Assembly: GCA_905233975.1 (NCBI GenBank)
Contig: CAJOGD010000006.1
Coordinates: forward strand, 19,609-83,608
Length of the DNA stretch: 64,000 bases
Reading direction: 5' to 3'
From: an uncultured Alphaproteobacteria bacterium
GTDB lineage: Bacteria; Pseudomonadota; Alphaproteobacteria; Rs-D84
Part shown: positions 1 through 64,000 of the stretch, one piece after another
Position numbering within the stretch: the stretch's first letter is position 1
How the letters are laid out: every line of letters begins with the position of its first letter
Made by a program: the position numbers and the translations under genes
The notes under the pieces: model-generated
The model's database searches: none
What the model saw: only the letters and a program-made list of their open reading frames with translations
What the model was told of the DNA's origin: nothing

Positions 1-25
1 GCTTCGTGATAACAAAAGGACTGTT

Positions 26-748
26 ATGCAAAAATCCCCAGAACGAATCATTTTAGAAACACGCCTTGCAAGAATCCGACGCGACCCATATTATATAGGA
101 AGAATCCCGGCACCAGAATTGACCGATGAAATGTGCCATGTGGCAATGAAATGGGGCGCCGGTGATTATGAATTCTTCAAATGGTTCTTACAAAAATATC
201 CAGACTTTATGACCGAAGACTTATGTAAAATCGCCGTTGGTGCTGCGCCAAAGAAGAAAGACAGTGGCAAGCGGACACAAGAGACAAAATATGGAACGAT
301 TTCTTGTCAGATTTTATATAACTATTCTGAGCCTGTAATAAAATATGTTCCGGAACAGTTCCAAACTGCACCTGTTTTTCAGGAATCGGCAAAGCATGAT
401 TGGCGAACATTACTGTTTATGCCGGCTAAAATTCAATCATCGACACCGCTTCTTTGTGAATTTGCATTGGGATCGTGTGATGAAATTATGACCGATGATG
501 TCGATTCCACAAGGCGCCGAAAATCTCTTCTTAATGCTTTAGATAATTCTGTGTTTGAACAAAACCCATATATTTTTGATGGTCTGTATACGTTGCAACA
601 TGTGTCTGCCGATTGGGTAAAGACAAACCCAGAAGCGGTTTGTAGGATTTTGCAATTGTACCCCAAACAAAAAGGTTTATTAAAATATATATCTGGTGCC
701 GGGGGTGTGAACCCTGTTGCTGAATCTTTATCCGGCGCTCATAGATAA
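26..748 (+). CDS. Hypothetical protein with short helical repeats (DUF4116-like)
   Basis: 240 aa ORF with AAGGA RBS and repeated 'IP...T.E.C..A' / 'KYVPEQFQT' units. Confidence 0.6.
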   Translation: MQKSPERIILETRLARIRRDPYYIGRIPAPELTDEMCHVAMKWGAGDYEFFKWFLQKYPDFMTEDLCKIAVGAAPKKKDSGKRTQETKYGTISCQILYNYSEPVIKYVPEQFQTAPVFQESAKHDWRTLLFMPAKIQSSTPLLCEFALGSCDEIMTDDVDSTRRRKSLLNALDNSVFEQNPYIFDGLYTLQHVSADWVKTNPEAVCRILQLYPKQKGLLKYISGAGGVNPVAESLSGAHR

Positions 749-844
749 TAACTGGTTGTATATAAAGTTGATTCCGTCCCCACATTACACTTGACCGCCG
801 ACGCGAAATTTTTTTATAATCAAAAAAGCAAAGGGGGAAAGGTA

Positions 845-991
845 ATGAAAAAATTTATACTTGGCATGTTTATTTGTCTTGGGCTTGCCGGCTGTGGCCA
901 GATTTATGACCGCGAACCGGTTGGTATCGGATATGATACAAACGAACTGAAACTTAGTCCTTGCGCGTGCATTATGGTCTATCGCGCATAG
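845..991 (+). CDS. Small lipoprotein, VirB7-like (type IV secretion)
   Basis: 48 aa with lipobox LAGC and C-terminal KLSPCAC, resembling Rickettsiales VirB7; lies directly before two VirB8-like genes. Confidence 0.55.
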   Translation: MKKFILGMFICLGLAGCGQIYDREPVGIGYDTNELKLSPCACIMVYRA

Positions 992-1018
992 TGACAACGT
1001 TGTTGTGGGGGGGGAGCG

Positions 1019-1720
1019 TTGGATTACCCAGAAGATTTTGATACGCCCGCATTTCCCGCAGGGAAACGGATTGCGATTTCCCGCACGTTTGGCGTGTGGG
1101 TGATGTTCGTGTTTTTTCTTGTGGTGGCGTGCTGTATCGCAATACCATGGTTGCAAAACAATCGCACCGTCAGTCCGTATGTGATCTATGTTGACGGCAT
1201 GCATGGCAAATGGGAACTGCTGGGGCAAATCAAAGAAAATATTGTTGTGCCGTATTATGATTCGGCCCAGCGCGCGCTTGCCGGAATTTTCACAGAAAAA
1301 TGGTTCACTATTTCCGATACGCCTGAAAAAAATGCCAAGAATTGGCAGGAGTGTGATCGCGAGCAAGACTGTGCCGGTCGTATCAGCAATACTTTTGAAT
1401 CGTCCGCCGGGTGCGATTTATACTGTATGGCCGGCGATAATATGTATGCGCGCTTTGCCGAAAAAGTGTTGCCGATGTATAAATCGTACGAATCCATGGG
1501 GCAACGTTGGTATGTTGATACAAACAAAATCACAATCAGCCGCAGTGACGATGACGCGCACAGTGGCGGCATGTGGATTGTTCGGGCGCGCGTTCGTTCG
1601 AACCTTAACGGCGATTTTAATGTCATTGCGTATGTAAAGATTGCGCGCGATGTGGAAAGGTATCCGCAAACACTTGGGTTTTATGTGACGGATTTTAATG
1701 CGTACAGGGACGGCCAATGA
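1019..1720 (+). CDS. VirB8-like bitopic membrane protein
   Basis: One TM helix followed by 'VSPYVIYVD'; C-terminal 'PQTLGFYVTDF' resembles the VirB8 NPLGF.V motif; TTG start. Confidence 0.55.
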   Translation: MDYPEDFDTPAFPAGKRIAISRTFGVWVMFVFFLVVACCIAIPWLQNNRTVSPYVIYVDGMHGKWELLGQIKENIVVPYYDSAQRALAGIFTEKWFTISDTPEKNAKNWQECDREQDCAGRISNTFESSAGCDLYCMAGDNMYARFAEKVLPMYKSYESMGQRWYVDTNKITISRSDDDAHSGGMWIVRARVRSNLNGDFNVIAYVKIARDVERYPQTLGFYVTDFNAYRDGQ

Positions 1721-2382
1721 AAAGACTGATTGGATTTTTATTCGGACTTGCCACCATGGTGATGGTGTTCGGTGCGATTTATGTTGCCGCGTCGATATAT
1801 GACACCACCGACAAATTTGTTATCGAACCATATTTCTTGCGCACAGGCGCCCGGTCGTCCGACCTGCCGGGGTTGCCGAAATCTTTGGCCGAGGTGGGCA
1901 AAAGAAAGATGCGCGATTGGCTGATTCAAAAATATGTGACGGAATATTTCTATATTGTTCCGGACGCGGAAAACATCAATCGTCGAATGACCGCGGCGTT
2001 TAATTCCCCGCTGTATATCATGTCTTCACCCGCGGCGTTCGCGGAATGGCGGCAAAAGGTTGCACCCGAAATGCGCAACATGGCCGAAGACGGCGTGCGC
2101 CGGACCGTCACCATATTTAACGGAATCTTCAAACCGGACCAGAGCGATTATTGGAGAGTTGATTATGAATTAAAAACATGGTATAAACCAAATGATGTAT
2201 CCGAAGTCCCCGAAATAACGCGTGGCACGATGTATCTGGATATTGGTGGCGACATGCATATCGATACCATTGGCAACGTGAAACAACCGATAGAGGAAGT
2301 CCAGGCGGCATTGAAACGTGGAATTGATCCGGCGGCGGTCTTTGTGTTCACAGTTAGGCGGGTCTTGGACGAAAAGAGATAA
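1717..2382 (+). CDS. Second VirB8-like/periplasmic membrane protein
   Basis: N-terminal TM helix, 'IEPYF', 'LIQKYVTEYF', 'MSSPAAFAEW'; ATGA overlap with the previous gene. Confidence 0.45.
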   Translation: MKRLIGFLFGLATMVMVFGAIYVAASIYDTTDKFVIEPYFLRTGARSSDLPGLPKSLAEVGKRKMRDWLIQKYVTEYFYIVPDAENINRRMTAAFNSPLYIMSSPAAFAEWRQKVAPEMRNMAEDGVRRTVTIFNGIFKPDQSDYWRVDYELKTWYKPNDVSEVPEITRGTMYLDIGGDMHIDTIGNVKQPIEEVQAALKRGIDPAAVFVFTVRRVLDEKR

Positions 2383-2383
2383 G

Positions 2384-3181
2384 ATGAAGCGCATTATTGT
2401 TGGATTTTTTGTGTGTCTGTTATGTGTCGCCGCGCGCGCAGATGAATTTGATGACCTGTTTGCCGACGAAAACGCAAATTTCGATGACTATTATATTGAA
2501 AATAGCGAGAACACCAATATGGAGTGCAGTTTGGATACCGTATCGATAAACGACGGTGCGATGACGGTGCCGGTCGCGGATTTCGATATCGCGGGTATCA
2601 TGTTGGGAATGAGTTTTGACGAGGTTCAATTTGTCGCGGCGGCGGACGGGCTTTATGCCGAACGGCCAAAGAACAGTGTCGTGTATTCCATTCACCCCGA
2701 TTGGAAATACAACCTGGATTATGAATGTCGGCGAATGAAAATCTATGCGCCGGCGGCATTGGAAAAATGTATAAATTCATTCGCGCGAAATCGCGGTGTA
2801 TTGTATGCGTCGGAATTGCACCTGGTGCGCGGTGTGACGGGTGAAACGATTGATGTTTTCTTTACAAGCAACGCAACCGATAACGTCGTGTGGAAAATCG
2901 TCTATAAAAATGACACCGATGAAATCGAAGGCGATGCGGAAAAGTTTGAAAACCAGCGCAATAAAAAAACCATGTATTGGTGGCAAAATGTCGTTGATAA
3001 ATACGGCATTCCAAATGCCGGCGCGTCCCGCTGGGCAAGTTCGGATAATTCATTCGACCCGATGATGACGGCGTATTTTGGCGAACTTGAATTAATTGAT
3101 TGTGGCAAACATACCGAAGACAGCACGCTGAATGTGCAACAGGCCCAGGATAATTTTGCCGCAGAACCCTATGCATTTTAG
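2384..3181 (+). CDS. Exported hypothetical protein
   Basis: Signal peptide MKRIIVGFFVCLLCVAARA; 'FDIAGIMLGMS' motif; in operon. Confidence 0.7.
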   Translation: MKRIIVGFFVCLLCVAARADEFDDLFADENANFDDYYIENSENTNMECSLDTVSINDGAMTVPVADFDIAGIMLGMSFDEVQFVAAADGLYAERPKNSVVYSIHPDWKYNLDYECRRMKIYAPAALEKCINSFARNRGVLYASELHLVRGVTGETIDVFFTSNATDNVVWKIVYKNDTDEIEGDAEKFENQRNKKTMYWWQNVVDKYGIPNAGASRWASSDNSFDPMMTAYFGELELIDCGKHTEDSTLNVQQAQDNFAAEPYAF

Positions 3182-3183
3182 AT

Positions 3184-3525
3184 ATGGATTCATACCGGAC
3201 CGGCATTATTTCGGAATTTGTCGCGCGCATGTTTTTAATGCTGCATGGGTTTCGTGTTTTGCACCGGCGATATACAACGGGCCGCTATACCGGGCGCGCA
3301 GAAATTGATATTATTGCGCGGCGCGGGAAACTTATTATTTTTGTAGAGGTAAAAAAGCGTCGCGACGTCATGACCGCGTGGGGTGCGATTACGCCCACGC
3401 AACAGCGGCGATTGCGATTGGCGGCGGAAACATTCTTGTTGCAACGGCGGTGGCGCGGCGACGCACGATTTGACGTAATCATCATTCATGGCCGGCATAT
3501 CGATTGGATAAAGAATGCGTTTTAG
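3184..3525 (+). CDS. yraN: YraN family (UPF0102) nuclease-like protein
   Basis: EIDIIA...IFVEVKKR...RFDVI motifs. Confidence 0.85.
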   Translation: MDSYRTGIISEFVARMFLMLHGFRVLHRRYTTGRYTGRAEIDIIARRGKLIIFVEVKKRRDVMTAWGAITPTQQRRLRLAAETFLLQRRWRGDARFDVIIIHGRHIDWIKNAF

Positions 3526-3614
3526 TGTTAGTGTTCCCACTTCGCCAAGGCTTCGTGGGACGGGGGTTAGTGCGGGCGCGTCGCGCCCGTTTTTGTTTCC
3601 GTCATAAAAAAGAA

Positions 3615-3649
3615 CGCCGTCACCCCGCTGTAAAGCGGGGAATGACGGG
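3615..3649. repeat. Short CGTC-type REP palindrome
   Basis: cgccgtcaccccgctgtaaagcggggaatgacggg; same ends as the elements at 50692 and 55604. Confidence 0.65.
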
Positions 3650-3662
3650 CCGCTAATTACCG

Positions 3663-4826
3663 TTATTGATTCTGGGGGATATAGACGTTGGTGCTGACCT
3701 CTGGGCCGGCGGCAAAGTTTGTGTTGGCCGGAACACTGGGGAAGAAGCGCCGCGACACCGTATCATACATACCGACCTTGTTATCACTGTTTTGACGCGC
3801 GGGAAACCCGTTAAACACGAACGTCCCCGATGCATCTTTTATCCATATACGATACACCTTTGCAGAAATTTTTTGTCCGGCCACCCCCTCTATATTATTC
3901 GCAAATAAAAACATTCTTAATGTATTATCAGAAACTCTGGTTTGCGTAAAATTTTGTATGGTTCCATCAAAATCTATTGTAATATTATTTTCATTGTCAA
4001 TCGTTGTATGTATTGTATGTCTGGCGGTGGGATTTGTAAGGCTTATAGAACTATACGATGTTGAAGTTGAATTATACAACCTTAGAGCCCCGCCGGCGAA
4101 ATAGTATGTTTGCCGTAAATTATAGCTATTCGCATTTGATTGACACCCCATCAACGTCACATTACCCGCGTCGGTAGTTTTTTGGAAATCTATAAATACC
4201 TCACTTGCCAATTGGTCTAACACAACACCTGTATCAATATATTGATGCCCGTCGGATTCAATCCATTTTAATTCTGTATATCCGTCTGGCAAAGAATGTC
4301 CCGCTGCACCATTGTGGATTTCCCATAGCCAACAAGTACCGGTGACTGGTTGCCGGTTGTCGGAACATACGAATTCTCGGTCAAGACCATTTTTGAGTGC
4401 GGCGTTAAATGTTTTTGCGTCAATCAGGTTGTCGGATTGGTCGGCGTATGTGCCGGTTGTTTGATAAATTCCCTTTCGTCCGATTTGCCCGGCCGTTCCG
4501 GTGTAGGTGACGGCGGTGTGATCGTTAACCGCGGCGATGTCGTCCTGTTTTTGGTTTAACTTTGTATTCACACCACCAACCATGGGCAGCGATTCGGTAC
4601 CTCCGTTATCCAGGTCCGATGTGACGGCGCGTTTTTGAACATCGCCGGCCGCGTTGGTGTATTCCATGGCCTTGTTATTATCCGCGCCGAATTTATTCTG
4701 ACGCGTATCCAATTCATGTTCGACGTATTTCAACGACGTTGCGGTTTTCCGATCCGCCACTTCTTCCGCCACCGCCGGCAACGCCGCCGCAATTAACCCG
4801 AATAACAAAAACTTTTTCAATTGCAT
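3663..4826 (-). CDS. Secreted modular fibre/adhesin-like protein, paralog A (constant N-terminus + domain X + YIPQNQ)
   Basis: Signal peptide; about 170 aa near-identical to 50846..52351 and 59859..60827; 'LPDGYTELKWIESDGHQYIDTG...GMYDTV' domain. Confidence 0.8.
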   Translation of the reverse strand: MQLKKFLLFGLIAAALPAVAEEVADRKTATSLKYVEHELDTRQNKFGADNNKAMEYTNAAGDVQKRAVTSDLDNGGTESLPMVGGVNTKLNQKQDDIAAVNDHTAVTYTGTAGQIGRKGIYQTTGTYADQSDNLIDAKTFNAALKNGLDREFVCSDNRQPVTGTCWLWEIHNGAAGHSLPDGYTELKWIESDGHQYIDTGVVLDQLASEVFIDFQKTTDAGNVTLMGCQSNANSYNLRQTYYFAGGALRLYNSTSTSYSSISLTNPTARHTIHTTIDNENNITIDFDGTIQNFTQTRVSDNTLRMFLFANNIEGVAGQKISAKVYRIWIKDASGTFVFNGFPARQNSDNKVGMYDTVSRRFFPSVPANTNFAAGPEVSTNVYIPQNQ

Positions 4827-4861
4827 TTGACTCTCCTTGTTCCTTTCACTGGCCGCTAACA

Positions 4862-5050
4862 AAAACACCACCGAAAACGTGTGGTTGGAGGTTCAAGACA
4901 ATTTAAGGAAATTGTGTGCTTATTTTGACAGGCCCATTGGACCCACATTATTCGCATCCCTCCAACCAATTTTGGTTGGAGTTTTTGTCGATAACATGAC
5001 TCGACATCCTTAAACGGGTCTTGACACCCCATCGGCAGAATTCCCACCGA
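4862..5050 (-). ncRNA. Putative structured leader RNA, copy upstream of paralog A
   Basis: Minus strand GTGGGAA...GGGG; pairings tcaagac/gtcttga and tttaagga/tccttaaa; internal hairpins tgtcga/tcgaca and ctccaaccaa/ttggttggag. Confidence 0.55.
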
Positions 5051-5057
5051 CAAATCT

Positions 5058-5087
5058 ATTCTAACAAAAAACGAAAAGGTAAATCAA
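5058..5087 (-). promoter_or_regulatory. Sigma70 promoter with extended -10
   Basis: TTGATT-18 nt-TAGAAT with TG at the extended position. Confidence 0.6.
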
Positions 5088-5180
5088 GATAAAAGTGTTA
5101 GTGGTTAGTAGTCTCTAGAATTTGTTTGTAATTGTGAAATTATTCAAGATTCTACTAACCACTATCCACTTACACTAACA

Positions 5181-5438
5181 CTATTTTATCACTGCCGTTT
5201 TAATCAGTGTTAAATCTTCTTTGATGCCGTCGATTTTTAATTGTAATTGCCCTATTCCGGTTTCCAAAATGGTCGTCCGGTTTTCAAGTGTCGTTATGCG
5301 TGTCGTCAATCGGTCAAGTTCGACCAGTGCGTTATCTTGGCGGGCGGCCCAATATATAAGGCCCGCAATAAAGGCGATTAAAAACCAACCACTGCGCAGT
5401 GTGTCGATAATACCCATAAGGCCGTTAGACTTTGGCAT
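5181..5438 (-). CDS. Small membrane protein with coiled coil (phage lysis/haemolysin XhlA-like?)
   Basis: One TM helix followed by a heptad coiled coil; last gene of the virion operon. Confidence 0.5.
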   Translation of the reverse strand: MPKSNGLMGIIDTLRSGWFLIAFIAGLIYWAARQDNALVELDRLTTRITTLENRTTILETGIGQLQLKIDGIKEDLTLIKTAVIK

Positions 5439-5631
5439 TGTTACGCCCCCTTTCAATTAAAGTTTCAATTTGATGCACGATTGCGCGTGCGCCCTCCAGC
5501 GCGCGCAGTTCGCCGTCCGTCGCGTGTGGCCCCAGCACCCTTTCGATTGTTATCCGGCGCAGGTGTTCAATGACCGCCCGCCCGGACGCGCCCGCAAAAG
5601 TGCGGGCGTATTCGTGTGCGATTTTTTCCAT
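5425..5631 (-). CDS. Bbp19-like phage protein
   Basis: 'YARTFAGASGRAVIEHL...LEGARAIVHQI' is typical of the small gene following BPP-1-like portals. Confidence 0.65.
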   Translation of the reverse strand: MEKIAHEYARTFAGASGRAVIEHLRRITIERVLGPHATDGELRALEGARAIVHQIETLIERGRNNAKV

Positions 5632-5641
5632 ATGTGTCCCC

Positions 5642-6868
5642 CTATATCAATGTGCCGTTTTCCGCAACCATTTGCGCAATCGGCGCAATGTATTTTAATT
5701 CCGCGTCACTGTGCAGCGATATTTTGTCGATTACGCCACGCCGCGCAAGGATTTGCAATCCGCGGTCGCAAAGCGGTCTGATAAATTCGTGCAACAGTCG
5801 GCCATACGTCGCACCCAGTATGCGCAGCATGTCTGCGTTCCGCGCAAGTATTTCCGTCGCCGTCATTTCTTTGTCCGAAAGCGTGCCGATTCTGTCCGCA
5901 AGCATTGTGTGGCGGATGCGTTCGCGCAGGTCTTTTAGAATTATTTGCGACACATCAAAATTTGCACCCGTTGCAAGTGGCGTAAGGCCGGTACTGCCCA
6001 CCGCTTTGGGGATTATCGCACCGGGGGTAAGGTTTATGTTGCCAAGGTTTATGACGCCGTCATCGTCGGCCTGCCATATGCCACTGACCGCGATGGTTGC
6101 GTTTTTTAGGACAAGTTCGACGACCTTGTTCGCGGTTTTGATATCAGGTAGCGCCCGCAGCACCGGGCCGCGGCCGTACTGTTCGCCGCTTGCCAATGCC
6201 CAACGAAAGATGATGTATGGGTTCGTTTCGAATGTGCCACGTGACACGATATTATTTTCCAAATCGCCACCAACATCTATCCATGCGGTAAATTCCGTAT
6301 CGACCAATGCCTGAACCAGGCGCAATTGGTATTCCGGATTTTGCTTTATCGCGTCAAGGATTGCGCGTGGCGGCGTCCATTCGGGATAACGACGCGCAAT
6401 ATCTTGGGCACAAAGCGTTGCCGTATGAAAGACCGCGTTCGGCAAAATTGCAATATCTGACATTGGGATTGCGGTAAATGTAAATGCACTTGCCGCGCCA
6501 ATCGGCGATTCAGACATAAACAGACATGCCGTTCCCATCGTCACAAGATCCATATAGCATTGATGAATCGTCGTATAAAAATTCGATTCGTTCAGGTTTG
6601 AACGCAGTGCCATTGTCGCCGCAACCGCGTCCGGTGATTCATTTGATTCCGGCACAAGGTTCAGCCACAATGATTCCGGCGGTGTGAGTAATGAATACAT
6701 GCATGCCGCCAAATTATCCGCCGCGTCCGCCGCCGTTCCATCGAACAATGTTGCGATTTCTTCGTCGGTCGTTGGCATTGTATAGCGGCGCGCATCGGAC
6801 CAACGCTTTATCCATGGTTCGCGCAAGGCCAGCGCACGTGAATACATTTTTTGTAAGTCATATTTCAT
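5642..6868 (-). CDS. Phage portal (head-tail connector), T7/BPP-1-like
   Basis: 'LFDGTA', 'RW...GEQYGRGP...ALPDIKTAN', 'MTATEI..R' motifs. Confidence 0.9.
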   Translation of the reverse strand: MKYDLQKMYSRALALREPWIKRWSDARRYTMPTTDEEIATLFDGTAADAADNLAACMYSLLTPPESLWLNLVPESNESPDAVAATMALRSNLNESNFYTTIHQCYMDLVTMGTACLFMSESPIGAASAFTFTAIPMSDIAILPNAVFHTATLCAQDIARRYPEWTPPRAILDAIKQNPEYQLRLVQALVDTEFTAWIDVGGDLENNIVSRGTFETNPYIIFRWALASGEQYGRGPVLRALPDIKTANKVVELVLKNATIAVSGIWQADDDGVINLGNINLTPGAIIPKAVGSTGLTPLATGANFDVSQIILKDLRERIRHTMLADRIGTLSDKEMTATEILARNADMLRILGATYGRLLHEFIRPLCDRGLQILARRGVIDKISLHSDAELKYIAPIAQMVAENGTLI

Positions 6869-6883
6869 TTCTTTTCCTTTTGG

Positions 6884-7732
6884 TTAGAGTTTAAATTCTG
6901 TGTTCGCAATAAATTGGCGAACGTTTGTTCCAATTGGACGCATCGGCACAGATTGGCATAAAATTGCCCCGGCGACCGCGTCCAGCCCATCGTCATGTTC
7001 GCCGCCACCGTTCGGTGTCCATGCCAACATTTCTGAGATAAAAGGTGTTTGTGTTATGCGTCGATGCGCATAAAGGCGACCGGTCGTAAGCAACGGTTCA
7101 ATCGCGTCCAAAATTCTATCTTCTTTGCGGCGACTGTTGGTTATAGGGCGAATTTGTATTTCATAGCCCGCGTGCGCAATTGTGTCGCGCATTATTTCCG
7201 GCAACGCCGCACCGATTCCGTTTGTTTCCACGCAAAGCGTCCTTTGCCGGTGCATGCGCACAAACGAAAGCACATGTTCACACTGATATGCCAACGGGTA
7301 TTCTATGCCGTCCGGCACGACAAGATATGTTATATCGTGGATAAACACGCGGTGGCCACGATCGTCACGATAGGCAATAACGCAAACACTGTTGTCTGAA
7401 TTGCGTCGGCCGCCCGATGGGTCCCAATAAATTATTGCGCCTGTTATCGGGGTTTCGCCGATTCTGCATCCATGCGGGTCAAAATCATCGTCATAGAATT
7501 TGATTCCGCCTGGATCAAGACGGATTTTATCGGGCGCAACGAATTGCAACATCATTTGCGCCGAAAAATGTCTATCGCCGACAGTTTCCCTTATTTTTTC
7601 TATCCTTTCTATTGGAAAAACGGCCGGCCACGCGGAATTTCCGTCCACATCAACGATCGGTATTTTTAATTCCGAATAGCCCGATAAAAAAGGCGTTGAA
7701 AAAACATTTTTTTCGTATACTATGTTTGACAT
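6884..7732 (-). CDS. Terminase large subunit, C-terminal nuclease half
   Basis: 'AWP..F', 'FSAQMM', 'YWDPS', 'VETNG.G', 'KEDRI', 'HDDGLDAVAGA'; GGAG RBS about 9 nt upstream. Confidence 0.85.
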   Translation of the reverse strand: MSNIVYEKNVFSTPFLSGYSELKIPIVDVDGNSAWPAVFPIERIEKIRETVGDRHFSAQMMLQFVAPDKIRLDPGGIKFYDDDFDPHGCRIGETPITGAIIYWDPSGGRRNSDNSVCVIAYRDDRGHRVFIHDITYLVVPDGIEYPLAYQCEHVLSFVRMHRQRTLCVETNGIGAALPEIMRDTIAHAGYEIQIRPITNSRRKEDRILDAIEPLLTTGRLYAHRRITQTPFISEMLAWTPNGGGEHDDGLDAVAGAILCQSVPMRPIGTNVRQFIANTEFKL

Positions 7733-9272
7733 GGACTTTACTCCCAAAACTTTACCAACGAATTTAGAGGCCGAACAGGCCGTATTGGCCGCGGTATTGA
7801 TGAAAAACCGGGCACTTGAAAAAATTTCTGAATTCTTGCGGCCCGAAGATTTTTCACACCCCGCGCACCAAGAAATTTATAAACTTGCCCTACGCCAGTT
7901 CGCGGCCGGGATTCCGTTTGATATAATCACCGCGAAAACATACCTTGACCAACAGGGAACTTTAGAATCGGTCGGTGGTGTAGAATACCTTAGTCAGTTG
8001 GCAAGTGCCGGCGCAACCGTTGTAAATGTTGAACAGTATGGCCGTATCGTACATGAAAACGCCGTTCGACGTGAATTGATTGACTTTGGCCAATCAATTA
8101 CAGATGCCGCATTTGTTGAAGACCTTGATAATCCGGTGTCCGCACAAATTGAAGCGGCGGAACAAAAACTTTTCAACCTTGCCATGACCGGGGACACAAC
8201 GCGCGATGTTGTCCCGATTGCGAACGCGTTAAAAGATGCATTGGCCGAGGCAGAGATCGCATACAAGGCCGACGGAAAACTTTCCGGGCTTACCACCGGG
8301 CTTACCGATTTAGATCGCGCAATAAGTGGCATGCACAAATCTAATTTACTAATTATTGCCGGACGCCCGGGTATGGGAAAAACCGCACTTGCCATGAACA
8401 TCGCGTTCAATGCGGCAAATGCAATTTATTCTGGGCGCGCGAACGAACAGTATAAGGGTGCCGTTGCATTTTTCAGTTTGGAAATGGGCGCGTCTGAATT
8501 GGCCGCACGTGTTTTATCGTCCCAATCCAGAATTTCCGCATCGGCAATGCGCGAAGGGTCGCTTACCGATGAAGATTTCCTTAAAATGGCCCAGTTTTCC
8601 GACGCAATCGGACGAATCCCGTTGTTTATTGATGATACGCCGGGCATGTCTTTGCCAATGATTCGCACGCGTGTGCGGCGTCTTGCGCGAAAATATAATG
8701 GCATCGCGTTAATCGTTATCGACTATTTACAATTGTTGACATCGCCGGGCGGCAAAAACAAAGATAATCGTGTTCAGGAATTATCCGAAATTACACGCGG
8801 CCTTAAAATGATGGCCAAGGAATTCAATGTCCCGGTTATCGCACTATCGCAATTATCGCGCAGTGTTGAAAGTCGCGATGACAAGCGTCCACAACTTGCG
8901 GATTTACGTGAATCGGGGTCTATTGAACAAGATGCCGACATTGTTATGTTCACTTATCGTGAAGAATATTATTTGCAAAATCGCGATCCGTCGCGGCGGC
9001 TTTCTAATACCCCGAATGAAAAGTCTGTTGATTCGTGGCAAAATCGTCTTGAAAAGGCCAAAGGCAAGGCAGACATTATCATCGGCAAGAATCGTCATGG
9101 TCGAACAGATACAATTAACGTCGCCTTTTTGGCAGAGTATAGTTTATTCGACAACCTTAATGAAATGGCCAACCGCGTTCCAGAATTTGCACCGGACACG
9201 CCGGCCCAATCTGAACCCGGGGATATACCAACACCAATTGATATTGATGCAATCCCAGATGATTTTGAATAA
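7731..9272 (+). CDS. dnaB: Replicative DNA helicase DnaB
   Basis: EAEQAVL, Walker A GRPGMGKT, FSLEM, IDYLQL, LSQLSR, DLRESGSIEQDAD. Confidence 0.95.
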   Translation: MDFTPKTLPTNLEAEQAVLAAVLMKNRALEKISEFLRPEDFSHPAHQEIYKLALRQFAAGIPFDIITAKTYLDQQGTLESVGGVEYLSQLASAGATVVNVEQYGRIVHENAVRRELIDFGQSITDAAFVEDLDNPVSAQIEAAEQKLFNLAMTGDTTRDVVPIANALKDALAEAEIAYKADGKLSGLTTGLTDLDRAISGMHKSNLLIIAGRPGMGKTALAMNIAFNAANAIYSGRANEQYKGAVAFFSLEMGASELAARVLSSQSRISASAMREGSLTDEDFLKMAQFSDAIGRIPLFIDDTPGMSLPMIRTRVRRLARKYNGIALIVIDYLQLLTSPGGKNKDNRVQELSEITRGLKMMAKEFNVPVIALSQLSRSVESRDDKRPQLADLRESGSIEQDADIVMFTYREEYYLQNRDPSRRLSNTPNEKSVDSWQNRLEKAKGKADIIIGKNRHGRTDTINVAFLAEYSLFDNLNEMANRVPEFAPDTPAQSEPGDIPTPIDIDAIPDDFE

Positions 9273-9366
9273 GTGACCACTAACACTCGCCACTATTCAC
9301 TTTTTACTTGCTATGGTTTAAAAAATTCCTTATCCTTTTGTCAAGGTTTATACCAAGGAGTGTCTT

Positions 9367-10374
9367 ATGGCCCTAGAAGAAATTATATTTCCCAATAATA
9401 TTCGTAATATCAGATTGGCGGCGGGTATGAAAATGACCGAACTTGCGCGACGGTCTAATTTATCTTTGTCCGCTGTGTCCAAGATAGAAAAAGGTGTCCG
9501 GCGCCTTAATCAAAAGCAATTACTTAATATTTGCAAAATCTTGGGCTGTAAATTGTCCGATATTTTCATCAAGGATACTGACGAGGTTGCATCAAAATGG
9601 CAAGATGAAATCACACGCCGTATGAATGATAACGAAGATGGCGGGCTAAAGATTTTTGGTAGTGGTTTGCGCAAAATACGTCAGCAATCCGGCAAAACCA
9701 TTGCCCAGGCGGCAAAAGACGCCGGCATGACACTATCGGTGTATCATAAAATAGAAGTCGGCCAGCGCGAGGTCTATAAAAACGAAATCGAACCATTGGC
9801 TCAATCTTTCGCGCATTCTGTGGAAAGTTTGTTCAATAAAATTGCCGAACTTTACAAATCTGGCGAACTGACCAAACAAATGAACAAGGTCAAAGAAGGC
9901 GTCAAGGCCGTTTTGGTACCGGGTGGAACCGATGATTTGGACGACGTACATGGCCATTTGTACAGTGCAAAACTTTATGATAACGCACGCAAAAAATTGG
10001 TTCCGGTATTTGGAAAGCCCGAAGGCAAAGCGATTGCTTTTGCGAAATCGGATTCAAATATGATTGTTGCACCGGCTAATCTCGAAGGCCGTCGTGATGT
10101 GTATGCAATCATACCTAACTCTAAACGTTTGGGCGGCTTTATACCCGAAAACTCTTATGTCTTCGCTGATATCAAGGCGGCGGTGGCCCCCGGGGATTTG
10201 GCGGTCTTTATTGATACAGACTTTAATTCCCTTAAATCAGAAGAAGCCGTTGTTGCAAATATTGCCATTGTGCGTAAAGATGCCAAAGGCAAAATTTATG
10301 GTCAAATGGTATCTCCGGACGAAAAGATTTCTGCCCAAACTATGCACAAGGTAATAATGTTTATCAACGAATAG
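9367..10374 (+). CDS. XRE-family regulator with two HTH domains and a degenerate S24-like C-terminus
   Basis: Two Cro/C1 HTHs ('ELARRSNLSLSAVSKIEKG' and 'AAKDAGMTLSVYHKIEVG') and a 'VPVFG...YAI...PGDLAV' tail. Confidence 0.8.
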   Translation: MALEEIIFPNNIRNIRLAAGMKMTELARRSNLSLSAVSKIEKGVRRLNQKQLLNICKILGCKLSDIFIKDTDEVASKWQDEITRRMNDNEDGGLKIFGSGLRKIRQQSGKTIAQAAKDAGMTLSVYHKIEVGQREVYKNEIEPLAQSFAHSVESLFNKIAELYKSGELTKQMNKVKEGVKAVLVPGGTDDLDDVHGHLYSAKLYDNARKKLVPVFGKPEGKAIAFAKSDSNMIVAPANLEGRRDVYAIIPNSKRLGGFIPENSYVFADIKAAVAPGDLAVFIDTDFNSLKSEEAVVANIAIVRKDAKGKIYGQMVSPDEKISAQTMHKVIMFINE

Positions 10375-10398
10375 ACAACCAAGGAGGGGGCAAACATC

Positions 10399-11052
10399 AT
10401 GAAGCCAAAGGCAAGTGTCGTTGCACAAAAACTTTTGAACCTGTACCGCCAGGCGCACGTTATTGTTGGCGGCTGGTCGGCGGTTAATCGTGTTTTTGTT
10501 GATGAAGCCACCGATGATGTTTTGCATGAATTAAAGGATTTGCCGACCGGTAAAATGTTGGCCGAACATATTGCCAACCTGCGATCGGGGGCAACACCTA
10601 TGGATTCTATCGCGCACGAATTATTGCCATATGGGGGGCTTATGGCCGAATCTTTGGCAACGGCAAGCATTGATGAATCCGAATTACAACAGTTAATTGC
10701 CGCCGTCGATGCGTTTAGCCCAGATTCTGATGGATTAAAGAATTTTATGGATACGGCAATAATAAAAAAATTCGGGGACGATTGGATTACAATGGCGCAA
10801 AACGCATTGATGGCAAGCCCCGATGCACTGCGGAAATTTGATGATATTGTTCGTATTTCTACGGCATATCGTTTGTGGGATGAAGCAAATGCGATACTGG
10901 CCGCCCCGGCCACAGATCGCGTTCGTGCCCATCTACAGGTGGATATGCCGGAATACGAAACATACCTGCCGATGTTTGGTGACGAAGGCAAAGAGTTGTT
11001 GCATCGTTTGCATGGGTTAACAAGTTCTATGCCATCGCACGATGCGGCTTAG
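10399..11052 (+). CDS. Hypothetical protein
   Basis: 217 aa ORF with AAGGAGG RBS; stop overlaps the terminase N-half stop. Confidence 0.75.
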   Translation: MKPKASVVAQKLLNLYRQAHVIVGGWSAVNRVFVDEATDDVLHELKDLPTGKMLAEHIANLRSGATPMDSIAHELLPYGGLMAESLATASIDESELQQLIAAVDAFSPDSDGLKNFMDTAIIKKFGDDWITMAQNALMASPDALRKFDDIVRISTAYRLWDEANAILAAPATDRVRAHLQVDMPEYETYLPMFGDEGKELLHRLHGLTSSMPSHDAA

Positions 11053-11642
11053 GCCGTTTTGTATATCGTGTCCAATGTATGCGGGGTACCGATATATATC
11101 ATCGTGCCGTTTGGTGATAGTATAAAATCAAGTTCCCTTAATCTTTCCCGCAAAATTTGCCTCTTCTTGATTGTATTAGATGTGTTTGGCACCTCTACAT
11201 CATCGCATATTATTAAATCCGCACGCATTCCGGTTATGTTTCCATATATGCCCTGGCATACAACTGATGGTTCGCGAATCCCAAGTGGTCTATTTATGGT
11301 AATTTTGTTTTCCGCCCATTCACGTTTATTCTTTGGAATCATTCCGGCACACCATGGATGATTTTCAAGAATATGACGTATATGCATAACCATTCTTGTT
11401 GCCAAATGTGTTTCCGCAGATAAAATCAGAATACGCGTTTCTGGGCGCAAAAACAAAACACATGCGGCAAAAATTCCAACAATCGTTGATTTCCCCGAAT
11501 GCCGGAACGCCATAAGCAGACCACGATGCGAATCGCCGTTTATTACATCAACAAGGAAATTCGTCATTTGATAGTGATGCAACGGCGTTTTATACCCCAA
11601 CACATTGTTCCAAGCCTCTAAAAATTCGTTATACTGATTCAT
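11049..11642 (-). CDS. Terminase large subunit, N-terminal ATPase half
   Basis: Walker A 'AFRHSGKST', Walker B 'ADLIICDDVE', coupling motif 'YIGTPH', followed by a stop. Confidence 0.85.
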   Translation of the reverse strand: MNQYNEFLEAWNNVLGYKTPLHHYQMTNFLVDVINGDSHRGLLMAFRHSGKSTIVGIFAACVLFLRPETRILILSAETHLATRMVMHIRHILENHPWCAGMIPKNKREWAENKITINRPLGIREPSVVCQGIYGNITGMRADLIICDDVEVPNTSNTIKKRQILRERLRELDFILSPNGTMIYIGTPHTLDTIYKTA

Positions 11643-11650
11643 TGTATAAA

Positions 11651-11995
11651 TTAAATTAATTTATCAAGGTGTTCCAAAATCGATGTCAGCATATTTTTTT
11701 TCTTGGTTGTGATACCCGCCAATTTATTTAGGTTCGCACGTTTTTTGTTTTCATACGGTGTTTCGGTTTCGTCCTTTATACGCGCCAACACGTTTTTTTC
11801 GGTAAGTCCATTATTCGACATACCCGACGCCCCATATTTTGCACGTTGCGCCCCCAGAACTTTCTTTACAATATTGCGCTTTTCTGCATCATCTGCGGCA
11901 ATTTCCGCGATGATTTTGTTTTTATTTTTTTCGGCGGTATTTTTATTTTCTTGATAGTTTAAAATATCCGTCACATCTGAAAGAATTTGTCCCAT
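11651..11995 (-). CDS. Putative internal virion protein
   Basis: 'GAQRAKYGASG' motif; position after tail tubular B as in podoviruses. Confidence 0.55.
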   Translation of the reverse strand: MGQILSDVTDILNYQENKNTAEKNKNKIIAEIAADDAEKRNIVKKVLGAQRAKYGASGMSNNGLTEKNVLARIKDETETPYENKKRANLNKLAGITTKKKNMLTSILEHLDKLI

Positions 11996-12009
11996 TTTAT
12001 ACTCCATTT

Positions 12010-13716
12010 TTAAATTTGATATCTTCCGTATGTCGTCACCGATAAGATTTTCAGTGGCAAACTGTCTGTTGTTGAAATTGTCCATGGTGCGTCTATTAAA
12101 TCCGCACTTGTGCCAAGAACATTGACCGACACATCACCGTCAAAGCCATCGGAATCATCAGAATAAATATCATTAGGTAAAACCCCGCGTTCGTCATTTA
12201 TAAATAATGTTTTGGTATTATAAACACGCACAGTTATTTTCGTAATCCTGATGTATTTTGCATTATGCCCCGATGTTAAAAGCGGCATTCCCTTTGCTGT
12301 TGCGGTATATGCATAATTTGTGGCATCAACAAATTCCGAATCATCGAAATATTCAAGGAAAAAGTCATCGCCACGTTTAACCACAACAAATGTTTTTCCA
12401 TCACATACGGCCACAGATTTAAATTCGCCATTTGTGGTATAACGTCCCCACGCTGATATTCCTTGGGCCACATCATAGTTCAAAACAGCCATATTTCCCG
12501 CAGACATCACAACAAAAAGTTTTTTGGTGTTTTTGTTATATGCGATGTCAATCGGTTCGGTTATCAGGTGTTTTGATAAATCGCACAAATTATTTGCGTT
12601 ATAATTTTCGCCCATTTCATCAAGCCCAAGTTGGCGAATATCTGGTCCAACCTTGGAAACAAATATTGTTTTGCCTTCCATTTGTTGTGGCGGCAAATAT
12701 TTATCTGCGATACTGCCCATAGAAGTGTGCATTTTTATATCCACAGATTCCGGCGTTAGTGGCTTATTCGAAACCGCCCATTCGCCTTCGGACGTAAGTA
12801 TTTGCAAATTGTCACTGCTGACCAATGTGCATACATGCTGTCTGCGATCAGATAACAGTGTAAAAAATATCGCCTCGTCATCTAAACCTGTTCCAAGGTT
12901 GAAATTTTTATGCTGGCCTACGTGCGACATCCATATTCCGCCCGGCCATGATTTGGCACCACCAAAGACAAGTCTATCTTGGTGAAATGTTATTGCCGAT
13001 GGCCAACCACGCCGCGGGCTAAATACGGCCTCTTGCCAATCTGACACCGGATCATTCGGCAAAGTATATGCGCCGTTGCATGTGGCGATTACTTCGGTTG
13101 GACTTACATATGTATTAACCAACCAACTTTTGCCAATGGCAAATAAATGTCCCCCAACATTATCCGCGGTCCAAAAATTTTCATTGGTTGTAAAATGGAC
13201 TTTACCGTCAGAATACGTAATGGTTATTGTTATGCCTTCGGAATCTTCGAATCGCATAAACGGTATTTCAACATTATGCGTATCCGATGAAACGGAAAAT
13301 GCGAAATACCTGATTTTAAACACACCGTTTTCATAATAAAAAATTCTTGGGGCATAATCTGGGTGCACAAATATCATCGTTCCGAATCGCTGGGCATACC
13401 GAATCTTGGGTATATCTGAACTGGTCCAAGGCGTTAACACATCTTGGACAAAGGTACCGTTTGAAAACACCCTGATGCGACCATTCATAATGGCCAATAT
13501 ATATTCTTCGGTTTCTGATACAGAAAAAGCGACCAGTCTTGCATTCGCCAGCAGTTGCGGCCCATTCTTTAATCCGGCCCTGCGAACAAGTCCGCCACCA
13601 CTGCACACATCAAAATTTTCCATATATGCAAGTCCATGAATATTTTCATTTTCGACAAAATTTATTGAAACTTCACCGTCTGCGAAAGATTTCTGTGTTT
13701 TTATAAAATTCACCAT
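12010..13716 (-). CDS. Tail tubular protein B (nozzle)-like
   Basis: 'SFADGEVS', 'GGLVRRAG', 'WPSAITFHQDRLVFGG' motifs. Confidence 0.85.
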   Translation of the reverse strand: MVNFIKTQKSFADGEVSINFVENENIHGLAYMENFDVCSGGGLVRRAGLKNGPQLLANARLVAFSVSETEEYILAIMNGRIRVFSNGTFVQDVLTPWTSSDIPKIRYAQRFGTMIFVHPDYAPRIFYYENGVFKIRYFAFSVSSDTHNVEIPFMRFEDSEGITITITYSDGKVHFTTNENFWTADNVGGHLFAIGKSWLVNTYVSPTEVIATCNGAYTLPNDPVSDWQEAVFSPRRGWPSAITFHQDRLVFGGAKSWPGGIWMSHVGQHKNFNLGTGLDDEAIFFTLLSDRRQHVCTLVSSDNLQILTSEGEWAVSNKPLTPESVDIKMHTSMGSIADKYLPPQQMEGKTIFVSKVGPDIRQLGLDEMGENYNANNLCDLSKHLITEPIDIAYNKNTKKLFVVMSAGNMAVLNYDVAQGISAWGRYTTNGEFKSVAVCDGKTFVVVKRGDDFFLEYFDDSEFVDATNYAYTATAKGMPLLTSGHNAKYIRITKITVRVYNTKTLFINDERGVLPNDIYSDDSDGFDGDVSVNVLGTSADLIDAPWTISTTDSLPLKILSVTTYGRYQI

Positions 13717-13738
13717 TTTAAAATCTCCCTTGGCTGTG

Positions 13739-14260
13739 TTAGAAACGACTATCTATCAATGAAAAATTTTCTATTCCGGTATTCACAGATGTTGTGCTGT
13801 CTATGAATTTTGCAGTTTGTAATTCATTTTCATAAAGCGCCACCAGTGTTTTAAACACCGTTTGGTCAGAAATAAGTGGCATACAAAATTCCACTGCAAG
13901 TTTTGTCGCAACCAGTGACGCAAAATAACTTGGGAATTCATTCGGTATTACGCGAACTATTGCGGTTATGGTTAATGTATCCGCACCTGACACAATTTTA
14001 TTTTCCATCAATCGACCGTTGGTTTTGATAACCCTTAACACATCAGATGGTATTACAAAGTCGCCGTTTCCATCGCGTGTCAACGTATATGTGCGACATG
14101 CAAAACGCCAAGGATGCATTGCCAACAATGTATCTATTACAAAGTCAACAAACGTCCGCCCAAGTTTTGCCGCCGCGGTATCATCTGACAATGATTGAAT
14201 TGGATTTTCACCCAATTTCAACAATGCCATTGAACACAAATCTATTTTCGTTAGCATCAT
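13739..14260 (-). CDS. Tail tubular protein A (adaptor)-like
   Basis: 'IDLCSMALLKLGENPIQSL', 'HPWRFA', 'FASLVATKLAVE'. Confidence 0.85.
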   Translation of the reverse strand: MMLTKIDLCSMALLKLGENPIQSLSDDTAAAKLGRTFVDFVIDTLLAMHPWRFACRTYTLTRDGNGDFVIPSDVLRVIKTNGRLMENKIVSGADTLTITAIVRVIPNEFPSYFASLVATKLAVEFCMPLISDQTVFKTLVALYENELQTAKFIDSTTSVNTGIENFSLIDSRF

Positions 14261-14274
14261 TTTCCCCTTATTCT

Positions 14275-14314
14275 AAAAAAATCACAGGGGGCGAAATATC
14301 CGCCCCCTTTTTTA
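14275..14314. terminator. Intrinsic terminator after the capsid/decoration genes
   Basis: agggggcg-aaatatc-cgcccct hairpin flanked by A and T tracts. Confidence 0.65.
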
Positions 14315-14330
14315 TAAACAACAAACAATC

Positions 14331-14564
14331 TTAGTCTAATGCACCTGTGGTCACCACACCAGCATCACTAACAGCGATTTTCTTTATCGATGTTTTATCC
14401 GAAGCATTGATCATGATCATGTCGCCACTGTTCATCAAAGTTGCGACCGAATCAAAATAACCACTTGCTGTGATTGTCGCCAATGTTGCGCTTTCAACAT
14501 AGTGCCACAGTGTGAAACCATTTGCGTATGCAATTACCGATAAATTTTTATTTTGAAAAGCCAT
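14331..14564 (-). CDS. Small capsid-associated (decoration-like) protein
   Basis: 77 aa 'NGFTLWHY...ITASGYF...GDMI' directly after the capsid gene. Confidence 0.6.
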   Translation of the reverse strand: MAFQNKNLSVIAYANGFTLWHYVESATLATITASGYFDSVATLMNSGDMIMINASDKTSIKKIAVSDAGVVTTGALD

Positions 14565-14587
14565 TGTTTTCCCCTTGATTATTGATG

Positions 14588-15406
14588 TTATTCACCGCAC
14601 TTAAGACGGACAATTCCCGTACCGTCAATCAAAACTGCGCCCTGGGACATGCTATTGCTAATAAAGTGCGCCGCACGTTCACCATGCCACGAAATATCAG
14701 TCTTGACTTCCTGACCGCACGCATGACCGATGCTTGATGCATGATAGATAAAGCAATCACGATGCGTTGACGAAGATAACGGCAATCCGTTATGCATCAA
14801 CCACGTAATACCAAGCCATCTTTTAACTTCGCCACCATTGATGAATGGCAAATCAGACCCAACATATTCCGCAGATGAAAATTCATCGATACCAAGCAAT
14901 TCATTCCATTGTTTCACACCAACAACGGCAAATCTGCGACCATCGTCGGGCACATCGTTTTCATTCAATTGTTCCAATGCACCAAGCACAATGGTCTTGG
15001 TCAAACCGGTCGAATAATCACCGGAATTCTGGGTCGTTGCTGTCATGGCCGAAATGATCAATTCATCGGTTTTACGACCCAATGCATATGCACCTGCCGC
15101 CGCAACAACACGACGTTCATCGATATTGACTTTCAATTCATCCAACGCATCAACCCAATCACCCGCATAGTAATCTTGCAAATTGCATTCAACGGGTTCA
15201 TGATTCAGATTCATAACCGGCACGATACCATGACGCGATTTCGTACTGGCGGTACCTTTACCAATTTTCTGAAATGTTGTAGATTTCCCAACAACCCCAG
15301 ATTTACTGCGGATTGTGGAACGCAACTTTGTTCCCATTTGTTGATACGCCAAATGGACATCAGCTTCGAATTGTTTCACAAATACTTGATCTATGGAAAC
15401 AGACAT
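14588..15406 (-). CDS. Major capsid protein (podoviral type)
   Basis: 'FVKQFEADVHLAYQQMGTKLR', 'YALGRKTDELII', 'NDVPDDGRRF', 'WLGITW'. Confidence 0.9.
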   Translation of the reverse strand: MSVSIDQVFVKQFEADVHLAYQQMGTKLRSTIRSKSGVVGKSTTFQKIGKGTASTKSRHGIVPVMNLNHEPVECNLQDYYAGDWVDALDELKVNIDERRVVAAAGAYALGRKTDELIISAMTATTQNSGDYSTGLTKTIVLGALEQLNENDVPDDGRRFAVVGVKQWNELLGIDEFSSAEYVGSDLPFINGGEVKRWLGITWLMHNGLPLSSSTHRDCFIYHASSIGHACGQEVKTDISWHGERAAHFISNSMSQGAVLIDGTGIVRLKCGE

Positions 15407-15532
15407 TATTATTCCTTTTGTTAAATGTTATACATGGTAAAAAACTTTACCGAACCAAAAATTGTTTTCTGGTTATGCACGAATGCGCCAAAAGAACAAA
15501 TTAAACGGGTCCAAACTAATGGATTATCCAAT

Positions 15533-15608
15533 CAAAAAAATTCAGTCAGACTGATCAAATCTGACTGAAAATTTTTATAAACAAAAATGCCCGACATGCG
15601 GGCATTTT
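15533..15608 (-). terminator. Two hairpins (terminators) between the histone-like gene and the capsid gene
   Basis: ttcagtcaga/tctgactgaa and aaaatgccc/gggcatttt inverted repeats with U tracts. Confidence 0.6.
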
Positions 15609-15625
15609 ATAAGTTTAGCGAATTT

Positions 15626-15922
15626 TTATTTTTTCTTTGCACATGCTTTTTTTGCACATGGTTTTTTCGCAACAACTTTCTTTGCGACCGGTTTCTTTGC
15701 CGCAACTTTCTTCACCACTGGCTTTTTTGCCGCAGGTTTTTTTGCAACGACTTTCTTTGCAACCGGTTTTTTAGCCGCAACTTTTTTTACAACTGGCTTT
15801 TTAACGGCCGGTTTCTTTGCAGCAGGTTTTGCCGCAGGTTTCTTTGCCGCCGGCTTTTTAGCAGCGACCGCTTTTTTTGCAGCAGGTTTTTTTGCCGCAG
15901 TTTTCAAGAATGTGAATGCCAT
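15626..15922 (-). CDS. Histone H1-like Lys/Ala/Pro-rich DNA-binding protein (Hc2/AlgP-like)
   Basis: Pentapeptide repeats KKPAA/KKPVV/KKVAA; AGGAG RBS. Confidence 0.8.
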   Translation of the reverse strand: MAFTFLKTAAKKPAAKKAVAAKKPAAKKPAAKPAAKKPAVKKPVVKKVAAKKPVAKKVVAKKPAAKKPVVKKVAAKKPVAKKVVAKKPCAKKACAKKK

Positions 15923-16040
15923 TCATCTCTCCTTTCTATTTTTTTGGATAGAACAAATTTCTTTTGTTCTTAATTGCATTTTATATTAAACAAAAAAATT
16001 AGTAAAGAAGAAAAGTAATTTTTTACAAAAAAAAATTACA

Positions 16041-16697
16041 TCATGAATATAATTTTTTAAAACCGTTTTCAATTTTACGTATATATTCTGCATCGTGATC
16101 ACGCCAATATTTTGGATCACGCATCATATTACGCAAATCAGAATCAGATAATTTTTCCGGGGCATTACCATCCGTTTCGACATGCGGTTCCATTGATTGC
16201 ATCATCTTATAAACGCCTTGGATTCCTTGGGGTGTAGAGCACAATTCGTTAAACGCATCGGCCGGCAAAAATCTTTCACCAAAAGATTTTATTGCGACAA
16301 AAGCATCATGCATTTTTTCTTCGCCACCAAAAAAATTTTGCAATTCTGACATCGCTTTTGTTTCTTGTTGCATTGAAAAAATTTCTGAAATTATCGGAGA
16401 TAAAAATTCCTGTGCAATACCATAAATTTTTTCTACCTGGGAATTTGTTAAACCTATTTTATGAAATTCTTGACGCACATTTTCATTATCAAACAGTTCA
16501 CTATGCGGATATTCTTCTGGATTTTCCGGAACACCAATCGCCCGCATAAAGCGGCTTTTCGTCGCTTCATCAGATTTTTCATCGGGCACAGTTATCATTC
16601 CACCAATCTTCTTTTCAAGTTCATTATAAGATTTGATTAACGCATCGCTATTAAGTGTTCCATCTTCGTTTAAAAATTTTTCTGGTACTTTTTCCAT
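16041..16697 (-). CDS. Capsid assembly scaffolding protein
   Basis: 'VPEKF...LIKSYNELEKKIG', 'GVPENPEEY', 'MMRDPKYW'. Confidence 0.8.
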   Translation of the reverse strand: MEKVPEKFLNEDGTLNSDALIKSYNELEKKIGGMITVPDEKSDEATKSRFMRAIGVPENPEEYPHSELFDNENVRQEFHKIGLTNSQVEKIYGIAQEFLSPIISEIFSMQQETKAMSELQNFFGGEEKMHDAFVAIKSFGERFLPADAFNELCSTPQGIQGVYKMMQSMEPHVETDGNAPEKLSDSDLRNMMRDPKYWRDHDAEYIRKIENGFKKLYS

Positions 16698-16698
16698 T

Positions 16699-16887
16699 TT
16701 ATTTTCCTTTTTGTTGATTTGTTTTTTGCAACATATAAATTCCGCCAATAGCAATAAATGCCTGAATTGTGGCGAACAAATCCGAATCGCCTACAAGATA
16801 TGCACATATCGCAGACAATATCCCACACGCGGTCATTATTTGTGTTCGCCGATTCGCAAAGAATCCACCATGTATGAATTTACTCAT
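16699..16887 (-). CDS. Holin-like two-TM protein
   Basis: Two short hydrophobic helices and a basic C-terminus, next to the cell wall hydrolase. Confidence 0.5.
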   Translation of the reverse strand: MSKFIHGGFFANRRTQIMTACGILSAICAYLVGDSDLFATIQAFIAIGGIYMLQKTNQQKGK

Positions 16888-16910
16888 GATTATCCCCATA
16901 TAAAAAATTA

Positions 16911-17321
16911 TTAGGCATAAAACAAAAGTCCGTCTATGTCACATACGTATCCACGTGCAACCGCCCACGACGGTAAGATTTCTACACGATGAAACATTGT
17001 TGCGTGCCGACACATATCCGGCAAATTACCATGCAACATGGTTTGGGCCACACGCAAACACATTTGGAAGTCGCATCGTGATGTATCCACAGACAAAAAT
17101 TCGTGACGTGTTGATTCGGAATTTAACGATTCGAATCGATGTGCATCAGATATAACGTGTCTAATATTTTTTATATCGTGTTCGGCGGCGTTAAAAATCA
17201 TTGACGTTAACGCCTCTACTACGCGCAAAGACTTTGCAAGCGTTTCGGCATATACGACACGTGCGACCATATATGCCAATGTCATATTTTCGCTTTGCGC
17301 TTCTATCAATTCCAACTGCAT
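16911..17321 (-). CDS. Cell wall hydrolase (SleB/Hydrolase_2-like), putative endolysin
   Basis: 'ARVVYAE' (catalytic Glu), 'ATMFH...PSWA', 'LLFY'. Confidence 0.7.
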   Translation of the reverse strand: MQLELIEAQSENMTLAYMVARVVYAETLAKSLRVVEALTSMIFNAAEHDIKNIRHVISDAHRFESLNSESTRHEFLSVDTSRCDFQMCLRVAQTMLHGNLPDMCRHATMFHRVEILPSWAVARGYVCDIDGLLFYA

Positions 17322-17335
17322 GATTTTCCCCATAT

Positions 17336-17389
17336 AAAAAAAACCACGCGGATGCGTGGCATAAAAAAATCCATACCCGAAAGTATGAA
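17336..17389 (-). terminator. Two consecutive intrinsic terminators in the leader of the virion operon
   Basis: Minus strand ttcatac-tttcgg-gtatgga+T7 and ccacgc-atcc-gcgtgg+T8. Confidence 0.7.
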
Positions 17390-17417
17390 CCTATAATATC
17401 TCCTGTTGATGTTCTAT

Positions 17418-17446
17418 AGTGTATCACAAAAGCGGCACAAAGTCAA
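17418..17446 (-). promoter_or_regulatory. Sigma70 promoter of the virion operon
   Basis: TTGACT-17 nt-TACACT on the minus strand. Confidence 0.65.
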
Positions 17447-17480
17447 GGGTTTTATAAAAATGCGCGGTTTCCATAGGGGT

Positions 17481-18161
17481 TCACATGGTTATTTCATCGC
17501 CATGAATTAATAAATATTCTGTTCCGCGTCGAACAACCAACGCACCCGAATCATTTATTCCTATCAATTCCACCATTTCGCCACGATATTTAACCAGGCC
17601 ATTTATACCAACCGCAAAAGACATCCACGCATTACGCACCGAATCGAATTCTGCCCTAATCCATTTGTCTAATTTTTTGGTTAATTGCGAAAAGAAATCC
17701 GATATATCCGCATTTGTGTATTTATCAGCCCGCGTTGTTTCATATTCTTGGACGGTCGGATTTGAATGTATGTTAATTCCGATTCCGATTATAACGAATC
17801 GCCCCGCATATTCGATTAAAACGCCCGCAATTTTCTTGCCGGCCACCAGTATATCGTTCGGCCATTTTATGGAAGATTGCACACCGAAACATTCAAGCGT
17901 TTCCGCAATAGCGACCGCCACCGCATACGAAAGTCGTGGATCACGTTCCGGTGAATTAAATATAAAACTTGCATACAAATTTCCATGATGCGAAACCCAT
18001 TTGCGGCGATACCGTCCACGTCCGTCTGATTGCGCAAGGGCCACAATCACACTGTGGTCGCGCGCCTCACCTTTGGCAATAATATCGTATGCATAATCTT
18101 GCGTACTTGATATTTTATCAAAAGAAAAAACTTTATATCCGGCCAAGTTTGAAAATCCCAT
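17481..18161 (-). CDS. birA: Biotin--[acetyl-CoA-carboxylase] ligase
   Basis: 'SSTQD', 'QSDGRGRYRRKW', 'IKWPND', 'KKIAGVL'; start uncertain. Confidence 0.9.
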   Translation of the reverse strand: MGFSNLAGYKVFSFDKISSTQDYAYDIIAKGEARDHSVIVALAQSDGRGRYRRKWVSHHGNLYASFIFNSPERDPRLSYAVAVAIAETLECFGVQSSIKWPNDILVAGKKIAGVLIEYAGRFVIIGIGINIHSNPTVQEYETTRADKYTNADISDFFSQLTKKLDKWIRAEFDSVRNAWMSFAVGINGLVKYRGEMVELIGINDSGALVVRRGTEYLLIHGDEITM

Positions 18162-18552
18162 CTGTGTTTTTGATAAAATCGCGTCCATATAATTTGCGCA
18201 GCCCGTATATGGCGGTTTCCACACTGTGCGTTGTCGCGTCGGGAGAATACCCCAGTGCAACCTTTAGATCATTCGCCGACATGCCGCCGCTTTTATAAAG
18301 TAATGTAACAATTTGTGTCTGGGCGGGCGACAGCGAAACCGGTTTGTTGAATACATCAGATATTATTTTTTCACTATCCATTTCCGAAATTATTATGGAC
18401 TTTAATGCGGCCACAGGAATTGACGGTTCAACATGCAAATCATCAAAATTCACGTCACAAAGCAACGAATTTTCGGTCAATGTCGCACCCAGTTCACCCA
18501 ACACGTGACGCCAAACCATATCCGATGTAAAAATCTTTATACCCGATAACAT
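18133..18552 (-). CDS. OmpR-type winged-helix protein with a degenerate receiver domain
   Basis: 'GYSPDATTHSVETAIYGLRK' Trans_reg_C motif. Confidence 0.7.
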   Translation of the reverse strand: MLSGIKIFTSDMVWRHVLGELGATLTENSLLCDVNFDDLHVEPSIPVAALKSIIISEMDSEKIISDVFNKPVSLSPAQTQIVTLLYKSGGMSANDLKVALGYSPDATTHSVETAIYGLRKLYGRDFIKNTDGIFKLGRI

Positions 18553-18653
18553 ATCCCAATGATAATACACAAAAAATCCAGTGTCTATAAAAAATGGACC
18601 GATGGCGCCAAGGCGCGCATCGGTTTTTGCCGTCCTTGGGACCGTATTCGCCA

Positions 18654-18902
18654 TCAACCGGCACGTTCGGGTCCGGGATTATCAATAAACTTGGTAAATT
18701 CCTGGATTGATGCGCCTGTGGACGACAAAATCTTTGAAATGCTGTTGGTAGATGGCCAACGTGGCTGGCCTTCCTTGGTCCAACGCTTGCTTTTATTAAA
18801 CGTGGTGGGGTCCAAACCACTGCACCGGGCAAGGCCCGAACACGACATTCCATGTTCCATTGCGAATCGCTCTATGGCGCGCCAAACATCATCATGTGTC
18901 AT
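18654..18902 (-). CDS. Phage-repressor-like HTH regulator (alphaproteobacterial family), no peptidase domain
   Basis: 'WRAIERFA...SGLARCSGLDPTTFNKSKR...RWPSTNSISKIL'. Confidence 0.8.
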   Translation of the reverse strand: MTHDDVWRAIERFAMEHGMSCSGLARCSGLDPTTFNKSKRWTKEGQPRWPSTNSISKILSSTGASIQEFTKFIDNPGPERAG

Positions 18903-19088
18903 TATTTCTTCCCCTTTTCTATTAATTACATTGCGTATTTTATTACAAGCCTTTGGAACTCTCAACAAGCACGATTTCCTAGGATTTTCGGGGGTTTTAC
19001 GGATTTTTTGGCACGTGCCAAAATTACCCAAAAAAATATTTTGACAAAAACACTTGACAAATGATTTTCATTGTATTATATTTCGATT

Positions 19089-19262
19089 CGTCAGAGAGGC
19101 AACAATCCCTGACCGAGCATGAAAATGTTCGTGGGGCCCAGAGATTCCAGACTCCCTCCTACATTCTCTCTCCTCTGGACTCTGGACCCCAGCAAAGTTT
19201 AGACCTTTCCTTCCTTTCAAAGTCGCTCGAAGAATACCGCCGGCAACGGCGGTGTTTCTTTT
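19089..19262 (+). ncRNA. Candidate small RNA with CU-rich loops
   Basis: TTGACA-17-TATATT promoter (19054-19082), nested stems and terminator ataccgccg/cggcggtgt+T; no credible ORF. Confidence 0.55.
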
Positions 19263-20184
19263 ATTTTTCAAATACGGTGGCGATTTCCCAATGGTCGCTG
19301 CCTACGAATTGGTCAAAGGCGGCTGTGGCGGTGATTTTATATCCGGCGGCGGTTAGTATTTTTGCATCGCGGCGTAATGTTATTGGATTGCAAGAAACAT
19401 AAATTACCCTGTTCACATTTGATTCGGCGATAAGTTTTGTTTGCGTCAATGCACCGGCGCGTGGCGGATCCATGATTACAATATCGTATGTATTTAACAT
19501 TTTCACCGTAAGCGGATTTTTGAACAAATCGCGCTTTATTCCGATGCCGACAATATCAAATCCGTCTGCGTTCGTCACAAATGTAAAATTACCAAGGCCA
19601 CAGAATAAATCCGCCACGCGCGCGTTCGGTTCAATGTGCGACATCACAAATTCGCGCATTGCCCCCTCACTTTGTGCGGTTGGCTGTAAAAATGCGTTCG
19701 GGGGATAATCAACGGTATGCCCCGCAAAACTTATTTTTGGCATGGCGGTTTGCATGACGATATTTCCGTTCCACGTCACGCGGATAAAAGGCAACCCGGC
19801 GACAGATTCTTTGAATTCGCGGGTAAAATATGGCACATCAGAGTTTATCGCCAAATCAATTCCATTATCGCACACCGTCACCAATGCCGAACCGGTTCCC
19901 GCCCATGGCAATTTGCCCAGTTTCGGCAAAACCGCATTTATTTCCGGCAATAAATTCGGGCAATTTTCAACATGGACTATATTTTTTGTTCCGCGTTCGT
20001 AAAAACCAAAATCGCCTCCGGAAAAACAAAAGTCCGCGCGGCGACGCGCACCGGCCGCGGCCCAAAATGGTTCGTCGGATAAATTCCAACCGTCCAACTT
20101 TTTTATTTTTTCCGCACGATAATTCGGCGATGCGAAATCATACTTGCACCCACCACAGATTGAAAATAATGGGCATGTTTTCAT
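19261..20184 (-). CDS. RlmD/TrmA-family RNA (uracil-5)-methyltransferase
   Basis: 'CPLFSICGGC', 'AFLQ', 'DLFCGLGNF', 'DPPRAG', 'YVSCNP', 'DQF'. Confidence 0.88.
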   Translation of the reverse strand: MKTCPLFSICGGCKYDFASPNYRAEKIKKLDGWNLSDEPFWAAAGARRRADFCFSGGDFGFYERGTKNIVHVENCPNLLPEINAVLPKLGKLPWAGTGSALVTVCDNGIDLAINSDVPYFTREFKESVAGLPFIRVTWNGNIVMQTAMPKISFAGHTVDYPPNAFLQPTAQSEGAMREFVMSHIEPNARVADLFCGLGNFTFVTNADGFDIVGIGIKRDLFKNPLTVKMLNTYDIVIMDPPRAGALTQTKLIAESNVNRVIYVSCNPITLRRDAKILTAAGYKITATAAFDQFVGSDHWEIATVFEK

Positions 20185-20196
20185 GCTTTCGCCCCA

Positions 20197-20832
20197 TCAG
20201 AAATTCACGCGCGCACCAATGCGCAACTGATTCGCATTCGGCGCAAGGTCGGCGATGCCTTCGATGCCAGGCTTTAACATATACACATAGCGATAGCCGA
20301 TATCCAGTGTGAACCGTTCGCCCAATTCGACCCCCAATCCCGCCAAAACCGCGAATGATGCAACCGTATCACTTGCAACGTTGATGTTATCGCCACTGAC
20401 CCACGTTGCACCAACACCCGCACCAATATACGGTATTAACTTCTGCGGATAAAACATGCGATACAGGCCATCGATTCTTGCATCAACAATAGCATTTAAA
20501 AACGCAGTATTCGTATTTATCGCAAAATCGTTCCACTTTGCGCGCGCATTGAAATAGTCCGCCTCTATCCGAAAGGTATCAAACAAACGAACACCCAACA
20601 TCACATCAAACCCAGATGTGTTCTGTCCATCGGCGGTCATATCGCCCGCGGTATAATTTTGCCACATTGAAAAGTCATACATTCCGCCGGCATAGAAACG
20701 ATGTTTTGACGCGAACCCATCATGTTTTACGCCGTCTTCATCTGTTGACCACGTTTTTTGCACCCGATATGTGACGGCCGCATTCGCCATCATTGGTACA
20801 AGGCAAAAAAGACAAACAAATAATTTTTTCAT
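20197..20832 (-). CDS. Outer membrane beta-barrel protein (opacity/OmpA-TM-like)
   Basis: Signal peptide, 'PYIGAGVG', 'LDIGYRY', C-terminal Phe. Confidence 0.8.
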   Translation of the reverse strand: MKKLFVCLFCLVPMMANAAVTYRVQKTWSTDEDGVKHDGFASKHRFYAGGMYDFSMWQNYTAGDMTADGQNTSGFDVMLGVRLFDTFRIEADYFNARAKWNDFAINTNTAFLNAIVDARIDGLYRMFYPQKLIPYIGAGVGATWVSGDNINVASDTVASFAVLAGLGVELGERFTLDIGYRYVYMLKPGIEGIADLAPNANQLRIGARVNF

Positions 20833-20845
20833 AAATCCACCCCCA

Positions 20846-21670
20846 TCAGAAATTCACACGAAACGTCGCCATTATATTACTAATGCTATCGACCCCGATA
20901 CGCGTGGTATTCCACCCGAAACCATGTTCGAAAAGCATTTGATATTGATAGTAAATATCAAGTCCCAACATATCGGTAAGCATAAAATTCACACCCAATT
21001 CCGCACGCGGTATCGCAACACTTAGGCCACTTGCGCCGGCATCACCCGCGAAATCATACATACCAATTCCCATACCAAACCCCATAAAGGGAACTATCGT
21101 CCGACGATACGTAATATCACCACTTTGCACATAGCGACGCGCCAGGTCAAAATACAACATGCCGTTAATCATATTGTAATACGCGTTTTCACCGGGCAGA
21201 CCGGAAAACCTGAAACTGGAACGCTGGAACTCTATTTCGGTGCGAACATACGAAGACATATTCCACCCAAGCCCAACCAACAGATTCCACGAATCTTTGG
21301 ACGAATATTTTTCATCACCCACGTGCGCCTTGGTCGTGGCAAACCCAAGGTTCATACCGCCCCCCATACGGATATACATCGACGTCGGTATAAACAGACG
21401 ATAGCCTTCGTCATCATCATACGCCACCGGTTGTTCGTCATAGAAGACTTCGTGTCCCAATTCGCCGGCGCCAACATTTTCCGCGGTCAGCGGTTGATAG
21501 ATCAACGCCCCCGTCCTTTGCGCACCCACATGATTGCGCGACCGCGCAGAACTGTGTCCACTATAGTTCTTTAGCCCGCTGCGAATTTCATCGGTTAAAC
21601 TTTTGGCCCCCGCGTCCGCACACAGCGCACACACCGCCCCGGCCAACAAAAAACAAGATATCTTTTTCAT
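20846..21670 (-). CDS. Outer membrane beta-barrel protein
   Basis: Signal peptide, 'PFMGFGMG', C-terminal 'FRVNF'. Confidence 0.75.
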   Translation of the reverse strand: MKKISCFLLAGAVCALCADAGAKSLTDEIRSGLKNYSGHSSARSRNHVGAQRTGALIYQPLTAENVGAGELGHEVFYDEQPVAYDDDEGYRLFIPTSMYIRMGGGMNLGFATTKAHVGDEKYSSKDSWNLLVGLGWNMSSYVRTEIEFQRSSFRFSGLPGENAYYNMINGMLYFDLARRYVQSGDITYRRTIVPFMGFGMGIGMYDFAGDAGASGLSVAIPRAELGVNFMLTDMLGLDIYYQYQMLFEHGFGWNTTRIGVDSISNIMATFRVNF

Positions 21671-21759
21671 TTGGTAAATCCACCTGATTAATAATCTGTT
21701 ATTATTGTATCATAAAATCCGACTTGATTCCAGTTCGATTTGCGACTAACATTAGGCAC

Positions 21760-22572
21760 ATGAAGAAAAAGATTGCGATAGTTGCCGGCGCACTAGATTT
21801 GCCGATTTTGACACGCGACGCGTTGCGACGTCATGGGTTTGATGTTTTTGTAATCGGACTTAAAAACTTTTATGACCCGCGATTAAATCCGGACCTTGTT
21901 ATTCGGATTGGTGGCGCGGGGCGTGCAATATACGCGGCGCGCAGAATGGGCATAAAACTGGTGACGTTTGTCGGTGCAATTGGGCACCCTAACCTTTCGG
22001 ACCTGCGGCCGGATTTGTGGACATTTTTCGCACTTTTAAAAATGCTTAAACATCAACGGGGGTATGATTCTATGGCGGTTGCATTGAATAAAATTATGAC
22101 AGATGCCGGGTTTAAAGTGGTCGCGGCCCAAGATTTGGCACCGGAATTAACTTTTGAAACCGCGGGCGTGCTTACAAAAAAGAAGCCTGCGCGTGGCGAC
22201 ATGGCGAACATTGAACGCGCGATAGAGGTTTCGCACACCATTGGTGCCGCGGACATCGGCGCTTCGGTCGTTGTGGATAAACAGGTTATCGCGGTAGAGG
22301 CCGCCGAAGGAACGGCAAAAATGCTTGACCGCGTGGTCGAAATGCGCAAAAACCGCAAGAAATCCGGCGGCGTTTTTGCCAAGATGACCAAACCGGGCCA
22401 AGATCTGTGTATTGATATTCCGGCAATCGGGGTGGACACTGTGAATGCGGTCGCGGACGCGAAACTGCATGGAATTATTGTAAATACCAAAACATGCTTT
22501 GTTGTTCACCGCGACGATGTGATAAAGCGTGCAAACGAACGCGGGATTTTCATTATGGCTATCGACCAATAA
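21760..22572 (+). CDS. lpxI: UDP-2,3-diacylglucosamine diphosphatase LpxI
   Basis: 'IAIVAG..DLP', 'DIGASVVV', 'AVEAAEGT', 'KPGQD..IDIPAIG'. Confidence 0.85.
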   Translation: MKKKIAIVAGALDLPILTRDALRRHGFDVFVIGLKNFYDPRLNPDLVIRIGGAGRAIYAARRMGIKLVTFVGAIGHPNLSDLRPDLWTFFALLKMLKHQRGYDSMAVALNKIMTDAGFKVVAAQDLAPELTFETAGVLTKKKPARGDMANIERAIEVSHTIGAADIGASVVVDKQVIAVEAAEGTAKMLDRVVEMRKNRKKSGGVFAKMTKPGQDLCIDIPAIGVDTVNAVADAKLHGIIVNTKTCFVVHRDDVIKRANERGIFIMAIDQ

Positions 22573-22671
22573 TTTGTTGACAATAATTTTATTTGTTATA
22601 TTATACTGTCCAGTATTACAGAAAGCAAACCGGGGTTAACCACAGGGCGAAAAAAAATAACGGCATAATCG

Positions 22672-24210
22672 ATGAGACGCAGAAAGATTGAAAAATTATT
22701 ACGCGATATTATATTTCAGCCCAATTTTCGGGATGAAGCGTCTAACGTAAAAATTGATAACATCATTCCATTATCGCGCCATGTCAAAAATATTATTAAA
22801 TGCGAAATTCAAAAACGGTTTGATTTTGAGTTAAAGTGCGATGTATCCGATTTAACCCTGGACGAACTTTGCGACCAGGTTTATGATTTTGTAAAAAATT
22901 CCCATGGAACATTTATCCCAAAAATCATGGCATTTTTTCGCGAACGGTTCGGCAAAAACACCCTTTTGCCGACCGGGTCCGAAGTGCCCGCCCCCGTTTC
23001 CCCAACCAATGGCAGTAATGCCCAAAAGGAAGAGTTACCAAAAGACGATCATCTGCTGAACAGTCATGAGGTATTCGCCCGCGTTTTATCCGTCCTTAGG
23101 CAAATGGTTGGCCGGTACGTTTCTCCAAACGAGGGCATTAATGAGTTACGGGAAGAGTTCGCCAAGAAAAACAAAACAGATTTTGATGAAACGTTAATAC
23201 AACTGCTATCAAAAGAATTTGACACAGAATTAGACATAGCAACAAAAATACCGACTATGGCAAAACCGGCCGTATATAGTATCGCAAACCAAGTTGTTGC
23301 CGCACTGGTCACACATGGCAAAGCCATCGACCCAAAGGTAGAATGTGCCGGCATGGACAAAAACTGGGTTCCACTTCGAACGGCGATGACATTTAAAACG
23401 GCTGCAAACAAATTAAACGAAAAATACGGTATTAAAACATCACAAAGAACCATTTCGGGGCTTAAATCGTATCGTGCATATGAAGAATACGTTATTAAAA
23501 AGGTGATAAGTGCCAAAATTGAAACAATTCTTGGCGGAGATACACTTCACGTCAAAGAAAATATCCAAAACGTTTTTGGTGTGACGGTTGATTATAACAT
23601 TTCCGGGGCCAACGTAAAAACACTTTCTGGCATTGTTTATGACCGGGTAATTGTTTCCCAAGGTTTAAAAGACAAATTACTGGGCGCGCCCGTTCAAAAA
23701 CCCCGGGCAGAAAAAACAGCCGACATAGAAAAAACGAACTTTAAATCACGCACAGAAGTTTTTGGGGATATTATAACGACAATCAATTGCGCAGTTTCCC
23801 TTGATACAAGTGTTCAAAAATACACTTTGATTTCAGAATTGTTTACCAAGGTGCGTGGCGACAGCACCAAAACGAAACGACTTGAACGAGCGCTGGCCGA
23901 TTTTAAAAACAAATACGGTATAAAAATAGATTATAAAACCAATCCGGATTTAAACATTCATTATATTTGTAATGAGGTTCATAGGGTTATGTGCGAACGC
24001 GGCAAATCCGAATCAATAAAGGTATCACTTGAAGAAATGGATCCATTGTGGGCGATACTTAATCCGGCAATCAGTTTTGAGTATCTGCACAGTGTTTTAC
24101 AAAATGATTATAATACCTATGCGACCGTATATGAATTATCAAATTGTCGAACATATGATGATTATGTAAAATTAATTAACGCAAAAAAGGCACGAAACTA
24201 TGGTAGATAA
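22672..24210 (+). CDS. Hypothetical protein with repeated degenerate ACP-like units
   Basis: Recurrent (E/K)(F/Y)(G/D)x(K/E/T)x motifs; TTGACA promoter upstream. Confidence 0.65.
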   Translation: MRRRKIEKLLRDIIFQPNFRDEASNVKIDNIIPLSRHVKNIIKCEIQKRFDFELKCDVSDLTLDELCDQVYDFVKNSHGTFIPKIMAFFRERFGKNTLLPTGSEVPAPVSPTNGSNAQKEELPKDDHLLNSHEVFARVLSVLRQMVGRYVSPNEGINELREEFAKKNKTDFDETLIQLLSKEFDTELDIATKIPTMAKPAVYSIANQVVAALVTHGKAIDPKVECAGMDKNWVPLRTAMTFKTAANKLNEKYGIKTSQRTISGLKSYRAYEEYVIKKVISAKIETILGGDTLHVKENIQNVFGVTVDYNISGANVKTLSGIVYDRVIVSQGLKDKLLGAPVQKPRAEKTADIEKTNFKSRTEVFGDIITTINCAVSLDTSVQKYTLISELFTKVRGDSTKTKRLERALADFKNKYGIKIDYKTNPDLNIHYICNEVHRVMCERGKSESIKVSLEEMDPLWAILNPAISFEYLHSVLQNDYNTYATVYELSNCRTYDDYVKLINAKKARNYGR

Positions 24211-24754
24211 AACAACCTATACATCAAAACAAATATTTTATTCGATACGTCCCATGATGGCCGGCCAGCTTGGGATGAATGAATACGATATAAAGTTCAA
24301 CTCAAATTTGCAGTATGACCTGATCGCCGATTCTTTGGATGTATCGCAAATACTAAACGACAGTGCAGATAAGTTTGAAGTAGTTATTCCCAACGATATA
24401 GATCACCATACGGTTAAAACCGTCTTGGACCTGATCATAACAATAAAAACGGCACTGGGGACGACCCGATGGAAAGAGTCCAAGCGGCACAAGTTGATTG
24501 TTAACACATTCACAAAACAGCCGAATTTGTTACCAAAAATCATGGGAATGTTTCCCGATAACATCGACGGATTACATGCAACAATCCGCGAAACGTATGA
24601 TACATCTGTTGATAAAGACACATTACGCGCAATTATGTCGGGAACCGACGATTCAATCAAAACAAAACGCTTACAAGAATTAATACAAAATACATATGAA
24701 TTGCAACCAAGATACAAGAAGAACGTTTTGCCGCAAAAACATAAAAACCGATAA
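24200..24754 (+). CDS. Acyl carrier protein domain protein with C-terminal extension
   Basis: 'DLIADSLDV...KFEVVIP...VKTVLDLI' phosphopantetheine-site motif. Confidence 0.7.
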   Translation: MVDKTTYTSKQIFYSIRPMMAGQLGMNEYDIKFNSNLQYDLIADSLDVSQILNDSADKFEVVIPNDIDHHTVKTVLDLIITIKTALGTTRWKESKRHKLIVNTFTKQPNLLPKIMGMFPDNIDGLHATIRETYDTSVDKDTLRAIMSGTDDSIKTKRLQELIQNTYELQPRYKKNVLPQKHKNR

Positions 24755-24814
24755 AAATATACTTAACAAAAACGCCGGAGAAATTCCGGCGTTTTCTTAC
24801 ATATTCGTAAAACT

Positions 24815-25153
24815 TTATTTCTTTTGAATATCGACAACCTTGACCTTGAACACAACGTCTTTACCGGCAAGGTTCGGAACATATGCTTTCGGGAAAGTGA
24901 TATTCAAATCACGTTCTTCACCCTTTTTCGCACCAATCAATTGTTCTTCGAAACCGGGGACAAATTGGCCGCTGCCCAAAACCAATGGATACGAAGACGC
25001 GGTCCCACCTTCAAACGCAACGCCGTCCAAATAACCCGCAAAGTCAATTATAACGGTATCACCATTTTGCGCCGTCACATCACCGGCACCCGCATCACAA
25101 CCCGCGCACACCAATGCACCGCACAAGCCAAATACACCAAGCATTTTTTTCAT
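24815..25153 (-). CDS. FKBP-type peptidyl-prolyl isomerase lipoprotein (trigger-factor-like domain)
   Basis: Lipobox CAGC; 'GDTVIIDFAG...FEGG...LGSGQFVPGFEEQL'. Confidence 0.85.
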   Translation of the reverse strand: MKKMLGVFGLCGALVCAGCDAGAGDVTAQNGDTVIIDFAGYLDGVAFEGGTASSYPLVLGSGQFVPGFEEQLIGAKKGEERDLNITFPKAYVPNLAGKDVVFKVKVVDIQKK

Positions 25154-25191
25154 TTTTCTTCCTTTTTGTTTTTATGTTTGTTTATTTTTGT

Positions 25192-25740
25192 TTAGTTGTT
25201 GTAAACGCATCTGAAACCATATTCGCGCATGGTTGCGCCTTCGGCCTCTACCCTATAGTCAAAGAACGGGGTCGGACGCATCGCATCAAACGACGGTTTA
25301 TCGTAAACCAGGACAATGCTATCGGCGTTACGGCCACAAACACGCTTCATCTCATAATCCGCGACGCGGGACAGCACGTGACGAATATCGCCATCAATAT
25401 CCATGCCATCGGCACTCTGAACCAGGCGCAGACGCATTTCGCGCATATCGGTATTCCCAAGCAAGATTTGAACGCGAACCATTGCGCCCTTGTATTCTTG
25501 CCACCGCGTTTCCATGCGTGAAGTATTCCAACGCTCTTGCATTTCATTCAATTCTTGTTCCGTTTTCGGACGGTAAGAATCGATTCCGGCGTATTCATTG
25601 TCCGCCTGCATAAACGTACTTGTCCGTTCATTGTAAAGCGGTGCGTCTTCGCCACCATTCGCAAAATCGCGACGGTTATATTCCGAACACCCCGTCAATC
25701 CAAGGCCCAACGCCAAAATAGTAATAAAAAATTTATTCAT
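25192..25740 (-). CDS. Hypothetical lipoprotein
   Basis: Lipobox LTGC. Confidence 0.7.
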   Translation of the reverse strand: MNKFFITILALGLGLTGCSEYNRRDFANGGEDAPLYNERTSTFMQADNEYAGIDSYRPKTEQELNEMQERWNTSRMETRWQEYKGAMVRVQILLGNTDMREMRLRLVQSADGMDIDGDIRHVLSRVADYEMKRVCGRNADSIVLVYDKPSFDAMRPTPFFDYRVEAEGATMREYGFRCVYNN

Positions 25741-25808
25741 TTTCTTTCTCTCTTTTTTGTGATTCTAACAAATAAACTTTTTTGATTCAAGTGGCGATTT
25801 ATGATAAA

Positions 25809-26777
25809 ATGAATTTGATGACGAATGTTGTATTAGAATCTTTGTTAAAGCCCATATCGGAATTTTATCGACCGTCTTTTGTCGAAGAAATTGCGATAAA
25901 CCACGCCGGCGAAGTGTGGATGCGGCTGCATGGTGCGCGCGTGCCATGGGTTGCGTATGATGCCCCGGTGCTTAGCAAGCAATACCTTATCGACCTGATA
26001 CACACAATCGCAAATATTTATGAACGGCCGTTTGATCCGATTCATGGCGTTCCCGTTGTTTACGCGACACTGCCGGGCAATCATCGATTCAGTGCGATTG
26101 CGGGCCCAAATGTGCAATATGACGAACGCGACATAACCGGCGGTGTGGCATTAAATATCCGCGGTGGCGGCGTGGCGGAGACTTCGTTTGAAAACTATCA
26201 TTTAAAGCATGGCGAAAAATTGATGAAGGTTAAACCGCGTGAAACGAATCGCCCCGACGACCCGTACGACCGTTTGATGTCCGCAATAAATGACGGCAGC
26301 CCGATTCTGATAAGTGGTGCGACCGCAACCGGAAAGACGACTTTCCTTAATCACATGCTGACGTTGATTGACCAAAACAGTCGCGTGATTACCGTCGAAG
26401 ATGCGCGCGAAGTGCGCGTTCCGCAAAAAAATCGCGTTCACTTTGTCCTTTCGCGAACCGAACAGACAAACGATTTTAATTATGCGCGATTGCTGGATTT
26501 GGTTGTGCGTATGACACCGGACGTTATTATTGGTGGTGAAATATCAACGGATAATGCATCGGTGCTGTGGGAAATGTTGGGCACCGGGCACGAACATTTT
26601 TATACAACGATTCACGCCGAAAGTGCCGAAGCCGCCTATGCCGCGTTCGCCGACCGTATTTTGCACACGCAACCCGCGTACAACAGAACCGATTTAATTG
26701 CGGAAATGAAACAGAAAATCCGCGTCGTGCAACTGTCACGCGATGGTTCGCTGCGCGCGGTGACCGAAGTGGTGTAA
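25809..26777 (+). CDS. virB11: VirB11/CpaF-family secretion ATPase
   Basis: 'VEEIAIN', Walker A GATATGKTT, 'TVEDARE', 'RMTPDVIIGGE', 'TTIHAES'. Confidence 0.8.
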   Translation: MNLMTNVVLESLLKPISEFYRPSFVEEIAINHAGEVWMRLHGARVPWVAYDAPVLSKQYLIDLIHTIANIYERPFDPIHGVPVVYATLPGNHRFSAIAGPNVQYDERDITGGVALNIRGGGVAETSFENYHLKHGEKLMKVKPRETNRPDDPYDRLMSAINDGSPILISGATATGKTTFLNHMLTLIDQNSRVITVEDAREVRVPQKNRVHFVLSRTEQTNDFNYARLLDLVVRMTPDVIIGGEISTDNASVLWEMLGTGHEHFYTTIHAESAEAAYAAFADRILHTQPAYNRTDLIAEMKQKIRVVQLSRDGSLRAVTEVV

Positions 26778-26800
26778 CAAAAAATACCTTGTGTTAAATT

Positions 26801-28429
26801 TTATGCCTGTCGCGTTTGTTTTTCTTTATCCATGTATCTTTTCACTATTTTTTCGTCAAAGAATTGCAAACGGCCACTTGGCAACATCAGCATCCTTTCA
26901 ACGCCAAGGTGTTTCAAGAAATCTAAATCATGGCTGACTATCAATAAAGTTCCGCCATAATCACGCAAACTTTCTGCCATTGTTTTTTTGGTGGCGATAT
27001 CCAAATGATTTGTGGGTTCGTCCAGCAATAAAGTGTTAGCTCCGCTTAAACATAATTTACAAAGTTCAAGACGGCTGCGTTCGCCCGGGGATAATGTTTG
27101 CACCTTTTGTTTTAATTTATCACCGATAAAGTTAAAATGACTTAGCACCGAACGCAATTTCGCAGTTGGCAAATTCGAAGTATTTGATACGTTATCAAAG
27201 ACACTAATATCAAAATCTAATGTTTCGTGTTCTTGGGCGTAATAACCCAAATCTGTTTTTTTACCGATATAAATTTTTCCAGAATCCGGTTTCAAAATAC
27301 CATTTATCAATTTCAGCAGTGTTGATTTGCCGGCGCCGTTTTCACCAACAACAATAAATTTTTCGCCACGATTTAACGAAAAAGACAATCTTTTAATGAC
27401 GGGCTTTTTAATATCATAAGCAAAGTTCAGATTTTCAACACCGATTGGTATAATATCTTCCTGTCTGTTTGGTTTTAAATCTAAATCGATTGTTTTCTTC
27501 TCTTGCAAAACAATGACCAAATTTTGTTTCTTTTTTTCCAGTAATTTTTCACGACTTTGTGCCTGACGTTTAATTTTGCCAGATTTTCCACGTTGAGCAT
27601 CGATAAATTTTTGTATTCTGTTTATTTCTTCCATTTGTTTTTGAAATTGACGTTCTAAACTTGCATTTGTTTCCGCCAAGGTTTTTATAAATTTACTATA
27701 CCCAAAATTATACAGTGTTCCGGTGTGTGACATTGTATCCAAATACAAAACTTTATCTGCAACTTTGGTTAAAAATTCTTCGTCATGCGAAATAAATACC
27801 ACTGTGGATTGGGTCTTGATTAAATAATTCATCATCCATTCACGACTGGCCGCATCTAAATGATTCGTTGGTTCGTCCAAGAATAAGACATCTGGACGTG
27901 AATACAGAGTTCTAACAAAAGATATTTTTGATTTCTGACCGCCAGATAATTCGCCCAATTTTTTATTCAAATTTTCCGGTGGAACCCCCATTTGGACAAT
28001 CATATTTTCCAATTCTGATTCAGCCGAATAACCGTCCCAACTATCAAATTCATTTTGATATTGTCCCAACAGATTCAAAGTTTCCGTAGAAGTATCACCG
28101 TTTGCTATTTTTTGATATATTTCTGCAATTTTACTTTCTATCTTGGGCAATGGTCGCCCAGAGCGCAAAAAGTCGTAAACATTCATGTCATTCGGCAAAT
28201 TCAGTTCATCCACAGTTTGCGGCATCCAACCAATTCGCGGACTTTTTCCCATAAAGAATTCACCAGAATCATAAGATATTTGGTCAAGCAATATTCTGAA
28301 TAATGTTGATTTACCCGCACCGTTTAAACCAACAACCGCCACCTTGTCCCCATCTGCAACAGAAAAACTCAGATTTTTGATAATCTGATTTCCATCAAAC
28401 GATTTTTCAAGATTTTTTACAATCAACAT
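26801..28429 (-). CDS. ABC-F family ATPase
   Basis: Two ABC cassettes (GLNGAGKST, LSGGQ, LDEPTNHLD) and no TM domain. Confidence 0.9.
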   Translation of the reverse strand: MLIVKNLEKSFDGNQIIKNLSFSVADGDKVAVVGLNGAGKSTLFRILLDQISYDSGEFFMGKSPRIGWMPQTVDELNLPNDMNVYDFLRSGRPLPKIESKIAEIYQKIANGDTSTETLNLLGQYQNEFDSWDGYSAESELENMIVQMGVPPENLNKKLGELSGGQKSKISFVRTLYSRPDVLFLDEPTNHLDAASREWMMNYLIKTQSTVVFISHDEEFLTKVADKVLYLDTMSHTGTLYNFGYSKFIKTLAETNASLERQFQKQMEEINRIQKFIDAQRGKSGKIKRQAQSREKLLEKKKQNLVIVLQEKKTIDLDLKPNRQEDIIPIGVENLNFAYDIKKPVIKRLSFSLNRGEKFIVVGENGAGKSTLLKLINGILKPDSGKIYIGKKTDLGYYAQEHETLDFDISVFDNVSNTSNLPTAKLRSVLSHFNFIGDKLKQKVQTLSPGERSRLELCKLCLSGANTLLLDEPTNHLDIATKKTMAESLRDYGGTLLIVSHDLDFLKHLGVERMLMLPSGRLQFFDEKIVKRYMDKEKQTRQA

Positions 28430-28496
28430 AGCACTAACGATATTATCAAAGGGGAATATGTATGTCAAATAGCGGCATACAAAAGCCCATTAAAGT

Positions 28497-29309
28497 TTAT
28501 AGAGCGTTTTTACATGCGTTTAATTTCTGCTTTTGCCATGCAATTTCATCAGTTCTGAAATCATAAAAATCGTGTAATTGCTTTATCCATTTTTCTTTTT
28601 CTTGGGCCGTTAAATTACGCGGAGTATAATTTTTTACAAATTCTTGCTCTATATGTCGCAATTTTTCAATATCTACATGTGTTTTCATGGGCGACAATTT
28701 TTTATCTACTCGCACCACACAGTTCTGTCTGAATATAATATACGAATTATCACCGCCACATTCTGTAAAATTTTTATAACAAAAACCATCTATGCCAACA
28801 GATTCGAAAAATCTTATCATTCGTTGTAAAAACAAATTTTCAGCATTTGCCTTATCGTGCAAAGATTCATATGATATTTCTTGTTTAATTTTGTCATCGT
28901 CAACCGATTGTGAAATAAAATCGTATTGATAGGGTAATTCTTCTAACGCCGCCGCTTCGCATTTTTTTTGAATATCATCCCATTTATGCAAATTATCTAT
29001 ATCTTCAATAATACTTTTATCTAATAAAAAAGCTAAAATTATTGCCTGCCAATCTTCTACATAATGATTATTCAAATCAGGTATTTCAAAATAATTCCCC
29101 TTTTTAAAATGCACAGGAATTATTTTTGGTTTGTTTATATCTATATTTTTATCGCGTTTCCATTTGCCTTCTTTCAATACAGTTCGAGCAGAAATTTCTG
29201 ACCCAAAATGGGTCAACGGAAAAAAATAATCAAAATCATAGTACGTGCCATGAAAACAAGTTATGGCATCCCCAGATTCATTACACAGAAGAGTATCGTC
29301 ATTTACCAT
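28497..29309 (-). CDS. Hypothetical protein, possible ADP-ribosyltransferase-like fold
   Basis: 'FHGT..DF..F', 'HFG', 'GIDG..Y.N..E...SYIIF'; AT-rich. Confidence 0.5.
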   Translation of the reverse strand: MVNDDTLLCNESGDAITCFHGTYYDFDYFFPLTHFGSEISARTVLKEGKWKRDKNIDINKPKIIPVHFKKGNYFEIPDLNNHYVEDWQAIILAFLLDKSIIEDIDNLHKWDDIQKKCEAAALEELPYQYDFISQSVDDDKIKQEISYESLHDKANAENLFLQRMIRFFESVGIDGFCYKNFTECGGDNSYIIFRQNCVVRVDKKLSPMKTHVDIEKLRHIEQEFVKNYTPRNLTAQEKEKWIKQLHDFYDFRTDEIAWQKQKLNACKNAL

Positions 29310-29350
29310 GATTAGTCATTCTATCATAAAAATGTAATTTTCAACAAAAA

Positions 29351-31543
29351 TCACATAAAATTCTGGGGATTGACGTCGATTTTGATTCTGATGTTTGCCG
29401 GCACATTTACATTCAGCAACCATTTTTTCACAATCGGTTGCAAATATGCGCGCGCGTCACCCGCGATTAAAAATCGCATACGGTAAAATCCGCGGACCTG
29501 GTACATTTGGGCGACAATCGGGCCCATTATGCGTGCGCCGTTCACATTCGGCTTTTGCGCTGCAAGCGTTTCGCAAAAACGTTTTAATAACGCTTCATTT
29601 TTTGATTCAACAATTATCGCAATCAGTTGCCCGAACGGTGGCATTTTCGCCGCGCGGCGAACCGCCATATCGCCACGTAAAAATTCATCACGATTACCCG
29701 CACAAATCGCGGTCAGAACGGAATTTGTTGGTTGATATGTTTGTAATAAAACGCGCCCCGGAACTTTGCCACGCCCGGCGCGACCCGCGACTTGGAATAA
29801 TTGTTGAAAGGTATGTTCCGCCGCGCGAAAATCCGTTCCGAACAGGCCCATATCACTATCGACCACGCCGACCAGTGTCAGGTTCGGGAAATGATGTCCC
29901 TTGGCCAAGATTTGGGTCCCGATAATGATGTCCAATTCGCCGGATTCCATTTTTTCAACGAGTCTTTCCAACGCCCCGCGCGACATCATTGTATCACTGG
30001 ACACCAGGGCGGTTTTTGCACCGGGGAATCGGGTGGCGACCTCCTCTTCTATCTTTTCAAGTCCGGCGCCGCGCATGGAAACCGCGTCACCGCATTCGGG
30101 ACATTTATCGGGCAATGTTTTTATTCGTCCGCAAATGTGGCACAGTAATTTTCCCAACTTTTTATGATATGTCATGCCGACCGAACATTCGGGACACGTC
30201 GCAACCCAACCACACTTTTTACACTGTGTAATCGGGGCAAAGCCACGCCGATTTATGAACAACATAACCTGCCTGTGATTTGTGATTGTTTCGCGAATCG
30301 CATCGCACAGAATCGGCGACAATGCGCCGGCGCGCGTTTCATCGTTTATTTTATATTCCGCCGGTCGATGTTCGCGCAAATCGATTGTTTCAATTTTCGG
30401 CAATTCCGCACCGCCATAGCGCGATTTCAAAACATGATGACCGTATCGCCCGGCTTCCACATTATTCATTGTTTCTTCGGACGGGGTCGCACTGGCCAAT
30501 ACAACGGGGATTTTTTCAAGTTTCGCGCGAAGTATCGCCATATCGCGGCCATGATAATTTCCCATGTCTTCCTGTTTATACGAAGAATCATGTTCTTCAT
30601 CAATTATAATCAGGCCTAAATCTTGCCATGGCAGGAACAGTGCGCTGCGCGTGCCAACAATTATTTTGATTTCGCCGGTCAGAACCCCGCGCCAAATATC
30701 ACGCCGGCGTGCCGCGGTAAGATTACTGTGCCACACAATTGGTGGCGCACCAAAGCGCGATTCGAACCTTTTTATAAATTGCGTGGTAAGCGCGATTTCC
30801 GGCATCATCAATAATACCGACCGCCCCGCACTATACGCGCGCCATACGGAATCAAAATATACCTGGGTTTTACCACTGCCCGTAATACCGTCAATCAGGT
30901 TCACCGAAAATCCACCATGCGTAATATCGCGACCAATGCTGTCGGCGGCGGCACGCTGTTCCGCGTTTAGTTCTATGTTGCCTTTATCGGCATATTCATA
31001 ATTAAAACTTTCAGTGCGGCGGCGCGTTGATACCGGCAACAACATTTCACGCGTAATCATAGTCTTGACCACCGATGGCCCAACGCGCGCGATATTTTGA
31101 ATATCAGTTGCCGACATCGGTTCGTTATTGTTTATCTGAAACGCGTCCAAAACCATTTGGCGATTTTCGGTCATCTTGGCGTTCTTAGAATCAAAATTAT
31201 ATGCGTAAAGTTGTTCGGTTTTGGGCTCATTAAATGCGTCCGGCACATTTAGAATCAACCGCAACACCGCGCCCGGCGCCATCAGTGTCCATTCCGACAT
31301 TCTTTGAATCCACTGTAATGTCGCAACCGGCAATTTATATGGCAAAACCGCACTAACATTCTTTATTTTTTCGGGTGGCAAATCACTATCGCCGACGCCA
31401 AACACAACACCGATATAGGGGCGGTTCATAACACTGCATCGAACAAAAGTGCCAAGTTCCGCGTCATCGCCAAGGCGGTAATCATAACCGTAATTTACGA
31501 CATTCGGGACAAGAACCTTTACAATAGTGCCTTTTTTAAACAT
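29351..31543 (-). CDS. priA: Primosomal protein N'
   Basis: GITGSGKT, DEEHD, NRRGF, Zn-finger CxxC array, QVAGRAGR. Confidence 0.95.
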   Translation of the reverse strand: MFKKGTIVKVLVPNVVNYGYDYRLGDDAELGTFVRCSVMNRPYIGVVFGVGDSDLPPEKIKNVSAVLPYKLPVATLQWIQRMSEWTLMAPGAVLRLILNVPDAFNEPKTEQLYAYNFDSKNAKMTENRQMVLDAFQINNNEPMSATDIQNIARVGPSVVKTMITREMLLPVSTRRRTESFNYEYADKGNIELNAEQRAAADSIGRDITHGGFSVNLIDGITGSGKTQVYFDSVWRAYSAGRSVLLMMPEIALTTQFIKRFESRFGAPPIVWHSNLTAARRRDIWRGVLTGEIKIIVGTRSALFLPWQDLGLIIIDEEHDSSYKQEDMGNYHGRDMAILRAKLEKIPVVLASATPSEETMNNVEAGRYGHHVLKSRYGGAELPKIETIDLREHRPAEYKINDETRAGALSPILCDAIRETITNHRQVMLFINRRGFAPITQCKKCGWVATCPECSVGMTYHKKLGKLLCHICGRIKTLPDKCPECGDAVSMRGAGLEKIEEEVATRFPGAKTALVSSDTMMSRGALERLVEKMESGELDIIIGTQILAKGHHFPNLTLVGVVDSDMGLFGTDFRAAEHTFQQLFQVAGRAGRGKVPGRVLLQTYQPTNSVLTAICAGNRDEFLRGDMAVRRAAKMPPFGQLIAIIVESKNEALLKRFCETLAAQKPNVNGARIMGPIVAQMYQVRGFYRMRFLIAGDARAYLQPIVKKWLLNVNVPANIRIKIDVNPQNFM

Positions 31544-31613
31544 GATGACAAAATACTTGTTTTTTTTATCATTTTCAATATTATTTAGTGGTAATTTAAC
31601 AAGCGAGGAAATT

Positions 31614-32504
31614 ATGTTGATGTATGTTTTTGCGGTCTGTGACTTTCTGTGTCGTTTTATTCCTGTGCGTCGTTGGCGCCTTTATATGCGGCGTGTAAAG
31701 TTGTTCGATTGGTATCGTAAATATAACGCGTTAAAACGGTCTTTCCCAAACCTTGACTTTTATGACGTCAAAATGATAAAGGAAGAATGGAGTATTGGTT
31801 TCATTGTCGAAGGCAAATTCGTATTCAAAGTTGGCAAAACATTGGATACCAAGGTTCCAACAAATGAACTTATTCGTGAAAAGCGTATAACCGACGCACT
31901 GGGGTCGGTCACGCCGGTCCGCATATCTTGCATTCGCGTTATCCAGGCGGGCGAATATTTATTCTATCGGTATCCTTTTATTCCGGGGAAAAATTTGAAC
32001 GCTTTTCCCATTGATAAAATAACCGAAAATCGCGAAAAGTTGGCTCAGCAAATTGCAAAGTTTATCTATAAAACACATAATGCAAAGCCAATCGAAATAA
32101 ATGATCTAAAGGCGGGCGACGGCGATGGTTGGAATCATAACGCGCTGTGCAACGGTGTGATTATCGACCCGGAAACAATGGAAATTTCCGGAATCGTTGG
32201 TTGGGAACACGCCGGTTGGGGCACATTGGAAACGGAATTTACAAACGCGGTTGCCCTGTCCGATATACTGCGTGAATCCGGACTTGGTGCGGCGATTCGT
32301 GATGAATATGCACACATACTTGAACGGGTTGCGGCAAAACAGCAAAAACAAGAAGAAAGAATGAAAGCGCGCGCGGCTGCTGCGGCCGCCGCCGCAGAAG
32401 CAGAGGCACAACAGGCCCAAGCAGAAGCGCAAGAAACATCAGAAGAAGCCCCGCAAGAGGTCCAACAGGAGGTTCAAGAAGTCCCCGAAGACCAACAGGC
32501 CTAG
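31614..32504 (+). CDS. APH/choline-kinase-fold protein with degenerate catalytic motifs
   Basis: 'FVFK', 'YPFIPG', 'HNALCN', 'GIVGWE'; Ala/Glu/Gln-rich tail. Confidence 0.6.
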   Translation: MLMYVFAVCDFLCRFIPVRRWRLYMRRVKLFDWYRKYNALKRSFPNLDFYDVKMIKEEWSIGFIVEGKFVFKVGKTLDTKVPTNELIREKRITDALGSVTPVRISCIRVIQAGEYLFYRYPFIPGKNLNAFPIDKITENREKLAQQIAKFIYKTHNAKPIEINDLKAGDGDGWNHNALCNGVIIDPETMEISGIVGWEHAGWGTLETEFTNAVALSDILRESGLGAAIRDEYAHILERVAAKQQKQEERMKARAAAAAAAAEAEAQQAQAEAQETSEEAPQEVQQEVQEVPEDQQA

Positions 32505-33382
32505 CAACGATTTAAATCGTCATCATTTGGAATATTATTAATTGTAATATCGGCATTGAACTGTGTTTTAAACCATGTTCTTTGCCGTTTTGCATATTGG
32601 TTTGTTTTTGTTATCCATTCATTAATCGCCATATCGCGCGTTATCTTTCCGGTTATATAATCACACAACTGTGCCGCACCAATGGCGCGATTCGGATTCA
32701 GGTTATTGTCAACTATATATTGCGCCTCCGCCATGGCGCCCCCAGACAGCATCATTGGAATTCGCGCGGCGATACGTTCATGCAATATGTCCAGTGGCGG
32801 ATTTATTAAAATCCGTCGTGGCGTTGGTAAAATTGCGCCAACACGTGGTTCATTCCACCATTCGGTTATATGGCGGCCGGTTTGCAAAAAAACCTCTAGT
32901 GCGCGGGCCACGCGTTGCGAATCCGTTGCGCCGGTATTCGCAACCATCGCACGTGCCGCATCCAAATTTTTTGATACAATTTCACGTGCGCGCGCACGAA
33001 TTTCCGGCGATATTTCGGGAATTTCCGCAATTCCGTTCACAATTCCATTTATGTAATATCCCGTTCCGCCGACAAAAATCGGCACCAGGCCACTTGCGCA
33101 CGCCGCATCATATTCGCGCCGGGCAAGTTTGATATAGTCGGCCACACTGATTTGTTCGGCAAGCGTCAAAATAGAAAACAACCGATACGGCACGCCGTCT
33201 ATTTCGTCCGCGAGGGTGCGACCGGCAAATGGACTTGCCGATATATTTTCAATACCGCGATAAATTTGCACACTGTCGCAATTTATGATTGCGCCACGAA
33301 CGGCACGTGCCAATTTATGTGCAAAATCAGACTTACCCGAAGCGGTTGGACCGGCGATAATATATGCGCTTGCTGTATTCAT
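32501..33382 (-). CDS. miaA: tRNA dimethylallyltransferase
   Basis: GPTASGKS, DSVQIY, VGGTGYY, YAKRQRTW. Confidence 0.95.
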   Translation of the reverse strand: MNTASAYIIAGPTASGKSDFAHKLARAVRGAIINCDSVQIYRGIENISASPFAGRTLADEIDGVPYRLFSILTLAEQISVADYIKLARREYDAACASGLVPIFVGGTGYYINGIVNGIAEIPEISPEIRARAREIVSKNLDAARAMVANTGATDSQRVARALEVFLQTGRHITEWWNEPRVGAILPTPRRILINPPLDILHERIAARIPMMLSGGAMAEAQYIVDNNLNPNRAIGAAQLCDYITGKITRDMAINEWITKTNQYAKRQRTWFKTQFNADITINNIPNDDDLNRC

Positions 33383-33498
33383 GTATTGGATTATACCGCA
33401 CAATCCGACAAATTCAAGCCCACCCAAAAATCAGATTGGATTTTTCGTTAAATGGTGCTATGATACCTTGGCATAAACAAAACAAAGGAAGGTATATT

Positions 33499-34497
33499 AT
33501 GTCAAAAGTAAAAGTTGCAATTAATGGATTTGGCCGTATTGGGCGTTTGGTTCTGCGCGCGGCATTGGAATCTGGACGTGATGATATTGAATTTGTCGCG
33601 GTAAATGATTTGGCGCCGGCGGAACAAAATGCATATTTGTTGCAGTATGATTCTGTGCATGGCAAATTGCCGATGGACGTGAAATTGGAAGGCGACACAA
33701 TCATTGTCGGCAAACATCACATTAAATGTATCGCTGAAAAGGACCCAACAAAGTTGCCCTGGGCCGAATTGGGCGTTGATATTGTTATGGAATGTACGGG
33801 ATTATTCACAGCGGCGGACAAGGCGCACGTGCATATCGATTGTGGTGCCCGGCGCGTTTTGGTTTCGGCACCGTCTGCGGGCGCGGATAAAACGATTGTC
33901 TTTGGCGTGAATCAAGATACATTGACCAAAGATGACATCATCGTTTCAAATGCGTCCTGTACAACAAACTGTCTTGCCCCGGTGGCACAGGTTTTGGACG
34001 AACAGTTTGGAATCGTATCGGGCTGGATGACGACGGTTCATGCATACACCGGCGACCAACAATTGTTGGATAAAAATCACAAAGATTTCCGTCGGGCGCG
34101 TGCGGCGGCGCTTTCCATGATTCCGACCAGCACCGGTGCCGCCAAGGCGATTGGATTGGTGCTGCCGAATTTGGCCGGCAAATTAGATGGTATCGCAATT
34201 CGTGTTCCAACACCGGATGTGTCGGTTGTGGAATTGGTTGTGAATTTGAACAAAGATGTCACCGCGGAACAAGTGAACGACGCAATGCACGCGGCGGAAT
34301 CCAAGACATTTGGTTATAACGAATTGCCATTGGTATCGATTGACTTTACGCACGACGCGCACAGTTCAATCTTTGATTCAACGCAAACACGTGTGTTGGG
34401 CGACCGGTTGGTTCATGTGACCGCATGGTATGACAACGAATGGGGCTTTTCAAACCGCATGAGTGATACCGCCGTCGCGATGGGCAAATTGTTATAA
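33499..34497 (+). CDS. gap: Glyceraldehyde-3-phosphate dehydrogenase
   Basis: INGFGRIGR, ASCTTNC, WYDNEWG. Confidence 0.97.
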   Translation: MSKVKVAINGFGRIGRLVLRAALESGRDDIEFVAVNDLAPAEQNAYLLQYDSVHGKLPMDVKLEGDTIIVGKHHIKCIAEKDPTKLPWAELGVDIVMECTGLFTAADKAHVHIDCGARRVLVSAPSAGADKTIVFGVNQDTLTKDDIIVSNASCTTNCLAPVAQVLDEQFGIVSGWMTTVHAYTGDQQLLDKNHKDFRRARAAALSMIPTSTGAAKAIGLVLPNLAGKLDGIAIRVPTPDVSVVELVVNLNKDVTAEQVNDAMHAAESKTFGYNELPLVSIDFTHDAHSSIFDSTQTRVLGDRLVHVTAWYDNEWGFSNRMSDTAVAMGKLL

Positions 34498-34611
34498 AAC
34501 ATCAAGAACTTTGAAACCGCCGCAACCTGTGGCGGTTTTTTTGGTTCTCTGAAAAACATTGAAATAACGCGTAATTGTGTTAACATCTTCGTCACAAAAG
34601 GATCATGATTT

Positions 34612-35121
34612 ATGAATAATAAAAAAGCAAAAAAATTATTGCGCAGTGGTTCGATATATAACGATATAGATTTTTCATCGTGTCCAAAAGGAGAAATCAA
34701 ACCTGCGGTTCAGGCGGCGTACAAAAAGCGGTTGATGGATTATATAAAGTGTTCTTCTCTTAATTATACGCGGAATTCTGTGTATGATAATGCAACCCAA
34801 TGCGGTCTTGTTGCAAAGTTGAATGCGGAACAAAAAGCGTTATTGAAGAAAATATCACGCAATACCGAAATACAACGCATTTGCTTTGTGACAAACAGAT
34901 GTTTGGGACTCATGATGGCGACATTGGCCATCGGCACTATGGCGTGCCAGTTCCTGGCCCCCGACAACCTGTATAAAACAATTCAAATACCAGAAATACA
35001 AATATTTATTGCGGTTGCATTATCTGTTATACCCGGCATATTGATTGATGAATTTGAATCAGAAAAAACACAAAAATGTGTCAACAGAATCGCCGAAATC
35101 GGATTTGGAAAGCGCAAATAA
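34612..35121 (+). CDS. Hypothetical membrane protein
   Basis: 169 aa with two C-terminal TM segments, flanked by terminators. Confidence 0.6.
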   Translation: MNNKKAKKLLRSGSIYNDIDFSSCPKGEIKPAVQAAYKKRLMDYIKCSSLNYTRNSVYDNATQCGLVAKLNAEQKALLKKISRNTEIQRICFVTNRCLGLMMATLAIGTMACQFLAPDNLYKTIQIPEIQIFIAVALSVIPGILIDEFESEKTQKCVNRIAEIGFGKRK

Positions 35122-35175
35122 AGGTGAATTAAACTGCCGCAAATCGCGGCGGTTTTTGTTAAGAATTTTTTGAAA

Positions 35176-36450
35176 TTATTTTTCTTTTACCCTGGATATT
35201 TTCGCATCAACGTTTGATAATTTACCGACCAAATCCACATATCCACGCTCTAAATGGTATAGATGCCTAACAAAAGTGTCGCCTTGGGCCGCCAGCCCCA
35301 TCAGGACCAATGCGAAACCAGCCCGCAAATCACTGGCCGTCACTATGCAACCGTCCAATTTTTCCACACCCTGAACGACGGCAGAGTTTGGTGTATTTTT
35401 GTCTATGTGTGCGCCCATACGCATCAGTTCTGGGGCATGCATCAAACGATTTTCAAAAATATTTTCTGTAATCGTTGAATCGCCTTTGGCGGTGGTCATC
35501 AATGCCATAAACTGGGCCTGTAAATCCGTCGGAAAGCCCGGATAGCCCGCCGTAATAATATCTTGGCCTTTCAGTTCCCGCCCACGCGCATCAACGACAA
35601 TGGTATTTTGTGTGCTTTGAATATCAACACCACTTTTGTGCAAAATATCTAATGGCAGCCCCAATGTCCCTGCATCCGCATTTTTCAATTCCAATTTGCC
35701 ACGTGTAATCGCCGCCGCAACCGCATAAGACCCTGCCTCTATCCTGTCCGCGATAATTTTGTGGGTTGTGCCGGTTAACTTTTTTACACCCTCTATTTGG
35801 ACCACAGATTCCCCGGCCCCGGATACTTTTGCGCCCATAGAATTTAACATGTTTGCCAAATCGACTATTTCGGGTTCACGCGCCGCATTATTGATGATTG
35901 TTTGGCCGTTCGCCAATGTTGCCGCCATCAAGACATTGCATGTGGCACCCACAGACGGCGTCTTGAAATTTAATTCCGCCCCATGTAATCCATGTTCCGC
36001 ATTTGCAACAATATATCCGTTTTGAATATTTATATCGGCACCCATCTGTTTCAGTGAATCCACGTGCATATCAACCGGGCGCGCCCCAATGACGCACCCG
36101 CCCGGCATAGAAACCGTTGCGGCCCCATTCCTTGCCAACAATGGCCCCAACACATAGTAAGAGGCCCGCATTTGGCGAACCAAATCATACGGTGCGACAC
36201 TGTTTGTGATTACCTGTGTGTGGTATGTATATTTATCGGCATTTTCCATGTCTTTTGCGCAATTTGTCCCAAGATTCGCCAAAATCTTGCCCATAAACTG
36301 TGTATCCGACAACCAGGGTACATTTTCCAATGTGACCGGTTCGTTGGTCAAAAGGGTCGCGCACATTGCCGGCAAAGTCGCATTTTTCGAACCACTAATT
36401 GGGACAATTCCATAAAGTGGGGTGCCACCGGTAATTTTTAACATATCCAT
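35176..36450 (-). CDS. murA: UDP-N-acetylglucosamine 1-carboxyvinyltransferase
   Basis: SGSKNA, PGGCVIGARPVD, YPGFPTDLQ, DLRAG. Confidence 0.97.
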   Translation of the reverse strand: MDMLKITGGTPLYGIVPISGSKNATLPAMCATLLTNEPVTLENVPWLSDTQFMGKILANLGTNCAKDMENADKYTYHTQVITNSVAPYDLVRQMRASYYVLGPLLARNGAATVSMPGGCVIGARPVDMHVDSLKQMGADINIQNGYIVANAEHGLHGAELNFKTPSVGATCNVLMAATLANGQTIINNAAREPEIVDLANMLNSMGAKVSGAGESVVQIEGVKKLTGTTHKIIADRIEAGSYAVAAAITRGKLELKNADAGTLGLPLDILHKSGVDIQSTQNTIVVDARGRELKGQDIITAGYPGFPTDLQAQFMALMTTAKGDSTITENIFENRLMHAPELMRMGAHIDKNTPNSAVVQGVEKLDGCIVTASDLRAGFALVLMGLAAQGDTFVRHLYHLERGYVDLVGKLSNVDAKISRVKEK

Positions 36451-36560
36451 TTAAAATCCTCTTTGAATGGCAGACTACCATAAAAAATCCGAAGTTCAAA
36501 GGTTATTTGTCGTGCCCATAATTGTTGAAAATCATTGACACGACACGTGGATTTTTTCGG

Positions 36561-37559
36561 TTATTTCAACCCCAGCGCAAGTTTGGCGCGGTTCAATGTT
36601 TCCGACGCCACGACACGTGCCTTGGTCGCACCATCGTCCAAAATAGCGTTCAGCACGTCGGTCTGTTTAAATCGCGCATAATTCGCCTGAATCTTGGCCA
36701 ACAATTCGCAAACCGCATCGGCCACCGCACGTTTGAAATCGCCATACCCGACACCCGCAAAGCGTTTTTCGATTGAATCGATACTTTCGCCGGTTGTGGC
36801 GGCAAGAATGCTTATCAAATTCGAAATTCCGGGTTTTGCTTCCTCGTCAAAGCGGACAACTGATTCGCTATCTGTGACGGCGGACATGATCTTTTTACGG
36901 GCCAGTTTCAAATCGTCCCGCAAAAATATCGTTCCCATATTACGTTCATCATCTGATTTATTCATCTTTTCCGATAAATTTTGCAGATTTAAAATTTTGT
37001 TCCCAACCGGCGCGATATAAACATCGGGATCATCGAAAGTCTTGCCGTATCGTTTGTTAAAACGCTGAGACAAATCACGCGTAAGTTCTACGTGCTGTTG
37101 CTGGTCCAACCCAACGGGGACAATAGCGGTATTATACAATAGAATATCAGCGGCCATTAGTGGCGGATACACGAACAATCCGGTTTCAATTCCATGTTTC
37201 CCCATGGATTGCGATTTCAATTTGAACTGTGTCATGCGCGACAATTCGCCCATGTGGGTTTGAAAGGTCATAATAAAACCCAAAACCCCATGTTCCATAA
37301 CGTCGCTTTGCCGGAATATTATCGTTTGTTCCGGGTCAACGCCGCATGCAAGATACATCGCCATACAATCATCGATTGCCGCACGCAAATCTGCCGGATC
37401 ACGTGGCGACGTTATGGCATGCAAATCGGCCACAAAAATATAACTTTTGTATTGTTTTTGACGCGTCACAAAATTCTTGATAGCGCCCAAATAATTGCCC
37501 AGTGTAAGATTTCCACTTGGTCGCACACCGGTTAACATAACCTTTTCTTTGTTATTCAT
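36561..37559 (-). CDS. trpS: Tryptophan--tRNA ligase
   Basis: TGVRPSG.LTLGNY, YPPLMAADIL, VPVGLDQ, KMNKS. Confidence 0.95.
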   Translation of the reverse strand: MNNKEKVMLTGVRPSGNLTLGNYLGAIKNFVTRQKQYKSYIFVADLHAITSPRDPADLRAAIDDCMAMYLACGVDPEQTIIFRQSDVMEHGVLGFIMTFQTHMGELSRMTQFKLKSQSMGKHGIETGLFVYPPLMAADILLYNTAIVPVGLDQQQHVELTRDLSQRFNKRYGKTFDDPDVYIAPVGNKILNLQNLSEKMNKSDDERNMGTIFLRDDLKLARKKIMSAVTDSESVVRFDEEAKPGISNLISILAATTGESIDSIEKRFAGVGYGDFKRAVADAVCELLAKIQANYARFKQTDVLNAILDDGATKARVVASETLNRAKLALGLK

Positions 37560-37633
37560 AAAAAATCCTTTGTTTAATGATTAAACTTAACGGGTTAGAA
37601 AAATATTAAAAGTATAGAAAGTACAGGCTGTGA

Positions 37634-37678
37634 TTACAGCCACCAAGTGAACGAACAAAATGAAATTTGCGTTTTCAT
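37634..37678 (-). promoter_or_regulatory. Trp leader peptide uORF (MKTQISFCSFTWWL), attenuator of trpS
   Basis: 14-codon ORF with tandem TGG TGG overlapping hairpin ggctgt-aatc-acagcc; TTGACT-17-TACAAT promoter 7 nt before the ATG. Confidence 0.75.
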
Positions 37679-37724
37679 GCCAATAATTGTATTGCAAATT
37701 TTTCCAAAAGTCAAGATATGTGGA

Positions 37725-38051
37725 TTAAACGCGCACTATGCCGCCGTTCGTCAGATGGAATATTCCATGCAACACATTGGTTTTGTCGCAACACCATTTT
37801 TGCCACGCTTTGTTACGATCCGGCGAAGTGGCATAACGACCATCTTCCAACATATAATATAAATTTTCACCACTGTTGGTTCCACCCATGGACACACCCC
37901 TAAATACGTCCGCCTTTTTACGGCCATCTTTTGCAAATTCGCCACCAAGGTAATACAGTATTACTAAAAAACCACGTCGTTTAATTAAATAAAATTCACC
38001 TACGTGGAAACGATCCCCAGGACGACGTTTTTGTTGAACCCATTGTGCCAT
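37725..38051 (-). CDS. Hypothetical protein
   Basis: About 108 aa ORF with GGAG RBS. Confidence 0.45.
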   Translation of the reverse strand: MAQWVQQKRRPGDRFHVGEFYLIKRRGFLVILYYLGGEFAKDGRKKADVFRGVSMGGTNSGENLYYMLEDGRYATSPDRNKAWQKWCCDKTNVLHGIFHLTNGGIVRV

Positions 38052-38119
38052 ATCAATACTCCGTATTATATCTCTTTGGAAAAGACTAACACAAGAAAAC
38101 CACTTTGTCAAATTTTCGA

Positions 38120-38818
38120 TTACTTAAACACCACCGAAATCATTTTCTCTAGCGTTTTGCCGTTGGATTTGCCGTCGTATGCGATTTTGCCGTCTTGCAA
38201 AATATACGCATAATCGGTCAGCGGCAACAGTGTTTTCAAATTATGTTCAACAATTACAAACGCGGTGCCGGTGCGTTCTTGCAAATCTTTGATTTTGTGA
38301 AACACATCGTTTATAAGTTTCGGCGACAAACCAATCGACGGTTCGTCCATTAAAATCATCTTTGGTTTGCCAACCAGTCCGCGCGCCAACGCGACCATTT
38401 GCTGTTGCCCGCCCGAGAGTTCGCCCGCCGGGCCCGACAACTTGGCCCGCAAATCCGGAAAATATTTCAAAACATCGTCCAGATATTTCGGGAACAGCGA
38501 CCGATCCACCCAAGAATGTGTCGCCAATTCCAAATTTTCCATAACGGACATTTCTGGGAACACACGATTTTTTTGCGGAATAAAACAAATGCCATTTTTA
38601 ACAAGGCTTTGTGGCGTCGGGCGCATTTTCTTGCCGTCCAAATAAATTTCACCGCCCATTGGTTTAATCACACCAAACGCGGTCTTTAACAGCGTGGATT
38701 TTCCCGCGCCGTTCGCACCCATGATAACCGTTATGCAATTATCACGAAAGACAACCGATATGTCATTCAATATCGCCTTTTTACCATACCCCGCCTTGAT
38801 ATTTTTTAGTTCTAGCAT
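38120..38818 (-). CDS. livF: Branched-chain amino acid ABC transporter ATPase (LivF-like)
   Basis: GANGAGKST, LSGGQQQMVA, DEPSIGLSP. Confidence 0.85.
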   Translation of the reverse strand: MLELKNIKAGYGKKAILNDISVVFRDNCITVIMGANGAGKSTLLKTAFGVIKPMGGEIYLDGKKMRPTPQSLVKNGICFIPQKNRVFPEMSVMENLELATHSWVDRSLFPKYLDDVLKYFPDLRAKLSGPAGELSGGQQQMVALARGLVGKPKMILMDEPSIGLSPKLINDVFHKIKDLQERTGTAFVIVEHNLKTLLPLTDYAYILQDGKIAYDGKSNGKTLEKMISVVFK

Positions 38819-38820
38819 TT

Positions 38821-39903
38821 TTATTCCTTTATCGCCACAGGTCTACCATTTTCCATTTTTTTGATTGTTGTTTCAGAATAAATCAATCCGTCTGCATCTA
38901 TTTGCATTTTGCCACGTGGGCTGATGTATTCTGTTGAAATTTGTTTTATATTTTTTGCCATATCGTCATCATTTTGATTCATTGGCAAACCATATTTTTC
39001 AATAAAGTTCGCAATCAACATAACACTGTCATATGTATTGATACTAGCGGCCTGGGGTGCTGATTTGAACCGTTTCGAATATGTTGTGTTAAATTCATCA
39101 TCGGCATTTTTCAAATCAACAAAAGGCTGGTTATTGAATAATTCTGGATTTTCTGTGAATGCGAAAATCAAGAAAGAACTTAATTCGCTACTATATTCGT
39201 CACGCAACATTTGTTTGGCAAATAATGACAAAGCAGGTTCCACAAGGTGCACAAAAACCATATCAGGTTTATTCTTGACAATTTTCGCGGCATCTGATGC
39301 AAAATCGCGCTGTTCCATATTTACGCGTACCACAGACAACACTTTGATATTATTCGCCTTTAATACGGGCTGTAATGTTTGCAGTATAAATTCACTGGAA
39401 ACATGATTAAAAGTCACTAAAGATATTGTTTTCATATTTTTAAATTTCATGTAATCAACCAATTTTTGCGATGCATCGCGCACAGAATAACTGTTTACAT
39501 AATTGAATTTATTATCACCGATGGAGCTGTCCGCCGCAGATGAAATATGCAAAACTCTATCTTTATCTGCCAATGGTTTAATAATCTTGCCTGTGGCAGT
39601 ATTAAAAGATACAATACCGGCAACATTATCTATCTTTACCAATTTTGTATATATTGAAACGGTCTTGGCGGGCGCCAGTCCCATATCTTCAGCAATAAAT
39701 TCATATTTATATTTGTTTTGTGTATTTTTATTTAATTGTTCAACCGCCATAATTGCACCGTTCTGGGCCGCCGTTCCCATTTGTGCTGCCCCACCTGTCA
39801 AAGGCAAAACTCCACCAATCTTTACCACCGGCTTATCGGATTTTTCACGGTCACAACCCGCGATTGCCAACACCGCACCCAAAACACACAAAAGTTTTTT
39901 CAT
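38821..39903 (-). CDS. LivJ/K-type substrate-binding lipoprotein
   Basis: Lipobox IAGC; 'VKIGGVLPLTG'. Confidence 0.85.
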   Translation of the reverse strand: MKKLLCVLGAVLAIAGCDREKSDKPVVKIGGVLPLTGGAAQMGTAAQNGAIMAVEQLNKNTQNKYKYEFIAEDMGLAPAKTVSIYTKLVKIDNVAGIVSFNTATGKIIKPLADKDRVLHISSAADSSIGDNKFNYVNSYSVRDASQKLVDYMKFKNMKTISLVTFNHVSSEFILQTLQPVLKANNIKVLSVVRVNMEQRDFASDAAKIVKNKPDMVFVHLVEPALSLFAKQMLRDEYSSELSSFLIFAFTENPELFNNQPFVDLKNADDEFNTTYSKRFKSAPQAASINTYDSVMLIANFIEKYGLPMNQNDDDMAKNIKQISTEYISPRGKMQIDADGLIYSETTIKKMENGRPVAIKE

Positions 39904-39906
39904 TTC

Positions 39907-41004
39907 CTACTCCTTTATTATAACCTGTTCGCCGTTTTTGATTTGTTTCATTACCCCGGGCAAGGCAATACCACCATCGGCATCTATCGTCAATGTGCCG
40001 AGTGGCGTTTTTAGTCCATTTGTATGTTCCATAATAGATTTTACCACATTTTCGGGGGCGGGTTTTTGGCCGGGTTCGGCCGCCGCATTTTCCCACGCAT
40101 TGGTTAAGACATGCAACATGGTATAGGCAAATTCCCCATAGTTCAGATTTTTATCGCCAATAACCCGTTCAAACTGTTCCACAAATTCCGGTGTGGCCGC
40201 CGCATCGTCAACATACCACATGCCTTCGGCCAAGGATTTGTCTTTTAGTGTTGCGATCGTCCATATCCCCGTAACCGGAATATTTAACTTTGCCCGTTTC
40301 ATGGCACGCAGGAACAAATCGTTTTCCGGTGGAATGGCTTCAAAGATTAAAATGTCCGGGGATTCCTTTCTGATTTTTTCAATCATGACATCAAAATTTT
40401 TGTCGCCGGGGTTGATAGAATACGCGGATTTCATTTTCACATCTTTGTTTGCGGGCGCCATGCTTTTAAAAGCGTCCACGATGGCAACACTGGCCGCGTC
40501 ACTGGTTAAAACAACCGTACTAAATGTTTTCAGGTTGTTTTTCCGCATATAGTCAAAAGTTTTCTCTATCACATTGTTGACGTCCGTAGCAATACGAAAG
40601 TTAAAATCGCCAATCGCGACCTTTGGATCGGCGGCAAAACTCATCTGAATAACTTTCTTTTGTTCGGCAATTGGATTCATTACCATTCCCTGCGACGATG
40701 TAAGCGACAACATGGCGTCGGCCTTGTCCATACTTGTGACCTTTTGTGCCGCCATCGCCGTTTTAGACGTGGAAAATTGCGCGTCTTCCAATATGGCCCT
40801 ATATTTATATTTTGCGTTCGGATTATTTTTTTCAAATTCCGACAAATACCAATCCGAAACTTTTTGGGCCGTATCACCAAACATCGCGCCGTCGCCACTC
40901 ATTGGGTACAAAAAGGCGATTTTTACCACCGGTTTATCAGATTGTTCGCGGTCACAACCCGCGATTGCCAATACTGCACACAAAATCAGAAAGATTCTTT
41001 TCAT
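39907..41004 (-). CDS. LivJ/K-type substrate-binding lipoprotein
   Basis: Lipobox; 'VKIAFLYPMSG'. Confidence 0.85.
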   Translation of the reverse strand: MKRIFLILCAVLAIAGCDREQSDKPVVKIAFLYPMSGDGAMFGDTAQKVSDWYLSEFEKNNPNAKYKYRAILEDAQFSTSKTAMAAQKVTSMDKADAMLSLTSSQGMVMNPIAEQKKVIQMSFAADPKVAIGDFNFRIATDVNNVIEKTFDYMRKNNLKTFSTVVLTSDAASVAIVDAFKSMAPANKDVKMKSAYSINPGDKNFDVMIEKIRKESPDILIFEAIPPENDLFLRAMKRAKLNIPVTGIWTIATLKDKSLAEGMWYVDDAAATPEFVEQFERVIGDKNLNYGEFAYTMLHVLTNAWENAAAEPGQKPAPENVVKSIMEHTNGLKTPLGTLTIDADGGIALPGVMKQIKNGEQVIIKE

Positions 41005-41013
41005 TTTTACCCC

Positions 41014-42075
41014 CTATTTTTCCATAATTTCTTTCTTGCCGCCCGCGACGTGTTGATAGATATGATTATGTATAACCAAATCTTTGTTCGCACTGACTTC
41101 CAACTTGCCAATTGGTGATGCGGTTTGGGCGGCGGCGGCAATAAATTCATCCATATTATCGGGGCTTGCATTTTCAAACCCGTTGATTAACGCCATCAAC
41201 ATAGTATAAACATAATCGGCATAATATATGTTATCGGTGCCACCCATTTGTTTATACCGTTCAACAAAATTCGCATCAGATTGCGCAGTATCAACATCCC
41301 ATGCGCCCTCTAACAATTCAAGATTTGTTGTCATACCCAGCAATTGAAATCCCGCGATTGGAATATTCGCATTATTTTCGTGTAATTGTTTGATGAAAAT
41401 ATCCGTTGCGGGCGGTGTGGCCTCAAACACTATATAGTCCGGTTTTGCGCGTTTGATTTTTTGTATCAATGCAAAGAAATTTTTTTCATCCGGAACGAAA
41501 CTTTCATTTAAAACTATTTTCAATTCTTTTTTAAAGACCGGCACCAGGTCCGCGACCATATAATTCATTGCTGGGGTATTTTGATAAATAATCGCGATAT
41601 TCTTTTTCTTTTCTGACTTTATCTTTTTCGCAATCATTTCAGCCGCGGTTGCAATATCTGGCAGCAATCGGAAATTATAGTCGCCTTGGCTTGCCTCTGG
41701 CGCACTAACAAAGAATATCGACGGGATTTTATTTTCTTGGGCTATTGGTGCGACAACCATTGCGGTTGACGAAATATACCCCATAACCGCATTTATTTTA
41801 TCGGTAAATATCAATTTGCGGATAATGGTCGATGCCTTGGCGGTGTCCATGCCCGAATCTTCCAATATAAATTTATAATAATTTTTTGTGTCCGCGGTGT
41901 CCGCCTTTACCATTTCTATCGCGCGTTTTGTGGCGGCACCGTATTCGGCCATATCGCCCGACAGTGGCAACATCATGCCGATTTTAATTACGGGTTTATT
42001 TTGCGGATTTTCGTTTTGTTTATCACATGCACAGAGTGATAAAGCCATACACAAGATTAGAAAGATTTTCTTCAT
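41014..42075 (-). CDS. LivJ/K-type substrate-binding lipoprotein
   Basis: Lipobox; 'IKIGMMLPLSG'. Confidence 0.85.
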   Translation of the reverse strand: MKKIFLILCMALSLCACDKQNENPQNKPVIKIGMMLPLSGDMAEYGAATKRAIEMVKADTADTKNYYKFILEDSGMDTAKASTIIRKLIFTDKINAVMGYISSTAMVVAPIAQENKIPSIFFVSAPEASQGDYNFRLLPDIATAAEMIAKKIKSEKKKNIAIIYQNTPAMNYMVADLVPVFKKELKIVLNESFVPDEKNFFALIQKIKRAKPDYIVFEATPPATDIFIKQLHENNANIPIAGFQLLGMTTNLELLEGAWDVDTAQSDANFVERYKQMGGTDNIYYADYVYTMLMALINGFENASPDNMDEFIAAAAQTASPIGKLEVSANKDLVIHNHIYQHVAGGKKEIMEK

Positions 42076-42088
42076 TTTTTTACTCCTT

Positions 42089-43168
42089 TTATTTAATTGC
42101 CTGTAATGCACCGTCTTTTACAATGCCGGTCACTACGTTCGAATGAAATTGACCACGCGAATCAAGCGTATATTTCCCAACAACGCCACTATAATCCGTC
42201 TTGGATAACAACTGCGCAGAAACCTCGTCCGCCGTTGGGATATTATTTTCTGTCTCTGTATTCTCGTACGCTTCAACAATCAGGCTTCCGATATCATACA
42301 GATATGCACTGCTGGACGCGCCCTGCCCGGCCAATCCCCATTGTGTCTTTAACTCTTCGGGGGTTATGAATGCGCCGATGTTATAAAACCCTTCGTAAAG
42401 AGCGAAATCTTTCGCCATCGGCAATGCGTCACTATACGCAATTATTTTATTAACATTTTGATTACGGATTTCACGTGTCAATATATCCAATTCCGGTTCA
42501 TAAGAATAAATAAACACCGCGCCAGATTCCGAATTTTTTAGTTTTGATACCAACACCCTGAAATCTACTTCGCCTTTATTAAACCGGTGAACCGTATATT
42601 TTATTTTTGCCGCATCCAAATTTGCCAACAGTGGTGTCAATAACTGATCCGCGGCGCCGATATTTTCATAGACCAAATCAACATTTTTAACAGAACGCGA
42701 TTTCAAAAACTCAATCGTTGCGGCATTTTCGTCCGGACCCGTTATAAAGTTCTGAAAATTATATTTGCTTTGTAAAACAACATCATCAAAAGAAAAATTA
42801 AAATTGATTGTTTGATTTTTCGCCGCCATTGGTGCGACTATGCGCCCCGCCCCAGAAAAGAACGATATTATTACATTGACTTTGTCCGTATAAATGAATT
42901 TATTTGCAATATTATTTATGGTCTTGGAATCCATTTGGTCATTTTCGACCATCAAATCATAATAATATTTGTTATCCTGGTTTTTATTTGCGTCATTAAT
43001 CGCGGCCCGCAAAGCCTTGTGTCCCGCATTACCAACCGCCGCCATATTCCCGGTCAGTGGAAAAGACGCCCCGATTTTTACCACCGGTTTATTTGTCGGA
43101 TTTTCGTTTTGTTTATCACACGCACACAGAGCCAGAATCGCACATAAAACGCACAACAGCTTCTTCAT
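42089..43168 (-). CDS. LivJ/K-type substrate-binding lipoprotein
   Basis: Lipobox; 'VKIGASFPLTG'. Confidence 0.85.
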   Translation of the reverse strand: MKKLLCVLCAILALCACDKQNENPTNKPVVKIGASFPLTGNMAAVGNAGHKALRAAINDANKNQDNKYYYDLMVENDQMDSKTINNIANKFIYTDKVNVIISFFSGAGRIVAPMAAKNQTINFNFSFDDVVLQSKYNFQNFITGPDENAATIEFLKSRSVKNVDLVYENIGAADQLLTPLLANLDAAKIKYTVHRFNKGEVDFRVLVSKLKNSESGAVFIYSYEPELDILTREIRNQNVNKIIAYSDALPMAKDFALYEGFYNIGAFITPEELKTQWGLAGQGASSSAYLYDIGSLIVEAYENTETENNIPTADEVSAQLLSKTDYSGVVGKYTLDSRGQFHSNVVTGIVKDGALQAIK

Positions 43169-43171
43169 TTC

Positions 43172-44239
43172 CTACTCCTTTACAACAACGGGTTTGCCAT
43201 TGACGACTTTTTTCAAAACCGCATTTGAATTGAAAATTCCGTTTTCGTCCTGAATGATTTTTCCAACCACGCCGTCGTATTCTTTAAGTTTCAACAATTC
43301 GTCAATCGCGGTTTCTTTGGTTTCCGCCCGTTCAAACGCCGCGACCACCAACATCGCCGCATCATACGCATTACCAACACTGAATATATTTTCAGATTTG
43401 TTATGCGTTGTGAATTTTTCGATATATTCTGGTTGTAATTCTGCGGCATCTGTGTACCAAAAACCTTCTATCACGCTTTTGTCGTCCAAGAAACTGAACG
43501 CCTCTACCGATGTGACCGGGGCCGTATTTTTGGATTCTTGCAATCGTTTCAATATAATGTCCAAAGCCGGCGAATATTCAAACAACACATAAAGTCCTGG
43601 CTTTGTCATCGCCGCCTTTTTCAGCAACAAATTAAAATCCCGTTCTTGGTTATTTGTGCGGAATTCAGTGAACTTGATTTTGTGTTTATTCAACAAGTTT
43701 TGTAAAGTTTCCGACATTTCTATCCATGCGGGATCAACACCAGTAAAAATTACTATGTTATTAATTTTATCTTTGACGATTTTTTCCACCAATTTATCTA
43801 CTTCGTATCTTGGCTGGGTCCAATGGATAAAGTTGTATTTACCGTCGGCAACCTTGGCATCAGACGCATTCGCAGAAATATGTATTATTTTATTTTTCTC
43901 TGCCAATGGCGTTGTGGTCAGCCCGATTACAGAACCAAAATCTATTATCGCATCAACTTTATCGACATTGAAAAATTTTTGATTCACCAATGCGGCGCGT
44001 TTAATTTCAAGCGCATTATCTTCGATAATAAATTTGTAATTGTATTTTAAATCATCGGCCTTGGCATGCAGATCTTGTTCGGCAACCTCTATCGCACCCT
44101 TCATAATGGCGCCAATATTGCCCATATCGCCGGACAGCGTCAAAGACACGCCGATTTTTATCTCTGGTTTATTCGATTCCTGTTTATCGCACGCACACAG
44201 TGATAAAGCCATACATAAAACACTTATCAGTTTCCTCAT
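43172..44239 (-). CDS. LivJ/K-type substrate-binding lipoprotein
   Basis: Lipobox; 'IKIGVSLTLSG'. Confidence 0.85.
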   Translation of the reverse strand: MRKLISVLCMALSLCACDKQESNKPEIKIGVSLTLSGDMGNIGAIMKGAIEVAEQDLHAKADDLKYNYKFIIEDNALEIKRAALVNQKFFNVDKVDAIIDFGSVIGLTTTPLAEKNKIIHISANASDAKVADGKYNFIHWTQPRYEVDKLVEKIVKDKINNIVIFTGVDPAWIEMSETLQNLLNKHKIKFTEFRTNNQERDFNLLLKKAAMTKPGLYVLFEYSPALDIILKRLQESKNTAPVTSVEAFSFLDDKSVIEGFWYTDAAELQPEYIEKFTTHNKSENIFSVGNAYDAAMLVVAAFERAETKETAIDELLKLKEYDGVVGKIIQDENGIFNSNAVLKKVVNGKPVVVKE

Positions 44240-44242
44240 TTT

Positions 44243-45316
44243 TTACTCCTTTATTATAATTTGTTCACCGTTCACAAACTTTCTGACCACAGATGGCGAT
44301 TTTATGACGCCATTATCTTGGACCTCTAATCTTCCAACTATGCCATCATAGAATTTCGTTTTCTTTAGTGTTTCGGCCACCTCATAGTCATTTGGTATTC
44401 GGCCGTTTTTGGCATAGAAATCTTCATTTGCGGTCATAATAAGGTTGACTATGTCATAGGCGTATGCCGGAATATTCAAGACCTTGGACGATGTCTTTTG
44501 TGCCATGCGCGCAATGAATTTTTCATCGCCATCTGGGGCAAAAACAAACACCTGGTTTTCAAATAATTCTGGATTTTTTGTCAGACCCATATTTTGAATA
44601 TTAATTACCGGAATATTAACATCATCGGCCAACATTTCTTTGCGTATAATTTCCAACGCCGGCGAAAAAGTGTTCAAAATCCAATAATCCGCCCCGAAAG
44701 CCTTGGCCTTTTGTATCATCAACGCAAAATTACGATTATCCGGACCAAATGAAAATTCTTGGTATTTAATATTGTTTTTATCCAAGAATTCATTTGTCTT
44801 TACACGAAACTCCTCGTTACCAACCGTTTGCATATTAAAGGCAACAACTTTTTTGCATTTTTGCGACACCAAATAATCGACCATTTTCTTGGCCGCAATA
44901 TCAACTAATTGCCAATCGGTAAAGTTTAAATCACCTTCGGCAATATTGGACGCATTGGAAAGACTGATATGTAAAACTTTTGCTTTGTCCGCAATCGGTG
45001 ATACAACCGAACCAACTGGCGAAAAAGAACTAACCACCGCATCAACTTTATCAACACTTATGAATTTGTTAGCAATTATCGCGGCCTTGGACGGGGTGAA
45101 CATGTCGTCTTCAAAAATGATTTTAAATTTTATCGGCGAATCTTTATGATCTTCGGCCGCCAGTTCAACCGCATAGCGACTGTTTTCGCCAAATTCAGCG
45201 AGTTCACCAGACATTGGCAACATCACGCCAATCTTTACCACCGGTTTATCGGATTTTTCTTCACTGCACGCGACCAAAGTGATTGCTGCCAATATAGATA
45301 TCAAAAGTTTCTTCAT
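44243..45316 (-). CDS. LivJ/K-type substrate-binding lipoprotein
   Basis: Lipobox; 'VKIGVMLPMSG'. Confidence 0.85.
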   Translation of the reverse strand: MKKLLISILAAITLVACSEEKSDKPVVKIGVMLPMSGELAEFGENSRYAVELAAEDHKDSPIKFKIIFEDDMFTPSKAAIIANKFISVDKVDAVVSSFSPVGSVVSPIADKAKVLHISLSNASNIAEGDLNFTDWQLVDIAAKKMVDYLVSQKCKKVVAFNMQTVGNEEFRVKTNEFLDKNNIKYQEFSFGPDNRNFALMIQKAKAFGADYWILNTFSPALEIIRKEMLADDVNIPVINIQNMGLTKNPELFENQVFVFAPDGDEKFIARMAQKTSSKVLNIPAYAYDIVNLIMTANEDFYAKNGRIPNDYEVAETLKKTKFYDGIVGRLEVQDNGVIKSPSVVRKFVNGEQIIIKE

Positions 45317-45318
45317 TT

Positions 45319-46050
45319 TTACACTCCCAGGTATGCCTGTTGAACGGATTTATTGCGCAAAACGGTGTCCGGCGCGCCGGACGCCAACAACGCCCCATGG
45401 TCCAGGACGATAATATGGTCGGACAGTTGTTTTATCAGCCCCATATTGTGTTCGATAATCACGACGGTTTTATTTTGCGCCTTTAATTCACTAATCAGGC
45501 CCAGCACGTGTTCCACGCGTTTTGCAAACAGCCCTGAAAACGGTTCGTCCAGTAAATAAATATCTGCGTCTTGAATCAATGCACGCCCCAGTTCCAGCAA
45601 TTTCCGTTGGCCATACGATAATTCTTCGGCCAATTTATGACGATGCGATGAAAGGCCGATTTTTTCCAACGTTGCATTGACACGTGCCATCATTTCCGGC
45701 GTTTTAAATTGGCGCAGTGATTTAGTAAATTTTGTTTCCGCAATTGCCAACAATAAATTATCATCGACCGATAGCTGATTTATCAAACGCCCGTCTTGGA
45801 AAGTGCGCGCGATGCGCAGTTCGCGCAACCTGATTGGTTCAATAAAATCAAATGTTTCGTCGTCAATCGTGATTGTGCCGCAATCGGGCCTGTATAATCC
45901 AGATATCAGGTTCATTAGTGTGGTTTTCCCCGAACCGTTTGGCCCAATCAGTCCGGTTGTTTTGCCGGCGGCAATCGATATAGACAAATCATCGACGGCG
46001 TGCAGACCGCCAAAGTTTTTTGTTAAATGTGTGACGATTATGCTTTTCAC
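45319..46050 (-). CDS. livG: ABC transporter ATPase (LivG-like)
   Basis: 'FGGLHAV', GPNGSGKTT, 'IARTFQ', LSYGQ, 'EHNM'. Confidence 0.85.
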   Translation of the reverse strand: MKSIIVTHLTKNFGGLHAVDDLSISIAAGKTTGLIGPNGSGKTTLMNLISGLYRPDCGTITIDDETFDFIEPIRLRELRIARTFQDGRLINQLSVDDNLLLAIAETKFTKSLRQFKTPEMMARVNATLEKIGLSSHRHKLAEELSYGQRKLLELGRALIQDADIYLLDEPFSGLFAKRVEHVLGLISELKAQNKTVVIIEHNMGLIKQLSDHIIVLDHGALLASGAPDTVLRNKSVQQAYLGV

Positions 46051-46052
46051 TT

Positions 46053-46919
46053 TTACATCCTGTATTTTCCAAAAAGTCCGCGCGGGCGATAAACCATTAT
46101 CAAAATCAACGCCAACCCGTAAATAATCTGTTGCAACTGGGCCGCCGTTTCATAAGGCAGGCCGACAAAGCGCAAAATTTCCGGCAAACTTAACAATATC
46201 AGCGCGCCGGCAATACTGCCCAGACTTGACGCCAAACCGCCGATAATGATGATTGTGAACAGGAATATACTTTCGTGAATTTGAAACGTACTGGGGTCAA
46301 TAAACGCGATATACGACGCAAACAATCCGCCCGCAATTCCCGCAACGACCGCAGACAGCAAAAATATCACATTTTTAAACCTTTCGACCGGGTATCCCAT
46401 AACAGTTGCCAATTCTTCATCTTCACGAATTGCCTTTAATCCGCGGCCATACGACGACCGATCAATCCACCGATAAAGCGCGAAAATAATTGCCAATATC
46501 ACGAACGCCAATCCCAGAAACGCGGCATTAGAATCAATCGCAAATCCAAACAATGACGGCTTTGGAATACCGAATATCCCCAGTGGCCCATTCGTTAAAT
46601 CTTTCCAGTTCAAAAACAAAGAATACACGATAATCCCAAGTCCCGCGGACACAATCGCGTAATACCCGCCGTTAAATCGCGACAAAATGCGCCCGACGAC
46701 ATACGCAACCGCGATATTTATCACCGCGCCAATCAGCAACGACACAAAGAAATTTATACCAAACCCGGTCATAACAATTGCGGTGGCATACGCACCAATT
46801 CCATAAAACGCCGCCGGTGCCAAAGACAGCAGGCCCGTCAATCCCACCACCATGTTAAGCGATAACGCCAACACGCCATAAATACAAAACAAAATGCCAA
46901 GATTGATTAGATATTCCAT
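46053..46919 (-). CDS. livM: ABC transporter permease (LivM-like)
   Basis: 'GLLSLA..AFYGIGAY', 'GRGLKAIREDE'. Confidence 0.85.
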   Translation of the reverse strand: MEYLINLGILFCIYGVLALSLNMVVGLTGLLSLAPAAFYGIGAYATAIVMTGFGINFFVSLLIGAVINIAVAYVVGRILSRFNGGYYAIVSAGLGIIVYSLFLNWKDLTNGPLGIFGIPKPSLFGFAIDSNAAFLGLAFVILAIIFALYRWIDRSSYGRGLKAIREDEELATVMGYPVERFKNVIFLLSAVVAGIAGGLFASYIAFIDPSTFQIHESIFLFTIIIIGGLASSLGSIAGALILLSLPEILRFVGLPYETAAQLQQIIYGLALILIMVYRPRGLFGKYRM

Positions 46920-46920
46920 G

Positions 46921-47991
46921 TTATTGTGCCACCTGTATTGGTTTGCCGTTTTCCATTTTTTCTATGATTCCGTCGGAATAAATTATTCCATTCTGATTCA
47001 TGTGCAGTTTTCCATTCGCGCCATTATAATCAGATATAACATCGTGCAGTTTTTGCCCGTAATCGACATTTTCTTTGCCGTATTTTTCGAACACATCATG
47101 AATTATTTTCACCGCATCATAATGCGCCGGCACAGAAATATCAGACATTTTGCCCGAAAATTCATTTGCATATCTTTGTTTGAAATCCGATGTCCCCGAC
47201 GGCGCGTTTATAAAATAGTTTCCATCAAACAAACCCGGTTCATTACTAAACGCGAACAAATAATATGTGGTAAGTTTCCCGGCATACCCCGCAATTTTAA
47301 GTTCCCGCGCAAAAATGCTCATCAACGGTTCGTACGCATACAGCAAAACGACATCGGGCTTTTTGTTTTTTACGCGCAACGCTTCGGACTTTACATTTTT
47401 TGCGTCGGGCAGTATTTTTTCGGTCGCCACAATTTTTATATTATTCTTTTTCAGTTCCGGTTCGGTTGCCGCCAAAACTGCCTCGCCCGCCATGTGATTC
47501 ATTGTGACGATGGCGATTGCTTTAACCTTTTGCGATTTCAGATATTCGGACAATTGCGCCGCCAACGCGTTCAAGTCGGACGAATTATTAAAAGTATATT
47601 CATTGTCGGCAACACTGCCGTCGGCGGAAAAAGATATATGTAAAATTTTATCGTTTTTTACCCTTTCTTTGACCGCGTGGCCCATGGCGGCGTTTTCAGA
47701 AATCAAAACATCGATTTTATCATAGTTTTTTAATTTATCGTATAAGCTGACGGTTTTTTTCGGGTCGAATCCGTCCTCCATGACAATTTCGTATTTGAAT
47801 TTGTTGTTTGGGTCGGCGTTGATTTCGGCCAAAGCCATCATCATACCATTCTTGGCGGATTCGCCAAAGTTGGAATTATCGCCGGACAGTGGCAACACCG
47901 CACCGATTTTTACGACCGGCCGACCGGACTCTTCGCGGTCGCATGCACAGAGTGACACCGCCATACATAAAACACACAATAATTTTTTCAT
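46921..47991 (-). CDS. LivJ/K-type substrate-binding lipoprotein
   Basis: Lipobox; 'VKIGAVLPLSG'. Confidence 0.85.
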   Translation of the reverse strand: MKKLLCVLCMAVSLCACDREESGRPVVKIGAVLPLSGDNSNFGESAKNGMMMALAEINADPNNKFKYEIVMEDGFDPKKTVSLYDKLKNYDKIDVLISENAAMGHAVKERVKNDKILHISFSADGSVADNEYTFNNSSDLNALAAQLSEYLKSQKVKAIAIVTMNHMAGEAVLAATEPELKKNNIKIVATEKILPDAKNVKSEALRVKNKKPDVVLLYAYEPLMSIFARELKIAGYAGKLTTYYLFAFSNEPGLFDGNYFINAPSGTSDFKQRYANEFSGKMSDISVPAHYDAVKIIHDVFEKYGKENVDYGQKLHDVISDYNGANGKLHMNQNGIIYSDGIIEKMENGKPIQVAQ

Positions 47992-48001
47992 TTTTATACC
48001 C

Positions 48002-49075
48002 CTATTTTTCAACCATTACCGGTTTGCCGTCTTTGATTTCCATTACGATTGCGCCGGATTGAAATACGCCGTCGGCGTCAACCCAAATATCGCCAACCGA
48101 GCCATGAAAATTCTTGGTTTCCATTATTTTATTGGCAACCTCTTCGGATGTTGGTTTGCGCCCCAATTTATCGTATAATTCCGAATATGTTTTCCCAAGT
48201 ATATATCCCGCATCATACGCATACCCCAGCGAGAAATAATTTGTAGAGCCCGTTTTTTCCGTTACACGATTCAACAAGTCCTGTTCGCCTTCGGGCGTGA
48301 TGATATATTGCGCGCCGTTCAATTTATCTTGGATATTTGAAAAAAGGAACGAGTCAATCGCAACAAGTGGTTTGTTAACCTGTTTTTCAATTATTGTTTT
48401 CAGCAAAATATCAAGGCTTGGCGGCAACGCGGTTGTGTACCAAACATCGAAATTCTTTTTCTTCATTTTATCCACAATGACATTAAAGTCCTTGTCATCT
48501 ATGCCAAAATTTACGCGTTCTGTTTTAATGCCCGCCGCCTTTAACTTTAATTCAACCAAATCTGTTGTCTGTTGCAGTCCCGGTTGATATACCGCAAACA
48601 GAACAGCACTTTTTGCGCCTTTGCTCTTAATCAAATCAACCATTTTATCTGCCAAAACTTCGGATTGCGTCCAATGAATAAAGTTATATTTTCCAACCGC
48701 GATGTTTTTATCATTGCTGATTCCAAAATGGAAAACGCCCGCGTTATCCGCGATTGGCGAAATAACATTTCCCGCCACCGCAGACCATGAAATAATCGCA
48801 TCAACCTTGTCCGCATTTATCAACTTGTTTGCCGCGGTCGCCGCACGTGGTGCATCATATCCAAAATCTTCATAAACATATTTTATCTGAACATTCTTCG
48901 GTGCCACATCTTGCAAAGCCAATTCCAATGTTGCCCTTACATTTTCACCGTTTTCCGCAAACTTTCCCGAAAAAGATGAAACAACACCGATCTTTACTGT
49001 GGTCTTACCGGAATCACCACCATCGCACGCAACCAACGATAACGCCGCACACAAAGCACAAAACAGTTTCCTCAT
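48002..49075 (-). CDS. LivJ/K-type substrate-binding lipoprotein
   Basis: Lipobox; 'VKIGVVSSFSG'. Confidence 0.85.
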   Translation of the reverse strand: MRKLFCALCAALSLVACDGGDSGKTTVKIGVVSSFSGKFAENGENVRATLELALQDVAPKNVQIKYVYEDFGYDAPRAATAANKLINADKVDAIISWSAVAGNVISPIADNAGVFHFGISNDKNIAVGKYNFIHWTQSEVLADKMVDLIKSKGAKSAVLFAVYQPGLQQTTDLVELKLKAAGIKTERVNFGIDDKDFNVIVDKMKKKNFDVWYTTALPPSLDILLKTIIEKQVNKPLVAIDSFLFSNIQDKLNGAQYIITPEGEQDLLNRVTEKTGSTNYFSLGYAYDAGYILGKTYSELYDKLGRKPTSEEVANKIMETKNFHGSVGDIWVDADGVFQSGAIVMEIKDGKPVMVEK

Positions 49076-49983
49076 TTTTTACTTCCTTTTGGTTTCGTTA
49101 ATTTACAAGATACTTTTTTGGGTGCGCGCACAAATATCCCATTTGGACGCAACCATAACAGCAAGATGAATATCACGAATGCGATTAAATCGCGCCACTG
49201 GCTTGCAAAGAACCAAACGCCGATATTTTCCGCCAATGCCAACACCATAGACCCCAGGTATGCCGCCAAAACCGTCGGTCCGCCGATAATTGCACCAATC
49301 ATACCTTTGAACAAAACGTTGAATCCCATTGTCGGTTCCATACCCGTATCATATCCAACACAGACGCCATAAAGTCCCAATATCGCCCCCACTACAATGG
49401 ACACAATTATAATGACGCGATTTATATTTATCCCCGTTGTGTATGCAAGTTCGGGGCACTGTGCAATCGCGCGGATTTCCTTGCCCAGGAAAGTTTTTTG
49501 CAACAAAACATATATTCCAATCAACGACAGCGCGCCCAATATAATTATTATCAACTGAACCAACGGGACATGCGCGAACCCAAGGTTTACCTGGGATAAA
49601 TCCGCAACCGTTCCCAATGTTTGATACTGGGGGCCGAATATCAAATGAATCACCGATTCAAAGATTGTATAAACGCCCAACGACACAACCAGCAAGACCA
49701 TCGGACTTGCGCCCGCGGTGCGCATGGGGCGATATATAAATGCCTCTTGCGCCCAGGTGAATACGATTACGCCAAGTAAAATCAGCGGATACGCATAAAT
49801 ACCAAACATCGGTAATAATGAATAACCCAAATATGCGCCCAACGCCACCGACGCGCCCAACGCCATATTAAAAAACGGCGACACAGAAAACATTAAACGG
49901 AAAGCCATCGCAACAATCGCATACCCCGAACCAATGATAAGGGTATTCAACAAAACAGACGATAATACGCCAATATCAGACAC
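49072..49983 (-). CDS. livH: ABC transporter permease (LivH-like)
   Basis: GTG start with AAGGA RBS; 'KTFLGKEIRAIAQ', 'LWLRPNGIF'. Confidence 0.8.
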   Translation of the reverse strand: MSDIGVLSSVLLNTLIIGSGYAIVAMAFRLMFSVSPFFNMALGASVALGAYLGYSLLPMFGIYAYPLILLGVIVFTWAQEAFIYRPMRTAGASPMVLLVVSLGVYTIFESVIHLIFGPQYQTLGTVADLSQVNLGFAHVPLVQLIIIILGALSLIGIYVLLQKTFLGKEIRAIAQCPELAYTTGININRVIIIVSIVVGAILGLYGVCVGYDTGMEPTMGFNVLFKGMIGAIIGGPTVLAAYLGSMVLALAENIGVWFFASQWRDLIAFVIFILLLWLRPNGIFVRAPKKVSCKLTKPKGSKK

Positions 49984-50465
49984 TGTATTTTTTCCTTTTC
50001 GGCCATATCTTAGTACAATATTGTTTGATTTGTAAATAAAAATAATCGGGGCAAAAAACACGTTTTTTGTGCGTTGGGGCGGAATTATTGCACTGTTGTA
50101 TGTTGGGGTGTTTGGCGGATACGAAATATTGCCGTATTTACTAATTCTGTTGGCAATCGCACGCATAGCGGCGGCGTTTATATATGCCCAAATTGGAAAA
50201 TGCACAGACGATGAATAAGGGTTGAAAAATTGTCCGCCTTCGCCGATAAATAATATTAAAACCCGCACTGTGATTACGAACAGCGCTACGGCGCGGCACT
50301 CAATTTTCAATCCTCGCTACGCTTCGGTGAAAATTGGTGAGGGATTTGTTCGCATTTGCTCACCACTCGTAAGGTTCAAACTGCGTGCTTTGCACTTGTT
50401 CTCACCAACTAACGCGCGTACCCGGCAACCTATGGTTGCAGTGTCCAACCCGATGCCATACGGCA

Positions 50466-50502
50466 CGAATAAAAAATGCCCCGTTGGGACATTTTTTATT
50501 CG
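50466..50502 (-). terminator. Terminator downstream of tRNA-Ser
   Basis: cgaataaaaaatg.ccc/ggg.cattttttattcg long inverted repeat. Confidence 0.7.
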
Positions 50503-50596
50503 TGGCGGATGGTGAGGGATTTGAACCCCCGAAGGTCTTATTTCATACCTTGTCCGATTTCAAGTCGGATGCATTCAACCGCTCTGCCAACCATCC
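50503..50596 (-). tRNA. tRNA-Ser(TGA)
   Basis: ggatggttggcagagcgg...tccgacTTGAaatcgga, long variable arm, GGTTCAAATCC, 3' GCCA. Confidence 0.92.
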
Positions 50597-50691
50597 GGGA
50601 ACGCGATTTTGCAAACGTATGTTATAGTATTTTTTTCAAAAACGCAAATAAAATAATCGGACAGGCGTCTAGGCATTGGCCCCGAAAAAAA

Positions 50692-50832
50692 CGCCGTCAT
50701 ACCGCGCTATCGGGCCCCACAAAAAACGTGCAACGTTTTTTGTGGGTGATTTCACGCGGTATCTCGTCAGTGTTGCAGAGCGTAAACTCCCCTTCGCCCG
50801 GGGAGATTCCGCGTCAAGCGCGGAATGACGGG
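50692..50832. repeat. CGTC-type REP dimer (REPIN-like) with a nested hairpin insertion
   Basis: gccgtcataccgcg...cgcggtatctc...gagattccgcgtcaagcgcggaatgacgg. Confidence 0.75.
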
Positions 50833-50845
50833 CCGCTAATTACCG

Positions 50846-52351
50846 TTATTGATTCTGGGGGATATAGATTATATTGTTAATATCCGGCCCGGCGGTAAGA
50901 GCCGATTCTGATAAAAATGTATTATTAACCGAGTCATATAGACCAATAGAATTATCAGAATTCTTCCTTGCCGGTATATAATTTCGAACTAACACATCGT
51001 TATCATATACTTTCATCTCATAGAAATTACCGCTAAACCTAGGGGTACCTGTTGAGCCGTTGCTATTACCGATCGTCAACGTCCTTGAACAAGTGAATGT
51101 TCCCACATTTGTGTATGGTACCAAATTTCCATTAAAGTTAAATCCATGTTTATCCTGTACCAATTCGTTGATCACATTGGGAACTATCCCTGTTCCAGTC
51201 ACTGTAACATTACCAAATCGTTCGTTCCCTGTTGCTATAAGATAGCAAGTTATTCGTGGATTTGAAGTGCCGGTTCCATAAACCCAAGAGCCGTTCGTCG
51301 TTCCCATAAATTTTGAAACAATTTTTGTGTCCTGATTTGGGGTAAAACCTGTATCTAATTCTTGGGCCCCATTAAAAGTTATATACTCCACCGGTGTGTA
51401 GTCAGATGGGACAAGGGTGGTGTATGGGGCTTCCTGATATGCCGTTGCGGTCGAACCTTTTTCTATTTGAATTGTGTTTAAGGTACTGTTAAATATTGCA
51501 CTATTGGTTTGAACAACGATCCATTTTGCTGTCGCCGGTGTTGTAAATGTATATGTGCCGGGATTCGTTGTTTCACGATGTATAAAGCTGTATGGTATGT
51601 TGGTTTGGTCGGTGGTGGTTGGTAATGTGGGGGTATCTATTGTTGCAAACCTGTATATGCTGCCACCATCGGTAAAACCGGAAACGGTGTATGTCGTGTT
51701 CGGCTCGCATGGGCACGCCAAAGATTTTGAGCCATTTGCATAATACCAATATCCGTCCATAGTTGCGGCAAGGCTTCTGTTTCTAAATATCCAAGAATTA
51801 TTTGTTTTATCGAATAAATTGCGACTTTCACCATTATTATGTATTGAGTAGACCCAGCAAAGATCTGTGCCGGGTTTGTATTCTGAACAAAGGAATTCGC
51901 TATCAAGTCCTTTCTTTAATGCGGCGTTGAATGTTTTTGCGTCGATAAGGTTGTTGCTTTGTTCAATGTACGTGCCGGTGTCTTGGTAAATACCCTTGGC
52001 GCCGATTTTCCCGGTCGTGCCAGTGTAGGTGACGGCGGTATGGTCGTTGATTGGGGCGATGTCATCCTGTTTTGTGGCAAGTTTAGTATTCACACCACCA
52101 ACCATGGGAAGTGACGTGTCGGACGTGCTGGACCCCAGGTTCGATGTGACGGCACGTTTTTGCACCGTTCCGGCCGAATCGGTATATTCCATGGCTTTGT
52201 TTTGTTCCGCTGTAAATTTATCCTGACGCGTGTCAAGTTCGTGCGTCACGTATTTCAATGATGTCGCGGTTTTCCGGTCCGCGGCTTCCTCCGCCACCGC
52301 CGGCAGCACCGCCGCCATCAACCCGAACAACAAAAACTTTTTCAACTGCAT
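50846..52351 (-). CDS. Secreted modular fibre/adhesin-like protein, paralog B (constant + domain Y + domain X + YIPQNQ)
   Basis: Same N-terminus as paralogs A and C; 'NLFDK...QIEKGSTATAY' then 'DYTPVEYITFNGAQELDTG...GLYDSV'. Confidence 0.85.
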   Translation of the reverse strand: MQLKKFLLFGLMAAVLPAVAEEAADRKTATSLKYVTHELDTRQDKFTAEQNKAMEYTDSAGTVQKRAVTSNLGSSTSDTSLPMVGGVNTKLATKQDDIAPINDHTAVTYTGTTGKIGAKGIYQDTGTYIEQSNNLIDAKTFNAALKKGLDSEFLCSEYKPGTDLCWVYSIHNNGESRNLFDKTNNSWIFRNRSLAATMDGYWYYANGSKSLACPCEPNTTYTVSGFTDGGSIYRFATIDTPTLPTTTDQTNIPYSFIHRETTNPGTYTFTTPATAKWIVVQTNSAIFNSTLNTIQIEKGSTATAYQEAPYTTLVPSDYTPVEYITFNGAQELDTGFTPNQDTKIVSKFMGTTNGSWVYGTGTSNPRITCYLIATGNERFGNVTVTGTGIVPNVINELVQDKHGFNFNGNLVPYTNVGTFTCSRTLTIGNSNGSTGTPRFSGNFYEMKVYDNDVLVRNYIPARKNSDNSIGLYDSVNNTFLSESALTAGPDINNIIYIPQNQ

Positions 52352-52475
52352 GTTATACTCTCCTTTCGCTTTTTACCACTACCCCGCCACTCCTCGTGGT
52401 CCTCCCCTTCGGTTATCACCCACAAAATTTTTCAAATTTTGCGGGACCCGATTGTGCGAAGGGGAATAAAAACTA

Positions 52476-52690
52476 CCGCGGTGAAAACCAAGCGGCCGGG
52501 GTGTTAGCAAATCATAACAGCGTTGATCCCAATGGCTTTCGGCGAACCTATTGTATTACCATCGGCACCCCGAACCATATCGTTCGGGGGGATTTAACGA
52601 TGCAAAAGCAAGGAAATCACAATGGATAACGATGCTATGCACCGGCTGTTATGGGCCTGCTAGAGCCCCGAACCAAGTTCCCACTTAGTT
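52476..52690 (-). ncRNA. Putative structured leader RNA, copy upstream of paralog B
   Basis: agtgggaacttggttcgggg...tagca/tgcta, cataacagc/gctgttatg...acaccccggccgcttggttttcaccgcgg; promoter TTGACG-18-TATGAT at 52699-52728. Confidence 0.7.
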
Positions 52691-52778
52691 CAATGAAAAT
52701 CATAACACAATTTATTAAAACACGTCAAGCAATAAATGTCTTTACACCGCGCGAATAAATTTTTATAATCCGATTGCT

Positions 52779-54575
52779 ATGAAAAAAATTATTAATTCTA
52801 TTAAAAAATTTATTAACGGCGATCCCAAAAATGGACGCATTAAATGGTCACTCTATGTTCGCATTTGGCGCGAAATCGGCGTTCCGCAATTAAAGTGGAT
52901 TATCGCCGGTGTTATCGCAACGATTGGCGCCGCCGCGGCCGAAGGTTATACGATTACGCTTGTTCAACGCGTTGTCGATCAGGCCTTTATTGAAAAAAAT
53001 ATGGATTCAACATATATTGTCGGGTTGCTTATTATCGCCGCCTTTGGTGCCAAGGGCGCGTTTCGTTATGCGCAAACTTTGTTGATGTCCAAGGCGGGCT
53101 TGAATGCCAGTGCGATGTTGCAAAAGCGTATTTACAATCACATGGTGCGCATGGACATTTCCGGATTCTTTGGCGAAGGAATCGGGAAACACCTTAACTA
53201 TTTCTGGGTCCAGGCGGGCGCGGTTTTGAATTTGGTAACCGGGACGGTGGTCAAGATTGTTCAAGAAATCGCGACACTTGCCATTACACTTGGGCTTATG
53301 GTTTATTATGCACCACAAATGTGCGCGGTGCTGCTGTTCTTGGTGCCGGCGATTATGTTGCCGATGGTGGCGATTATGCGGCGGCGGCGTAAGTTGTCGC
53401 GGCAATCTTTTGGCATCGCGAATGATGTGTCGCAACATTTGAATCAAACTTTGCGCGGGATTAAAACTATTCAATCCTTTGCCACCGAAGAGTCTGAGGC
53501 AAAACGTTTCGCAAATGTTCTGAATAATTCGATGATAAATTCGTATAAAAGCGCCCAGGCGAACGGTTTGCAATCGCCATTGTTAGAGGTTATGATTTCG
53601 ATTGGCCTTTGTTTGGCGATGATTCTGGGCGGGCATTTTATCGTTAGTGGCGCGATTACGACCGGTGATTTTACGGCGTTCCTGTTGGCACTGACCGCCG
53701 CGTACAAGCCGGCGAAGTCAATCACAAACACCGGCGATACGGTGCAACATGGATTGCTGGCCGCGGAAATTTTGTTCGATTTCTTGGATACCAAACCGAC
53801 AATTCGCGACACGAAAAATGCAACCGTATTGCGTGCGGTGCGTCCGTCGATTGAATTCAAGAACGTAAAATTTTCATATGTCCCAGAAGAGCCTGTGTTG
53901 CGTAATATCAACCTGCGCGTGCCGGCGGGCAAGGTTTGCGCCCTGGTCGGGCCAAGTGGCGGCGGCAAGACAACAATGTTTAATTTGATTGAACGATTCT
54001 ATGATCCGAACGATGGTATCATCGCGATAAATGGAACGGACATTAAAAAGTACACTCTGAATTCGTTGCGCAAAAATATTTCAGAGGTTTCACAAGACGT
54101 GTTCTTGTTCAATGATACTATCGAAGCAAACATTAAATACGGCGCGCCAAACGCATCGCACGAAGCGGTTGTCGCGGCGGCGCGGGCGGCGAATGCGCAC
54201 GATTTTATTACGGCGTTTCCACATGGGTATGAAACAAGCGTGGGCGAAGGTGGCGCGTTGCTGTCGGGCGGACAAAAGCAACGCATCGCGATTGCGCGTG
54301 CGATACTAAAAGATGCGCCGATACTGCTGCTGGACGAGGCGACATCCGCCCTGGATACCAAGAGTGAGAAACTGATACAAGAAGCTTTGCGTGACCTGAT
54401 GCGCGGGCGGACGACGTTTGTTATTGCGCACCGGCTTTCGACGATTTTTGATGCCGATATGATTTGCGTTATCAAGGACGGCGAAATTATCGAACAGGGA
54501 ACCGACGAAGAATTGGTCAAACTTGGCGGCGAATATAAAAAACTGCGCGACATTCAGGTGAAGAGTAAGAAATAA
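52779..54575 (+). CDS. MsbA-like ABC exporter (TM + ATPase)
   Basis: 6-TM domain, GPSGGGKTT, LSGGQKQR, LDEATSALD. Confidence 0.85.
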   Translation: MKKIINSIKKFINGDPKNGRIKWSLYVRIWREIGVPQLKWIIAGVIATIGAAAAEGYTITLVQRVVDQAFIEKNMDSTYIVGLLIIAAFGAKGAFRYAQTLLMSKAGLNASAMLQKRIYNHMVRMDISGFFGEGIGKHLNYFWVQAGAVLNLVTGTVVKIVQEIATLAITLGLMVYYAPQMCAVLLFLVPAIMLPMVAIMRRRRKLSRQSFGIANDVSQHLNQTLRGIKTIQSFATEESEAKRFANVLNNSMINSYKSAQANGLQSPLLEVMISIGLCLAMILGGHFIVSGAITTGDFTAFLLALTAAYKPAKSITNTGDTVQHGLLAAEILFDFLDTKPTIRDTKNATVLRAVRPSIEFKNVKFSYVPEEPVLRNINLRVPAGKVCALVGPSGGGKTTMFNLIERFYDPNDGIIAINGTDIKKYTLNSLRKNISEVSQDVFLFNDTIEANIKYGAPNASHEAVVAAARAANAHDFITAFPHGYETSVGEGGALLSGGQKQRIAIARAILKDAPILLLDEATSALDTKSEKLIQEALRDLMRGRTTFVIAHRLSTIFDADMICVIKDGEIIEQGTDEELVKLGGEYKKLRDIQVKSKK

Positions 54576-54686
54576 TGGGAAGTTCCGACTTCGCCAAGGC
54601 TACGTTGGACATGGGTTAGTGAAAAGCCAGTTCGTCTTGTTTTCCCAGACCAAAAAATAAAAACCGCAAATGCGGTTTTGATTTTT

Positions 54687-54762
54687 TGGTGGGGCCACAG
54701 GGACTCGAACCCTGGACCCAATGATTAAAAGTCATTTGCTCTACCAACTGAGCTATAGCCCC
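54687..54762 (-). tRNA. tRNA-Lys(TTT)
   Basis: ggggctatagctcagttggtagagc aatgacTTTTaatcatt ...GGTTCGAGTCC...ACCA, 76 nt. Confidence 0.95.
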
Positions 54763-54846
54763 AGAACTTTCTTTTCCAGCAGTTCGGCGGAGATTATGAC
54801 ACATTTTTTACAAAAAGCAAGAAAATTATGGTGCACGCCAAAAAAA

Positions 54847-55545
54847 TTATTCCGCCGGCGCGTCTTTTGGCGCCGCGCCCGCGGGTCCGGCAAGTTCCGC
54901 CTCGGCCAGTAATTGTTCGAACTTCATCGCGATTGCCGCCCCGGAATCCAGCCAATCCACGACTTTTTCGATAGTGTTTTTGACGTGCCGCGCGATAATC
55001 CGCCGATTCCCGCGCAGGTGATGTTCATTTACCACGTGCGATATGTGCCGCCCCAGTTCCGTCAGCAACCGCAAATCGTCGGTCGAAAGCACGTTTTCGC
55101 GCCCGTATCGATAGATAATATTTTCCAATTCGCCGTAATACCCATGCAGCAACCCCATGCACTTGCCGTCCATGCGCAATTTTTTGATTATGTACGCCTC
55201 GCTTAAACTCTGCATCTTGTTTATGCCCATCAGTGTCGTGCGGCCGCGCAGCCCCAGCATTTTGCGCAACACCAAAACCACGTGCAGCACCAGTGTGTTT
55301 ATTTTCTCGTCAACATTGACCGTCATGGTTTCTTGCAGCCGCCGCGATACGCGCGAATTCGTATAGTCGTAAAGCAAAAACACCAACGGTATCGCAAGCA
55401 AAGACGCCGATATATTCGTAATTAAATCTGCGACATTTGGGTCACTGACGTTGTCGAGTGATATAGTGAACAACAGAACGCCGCCCAAAATGGACGCGAC
55501 ATAAGGCAACGCACGCAACACAAAATCCCGGACTTTTTCCCACAT
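54847..55545 (-). CDS. Hypothetical membrane protein
   Basis: Two N-terminal TM helices followed by a soluble helical domain. Confidence 0.7.
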   Translation of the reverse strand: MWEKVRDFVLRALPYVASILGGVLLFTISLDNVSDPNVADLITNISASLLAIPLVFLLYDYTNSRVSRRLQETMTVNVDEKINTLVLHVVLVLRKMLGLRGRTTLMGINKMQSLSEAYIIKKLRMDGKCMGLLHGYYGELENIIYRYGRENVLSTDDLRLLTELGRHISHVVNEHHLRGNRRIIARHVKNTIEKVVDWLDSGAAIAMKFEQLLAEAELAGPAGAAPKDAPAE

Positions 55546-55603
55546 GCGACATATTATACCGCCCCGCCCCACCGTTGTCATTGTGAATGGATTCCGCAAA
55601 ACC

Positions 55604-55699
55604 GCCGTCATACCGCGGAAACGCGGTATCTCCCCGGCGTTGCAGAGAATTAGACCGCGACAAGCCCGACAAGATTCCGCCTTTCGGCGGAATGACGGG
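55604..55699. repeat. CGTC-type REP dimer
   Basis: gccgtcataccgcggaaacgcggtatctc...agattccgcctttcggcggaatgacggg; homologous to 50692. Confidence 0.8.
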
Positions 55700-55788
55700 A
55701 CTCTGTTTTCCCTTTCCCACTTGAAAATTCGTCAAATTTGCACTATAATAATATAGTCTGGGGCGAGGTAGAACCAAAGGAGTCGGCA

Positions 55789-58119
55789 ATGGCGAGCATA
55801 GATGGTTTTTTAACAACTTATTTTAAACAGTTGCACTTTAATTCGATGTCGCCAGAGGTGCGCGCGCGTTGGGAAGAGTATATGAAACTTCCCGATTTAA
55901 ACTGGTCTATGAAGGACTGGCGGCGCGAACTTATGCACGAAACCGCGCCAGACAGCGGCGAATACGTCAATTTTGATTTACCTAGTATCAAAGAAGGCGA
56001 AAATACGGCGCGTGTTGATGCAGGCCTTAAAGACCCCGGTTTAACGGACGATCAGATTAAAGATTTATACAAATATATGAATGCGGCCGTCAGTGGAATG
56101 GCGGAAGATAAAAAAATCAATAATGCTGAATTCAAGACTGCGAAAGACTTTGTTAATGACTTTTACGGTACTTTTGAAGTTGGCGAACCACCTGTTTCAC
56201 ATACGAATATATTCAATATTATTAAAGTTTCTTCGCCAACAAAAACTACATTGGAAGATATTATCAGACTGCCAAATGGCGCGTTGCACATTTTGAAAGC
56301 CCCTGTTGAAAGGGCGCTTGAACAAATATCTGGCGAAAAAAAATTAACTTTTGATAAACTTATCGAAAAAATACAAAAAGGCGATTATGATAAAGACAGC
56401 GCGTTCAGAGAACAATTAATCAAATTGTTTGAAAACATAGAGAATTTCGCGCCATACAGCTGGTTAGATTATACGCCCGATGGTGGTGCGACCTATCCAA
56501 ACAAGACAAATTTATATCAGTTTACAGGAACTTTACGCGACAGCCTGGTTGAAGGATTGAAACCCGAACCGTCTGATGACGTAATAGAACGTTTTAAACG
56601 CGGTTATGGTAATGTTTTTGAACGTATCTATAAAAAACCAAAGGTCAAAGCACTTTTTGCAGAACATGACGACAATGGTATTATTGCCGCGTTAGATGCT
56701 GCGCGCAATGCTGTTAATTATGACGTTCCGGATCAACCGAATTATCTTTATCCCAAAACAGAAAAACATCTAAATGCCCCCCAACGTATAAAAAAGGCAA
56801 TAGACGATTTTTATGAAAATAATCTTGAAAAATATTTTAACAATCTTGGAGGCGACAGATTATTTAAGTCCAAACCTGCACGCGATATTGTAAAAGGAAT
56901 CAACAAAGCAAAAATTAAACGTACTGGTGGTTTAGATGAAATATTAACCAATTCTGACAAAATTAAAAAGGAAATAGAACACGAATCCACAAGTACCGGG
57001 TCACATTTTGAATGGTTCCTTAAAGAAATGAAAGTTATCAAGGATGCCGATGACAAGGCTTTTGAGGCTTGTTTGCGTAATGGTGTATCTTTGCGTGGTG
57101 TTGTGCAAAGAGTGATTATGGACGCAGTTAGTGCCGGAAAAGTCGCAGAAGCAAAAACCGCGCTTGAAATTTTATCTGTTATGAAATATGAAAACACCAC
57201 AAGTAAAACATTGGACGCAATAAAAGAAGATAAGGATTTATTCAAATATTTCTCTAATCTAGAGCTTGCAAAGAAGAACGAGGGCACCAAGTTTGTTGCA
57301 GAAGCCATGGATAAAACCATGCGCATTGGCGGTATCGCCATCGCAACAATGGCCACTGTTGCCGTCAATACCGTTCGCAAATTGGGCAGCAAGATTCGCA
57401 AAGAAAACAAAGACCTCAACGCAGCACATAATGCCAAGAAAGCAGAAAACGAACGAGATAAAACAGAATTGCAAAATAAAATCGAGGATAACAGAAGAAA
57501 CGAAGCTCAAAAACAACGAGAAAAAGAAGCTGTAATATCAAGGTACGGCGACGAGGATACAATTAACAATAAATTAAATGAAAAAAAGACTTATAAAGAC
57601 CGTTTGACGTCTTATCTTAAAACAGAACTTGACAATATGGAAGCTTTTAAAAACAGGACTGGCGCCACAGATGATGAAGTCAATGCATATGACACATTTG
57701 TACAATGGTACGAGAAATACATGAATGATGGCACCGCTATACCAGATGCTGTTTATGATGCTATGCCGGATACAATGAAAGTATATACAGATAAAATCAA
57801 AAGACTTTTACGCGCATATCCCGCTGTTAATGATCACTTGACCCAAGCCCAAGAAACAAAGAAAATTTTTGATGAGGCTTCAAATGCATTGACTGTTGCC
57901 AGTGACGAATTAGCTGCAAATCAAAAAAAACTGGATAGTTGGGATACAGATCACAAAGATAAGTATGATGAACTTATTAAATATTGGAATGAGTTGGAAT
58001 TTGGACGCGATATGCACCTTGGACGTGTCTTTGGCGGTATGTATAGCAGATTTGGCAACAAGAAAACCCAACAAGAAAAGTATTTCGCAAAGTTTAACAA
58101 TGGAATACCGTCCAGATAA
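55789..58119 (+). CDS. Large helical/coiled-coil hypothetical protein
   Basis: AAGGAG RBS; K/E-rich; one hydrophobic segment; followed by a terminator. Confidence 0.75.
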   Translation: MASIDGFLTTYFKQLHFNSMSPEVRARWEEYMKLPDLNWSMKDWRRELMHETAPDSGEYVNFDLPSIKEGENTARVDAGLKDPGLTDDQIKDLYKYMNAAVSGMAEDKKINNAEFKTAKDFVNDFYGTFEVGEPPVSHTNIFNIIKVSSPTKTTLEDIIRLPNGALHILKAPVERALEQISGEKKLTFDKLIEKIQKGDYDKDSAFREQLIKLFENIENFAPYSWLDYTPDGGATYPNKTNLYQFTGTLRDSLVEGLKPEPSDDVIERFKRGYGNVFERIYKKPKVKALFAEHDDNGIIAALDAARNAVNYDVPDQPNYLYPKTEKHLNAPQRIKKAIDDFYENNLEKYFNNLGGDRLFKSKPARDIVKGINKAKIKRTGGLDEILTNSDKIKKEIEHESTSTGSHFEWFLKEMKVIKDADDKAFEACLRNGVSLRGVVQRVIMDAVSAGKVAEAKTALEILSVMKYENTTSKTLDAIKEDKDLFKYFSNLELAKKNEGTKFVAEAMDKTMRIGGIAIATMATVAVNTVRKLGSKIRKENKDLNAAHNAKKAENERDKTELQNKIEDNRRNEAQKQREKEAVISRYGDEDTINNKLNEKKTYKDRLTSYLKTELDNMEAFKNRTGATDDEVNAYDTFVQWYEKYMNDGTAIPDAVYDAMPDTMKVYTDKIKRLLRAYPAVNDHLTQAQETKKIFDEASNALTVASDELAANQKKLDSWDTDHKDKYDELIKYWNELEFGRDMHLGRVFGGMYSRFGNKKTQQEKYFAKFNNGIPSR

Positions 58120-58219
58120 TCCCCCTGCCCCCGGCGGGGGCATTTTTTGTTGAAATATAAAACACCTGGTGCTACACTTTCGCGCGTAATGCAATAAACA
58201 TGAACCAAAAGGAACGAAT

Positions 58220-59461
58220 ATGTATATTATGGCGCTGAACTGTGGATCGTCCAGTTTGAAATATCAAATCTTTGACGCCGACACGAAAAAGCAAATTGTT
58301 GGTGGAAATGTTGAAAAAATCGGTTTGCCGGATTCTTTCATCACGCAAAAATATCCTGATGGAACCAAAGAACGCAAAGAAACCCCGATGCAAAATCATA
58401 ACGATGCGCTGAATGTCGTTATGGGCATGCTGCGCGCGGCCTCGGTCGATATGAATGAAATTCGCGGGATTGGGCATCGCGTTGTTATGGGCGGTTCGAA
58501 ATTTGCCGCGTCCGTTGAAATTACCGACGATGTTATGCGCGAAATTCAGAACTGGCGCGATTTGATGCCGTTGCATATTCCGGCGTCACTGATGGGAATC
58601 GAAAGCGCGCGCCAAATGTTGCCGAACGCGACCCAGGTTGCCGTCTTTGACACCGCGTTCTTGCAAACCATGCCGGAATACGCGTATCGCTATGCGGTGC
58701 CGGACGCGTGGTATCGCGAACTGGGCGTGCGGCGCTATGGATTCCATGGGACCAGTCACCTGTACGTGTCAAAGCGCGCGGCGGTTATGCTGGGCAAACC
58801 TGCGGCGGATTGCAATTTGATTACCATGCACATCGGTTCGGGCGCGTCGGGCGTTGCGATTAAGGCTGGGCGCGCGGTTGATACGACATTGGGCATGACG
58901 CCGACGGCGGGCCTGATGATGGGAACGCGGCCGGGCGATGTTGATGCGGGCGCGTTGCTCTATGTCATGGAGAAATTGAAACTGTCGCCGGAACAGATGA
59001 CAAAGCACATGAACAAAGATTCCGGGCATGTCGGTATTACAAAATGCTTTTCTGATCGGCGCGAATTGGAACAGAACCGCGAAACAAATGCCGATTGCGA
59101 ATTGTCGCTGAAGATGGAAGTGCACAGTGTAAAGAAATATATCGGCGCGTTTATGGCGGAACTGGGGCATGTTGATGCGTTGGTATTTACCGCGGGCGTT
59201 GGCGAAAACGATGATTACCTGCGCGGGAAATTCTGTGAGGGATTGGAAGAATTGGGAATCAAAATTGACGCGGATAAAAACGCAAAAGCGTTGGGACGCC
59301 TGGACGCCGGTGAATCCGTAATCAGCGCGGACGACAGCAAGGTCAAAGTTTTCATGATTCCGACAAACGAAGAAATCGTTATCGTCGAAGATACACTTGG
59401 CATTATGAACGGCACGTATAATCCGGATCATCTAAAGATGGATTATTCCTTTGCGAAATAG
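58220..59461 (+). CDS. ackA: Acetate kinase
   Basis: LNCGSSSLK, GHRVV.GG, RRYGFHGTSH, FTAGVGEN, PTNEE. Confidence 0.95.
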   Translation: MYIMALNCGSSSLKYQIFDADTKKQIVGGNVEKIGLPDSFITQKYPDGTKERKETPMQNHNDALNVVMGMLRAASVDMNEIRGIGHRVVMGGSKFAASVEITDDVMREIQNWRDLMPLHIPASLMGIESARQMLPNATQVAVFDTAFLQTMPEYAYRYAVPDAWYRELGVRRYGFHGTSHLYVSKRAAVMLGKPAADCNLITMHIGSGASGVAIKAGRAVDTTLGMTPTAGLMMGTRPGDVDAGALLYVMEKLKLSPEQMTKHMNKDSGHVGITKCFSDRRELEQNRETNADCELSLKMEVHSVKKYIGAFMAELGHVDALVFTAGVGENDDYLRGKFCEGLEELGIKIDADKNAKALGRLDAGESVISADDSKVKVFMIPTNEEIVIVEDTLGIMNGTYNPDHLKMDYSFAK

Positions 59462-59464
59462 TAA

Positions 59465-59503
59465 ATAGTGTAAGTGATTAGTGTTAGTGATTAGTGTTAG
59501 TGC
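59465..59503 (+). repeat. Degenerate 6-7 nt tandem repeats (TTAGTG-based)
   Basis: tagtgtaagtgattagtgttagtgattagtgttagtg; similar runs at 3522, 5095, 5153, 9277 and 59812. Confidence 0.65.
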
Positions 59504-59587
59504 GCGGGGCTTTTGTCCCGCGTTTTTCATTTTTCAAAAAAATGTTCTTGATTAAATTCAATCAAATTTGTTAAAATAAAAACTGAA

Positions 59588-59803
59588 CTGAGTGGGAACT
59601 TGGTTCGGGGTCGTCGTAGGCCCACAGTAAAGGCGACAAAACTGTCGTATCCGCACAGTGTGTGGCGCCTTGGGCGTCTTTTATTGTGCATACCCCGACT
59701 TTGGTCGGGGTGCTGTTGGATATAAAACAGGTTTACCGAAGTCCTGCAGGATCATGCTTTACTGTGATTTACGAACACCCCGACCGCTTGGTTTCCACCG
59801 CGG
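59588..59803 (+). ncRNA. Putative structured leader RNA, copy upstream of paralog C
   Basis: agtgggaacttggttcgggg...tcgta/tacga, cacagtaaag/ctttactgtg...acaccccgaccgcttggtttccaccgcgg; promoter TTGATT-18-TAAAAT at 59548-59577. Confidence 0.7.
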
Positions 59804-59858
59804 CATTTATTTTAGTGTAAGTGTTAGTGCAAGTGGTTAGTGAAAAAAGGGGAGGAAA

Positions 59859-60827
59859 ATGTTTTTGAAAAAGTTTTTATTGTTCGGGTTGATTGCGGCA
59901 GTGTTGCCGGCGTTCGCCGAAGAAGTGGCGGACCGGAAAACGGCAACGTCGCTTAAATACGTCACACACGAATTGGATACGCGTCAGAATAAATTCGGCG
60001 CGGACACTAACAAAGCCATGGAATATACAAATTCGGCCGGAACGGTGCAAAAACGTGCGGTCACATCGGAACTGGGGTCCAGCACGTCCGACACATCACT
60101 GCCCATGGTTGGAGGTGTGAACACGAAACTTGATTTGAAACAGGACGATATTGACCCCGTAAACGACCACACCGCCGTCACATATACTGGAACGGCCGGC
60201 GGTATCGGGCGGAAAGGAATTTATCAAACAACCGGCACATACACCGATCAAAGCGACAACCTTATCGACGCAAAAACATTTAATGCCGCATTAAAGAAAG
60301 GACTTGATATTGAATTCAAGTGCAAGGAAACCAAACCCGGCACAGACCTTTGTTGGGTTTATTCGATACATAATGAAACCGAAGAAAAAACAAAAAATTT
60401 ATTAAACCCATCATTTATGGACAATTCAACATATGAAACGGTGACGGTAAACGGCGTAACGATTGATCGTGCAAAAATATTGCCAACGGAAAACGGGAAA
60501 ACATATACATTATCCGCAACATTGATTGCCAATGATGGGGGGACATATTTTTACTATCTGGCTGAGATTTTCCCAGATGGCACCTATAGCAGTCAATCCC
60601 AGCTTCCTTGCCACTACATGTGGACTAATTACACCAGCGCAAACACTAACACAACCGTTGAAAAAACATGCACATTTACCACACACGATAATGCGACATA
60701 TTTGGTGAATTTTGCTAATTCATCGTCTGTAGATTATCTAACATTAACAAATTATCAAATGGAAGAAGGTGCGACCGCAACGCCATACGTTCCGTACGGC
60801 AACGTTTATATCCCGCAAAATCAATGA
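59859..60827 (+). CDS. Secreted modular fibre/adhesin-like protein, paralog C (constant + domain Y + YIPQNQ)
   Basis: Same N-terminus; 'KNLLNP...YQMEEGATATPYVPY' then NVYIPQNQ. Confidence 0.85.
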   Translation: MFLKKFLLFGLIAAVLPAFAEEVADRKTATSLKYVTHELDTRQNKFGADTNKAMEYTNSAGTVQKRAVTSELGSSTSDTSLPMVGGVNTKLDLKQDDIDPVNDHTAVTYTGTAGGIGRKGIYQTTGTYTDQSDNLIDAKTFNAALKKGLDIEFKCKETKPGTDLCWVYSIHNETEEKTKNLLNPSFMDNSTYETVTVNGVTIDRAKILPTENGKTYTLSATLIANDGGTYFYYLAEIFPDGTYSSQSQLPCHYMWTNYTSANTNTTVEKTCTFTTHDNATYLVNFANSSSVDYLTLTNYQMEEGATATPYVPYGNVYIPQNQ

Positions 60828-61064
60828 TGACGTTTTTATTGTGCGCATGGGTGCGCCGGACAGTGTCTTAGTAGCTTCGCAGTTGACTATATTTGGAGAA
60901 GCGCACTGTTTGGACTTAAGTATGAAGAGTATGACGATTAAAAAATAATTTTCTTGCTCTCTGCAAGCCTAAGGAGATACCGCCCTTCGCCGGTATAACA
61001 TTTATATTTAACCACTTACACCGGCCACCAAAATATGTTATAATTGTCCAAAAGGAGTAGAGAG

Positions 61065-61997
61065 ATGAAAGTGGCGATTATTGGTATCGGGACCGTTGGT
61101 TCGGCCGTTGCGACGGCGGTAAAGAATACGGGACTTGTGCATGAAATTGTTTTGTTTGACCGCGATGCGGTGCGCGCACGCGCCGCCGCCGAAGATTTGG
61201 GTCATGCGGCAAGTTTTGGTTTTGATGTGAACATTTCCCCAGCAAATAACTATCGCGCCATTCGTGGTTCGGACATTGTTATTATCGCCGCCGGCGCAAA
61301 TCAGAAACCGGGTGAAACGCGCACCGATTTATTACAACACAATGCCGATGTTATTCGCGACATTGTGCCGCGGGTCATGGCGAACGTTGACCCAAAGCGT
61401 GTGGTTTTAATCCTGGTGACGAACCCGTTGGACGTCATGGTTATGTTGGCGCAGAAACTTTCGGGATTGCCGCCGGCGCGCGTGATTGGAACCGGAACCA
61501 TGTTGGATACGGCGCGGCTGCGCACGATACTTGCGCGGGGGTTGTCCGTATCACCGCAATCGATTCATTCCTATGTCCTGGGTGAACATGGCGACAGCAG
61601 TGTTGTTGATTGGTCGTCGATTACCGTCGGCGGATTGACAATCGACGATTTTTGCCGCCAGTTAAAAATTCCACTGACCGCCGCAATCCGCAACAGTATC
61701 GAAGAACACGTTCGCAACGCGGCGTATGAAATTATTCGCGGGCGCGGTGCAACGTGGGACGGAATCGGCGCCGCGGTCGCAGACCTGTTGAAATGCATAA
61801 TAAATGACGAACATCGGATTTTAACTGTATCGATTGCCGCGGGAACGGGCGCGCATGTGTTGGCCATGTCTTTGCCACGCATCGTTGGCGCGAACGGCGT
61901 GATTGCGACATTGAATCCGAAAATGTCGGCGGCGGAATCCGCGGCATTGAAAAAAAGCGGGAAAATCATTCAGAAAAATTTTTCACACCTTGGGTAA
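61065..61997 (+). CDS. ldh: L-lactate dehydrogenase
   Basis: GIGTVG, QKPGETRTDL, TNPLD, LDTARL, LGEHGDS. Confidence 0.9.
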   Translation: MKVAIIGIGTVGSAVATAVKNTGLVHEIVLFDRDAVRARAAAEDLGHAASFGFDVNISPANNYRAIRGSDIVIIAAGANQKPGETRTDLLQHNADVIRDIVPRVMANVDPKRVVLILVTNPLDVMVMLAQKLSGLPPARVIGTGTMLDTARLRTILARGLSVSPQSIHSYVLGEHGDSSVVDWSSITVGGLTIDDFCRQLKIPLTAAIRNSIEEHVRNAAYEIIRGRGATWDGIGAAVADLLKCIINDEHRILTVSIAAGTGAHVLAMSLPRIVGANGVIATLNPKMSAAESAALKKSGKIIQKNFSHLG

Positions 61998-62089
61998 CAA
62001 AACGCGGAAAACATACCCGACTTTTGGCAAACATTCATATTTATACTGCGTGACCCATGTGCTAAATTTTTTGGCACAGGGGGGACGCG

Positions 62090-62392
62090 ATGTCATTAGA
62101 AATCGAATATCAAAAATTGCCGAATGGTGATGGATTTTGTGCAAAATATAACGGCAACAAAATCGGCGAAATAGACATTGTCTATGTTGGTGCAAATCGT
62201 TTAATCATTGAATCTACGCACATCGACAGCGCGTTTGAAAACACCGAAGTATGTCGGAACCTGGTGCGGTGTGTTGCGAATTTCGCGCGACACGAACACA
62301 GGAAAATTTTATCACTGTGTCCGCGTGCGCAATCTATATTCAACCGGTATGCGGAATTTGACGATGTCAGACTTATGAAATTCGCCGCATGA
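62090..62392 (+). CDS. YjdJ-like GNAT acetyltransferase
   Basis: 'LIIESTHID...LVR.VANFAR...KILSLCP.AQSIF'. Confidence 0.75.
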   Translation: MSLEIEYQKLPNGDGFCAKYNGNKIGEIDIVYVGANRLIIESTHIDSAFENTEVCRNLVRCVANFARHEHRKILSLCPRAQSIFNRYAEFDDVRLMKFAA

Positions 62393-62395
62393 AGG

Positions 62396-62986
62396 TTATT
62401 CCACATTCAAATTATCGACGACGAATTTCCAATCGATTAAATATTCAAGGAAATTTTCAACAAATTCTGCGCGCCGATTTTGATAGTCCAAATAATACGC
62501 GTGTTCCCACAAATCCAAAACCAGCACAGGTTTCAATCCATGTGCAATCGGTGTGTCCGCATTTTTCGTCGCGATAATTTCGAATTTATTATCGGGCCGC
62601 GCAACAATCCAAACCCAACCAGAACCAAAGACATCGTTCGCAACCGATTTAAATTGTTCTTTGAATTCGGCCACGCCGCCAAACGCGTCCGATATTAAAT
62701 CAGGAATAAAATTATTGCCGCGCCCAAGGCAATTGAAAAAGAATTCATGATTAAAAATTTGCGCCGCGTTGTTGAAAATTTTTGTCGCCGATGAATCTTT
62801 GGCGGATTCCAAAATAATTTCGCGCAAATCCATATCGGCATACTTTGTCCCGGCGATGAGTTTATTCAGGTTCGCGATATACGCGCCCATGTGTTTGTCG
62901 TGATGCGTGCGCACCGTTTCAACGGACATGTATGGCACAAGGTCTGTTTCGCGAAATGGTAATGGATATTCGTTAAGGTTGAACAT
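62396..62986 (-). CDS. sodB: Fe/Mn superoxide dismutase
   Basis: HHDKH, NHEFFF, FGSGW, DLWEHAYYLDY. Confidence 0.9.
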   Translation of the reverse strand: MFNLNEYPLPFRETDLVPYMSVETVRTHHDKHMGAYIANLNKLIAGTKYADMDLREIILESAKDSSATKIFNNAAQIFNHEFFFNCLGRGNNFIPDLISDAFGGVAEFKEQFKSVANDVFGSGWVWIVARPDNKFEIIATKNADTPIAHGLKPVLVLDLWEHAYYLDYQNRRAEFVENFLEYLIDWKFVVDNLNVE

Positions 62987-63127
62987 TTTTATCTCCTTTT
63001 TTTTCTTATTCTGACAAAAATGTGCGAAGGCGGCCACAGGAAAAATAGTTTATTTTTAATCAAAAATGACTTGCACTGGGCGCATGGATATTTCTATAAT
63101 CATCATACAAAGTAAAAAGGAGAAAAG

Positions 63128-63604
63128 ATGAAAAAGTCAATTTTGTTTGGTGCGGTTTTGGGTGCGATGTTTATTGGTAATGCGATGGCCGCGGATATAA
63201 CAATTTACTATTCGCCGACGTGTCCACATTGTCATCATGCGCGCGAATTTATTTCACAAAATCTTGTTTACGAATATCCGAACCTGAACGTGACGACGGT
63301 CAATGTAATGGAATCGGCGAATCGTGATGAATTTATAGCGACACTTAAAAAGTGCGAATATAAATCGGGTGGCGTGCCGGTTATGGTTGTTGGCGAAAAA
63401 TGTTTCCAGGGCTATGGCGCATCCATGGGCGACGATATTCGCGCGGCCATAGAGGTTGACATGAACGCCGACGCCAAGGCGGTTGCCGCCGAAAATAAAA
63501 AGGCGATGGAATCAGATGCCGATGCTTTCCGCAATGCGAACGCGGGCCGCGCATCCGCAATCGTTGAACGCGTTGTTGAAAAATCAGACGTAAAAAAAAA
63601 CTAA
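63128..63604 (+). CDS. Exported glutaredoxin/thioredoxin-fold protein (possible -1 frameshift extension to 63693)
   Basis: Signal peptide, CPHC, GVP; ends in A9-C-TAA. Confidence 0.8.
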   Translation: MKKSILFGAVLGAMFIGNAMAADITIYYSPTCPHCHHAREFISQNLVYEYPNLNVTTVNVMESANRDEFIATLKKCEYKSGGVPVMVVGEKCFQGYGASMGDDIRAAIEVDMNADAKAVAAENKKAMESDADAFRNANAGRASAIVERVVEKSDVKKN

Positions 63605-63708
63605 CAACGGTAAATGAAAACTGGTTCTATTACGGAATTTTGGCGATTTTAGTGGTGGGATTGGTTGCCGTTTTATTGCGCAAGAAAAAATAAAAAGCGA
63701 GATGACAC

Positions 63709-64000
63709 ATGTTTAATTTGACCGGACTTGATTACGCATACATTGGAATACTGCTTGCCTCTACGGTGTGGGCGACGATACGCGGCGGCATTTATGAAAC
63801 CATCGCAACGTTGTCTTGGGTTGTGGCGGCGATAACCGCGCGGTTCGTGTCACCGATGTTGGACAAATTACTCCAAGGCTGGTTTGGCCTGCCCGAATCA
63901 ACCGTCGGAACGTTGGTCGCATCGTATTTCATTGTGTTCTTTGTCATACTGTTAATTGTCGGGTTCTTTAACCAAAAACTGCGCGACCGCATTCAGGCAA
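63709..64000 (+). CDS. cvpA: CvpA family membrane protein (partial, runs off the window)
   Basis: MFNLTGLDYAYIGILLASTVWATIRGGIYETIATLSWVVA. Confidence 0.75.
   Translation, partial: MFNLTGLDYAYIGILLASTVWATIRGGIYETIATLSWVVAAITARFVSPMLDKLLQGWFGLPESTVGTLVASYFIVFFVILLIVGFFNQKLRDRIQA

Follow-up and report, generated by a model that had tools for sequence, protein, structure and literature searches.

The window, a stretch of 64,000 nt, holds three copies of a structured element, copy 1 on the forward strand and copies 2 and 3 on the reverse strand, each lying between a promoter and the gene of a secreted-protein paralog (Table 1). The initial annotation had placed three copies here, each behind a promoter of one form, and all were found where it put them; the promoter is present in every case, and a promoter scan called both of those that it covered, both with the TG extension. 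The outer helices that it described do covary, their strands reading tcgtagg/tttacga with acagtaaagg/ctttactgtg, tagcagg/tttgcta with ataacagc/gctgttat, and tcaagac/gtcttga with tttaagga/tccttaaa, and the further features were recovered as well: the internal loop with CC(C), a strong hairpin reading ccccgac/gtcgggg or a variant of it, and the common 3′ tail. The three copies form one structured family, but copy 3 belongs to a separate subtype (B), which went undetected in the window with the type-A covariance model at E ≤ 1e-5. All three fold far better than shuffled sequences (z = −6.65, −4.63 and −5.65; 0/200 shuffles equally stable).

No Pfam or PHROGs family matched the 322-aa paralog behind copy 1, a comparison of the paralog N-terminus with the genome contigs found no relatives, and the AlphaFold model of the 322-aa protein is poor (mean pLDDT 47). 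Of this model only the C-terminal β-sandwich resembles carbohydrate-binding modules, and weakly so (best E = 1.1e-4; TM 0.47 on the target), and the Atlas matches in the structure comparison were all below 0.9.

Table 1. Positions in the window of the three leader copies, their promoters and the genes behind them
Copy	Feature	Position	Strand	Detail
1	Promoter	59548–59577	+	−35 TTGATT 59548–59553; TGn-10 59569–59577; −10 TAAAAT 59572–59577; 18-nt spacer, TG extension included (from the sequence; promoter scan match with TG)
1	RNA	about 59585–59813	+	
1	P0, 5′ hairpin	59585–59606	+	GGGA (GNRA-type) tetraloop
1	5′ strands of P1–P3	59607–59633	+	P1 (GGGG); P2 59614–59620; CCC internal loop; P3 59624–59633, the copy-specific "barcode"
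1	P4 region	59634–59692	+	variable junction hairpins, including the conserved UCGUAUCC segment
1	P5 hairpin	59693–59712	+	CCCCGAC/GUCGGGG
1	P5 3′ arm plus 2 nt	59703–59712	+	alternative partner 59776–59785
1	P6 hairpin, conserved GAUCA, P3/P2 3′ strands, conserved UGAU	59713–59775	+	P3 3′ strand 59757–59766; P2 3′ strand 59768–59774
1	3′ end	59776–59813	+	P1 3′ strand within CACCCCGACC 59776–59785
1	Hairpin T, terminator-like	59784–59803	+	then U run 59806–59813
1	Downstream gene	59859–60827	+	322-aa secreted paralog
2	Promoter	52699–52728	−	−35 TTGACG 52728–52723; 18-nt spacer; TATGAT with TG; −10 ends at 52699
2	RNA, type A	52465–52691	−	207.9 bits (covariance model)
2	P0	52691–52670	−	
2	P2/P3 5′ strands	52662–52645	−	
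2	P5	52589–52568	−	
2	P6	52565–52529	−	
2	P3/P2 3′ strands	52521–52505	−	
2	CACCCCGGCC	52503–52494	−	
2	Hairpin T	52495–52476	−	U run 52472–52465
2	Downstream gene	50846–52351	−	501-aa secreted paralog
3	Promoter	5058–5087	−	−35 TTGATT 5087–5082; TGn-10 5066–5058; TAGAAT; 18-nt spacer, TG extension included
3	RNA, type B	4858–5051	−	210.5 bits to covariance model R2
3	P0	5051–5031	−	
3	P1	5030–5026	−	
3	P2/P3 5′ strands	5024–5007	−	
3	P5	4981–4960	−	
3	P3/P2 3′ strands	4909–4893	−	
3	CCUCCAACC	4891–4883	−	
3	Hairpin T	4884–4868	−	U run 4867–4858
3	Downstream gene	3663–4826	−	387-aa secreted paralog

Copy number, promoters and gene linkage

Genome-wide, we count 59 copies in 1.04 Mb (57 from iterated nhmmer searches and two of type C), and these leader elements fill about 1.2% of the DNA. 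An element had been proposed to stand before every paralog of the protein family, which is true in the window and for 55 of the 56 paralogs (53 + 2) in the genome, each preceded by its copy in the same orientation; the one exception begins at the edge of a contig. A co-oriented gene follows 58/59 copies, the remaining one being an apparently inverted orphan with no gene behind it (G000:C4:248442-248647). An extended −10 promoter lies 8–18 nt before 54 of the 57 copies, as against 40 of 5000 random windows, and a relaxed form of the pattern precedes 49/76 copies from other species, as against 239/3000 random windows. Orientation and spacing are fixed relative to both promoter and gene.

We considered an invertible promoter in view of the inverted-looking copy, and rejected it: that copy is the orphan, and the neighbouring paralog has a type-C leader of its own. 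No promoter inversion was seen in the DNA contigs of four sequencing runs. These contigs break at the conserved ends of the element and show higher depth over the multicopy coding N-terminus, and they contain joints that omit 135–139 nt between 52514 and 52654, which fit other copies sharing those ends. Short tandem repeats and hairpin-rich inserts flank the copies; an association with TAGTG arrays was discarded, 50 of 79 arrays lying more than 200 nt from any leader.

Sequence identity between copies falls to 37%, and the combination of P2 and P3 is distinct in 36/36 type-A copies. The junction and P5/P6 have different sequences in subtypes A, B and C. Some 40 nucleotides amid the variable helices, all unpaired or at the junction, are highly conserved.

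Fold 1 and the terminator-like hairpin

Fold 1, the more stable of two folds described here, comprises the 5′ GNRA-type hairpin P0, the closing helix P1, a P2–P3 rod, a four-way junction with P4–P6, and hairpin T with its U run. Within the genome, compensatory changes support 30 of its 47 pairs. In an alignment of 79 sequences, 94.4% of cells are paired, compared with 70.6% after shuffling (0/500) and 34–45% with slid partners, and in 18 sequences from other families of the class the figure is 93.1% compared with 66.2%. These percentages are inflated by the fitting of alignments A4 and A6 to the model, and relatedness among copies of a genome and species of a genus means that the shuffle counts overstate significance. 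Compensatory pairs number 40/47 in the larger set and 38/47 in the more distant one, and P0 has them in 10 of 10 pairs (79 sequences). The aligned sequences are a subset, as genome searches matched hundreds more. The helices stay paired through hundreds of double changes, and the sense strand folds more stably than its complement in 130/131 sequences, a strand specificity due to numerous G-U pairs. The element is therefore a structured RNA under selection for its fold, as the initial annotation had concluded from three copies; the compensatory changes now extend from the genome to the order and to the Alphaproteobacteria, and covariation is strong in the enlarged alignments.

These data also bear on whether the element is instead a mobile or recombination DNA repeat, either a promoter-carrying, MITE-like unit or a scaffold for cassette exchange among paralogs, with incidental RNA structure. 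We regard this as very improbable. The copy number is very high, copies in other assemblies often sit at contig ends, different species have unrelated genes behind them, and the flanking tandem repeats and inserts would fit such an origin. However, a repeat would not be expected to keep a fixed orientation and distance to promoter and gene, to preserve pairing through hundreds of double changes at 37% identity, or to fold in a strand-specific manner. Terminal inverted repeats and target duplications were not seen in the flanks, and searches of phage and plasmid collections found no match to the element. MITE-like scatter independent of the genes, named at the outset as grounds for abandoning a regulatory reading, was not seen, and the element does not qualify as a MITE.

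Hairpin T resembles an intrinsic terminator to a degree that depends on the set of copies. A U run (at least five in eight) follows the hairpin in 30/32 type-A copies of this genome, and in 56/68 and 17/19 copies of two further sets, while a canonical stem and loop is found in 0/32, 32/68 and 2/19, respectively; in no type-A copy of the 32 does an unbroken stem of 5 or more pairs carry a loop of 3–8 nt. In copies 1 and 2 the bulged stems and large loops kept T from being called by a consensus terminator scan. The T-containing state is favoured in 91/94 sequences, by a median of 7.8 kcal/mol. Three of the 18 distant members, judged by eye, lack T and run directly into the ribosome-binding site.

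Fold 2 and the relation to sRNA-Xcc1

In Fold 2, which is mutually exclusive with Fold 1, the 3′ arm of P5 re-pairs with the P1 3′ strand and the base of T, and the P0 loop region pairs with the T loop. In each of the window's three copies T and the alternative helix have 2 nt in common, and in copy 1 the T loop, UUUCCA, is the complement of the P0 loop. Covariation at these contacts was examined in two ways. The nucleotide after the P5 G-run can pair with the one before the P1 C-run in 90/98 sequences (UA 46, AU 30, GU 10, UG 3, CG 1), compared with 48.8 ± 4.9 for shuffled partners (0/5000 as high). The duplex between P0 apex and T loop has an energy of −5.21 for own pairs and −3.85 ± 0.16 for permuted ones (0/2000 as low); of 66 GGGA P0 loops, 54 are accompanied by a T loop containing CC, whereas of eight GAGA P0 loops none is, and seven occur with UCUC or UCUU T loops instead. 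The second fold, too, is under selection, and the leader has the conserved, terminator-excluding alternative pairing that characterises intrinsic-terminator attenuators. When forced, Fold 2 is 10–21 kcal/mol less stable than the minimum-energy fold, and therefore requires a stabilising factor or a kinetic route. It is also incompatible with P2/P3, long helices that are expected to form first.

Fold 2 connects the element to a catalogued RNA. The initial annotation had called the RNA unrecognised, and at the Rfam gathering threshold this holds, a scan of the whole window returning two tRNAs and nothing else; its 3′ half, however, matches sRNA-Xcc1 (RF02221) below the threshold of 53 bits. Scores in this genome are 25.7–34.3 bits, with 27.6 for copy 2 and, at E ≤ 1, 34.3 and 25.7 in 2 of 20 further type-A loci; a genome-wide search at E ≤ 0.01 gave no match. 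Three distant relatives reach 42.7, 33.3 and 33.2 bits, likewise under the gathering score. These matches span exactly the P5 3′ arm to the P1 3′ strand, so that the 3′ half aligns end to end with the 87-position model: its closing helix falls on the P5 3′ arm and P1 3′ strand, its hairpin 1 on P6, and its hairpin 2 on GAUCA...UGAU. The RF02221 consensus fold, a 9-bp G-rich/C-rich closing helix round two hairpins, is present in the element as an alternative rather than the most stable fold. Element and model share that G-rich/C-rich helix, two hairpins and, in the first of these, AUACAAUA and GAA; the AUACAAUA internal-loop motif of hairpin 1 is found in a subset of type-A copies (e.g. copy 2) and replaced by AUAUAU or AUAAUGC variants in others. 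Other weak Rfam E-value matches (L20 leader, rteR, STnc430 and others) were set aside, since they fall on flanking terminators or repeats, off the element.

Canonical sRNA-Xcc1 loci carry the same 5′ half, which is absent from the Rfam model. In 11 of 15 RF02221 copies that are canonical or near the threshold, the minimum-energy fold joins upstream sequence to 8 nt or more of hairpin 2 and the joining region next to it, and this pairing shows compensatory changes among four copies of one genome; the type-A model run over canonical RF02221 copies gave no full-length match. Since Fold 2 is the Rfam sRNA-Xcc1 structure, the RNA is a divergent, 5′-extended member of that wider family, a relative of RF02221 rather than something entirely new. 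Passages of PMC2996969 present sRNA-Xcc1 as an 88-nt sRNA that acts in trans and whose ends have been mapped, about 88–100 nt in Xanthomonas by Northern blot and end mapping, and those of PMC12189769 note transcripts in Xylella. The element studied here, in contrast, is about 215 nt long, leads a gene and includes a hairpin at its 5′ end, the 5′ half and a terminator-like end. Both are multicopy and lie upstream of genes; excerpts of 10.1101/2025.06.18.660453, 10.1101/2020.03.17.996009 and PMC12189769 place sRNA-Xcc1, in multiple copies, before accessory genes.

Alternatively, the leader could be a precursor and not a terminator switch, cleaved by an RNase or by itself near the P5 loop to free a 3′ domain that refolds into the sRNA-Xcc1 shape. 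The 88-nt RNA mapped in Xanthomonas, in passages of PMC2996969, starts where the P5 3′ arm starts, as does the RF02221 model, canonical loci have a conserved complementary 5′ half, and selection bears on both folds. Rfam scans, however, detected neither a cleavage-site motif nor a known ribozyme family, and 16 bp of P2/P3 would still join the halves after cleavage, which makes processing of this kind improbable.

RF02221 also occurs in integron cassettes. An integron attC site is a single imperfect hairpin of 57–141 nt with R and L boxes and an adjacent integrase, whereas the element is a multibranched fold of ~215 nt with its own promoter.

Downstream genes and a possible mechanism

The element is also found across the order and the Alphaproteobacteria, although searches of families f4–f6 were mostly negative. 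The downstream genes in other species encode mostly secreted proteins and lipoproteins, and also glycosyltransferases, DNA methylases, a chemoreceptor and an outer-membrane barrel, so the expectation that the RNA always precedes one protein family does not extend beyond this genome. In most of these copies the start codon comes 2–21 nt after the model match. The gene must therefore be transcribed through the element, as there is no room for a second promoter, and the element is the gene's 5′ UTR. The earlier proposal of a cis-regulatory RNA is consistent with this linkage in cis, whereas nothing points to the guide-like RNA offered beside it. By its genome size and gut habitat the organism may belong to the Rs-D84/Enterousia lineage, which passages of PMC12306168 describe; in literature listed for the lineage and for structured RNAs before signal-peptide genes we found no description of this RNA.

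We give somewhat better than even credence to a bistable, cis-acting leader of the downstream mRNA that serves as a conditional transcription terminator. The extended −10 promoter would transcribe leader and gene together; Fold 1, with T and its U run, would stop RNA polymerase before the gene, and Fold 2, since it removes T, would allow read-through. An effector, whether a metabolite, a protein, an RNA or folding kinetics, would set the balance between the two. That T terminates, that the folds are alternative functional states and that an effector shifts them, we infer. A search of this genome for partner proteins found one NusG, no CsrA and no Hfq; Rho is present.

The same promoter and terminator-like end could instead belong to stand-alone, trans-acting small RNA genes, with downstream genes read through at a low level or only secondarily associated. 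We judge this unlikely, while giving it some weight: the terminated fold is the favoured one in 91/94 sequences, one orphan copy has no gene, and the related RF02221 was detected as a short RNA, according to parts of PMC2996969 and PMC12189769. However, 58/59 copies are followed by a co-oriented gene, ribosome-binding sites lie 2–21 nt past the element in most other-species copies, the terminator is missing from some of the distant members, the genome search for Hfq was negative, and few conserved loops are exposed, the variable parts being base-paired.

Terminator/antiterminator leaders (riboswitches, T-boxes and protein-dependent attenuators) offer a close parallel to the conditional terminator that we prefer. 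They likewise have a promoter-proximal structured 5′ UTR with a hairpin and U run right before the ribosome-binding site, a conserved alternative pairing over the terminator base, and a platform that varies by species; here, unlike in those systems, there are three subtypes, 59 copies per 1.04 Mb and copy-specific helices, and termination is predicted from sequence. A classical metabolite or ion riboswitch, in which Fold 1 is the aptamer and a ligand decides between terminator and antiterminator, would account for the roughly 40 conserved unpaired or junction nucleotides within variable helices, the conservation across a bacterial class, the two mutually exclusive folds, and expression platforms that are terminator-like or adjacent to the ribosome-binding site depending on the species. 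The many copies per genome would fit as well, since some riboswitch classes have them too. The A/B/C differences in junction and P5/P6 are nevertheless unusual for a single ligand pocket, and the downstream genes share no metabolic theme; such a riboswitch therefore seems unlikely. Leaders recognised by specialised NusG proteins (RfaH/LoaP/UpxY) are alike in marking surface-protein and surface-polysaccharide enzyme genes with a shared leader, but this genome has one NusG-family gene, and the element is a large folded RNA rather than a short ops-like site.

Under the conditional-terminator model, the copy-specific P2/P3 "barcode" could be an address rather than neutral drift, and this we regard as a long shot. 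In the alternative fold, a small hairpin would display the P3 3′ strand as its loop, leaving the complementary strand unpaired, so that terminated leader RNAs might pair exclusively with leaders being transcribed from their own locus and shift the fold of these, a locus-specific feedback. Pairing in trans of this kind could lead to the expression of one or a few of the about 56 surface-protein variants, chosen stochastically and to the exclusion of the rest. Control over which variant is expressed, raised in the initial annotation, is compatible with the copy-specific stems, and is speculation; if true, it would be antigenic or phase variation by RNA only, with no DNA rearrangement.

An Rfam entry catalogued as a short trans-acting sRNA, sRNA-Xcc1, corresponds to the 3′ domain of a ~200-nt leader that occurs across the Alphaproteobacteria and has two mutually exclusive folds supported by covariation. 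The element is a large branch of that family that had gone unrecognised, hugely amplified here before genes for surface and secreted proteins. In an uncultured gut lineage with reduced genomes, dozens of genes per genome stand behind this one element; it appears to define a cell-surface regulon, and gives a handle on surface control in these organisms. In other assemblies, many copies lie at contig ends. Full-length relatives are found in complete genomes of 1.8–4.3 Mb, which are a place to seek tractable hosts.

Leader copies, stable fold and distribution

The initial annotation had placed three leader RNAs in the window behind a shared promoter, and both points held: all three copies were located in the sequence, and each begins a few bases past a TTGNNN-spacer-TGnTAnnnT promoter. 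A consensus promoter scan called both promoters within its coverage, each with the TG extension. Iterated nhmmer recovered 57 copies from the source assembly (1.04 Mb, 11 contigs; window at G000:C6:19609-83608), which by our own sequence rule comprise 37 of type A (including copies 1 and 2), 19 of type B (including copy 3) and one odd copy; two further copies, of subtype C, were recognised by eye and BLAST, giving a genome total of 59. The promoter pattern stands 8–18 nt ahead of 54 of the 57 copies, compared with 40 of 5000 random genome windows.

Coordinates of the leaders and associated features (window positions unless a contig is named)
Feature	Position	Strand
Leader copy 1	~59585-59813	+
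Leader copy 2	~52691-52465	-
Leader copy 3	~5051-4858	-
Paralog, 322 aa	59859-60827	
Paralog, 501 aa	50846-52351	
Paralog, 387 aa	3663-4826	
TAGTG-type array	59463-59500	
TAGTG-type array	59814-59845	
TAGTG-type array upstream of copy 3	5185-5095	
Copy 2 spacer	52352-52464	
Phage remnant	5642-9272	
tRNA, long variable arm	50506-50596	
Orphan type-A leader, outside the window	G000:C4:248442-248647 (source genome)	
Tandem RF02221 copies, locus L191	G170:C1:749745-751817	

Copies 1, 2 and 3 are far more stable than their dinucleotide shuffles (z = -6.65, -4.63 and -5.65, respectively), in agreement with their description as structured RNAs. The stable fold (Fold 1) runs from a 5' hairpin, P0, with loop GGGA in 66/100 distinct sequences and GAGA in 8/100, through a GGGG/CCCC helix (P1), the 7-bp P2, a small CC(C)/A internal loop and P3 (8–11 bp) to a junction carrying P4, P5 (a strong hairpin) and P6, and ends in a terminal hairpin (T) and a U run. 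RNAalifold returned 47 pairs for 36 type-A copies of this genome, 30 of them with double compensatory changes, and 40 pairs, 12 compensatory, for the 19 type-B copies. P3 differs in almost every copy: its 5' strand takes 34 distinct forms among the 36 type-A copies, all 36 P2+P3 combinations are distinct, and P3 averages 0.37 in pairwise identity versus 0.77–0.84 for the conserved flanks.

The covariance models R1 (type A) and R2 (type B) match widely in related genomes, with pairing kept through compensatory changes. Counting genomes with a match rather than copy numbers, as the genus and order searches capped the scoring for each genome, R1 was found in 57/60 other genomes of the genus and 102/121 of an order sample (families f1 85/91, f2 2/4, f3 14/19, f4–f6 0/6), and R2 in 80/101 of the order sample; when each family of the class was represented by a single genome, R1 matched 16/141 (14/139 outside the genus), including complete genomes of 1.8–4.3 Mb. 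The animal-gut habitat of the source genome fits a putative placement in the Rs-D84/Enterousia lineage of PMC12306168. When 79 other-species matches were aligned to R1, 94.4% of cells were paired against 70.6% after shuffling (0/500 as high) and 34–45% with slid partners, and 18 matches drawn from 15 further families in the class gave 93.1% against 66.2%; these percentages are upper bounds, because the model itself guided the alignments and the sequences are related, but the effect is very large nonetheless. Compensatory changes occur in 40/47 and 38/47 pairs, respectively.

The sense strand is more stable than the antisense strand in 130/131 sequences and many pairs are consistently G-U; the fold is therefore a property of the transcript heading into the gene. 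That the element is instead a repeat acting at the DNA level, as its many copies might suggest, is very improbable.

Genes behind the leaders

A single paralogous family of 56 ORFs in this genome has in common a signal peptide, a conserved stretch of ~170 residues at the N-terminus and the motif ...VYIPQNQ at the C-terminus; all complete members, including those of the window, end in ...(V/I/L)Y(I/V)PQ(N/G/E/D)Q. For 53 paralogs an nhmmer copy in the same orientation lies at most 600 nt upstream, and of the remaining three, two have a type-C leader and one starts at a contig edge. Four nhmmer copies stand elsewhere: one ahead of a Stealth-family capsule enzyme gene, two ahead of other signal-peptide protein genes, and one with no gene behind it, facing a convergent ORF. 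This orphan type-A copy retains its promoter, and its transcript would run antisense into the 3' end of the 515-aa ORF.

The family had no match in Pfam or PHROGs. The structure model of the 322-aa member is poor (pLDDT 47), and its Atlas neighbours are viral proteins with scores <0.9. The earlier label of adhesin is unproven, yet plausible because the variable C-terminal part is modelled as a beta-sandwich resembling carbohydrate-binding modules, the sole part with such likeness.

The element, which heads 55/56 paralogs here, also stands before unrelated genes in other species. In those species 58 copies have a callable ORF, whose start codon is in most cases 2–21 nt past the model match, and a crude rule marks 43 of the ORFs as signal-peptide or lipobox proteins, with several unflagged ones also looking secreted. 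Pfam assigned two DNA methyltransferases, one family-8 glycosyltransferase and one weak DUF1661 match among 10 chosen downstream proteins, and no family to the other six; class-level relatives precede genes for an outer-membrane beta-barrel (Opacity/Surface-antigen type), a chemoreceptor, lipoproteins and small unknown proteins. Given these varied genes, the leader is not 'adhesin'-specific and marks mainly envelope, surface and accessory genes.

An alternative fold and its relation to sRNA-Xcc1

The stable fold leaves three conserved complementarities unused. The P5 5' arm (CCCCGAC in type A, CUCCAACC in type B, UCCUGGC in type C) recurs almost unchanged across the P1 3' strand and T base (CCCCGACC, CCUCCAACC and CUCCUGGCC, respectively), and the P5 3' arm can thus pair there over 8–10 bp (Fold 2). 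A flanking pair of this helix, outside both P1 and P5, is standard in 90/98 sequences, with three Watson-Crick types (shuffles 48.8 ± 4.9, 0/5000 as high), whereas only 64/98 allow that nucleotide to pair with the P5 flank. The P0 apex also complements the T loop: GGGA occurs with UCCC/UUCC and GAGA with UCUC/UCUU, and duplex energy is -5.21 for own pairs versus -3.85 ± 0.16 for permuted ones (0/2000 as low). Finally, GAUCA is complementary to UGAU, both conserved on either side of the P3 3' strand, which their pairing could present as a hairpin loop.

The alternative helix overlaps T by 2 nt in copies 1, 2 and 3 and, when forced, gives folds without T at 10–21 kcal/mol above the minimum. With the hairpin allowed in folding, the terminated state is favoured in 91/94 sequences (median 7.8 kcal/mol). 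At least five U in eight follow the last hairpin in 30/32 type-A copies here, 56/68 in other species and 17/19 type-B copies; by strict criteria T is canonical in 0/32, 32/68 and 2/19, respectively, and a consensus terminator scan did not call T of copies 1 and 2. We lean towards a cis-acting bistable switch, in which the stable fold would by default end transcription at T ahead of the gene and a shift to the alternative fold would allow read-through. A true metabolite riboswitch would be a special case of this mechanism and seems rather unlikely; a processed precursor is more doubtful still. Among candidate partner proteins sought in the genome, one NusG and Rho were found, CsrA and Hfq were not, and none was identified as a partner.

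The element had been taken for an unrecognised RNA, distinct from known riboswitches, 6S, SRP and tmRNA. No Rfam 15 family reaches threshold on it, but sRNA-Xcc1 (RF02221) recurs, as the sole such signal, always below its 53-bit threshold: 27.6 bits in copy 2, 34.3 and 25.7 bits in 2/20 further loci, while three class-level relatives score 42.7, 33.3 and 33.2 bits. The matched region coincides exactly with the alternative fold: the RF02221 closing helix falls on the P5 3' arm and the P1 3' strand, hairpin 1 of the model on P6 and hairpin 2 on GAUCA...UGAU. RF02221 reaches threshold in 5/141 class genomes (one flagged unpublished) and has no match at E <= 0.01 in a search of this whole genome, and R1 gave no full-length match over canonical RF02221 copies. 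Of 15 canonical or near-threshold copies, 11 have a minimum-energy fold in which the preceding 150 nt are paired to hairpin 2 and the joining region beside it, and 10 have an upstream duplex z < -2. Four copies from one genome carry clear-cut compensatory changes, in P2 as well as in P3. RF02221 therefore appears to cover one part of the same two-state RNA, its 3' domain, and no more. The leader is not categorically new, since this domain is a recognisable, sub-threshold relative of RF02221.

In published descriptions, sRNA-Xcc1 is an 88-nt RNA with mapped ends (PMC2996969), lies upstream of symE in integron cassettes (10.1101/2025.06.18.660453) and of an ORF in APSE phages (10.1101/2020.03.17.996009), and forms multicopy arrays in Xylella (PMC12189769). 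Literature searches, at the level of listings and selected passages, turned up no account of the full-length RNA, of its two folds or of its expansion in this lineage. A discrete RNA of this kind would suit a stand-alone sRNA acting in trans, a reading we consider unlikely for a leader placed so regularly before genes. At locus L191, three canonical RF02221 copies recur every ~994 nt in a tandem, cassette-like arrangement, and each is preceded by a complementary half of its own.

Surroundings of the leaders

Many leaders are flanked by short tandem arrays of (T)TAGTG/TAAGTG type, either direct or inverted, which carry stop codons in several frames; the genome has 79, of which 29 are no more than 200 nt from a leader and 50 are farther away. 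Hairpin-rich inserts of 100–200 nt separate many leaders of the source genome from the ribosome-binding site, most opening with GCCGTCATTCC and closing with ATGACG. The CCGTCAT[TA]CC motif is found downstream of 28/57 leaders and at 80 sites across the genome, on both strands; the copy 2 spacer holds a different hairpin insert without it. In appearance the inserts suggest either a repeat of REP/MITE-like kind or a second UTR module. Directly upstream of copy 3 lies a phage remnant with a T7-type portal (PF12236, phrog_332), a DnaB-like helicase and a 287-aa fragment whose match to a large terminase is confined to the terminase's C-terminal part, and the paralog gene comes after the portal gene on the same strand. 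The 501-aa paralog is followed, ~250 nt downstream and also on the same strand, by a tRNA with a long variable arm.
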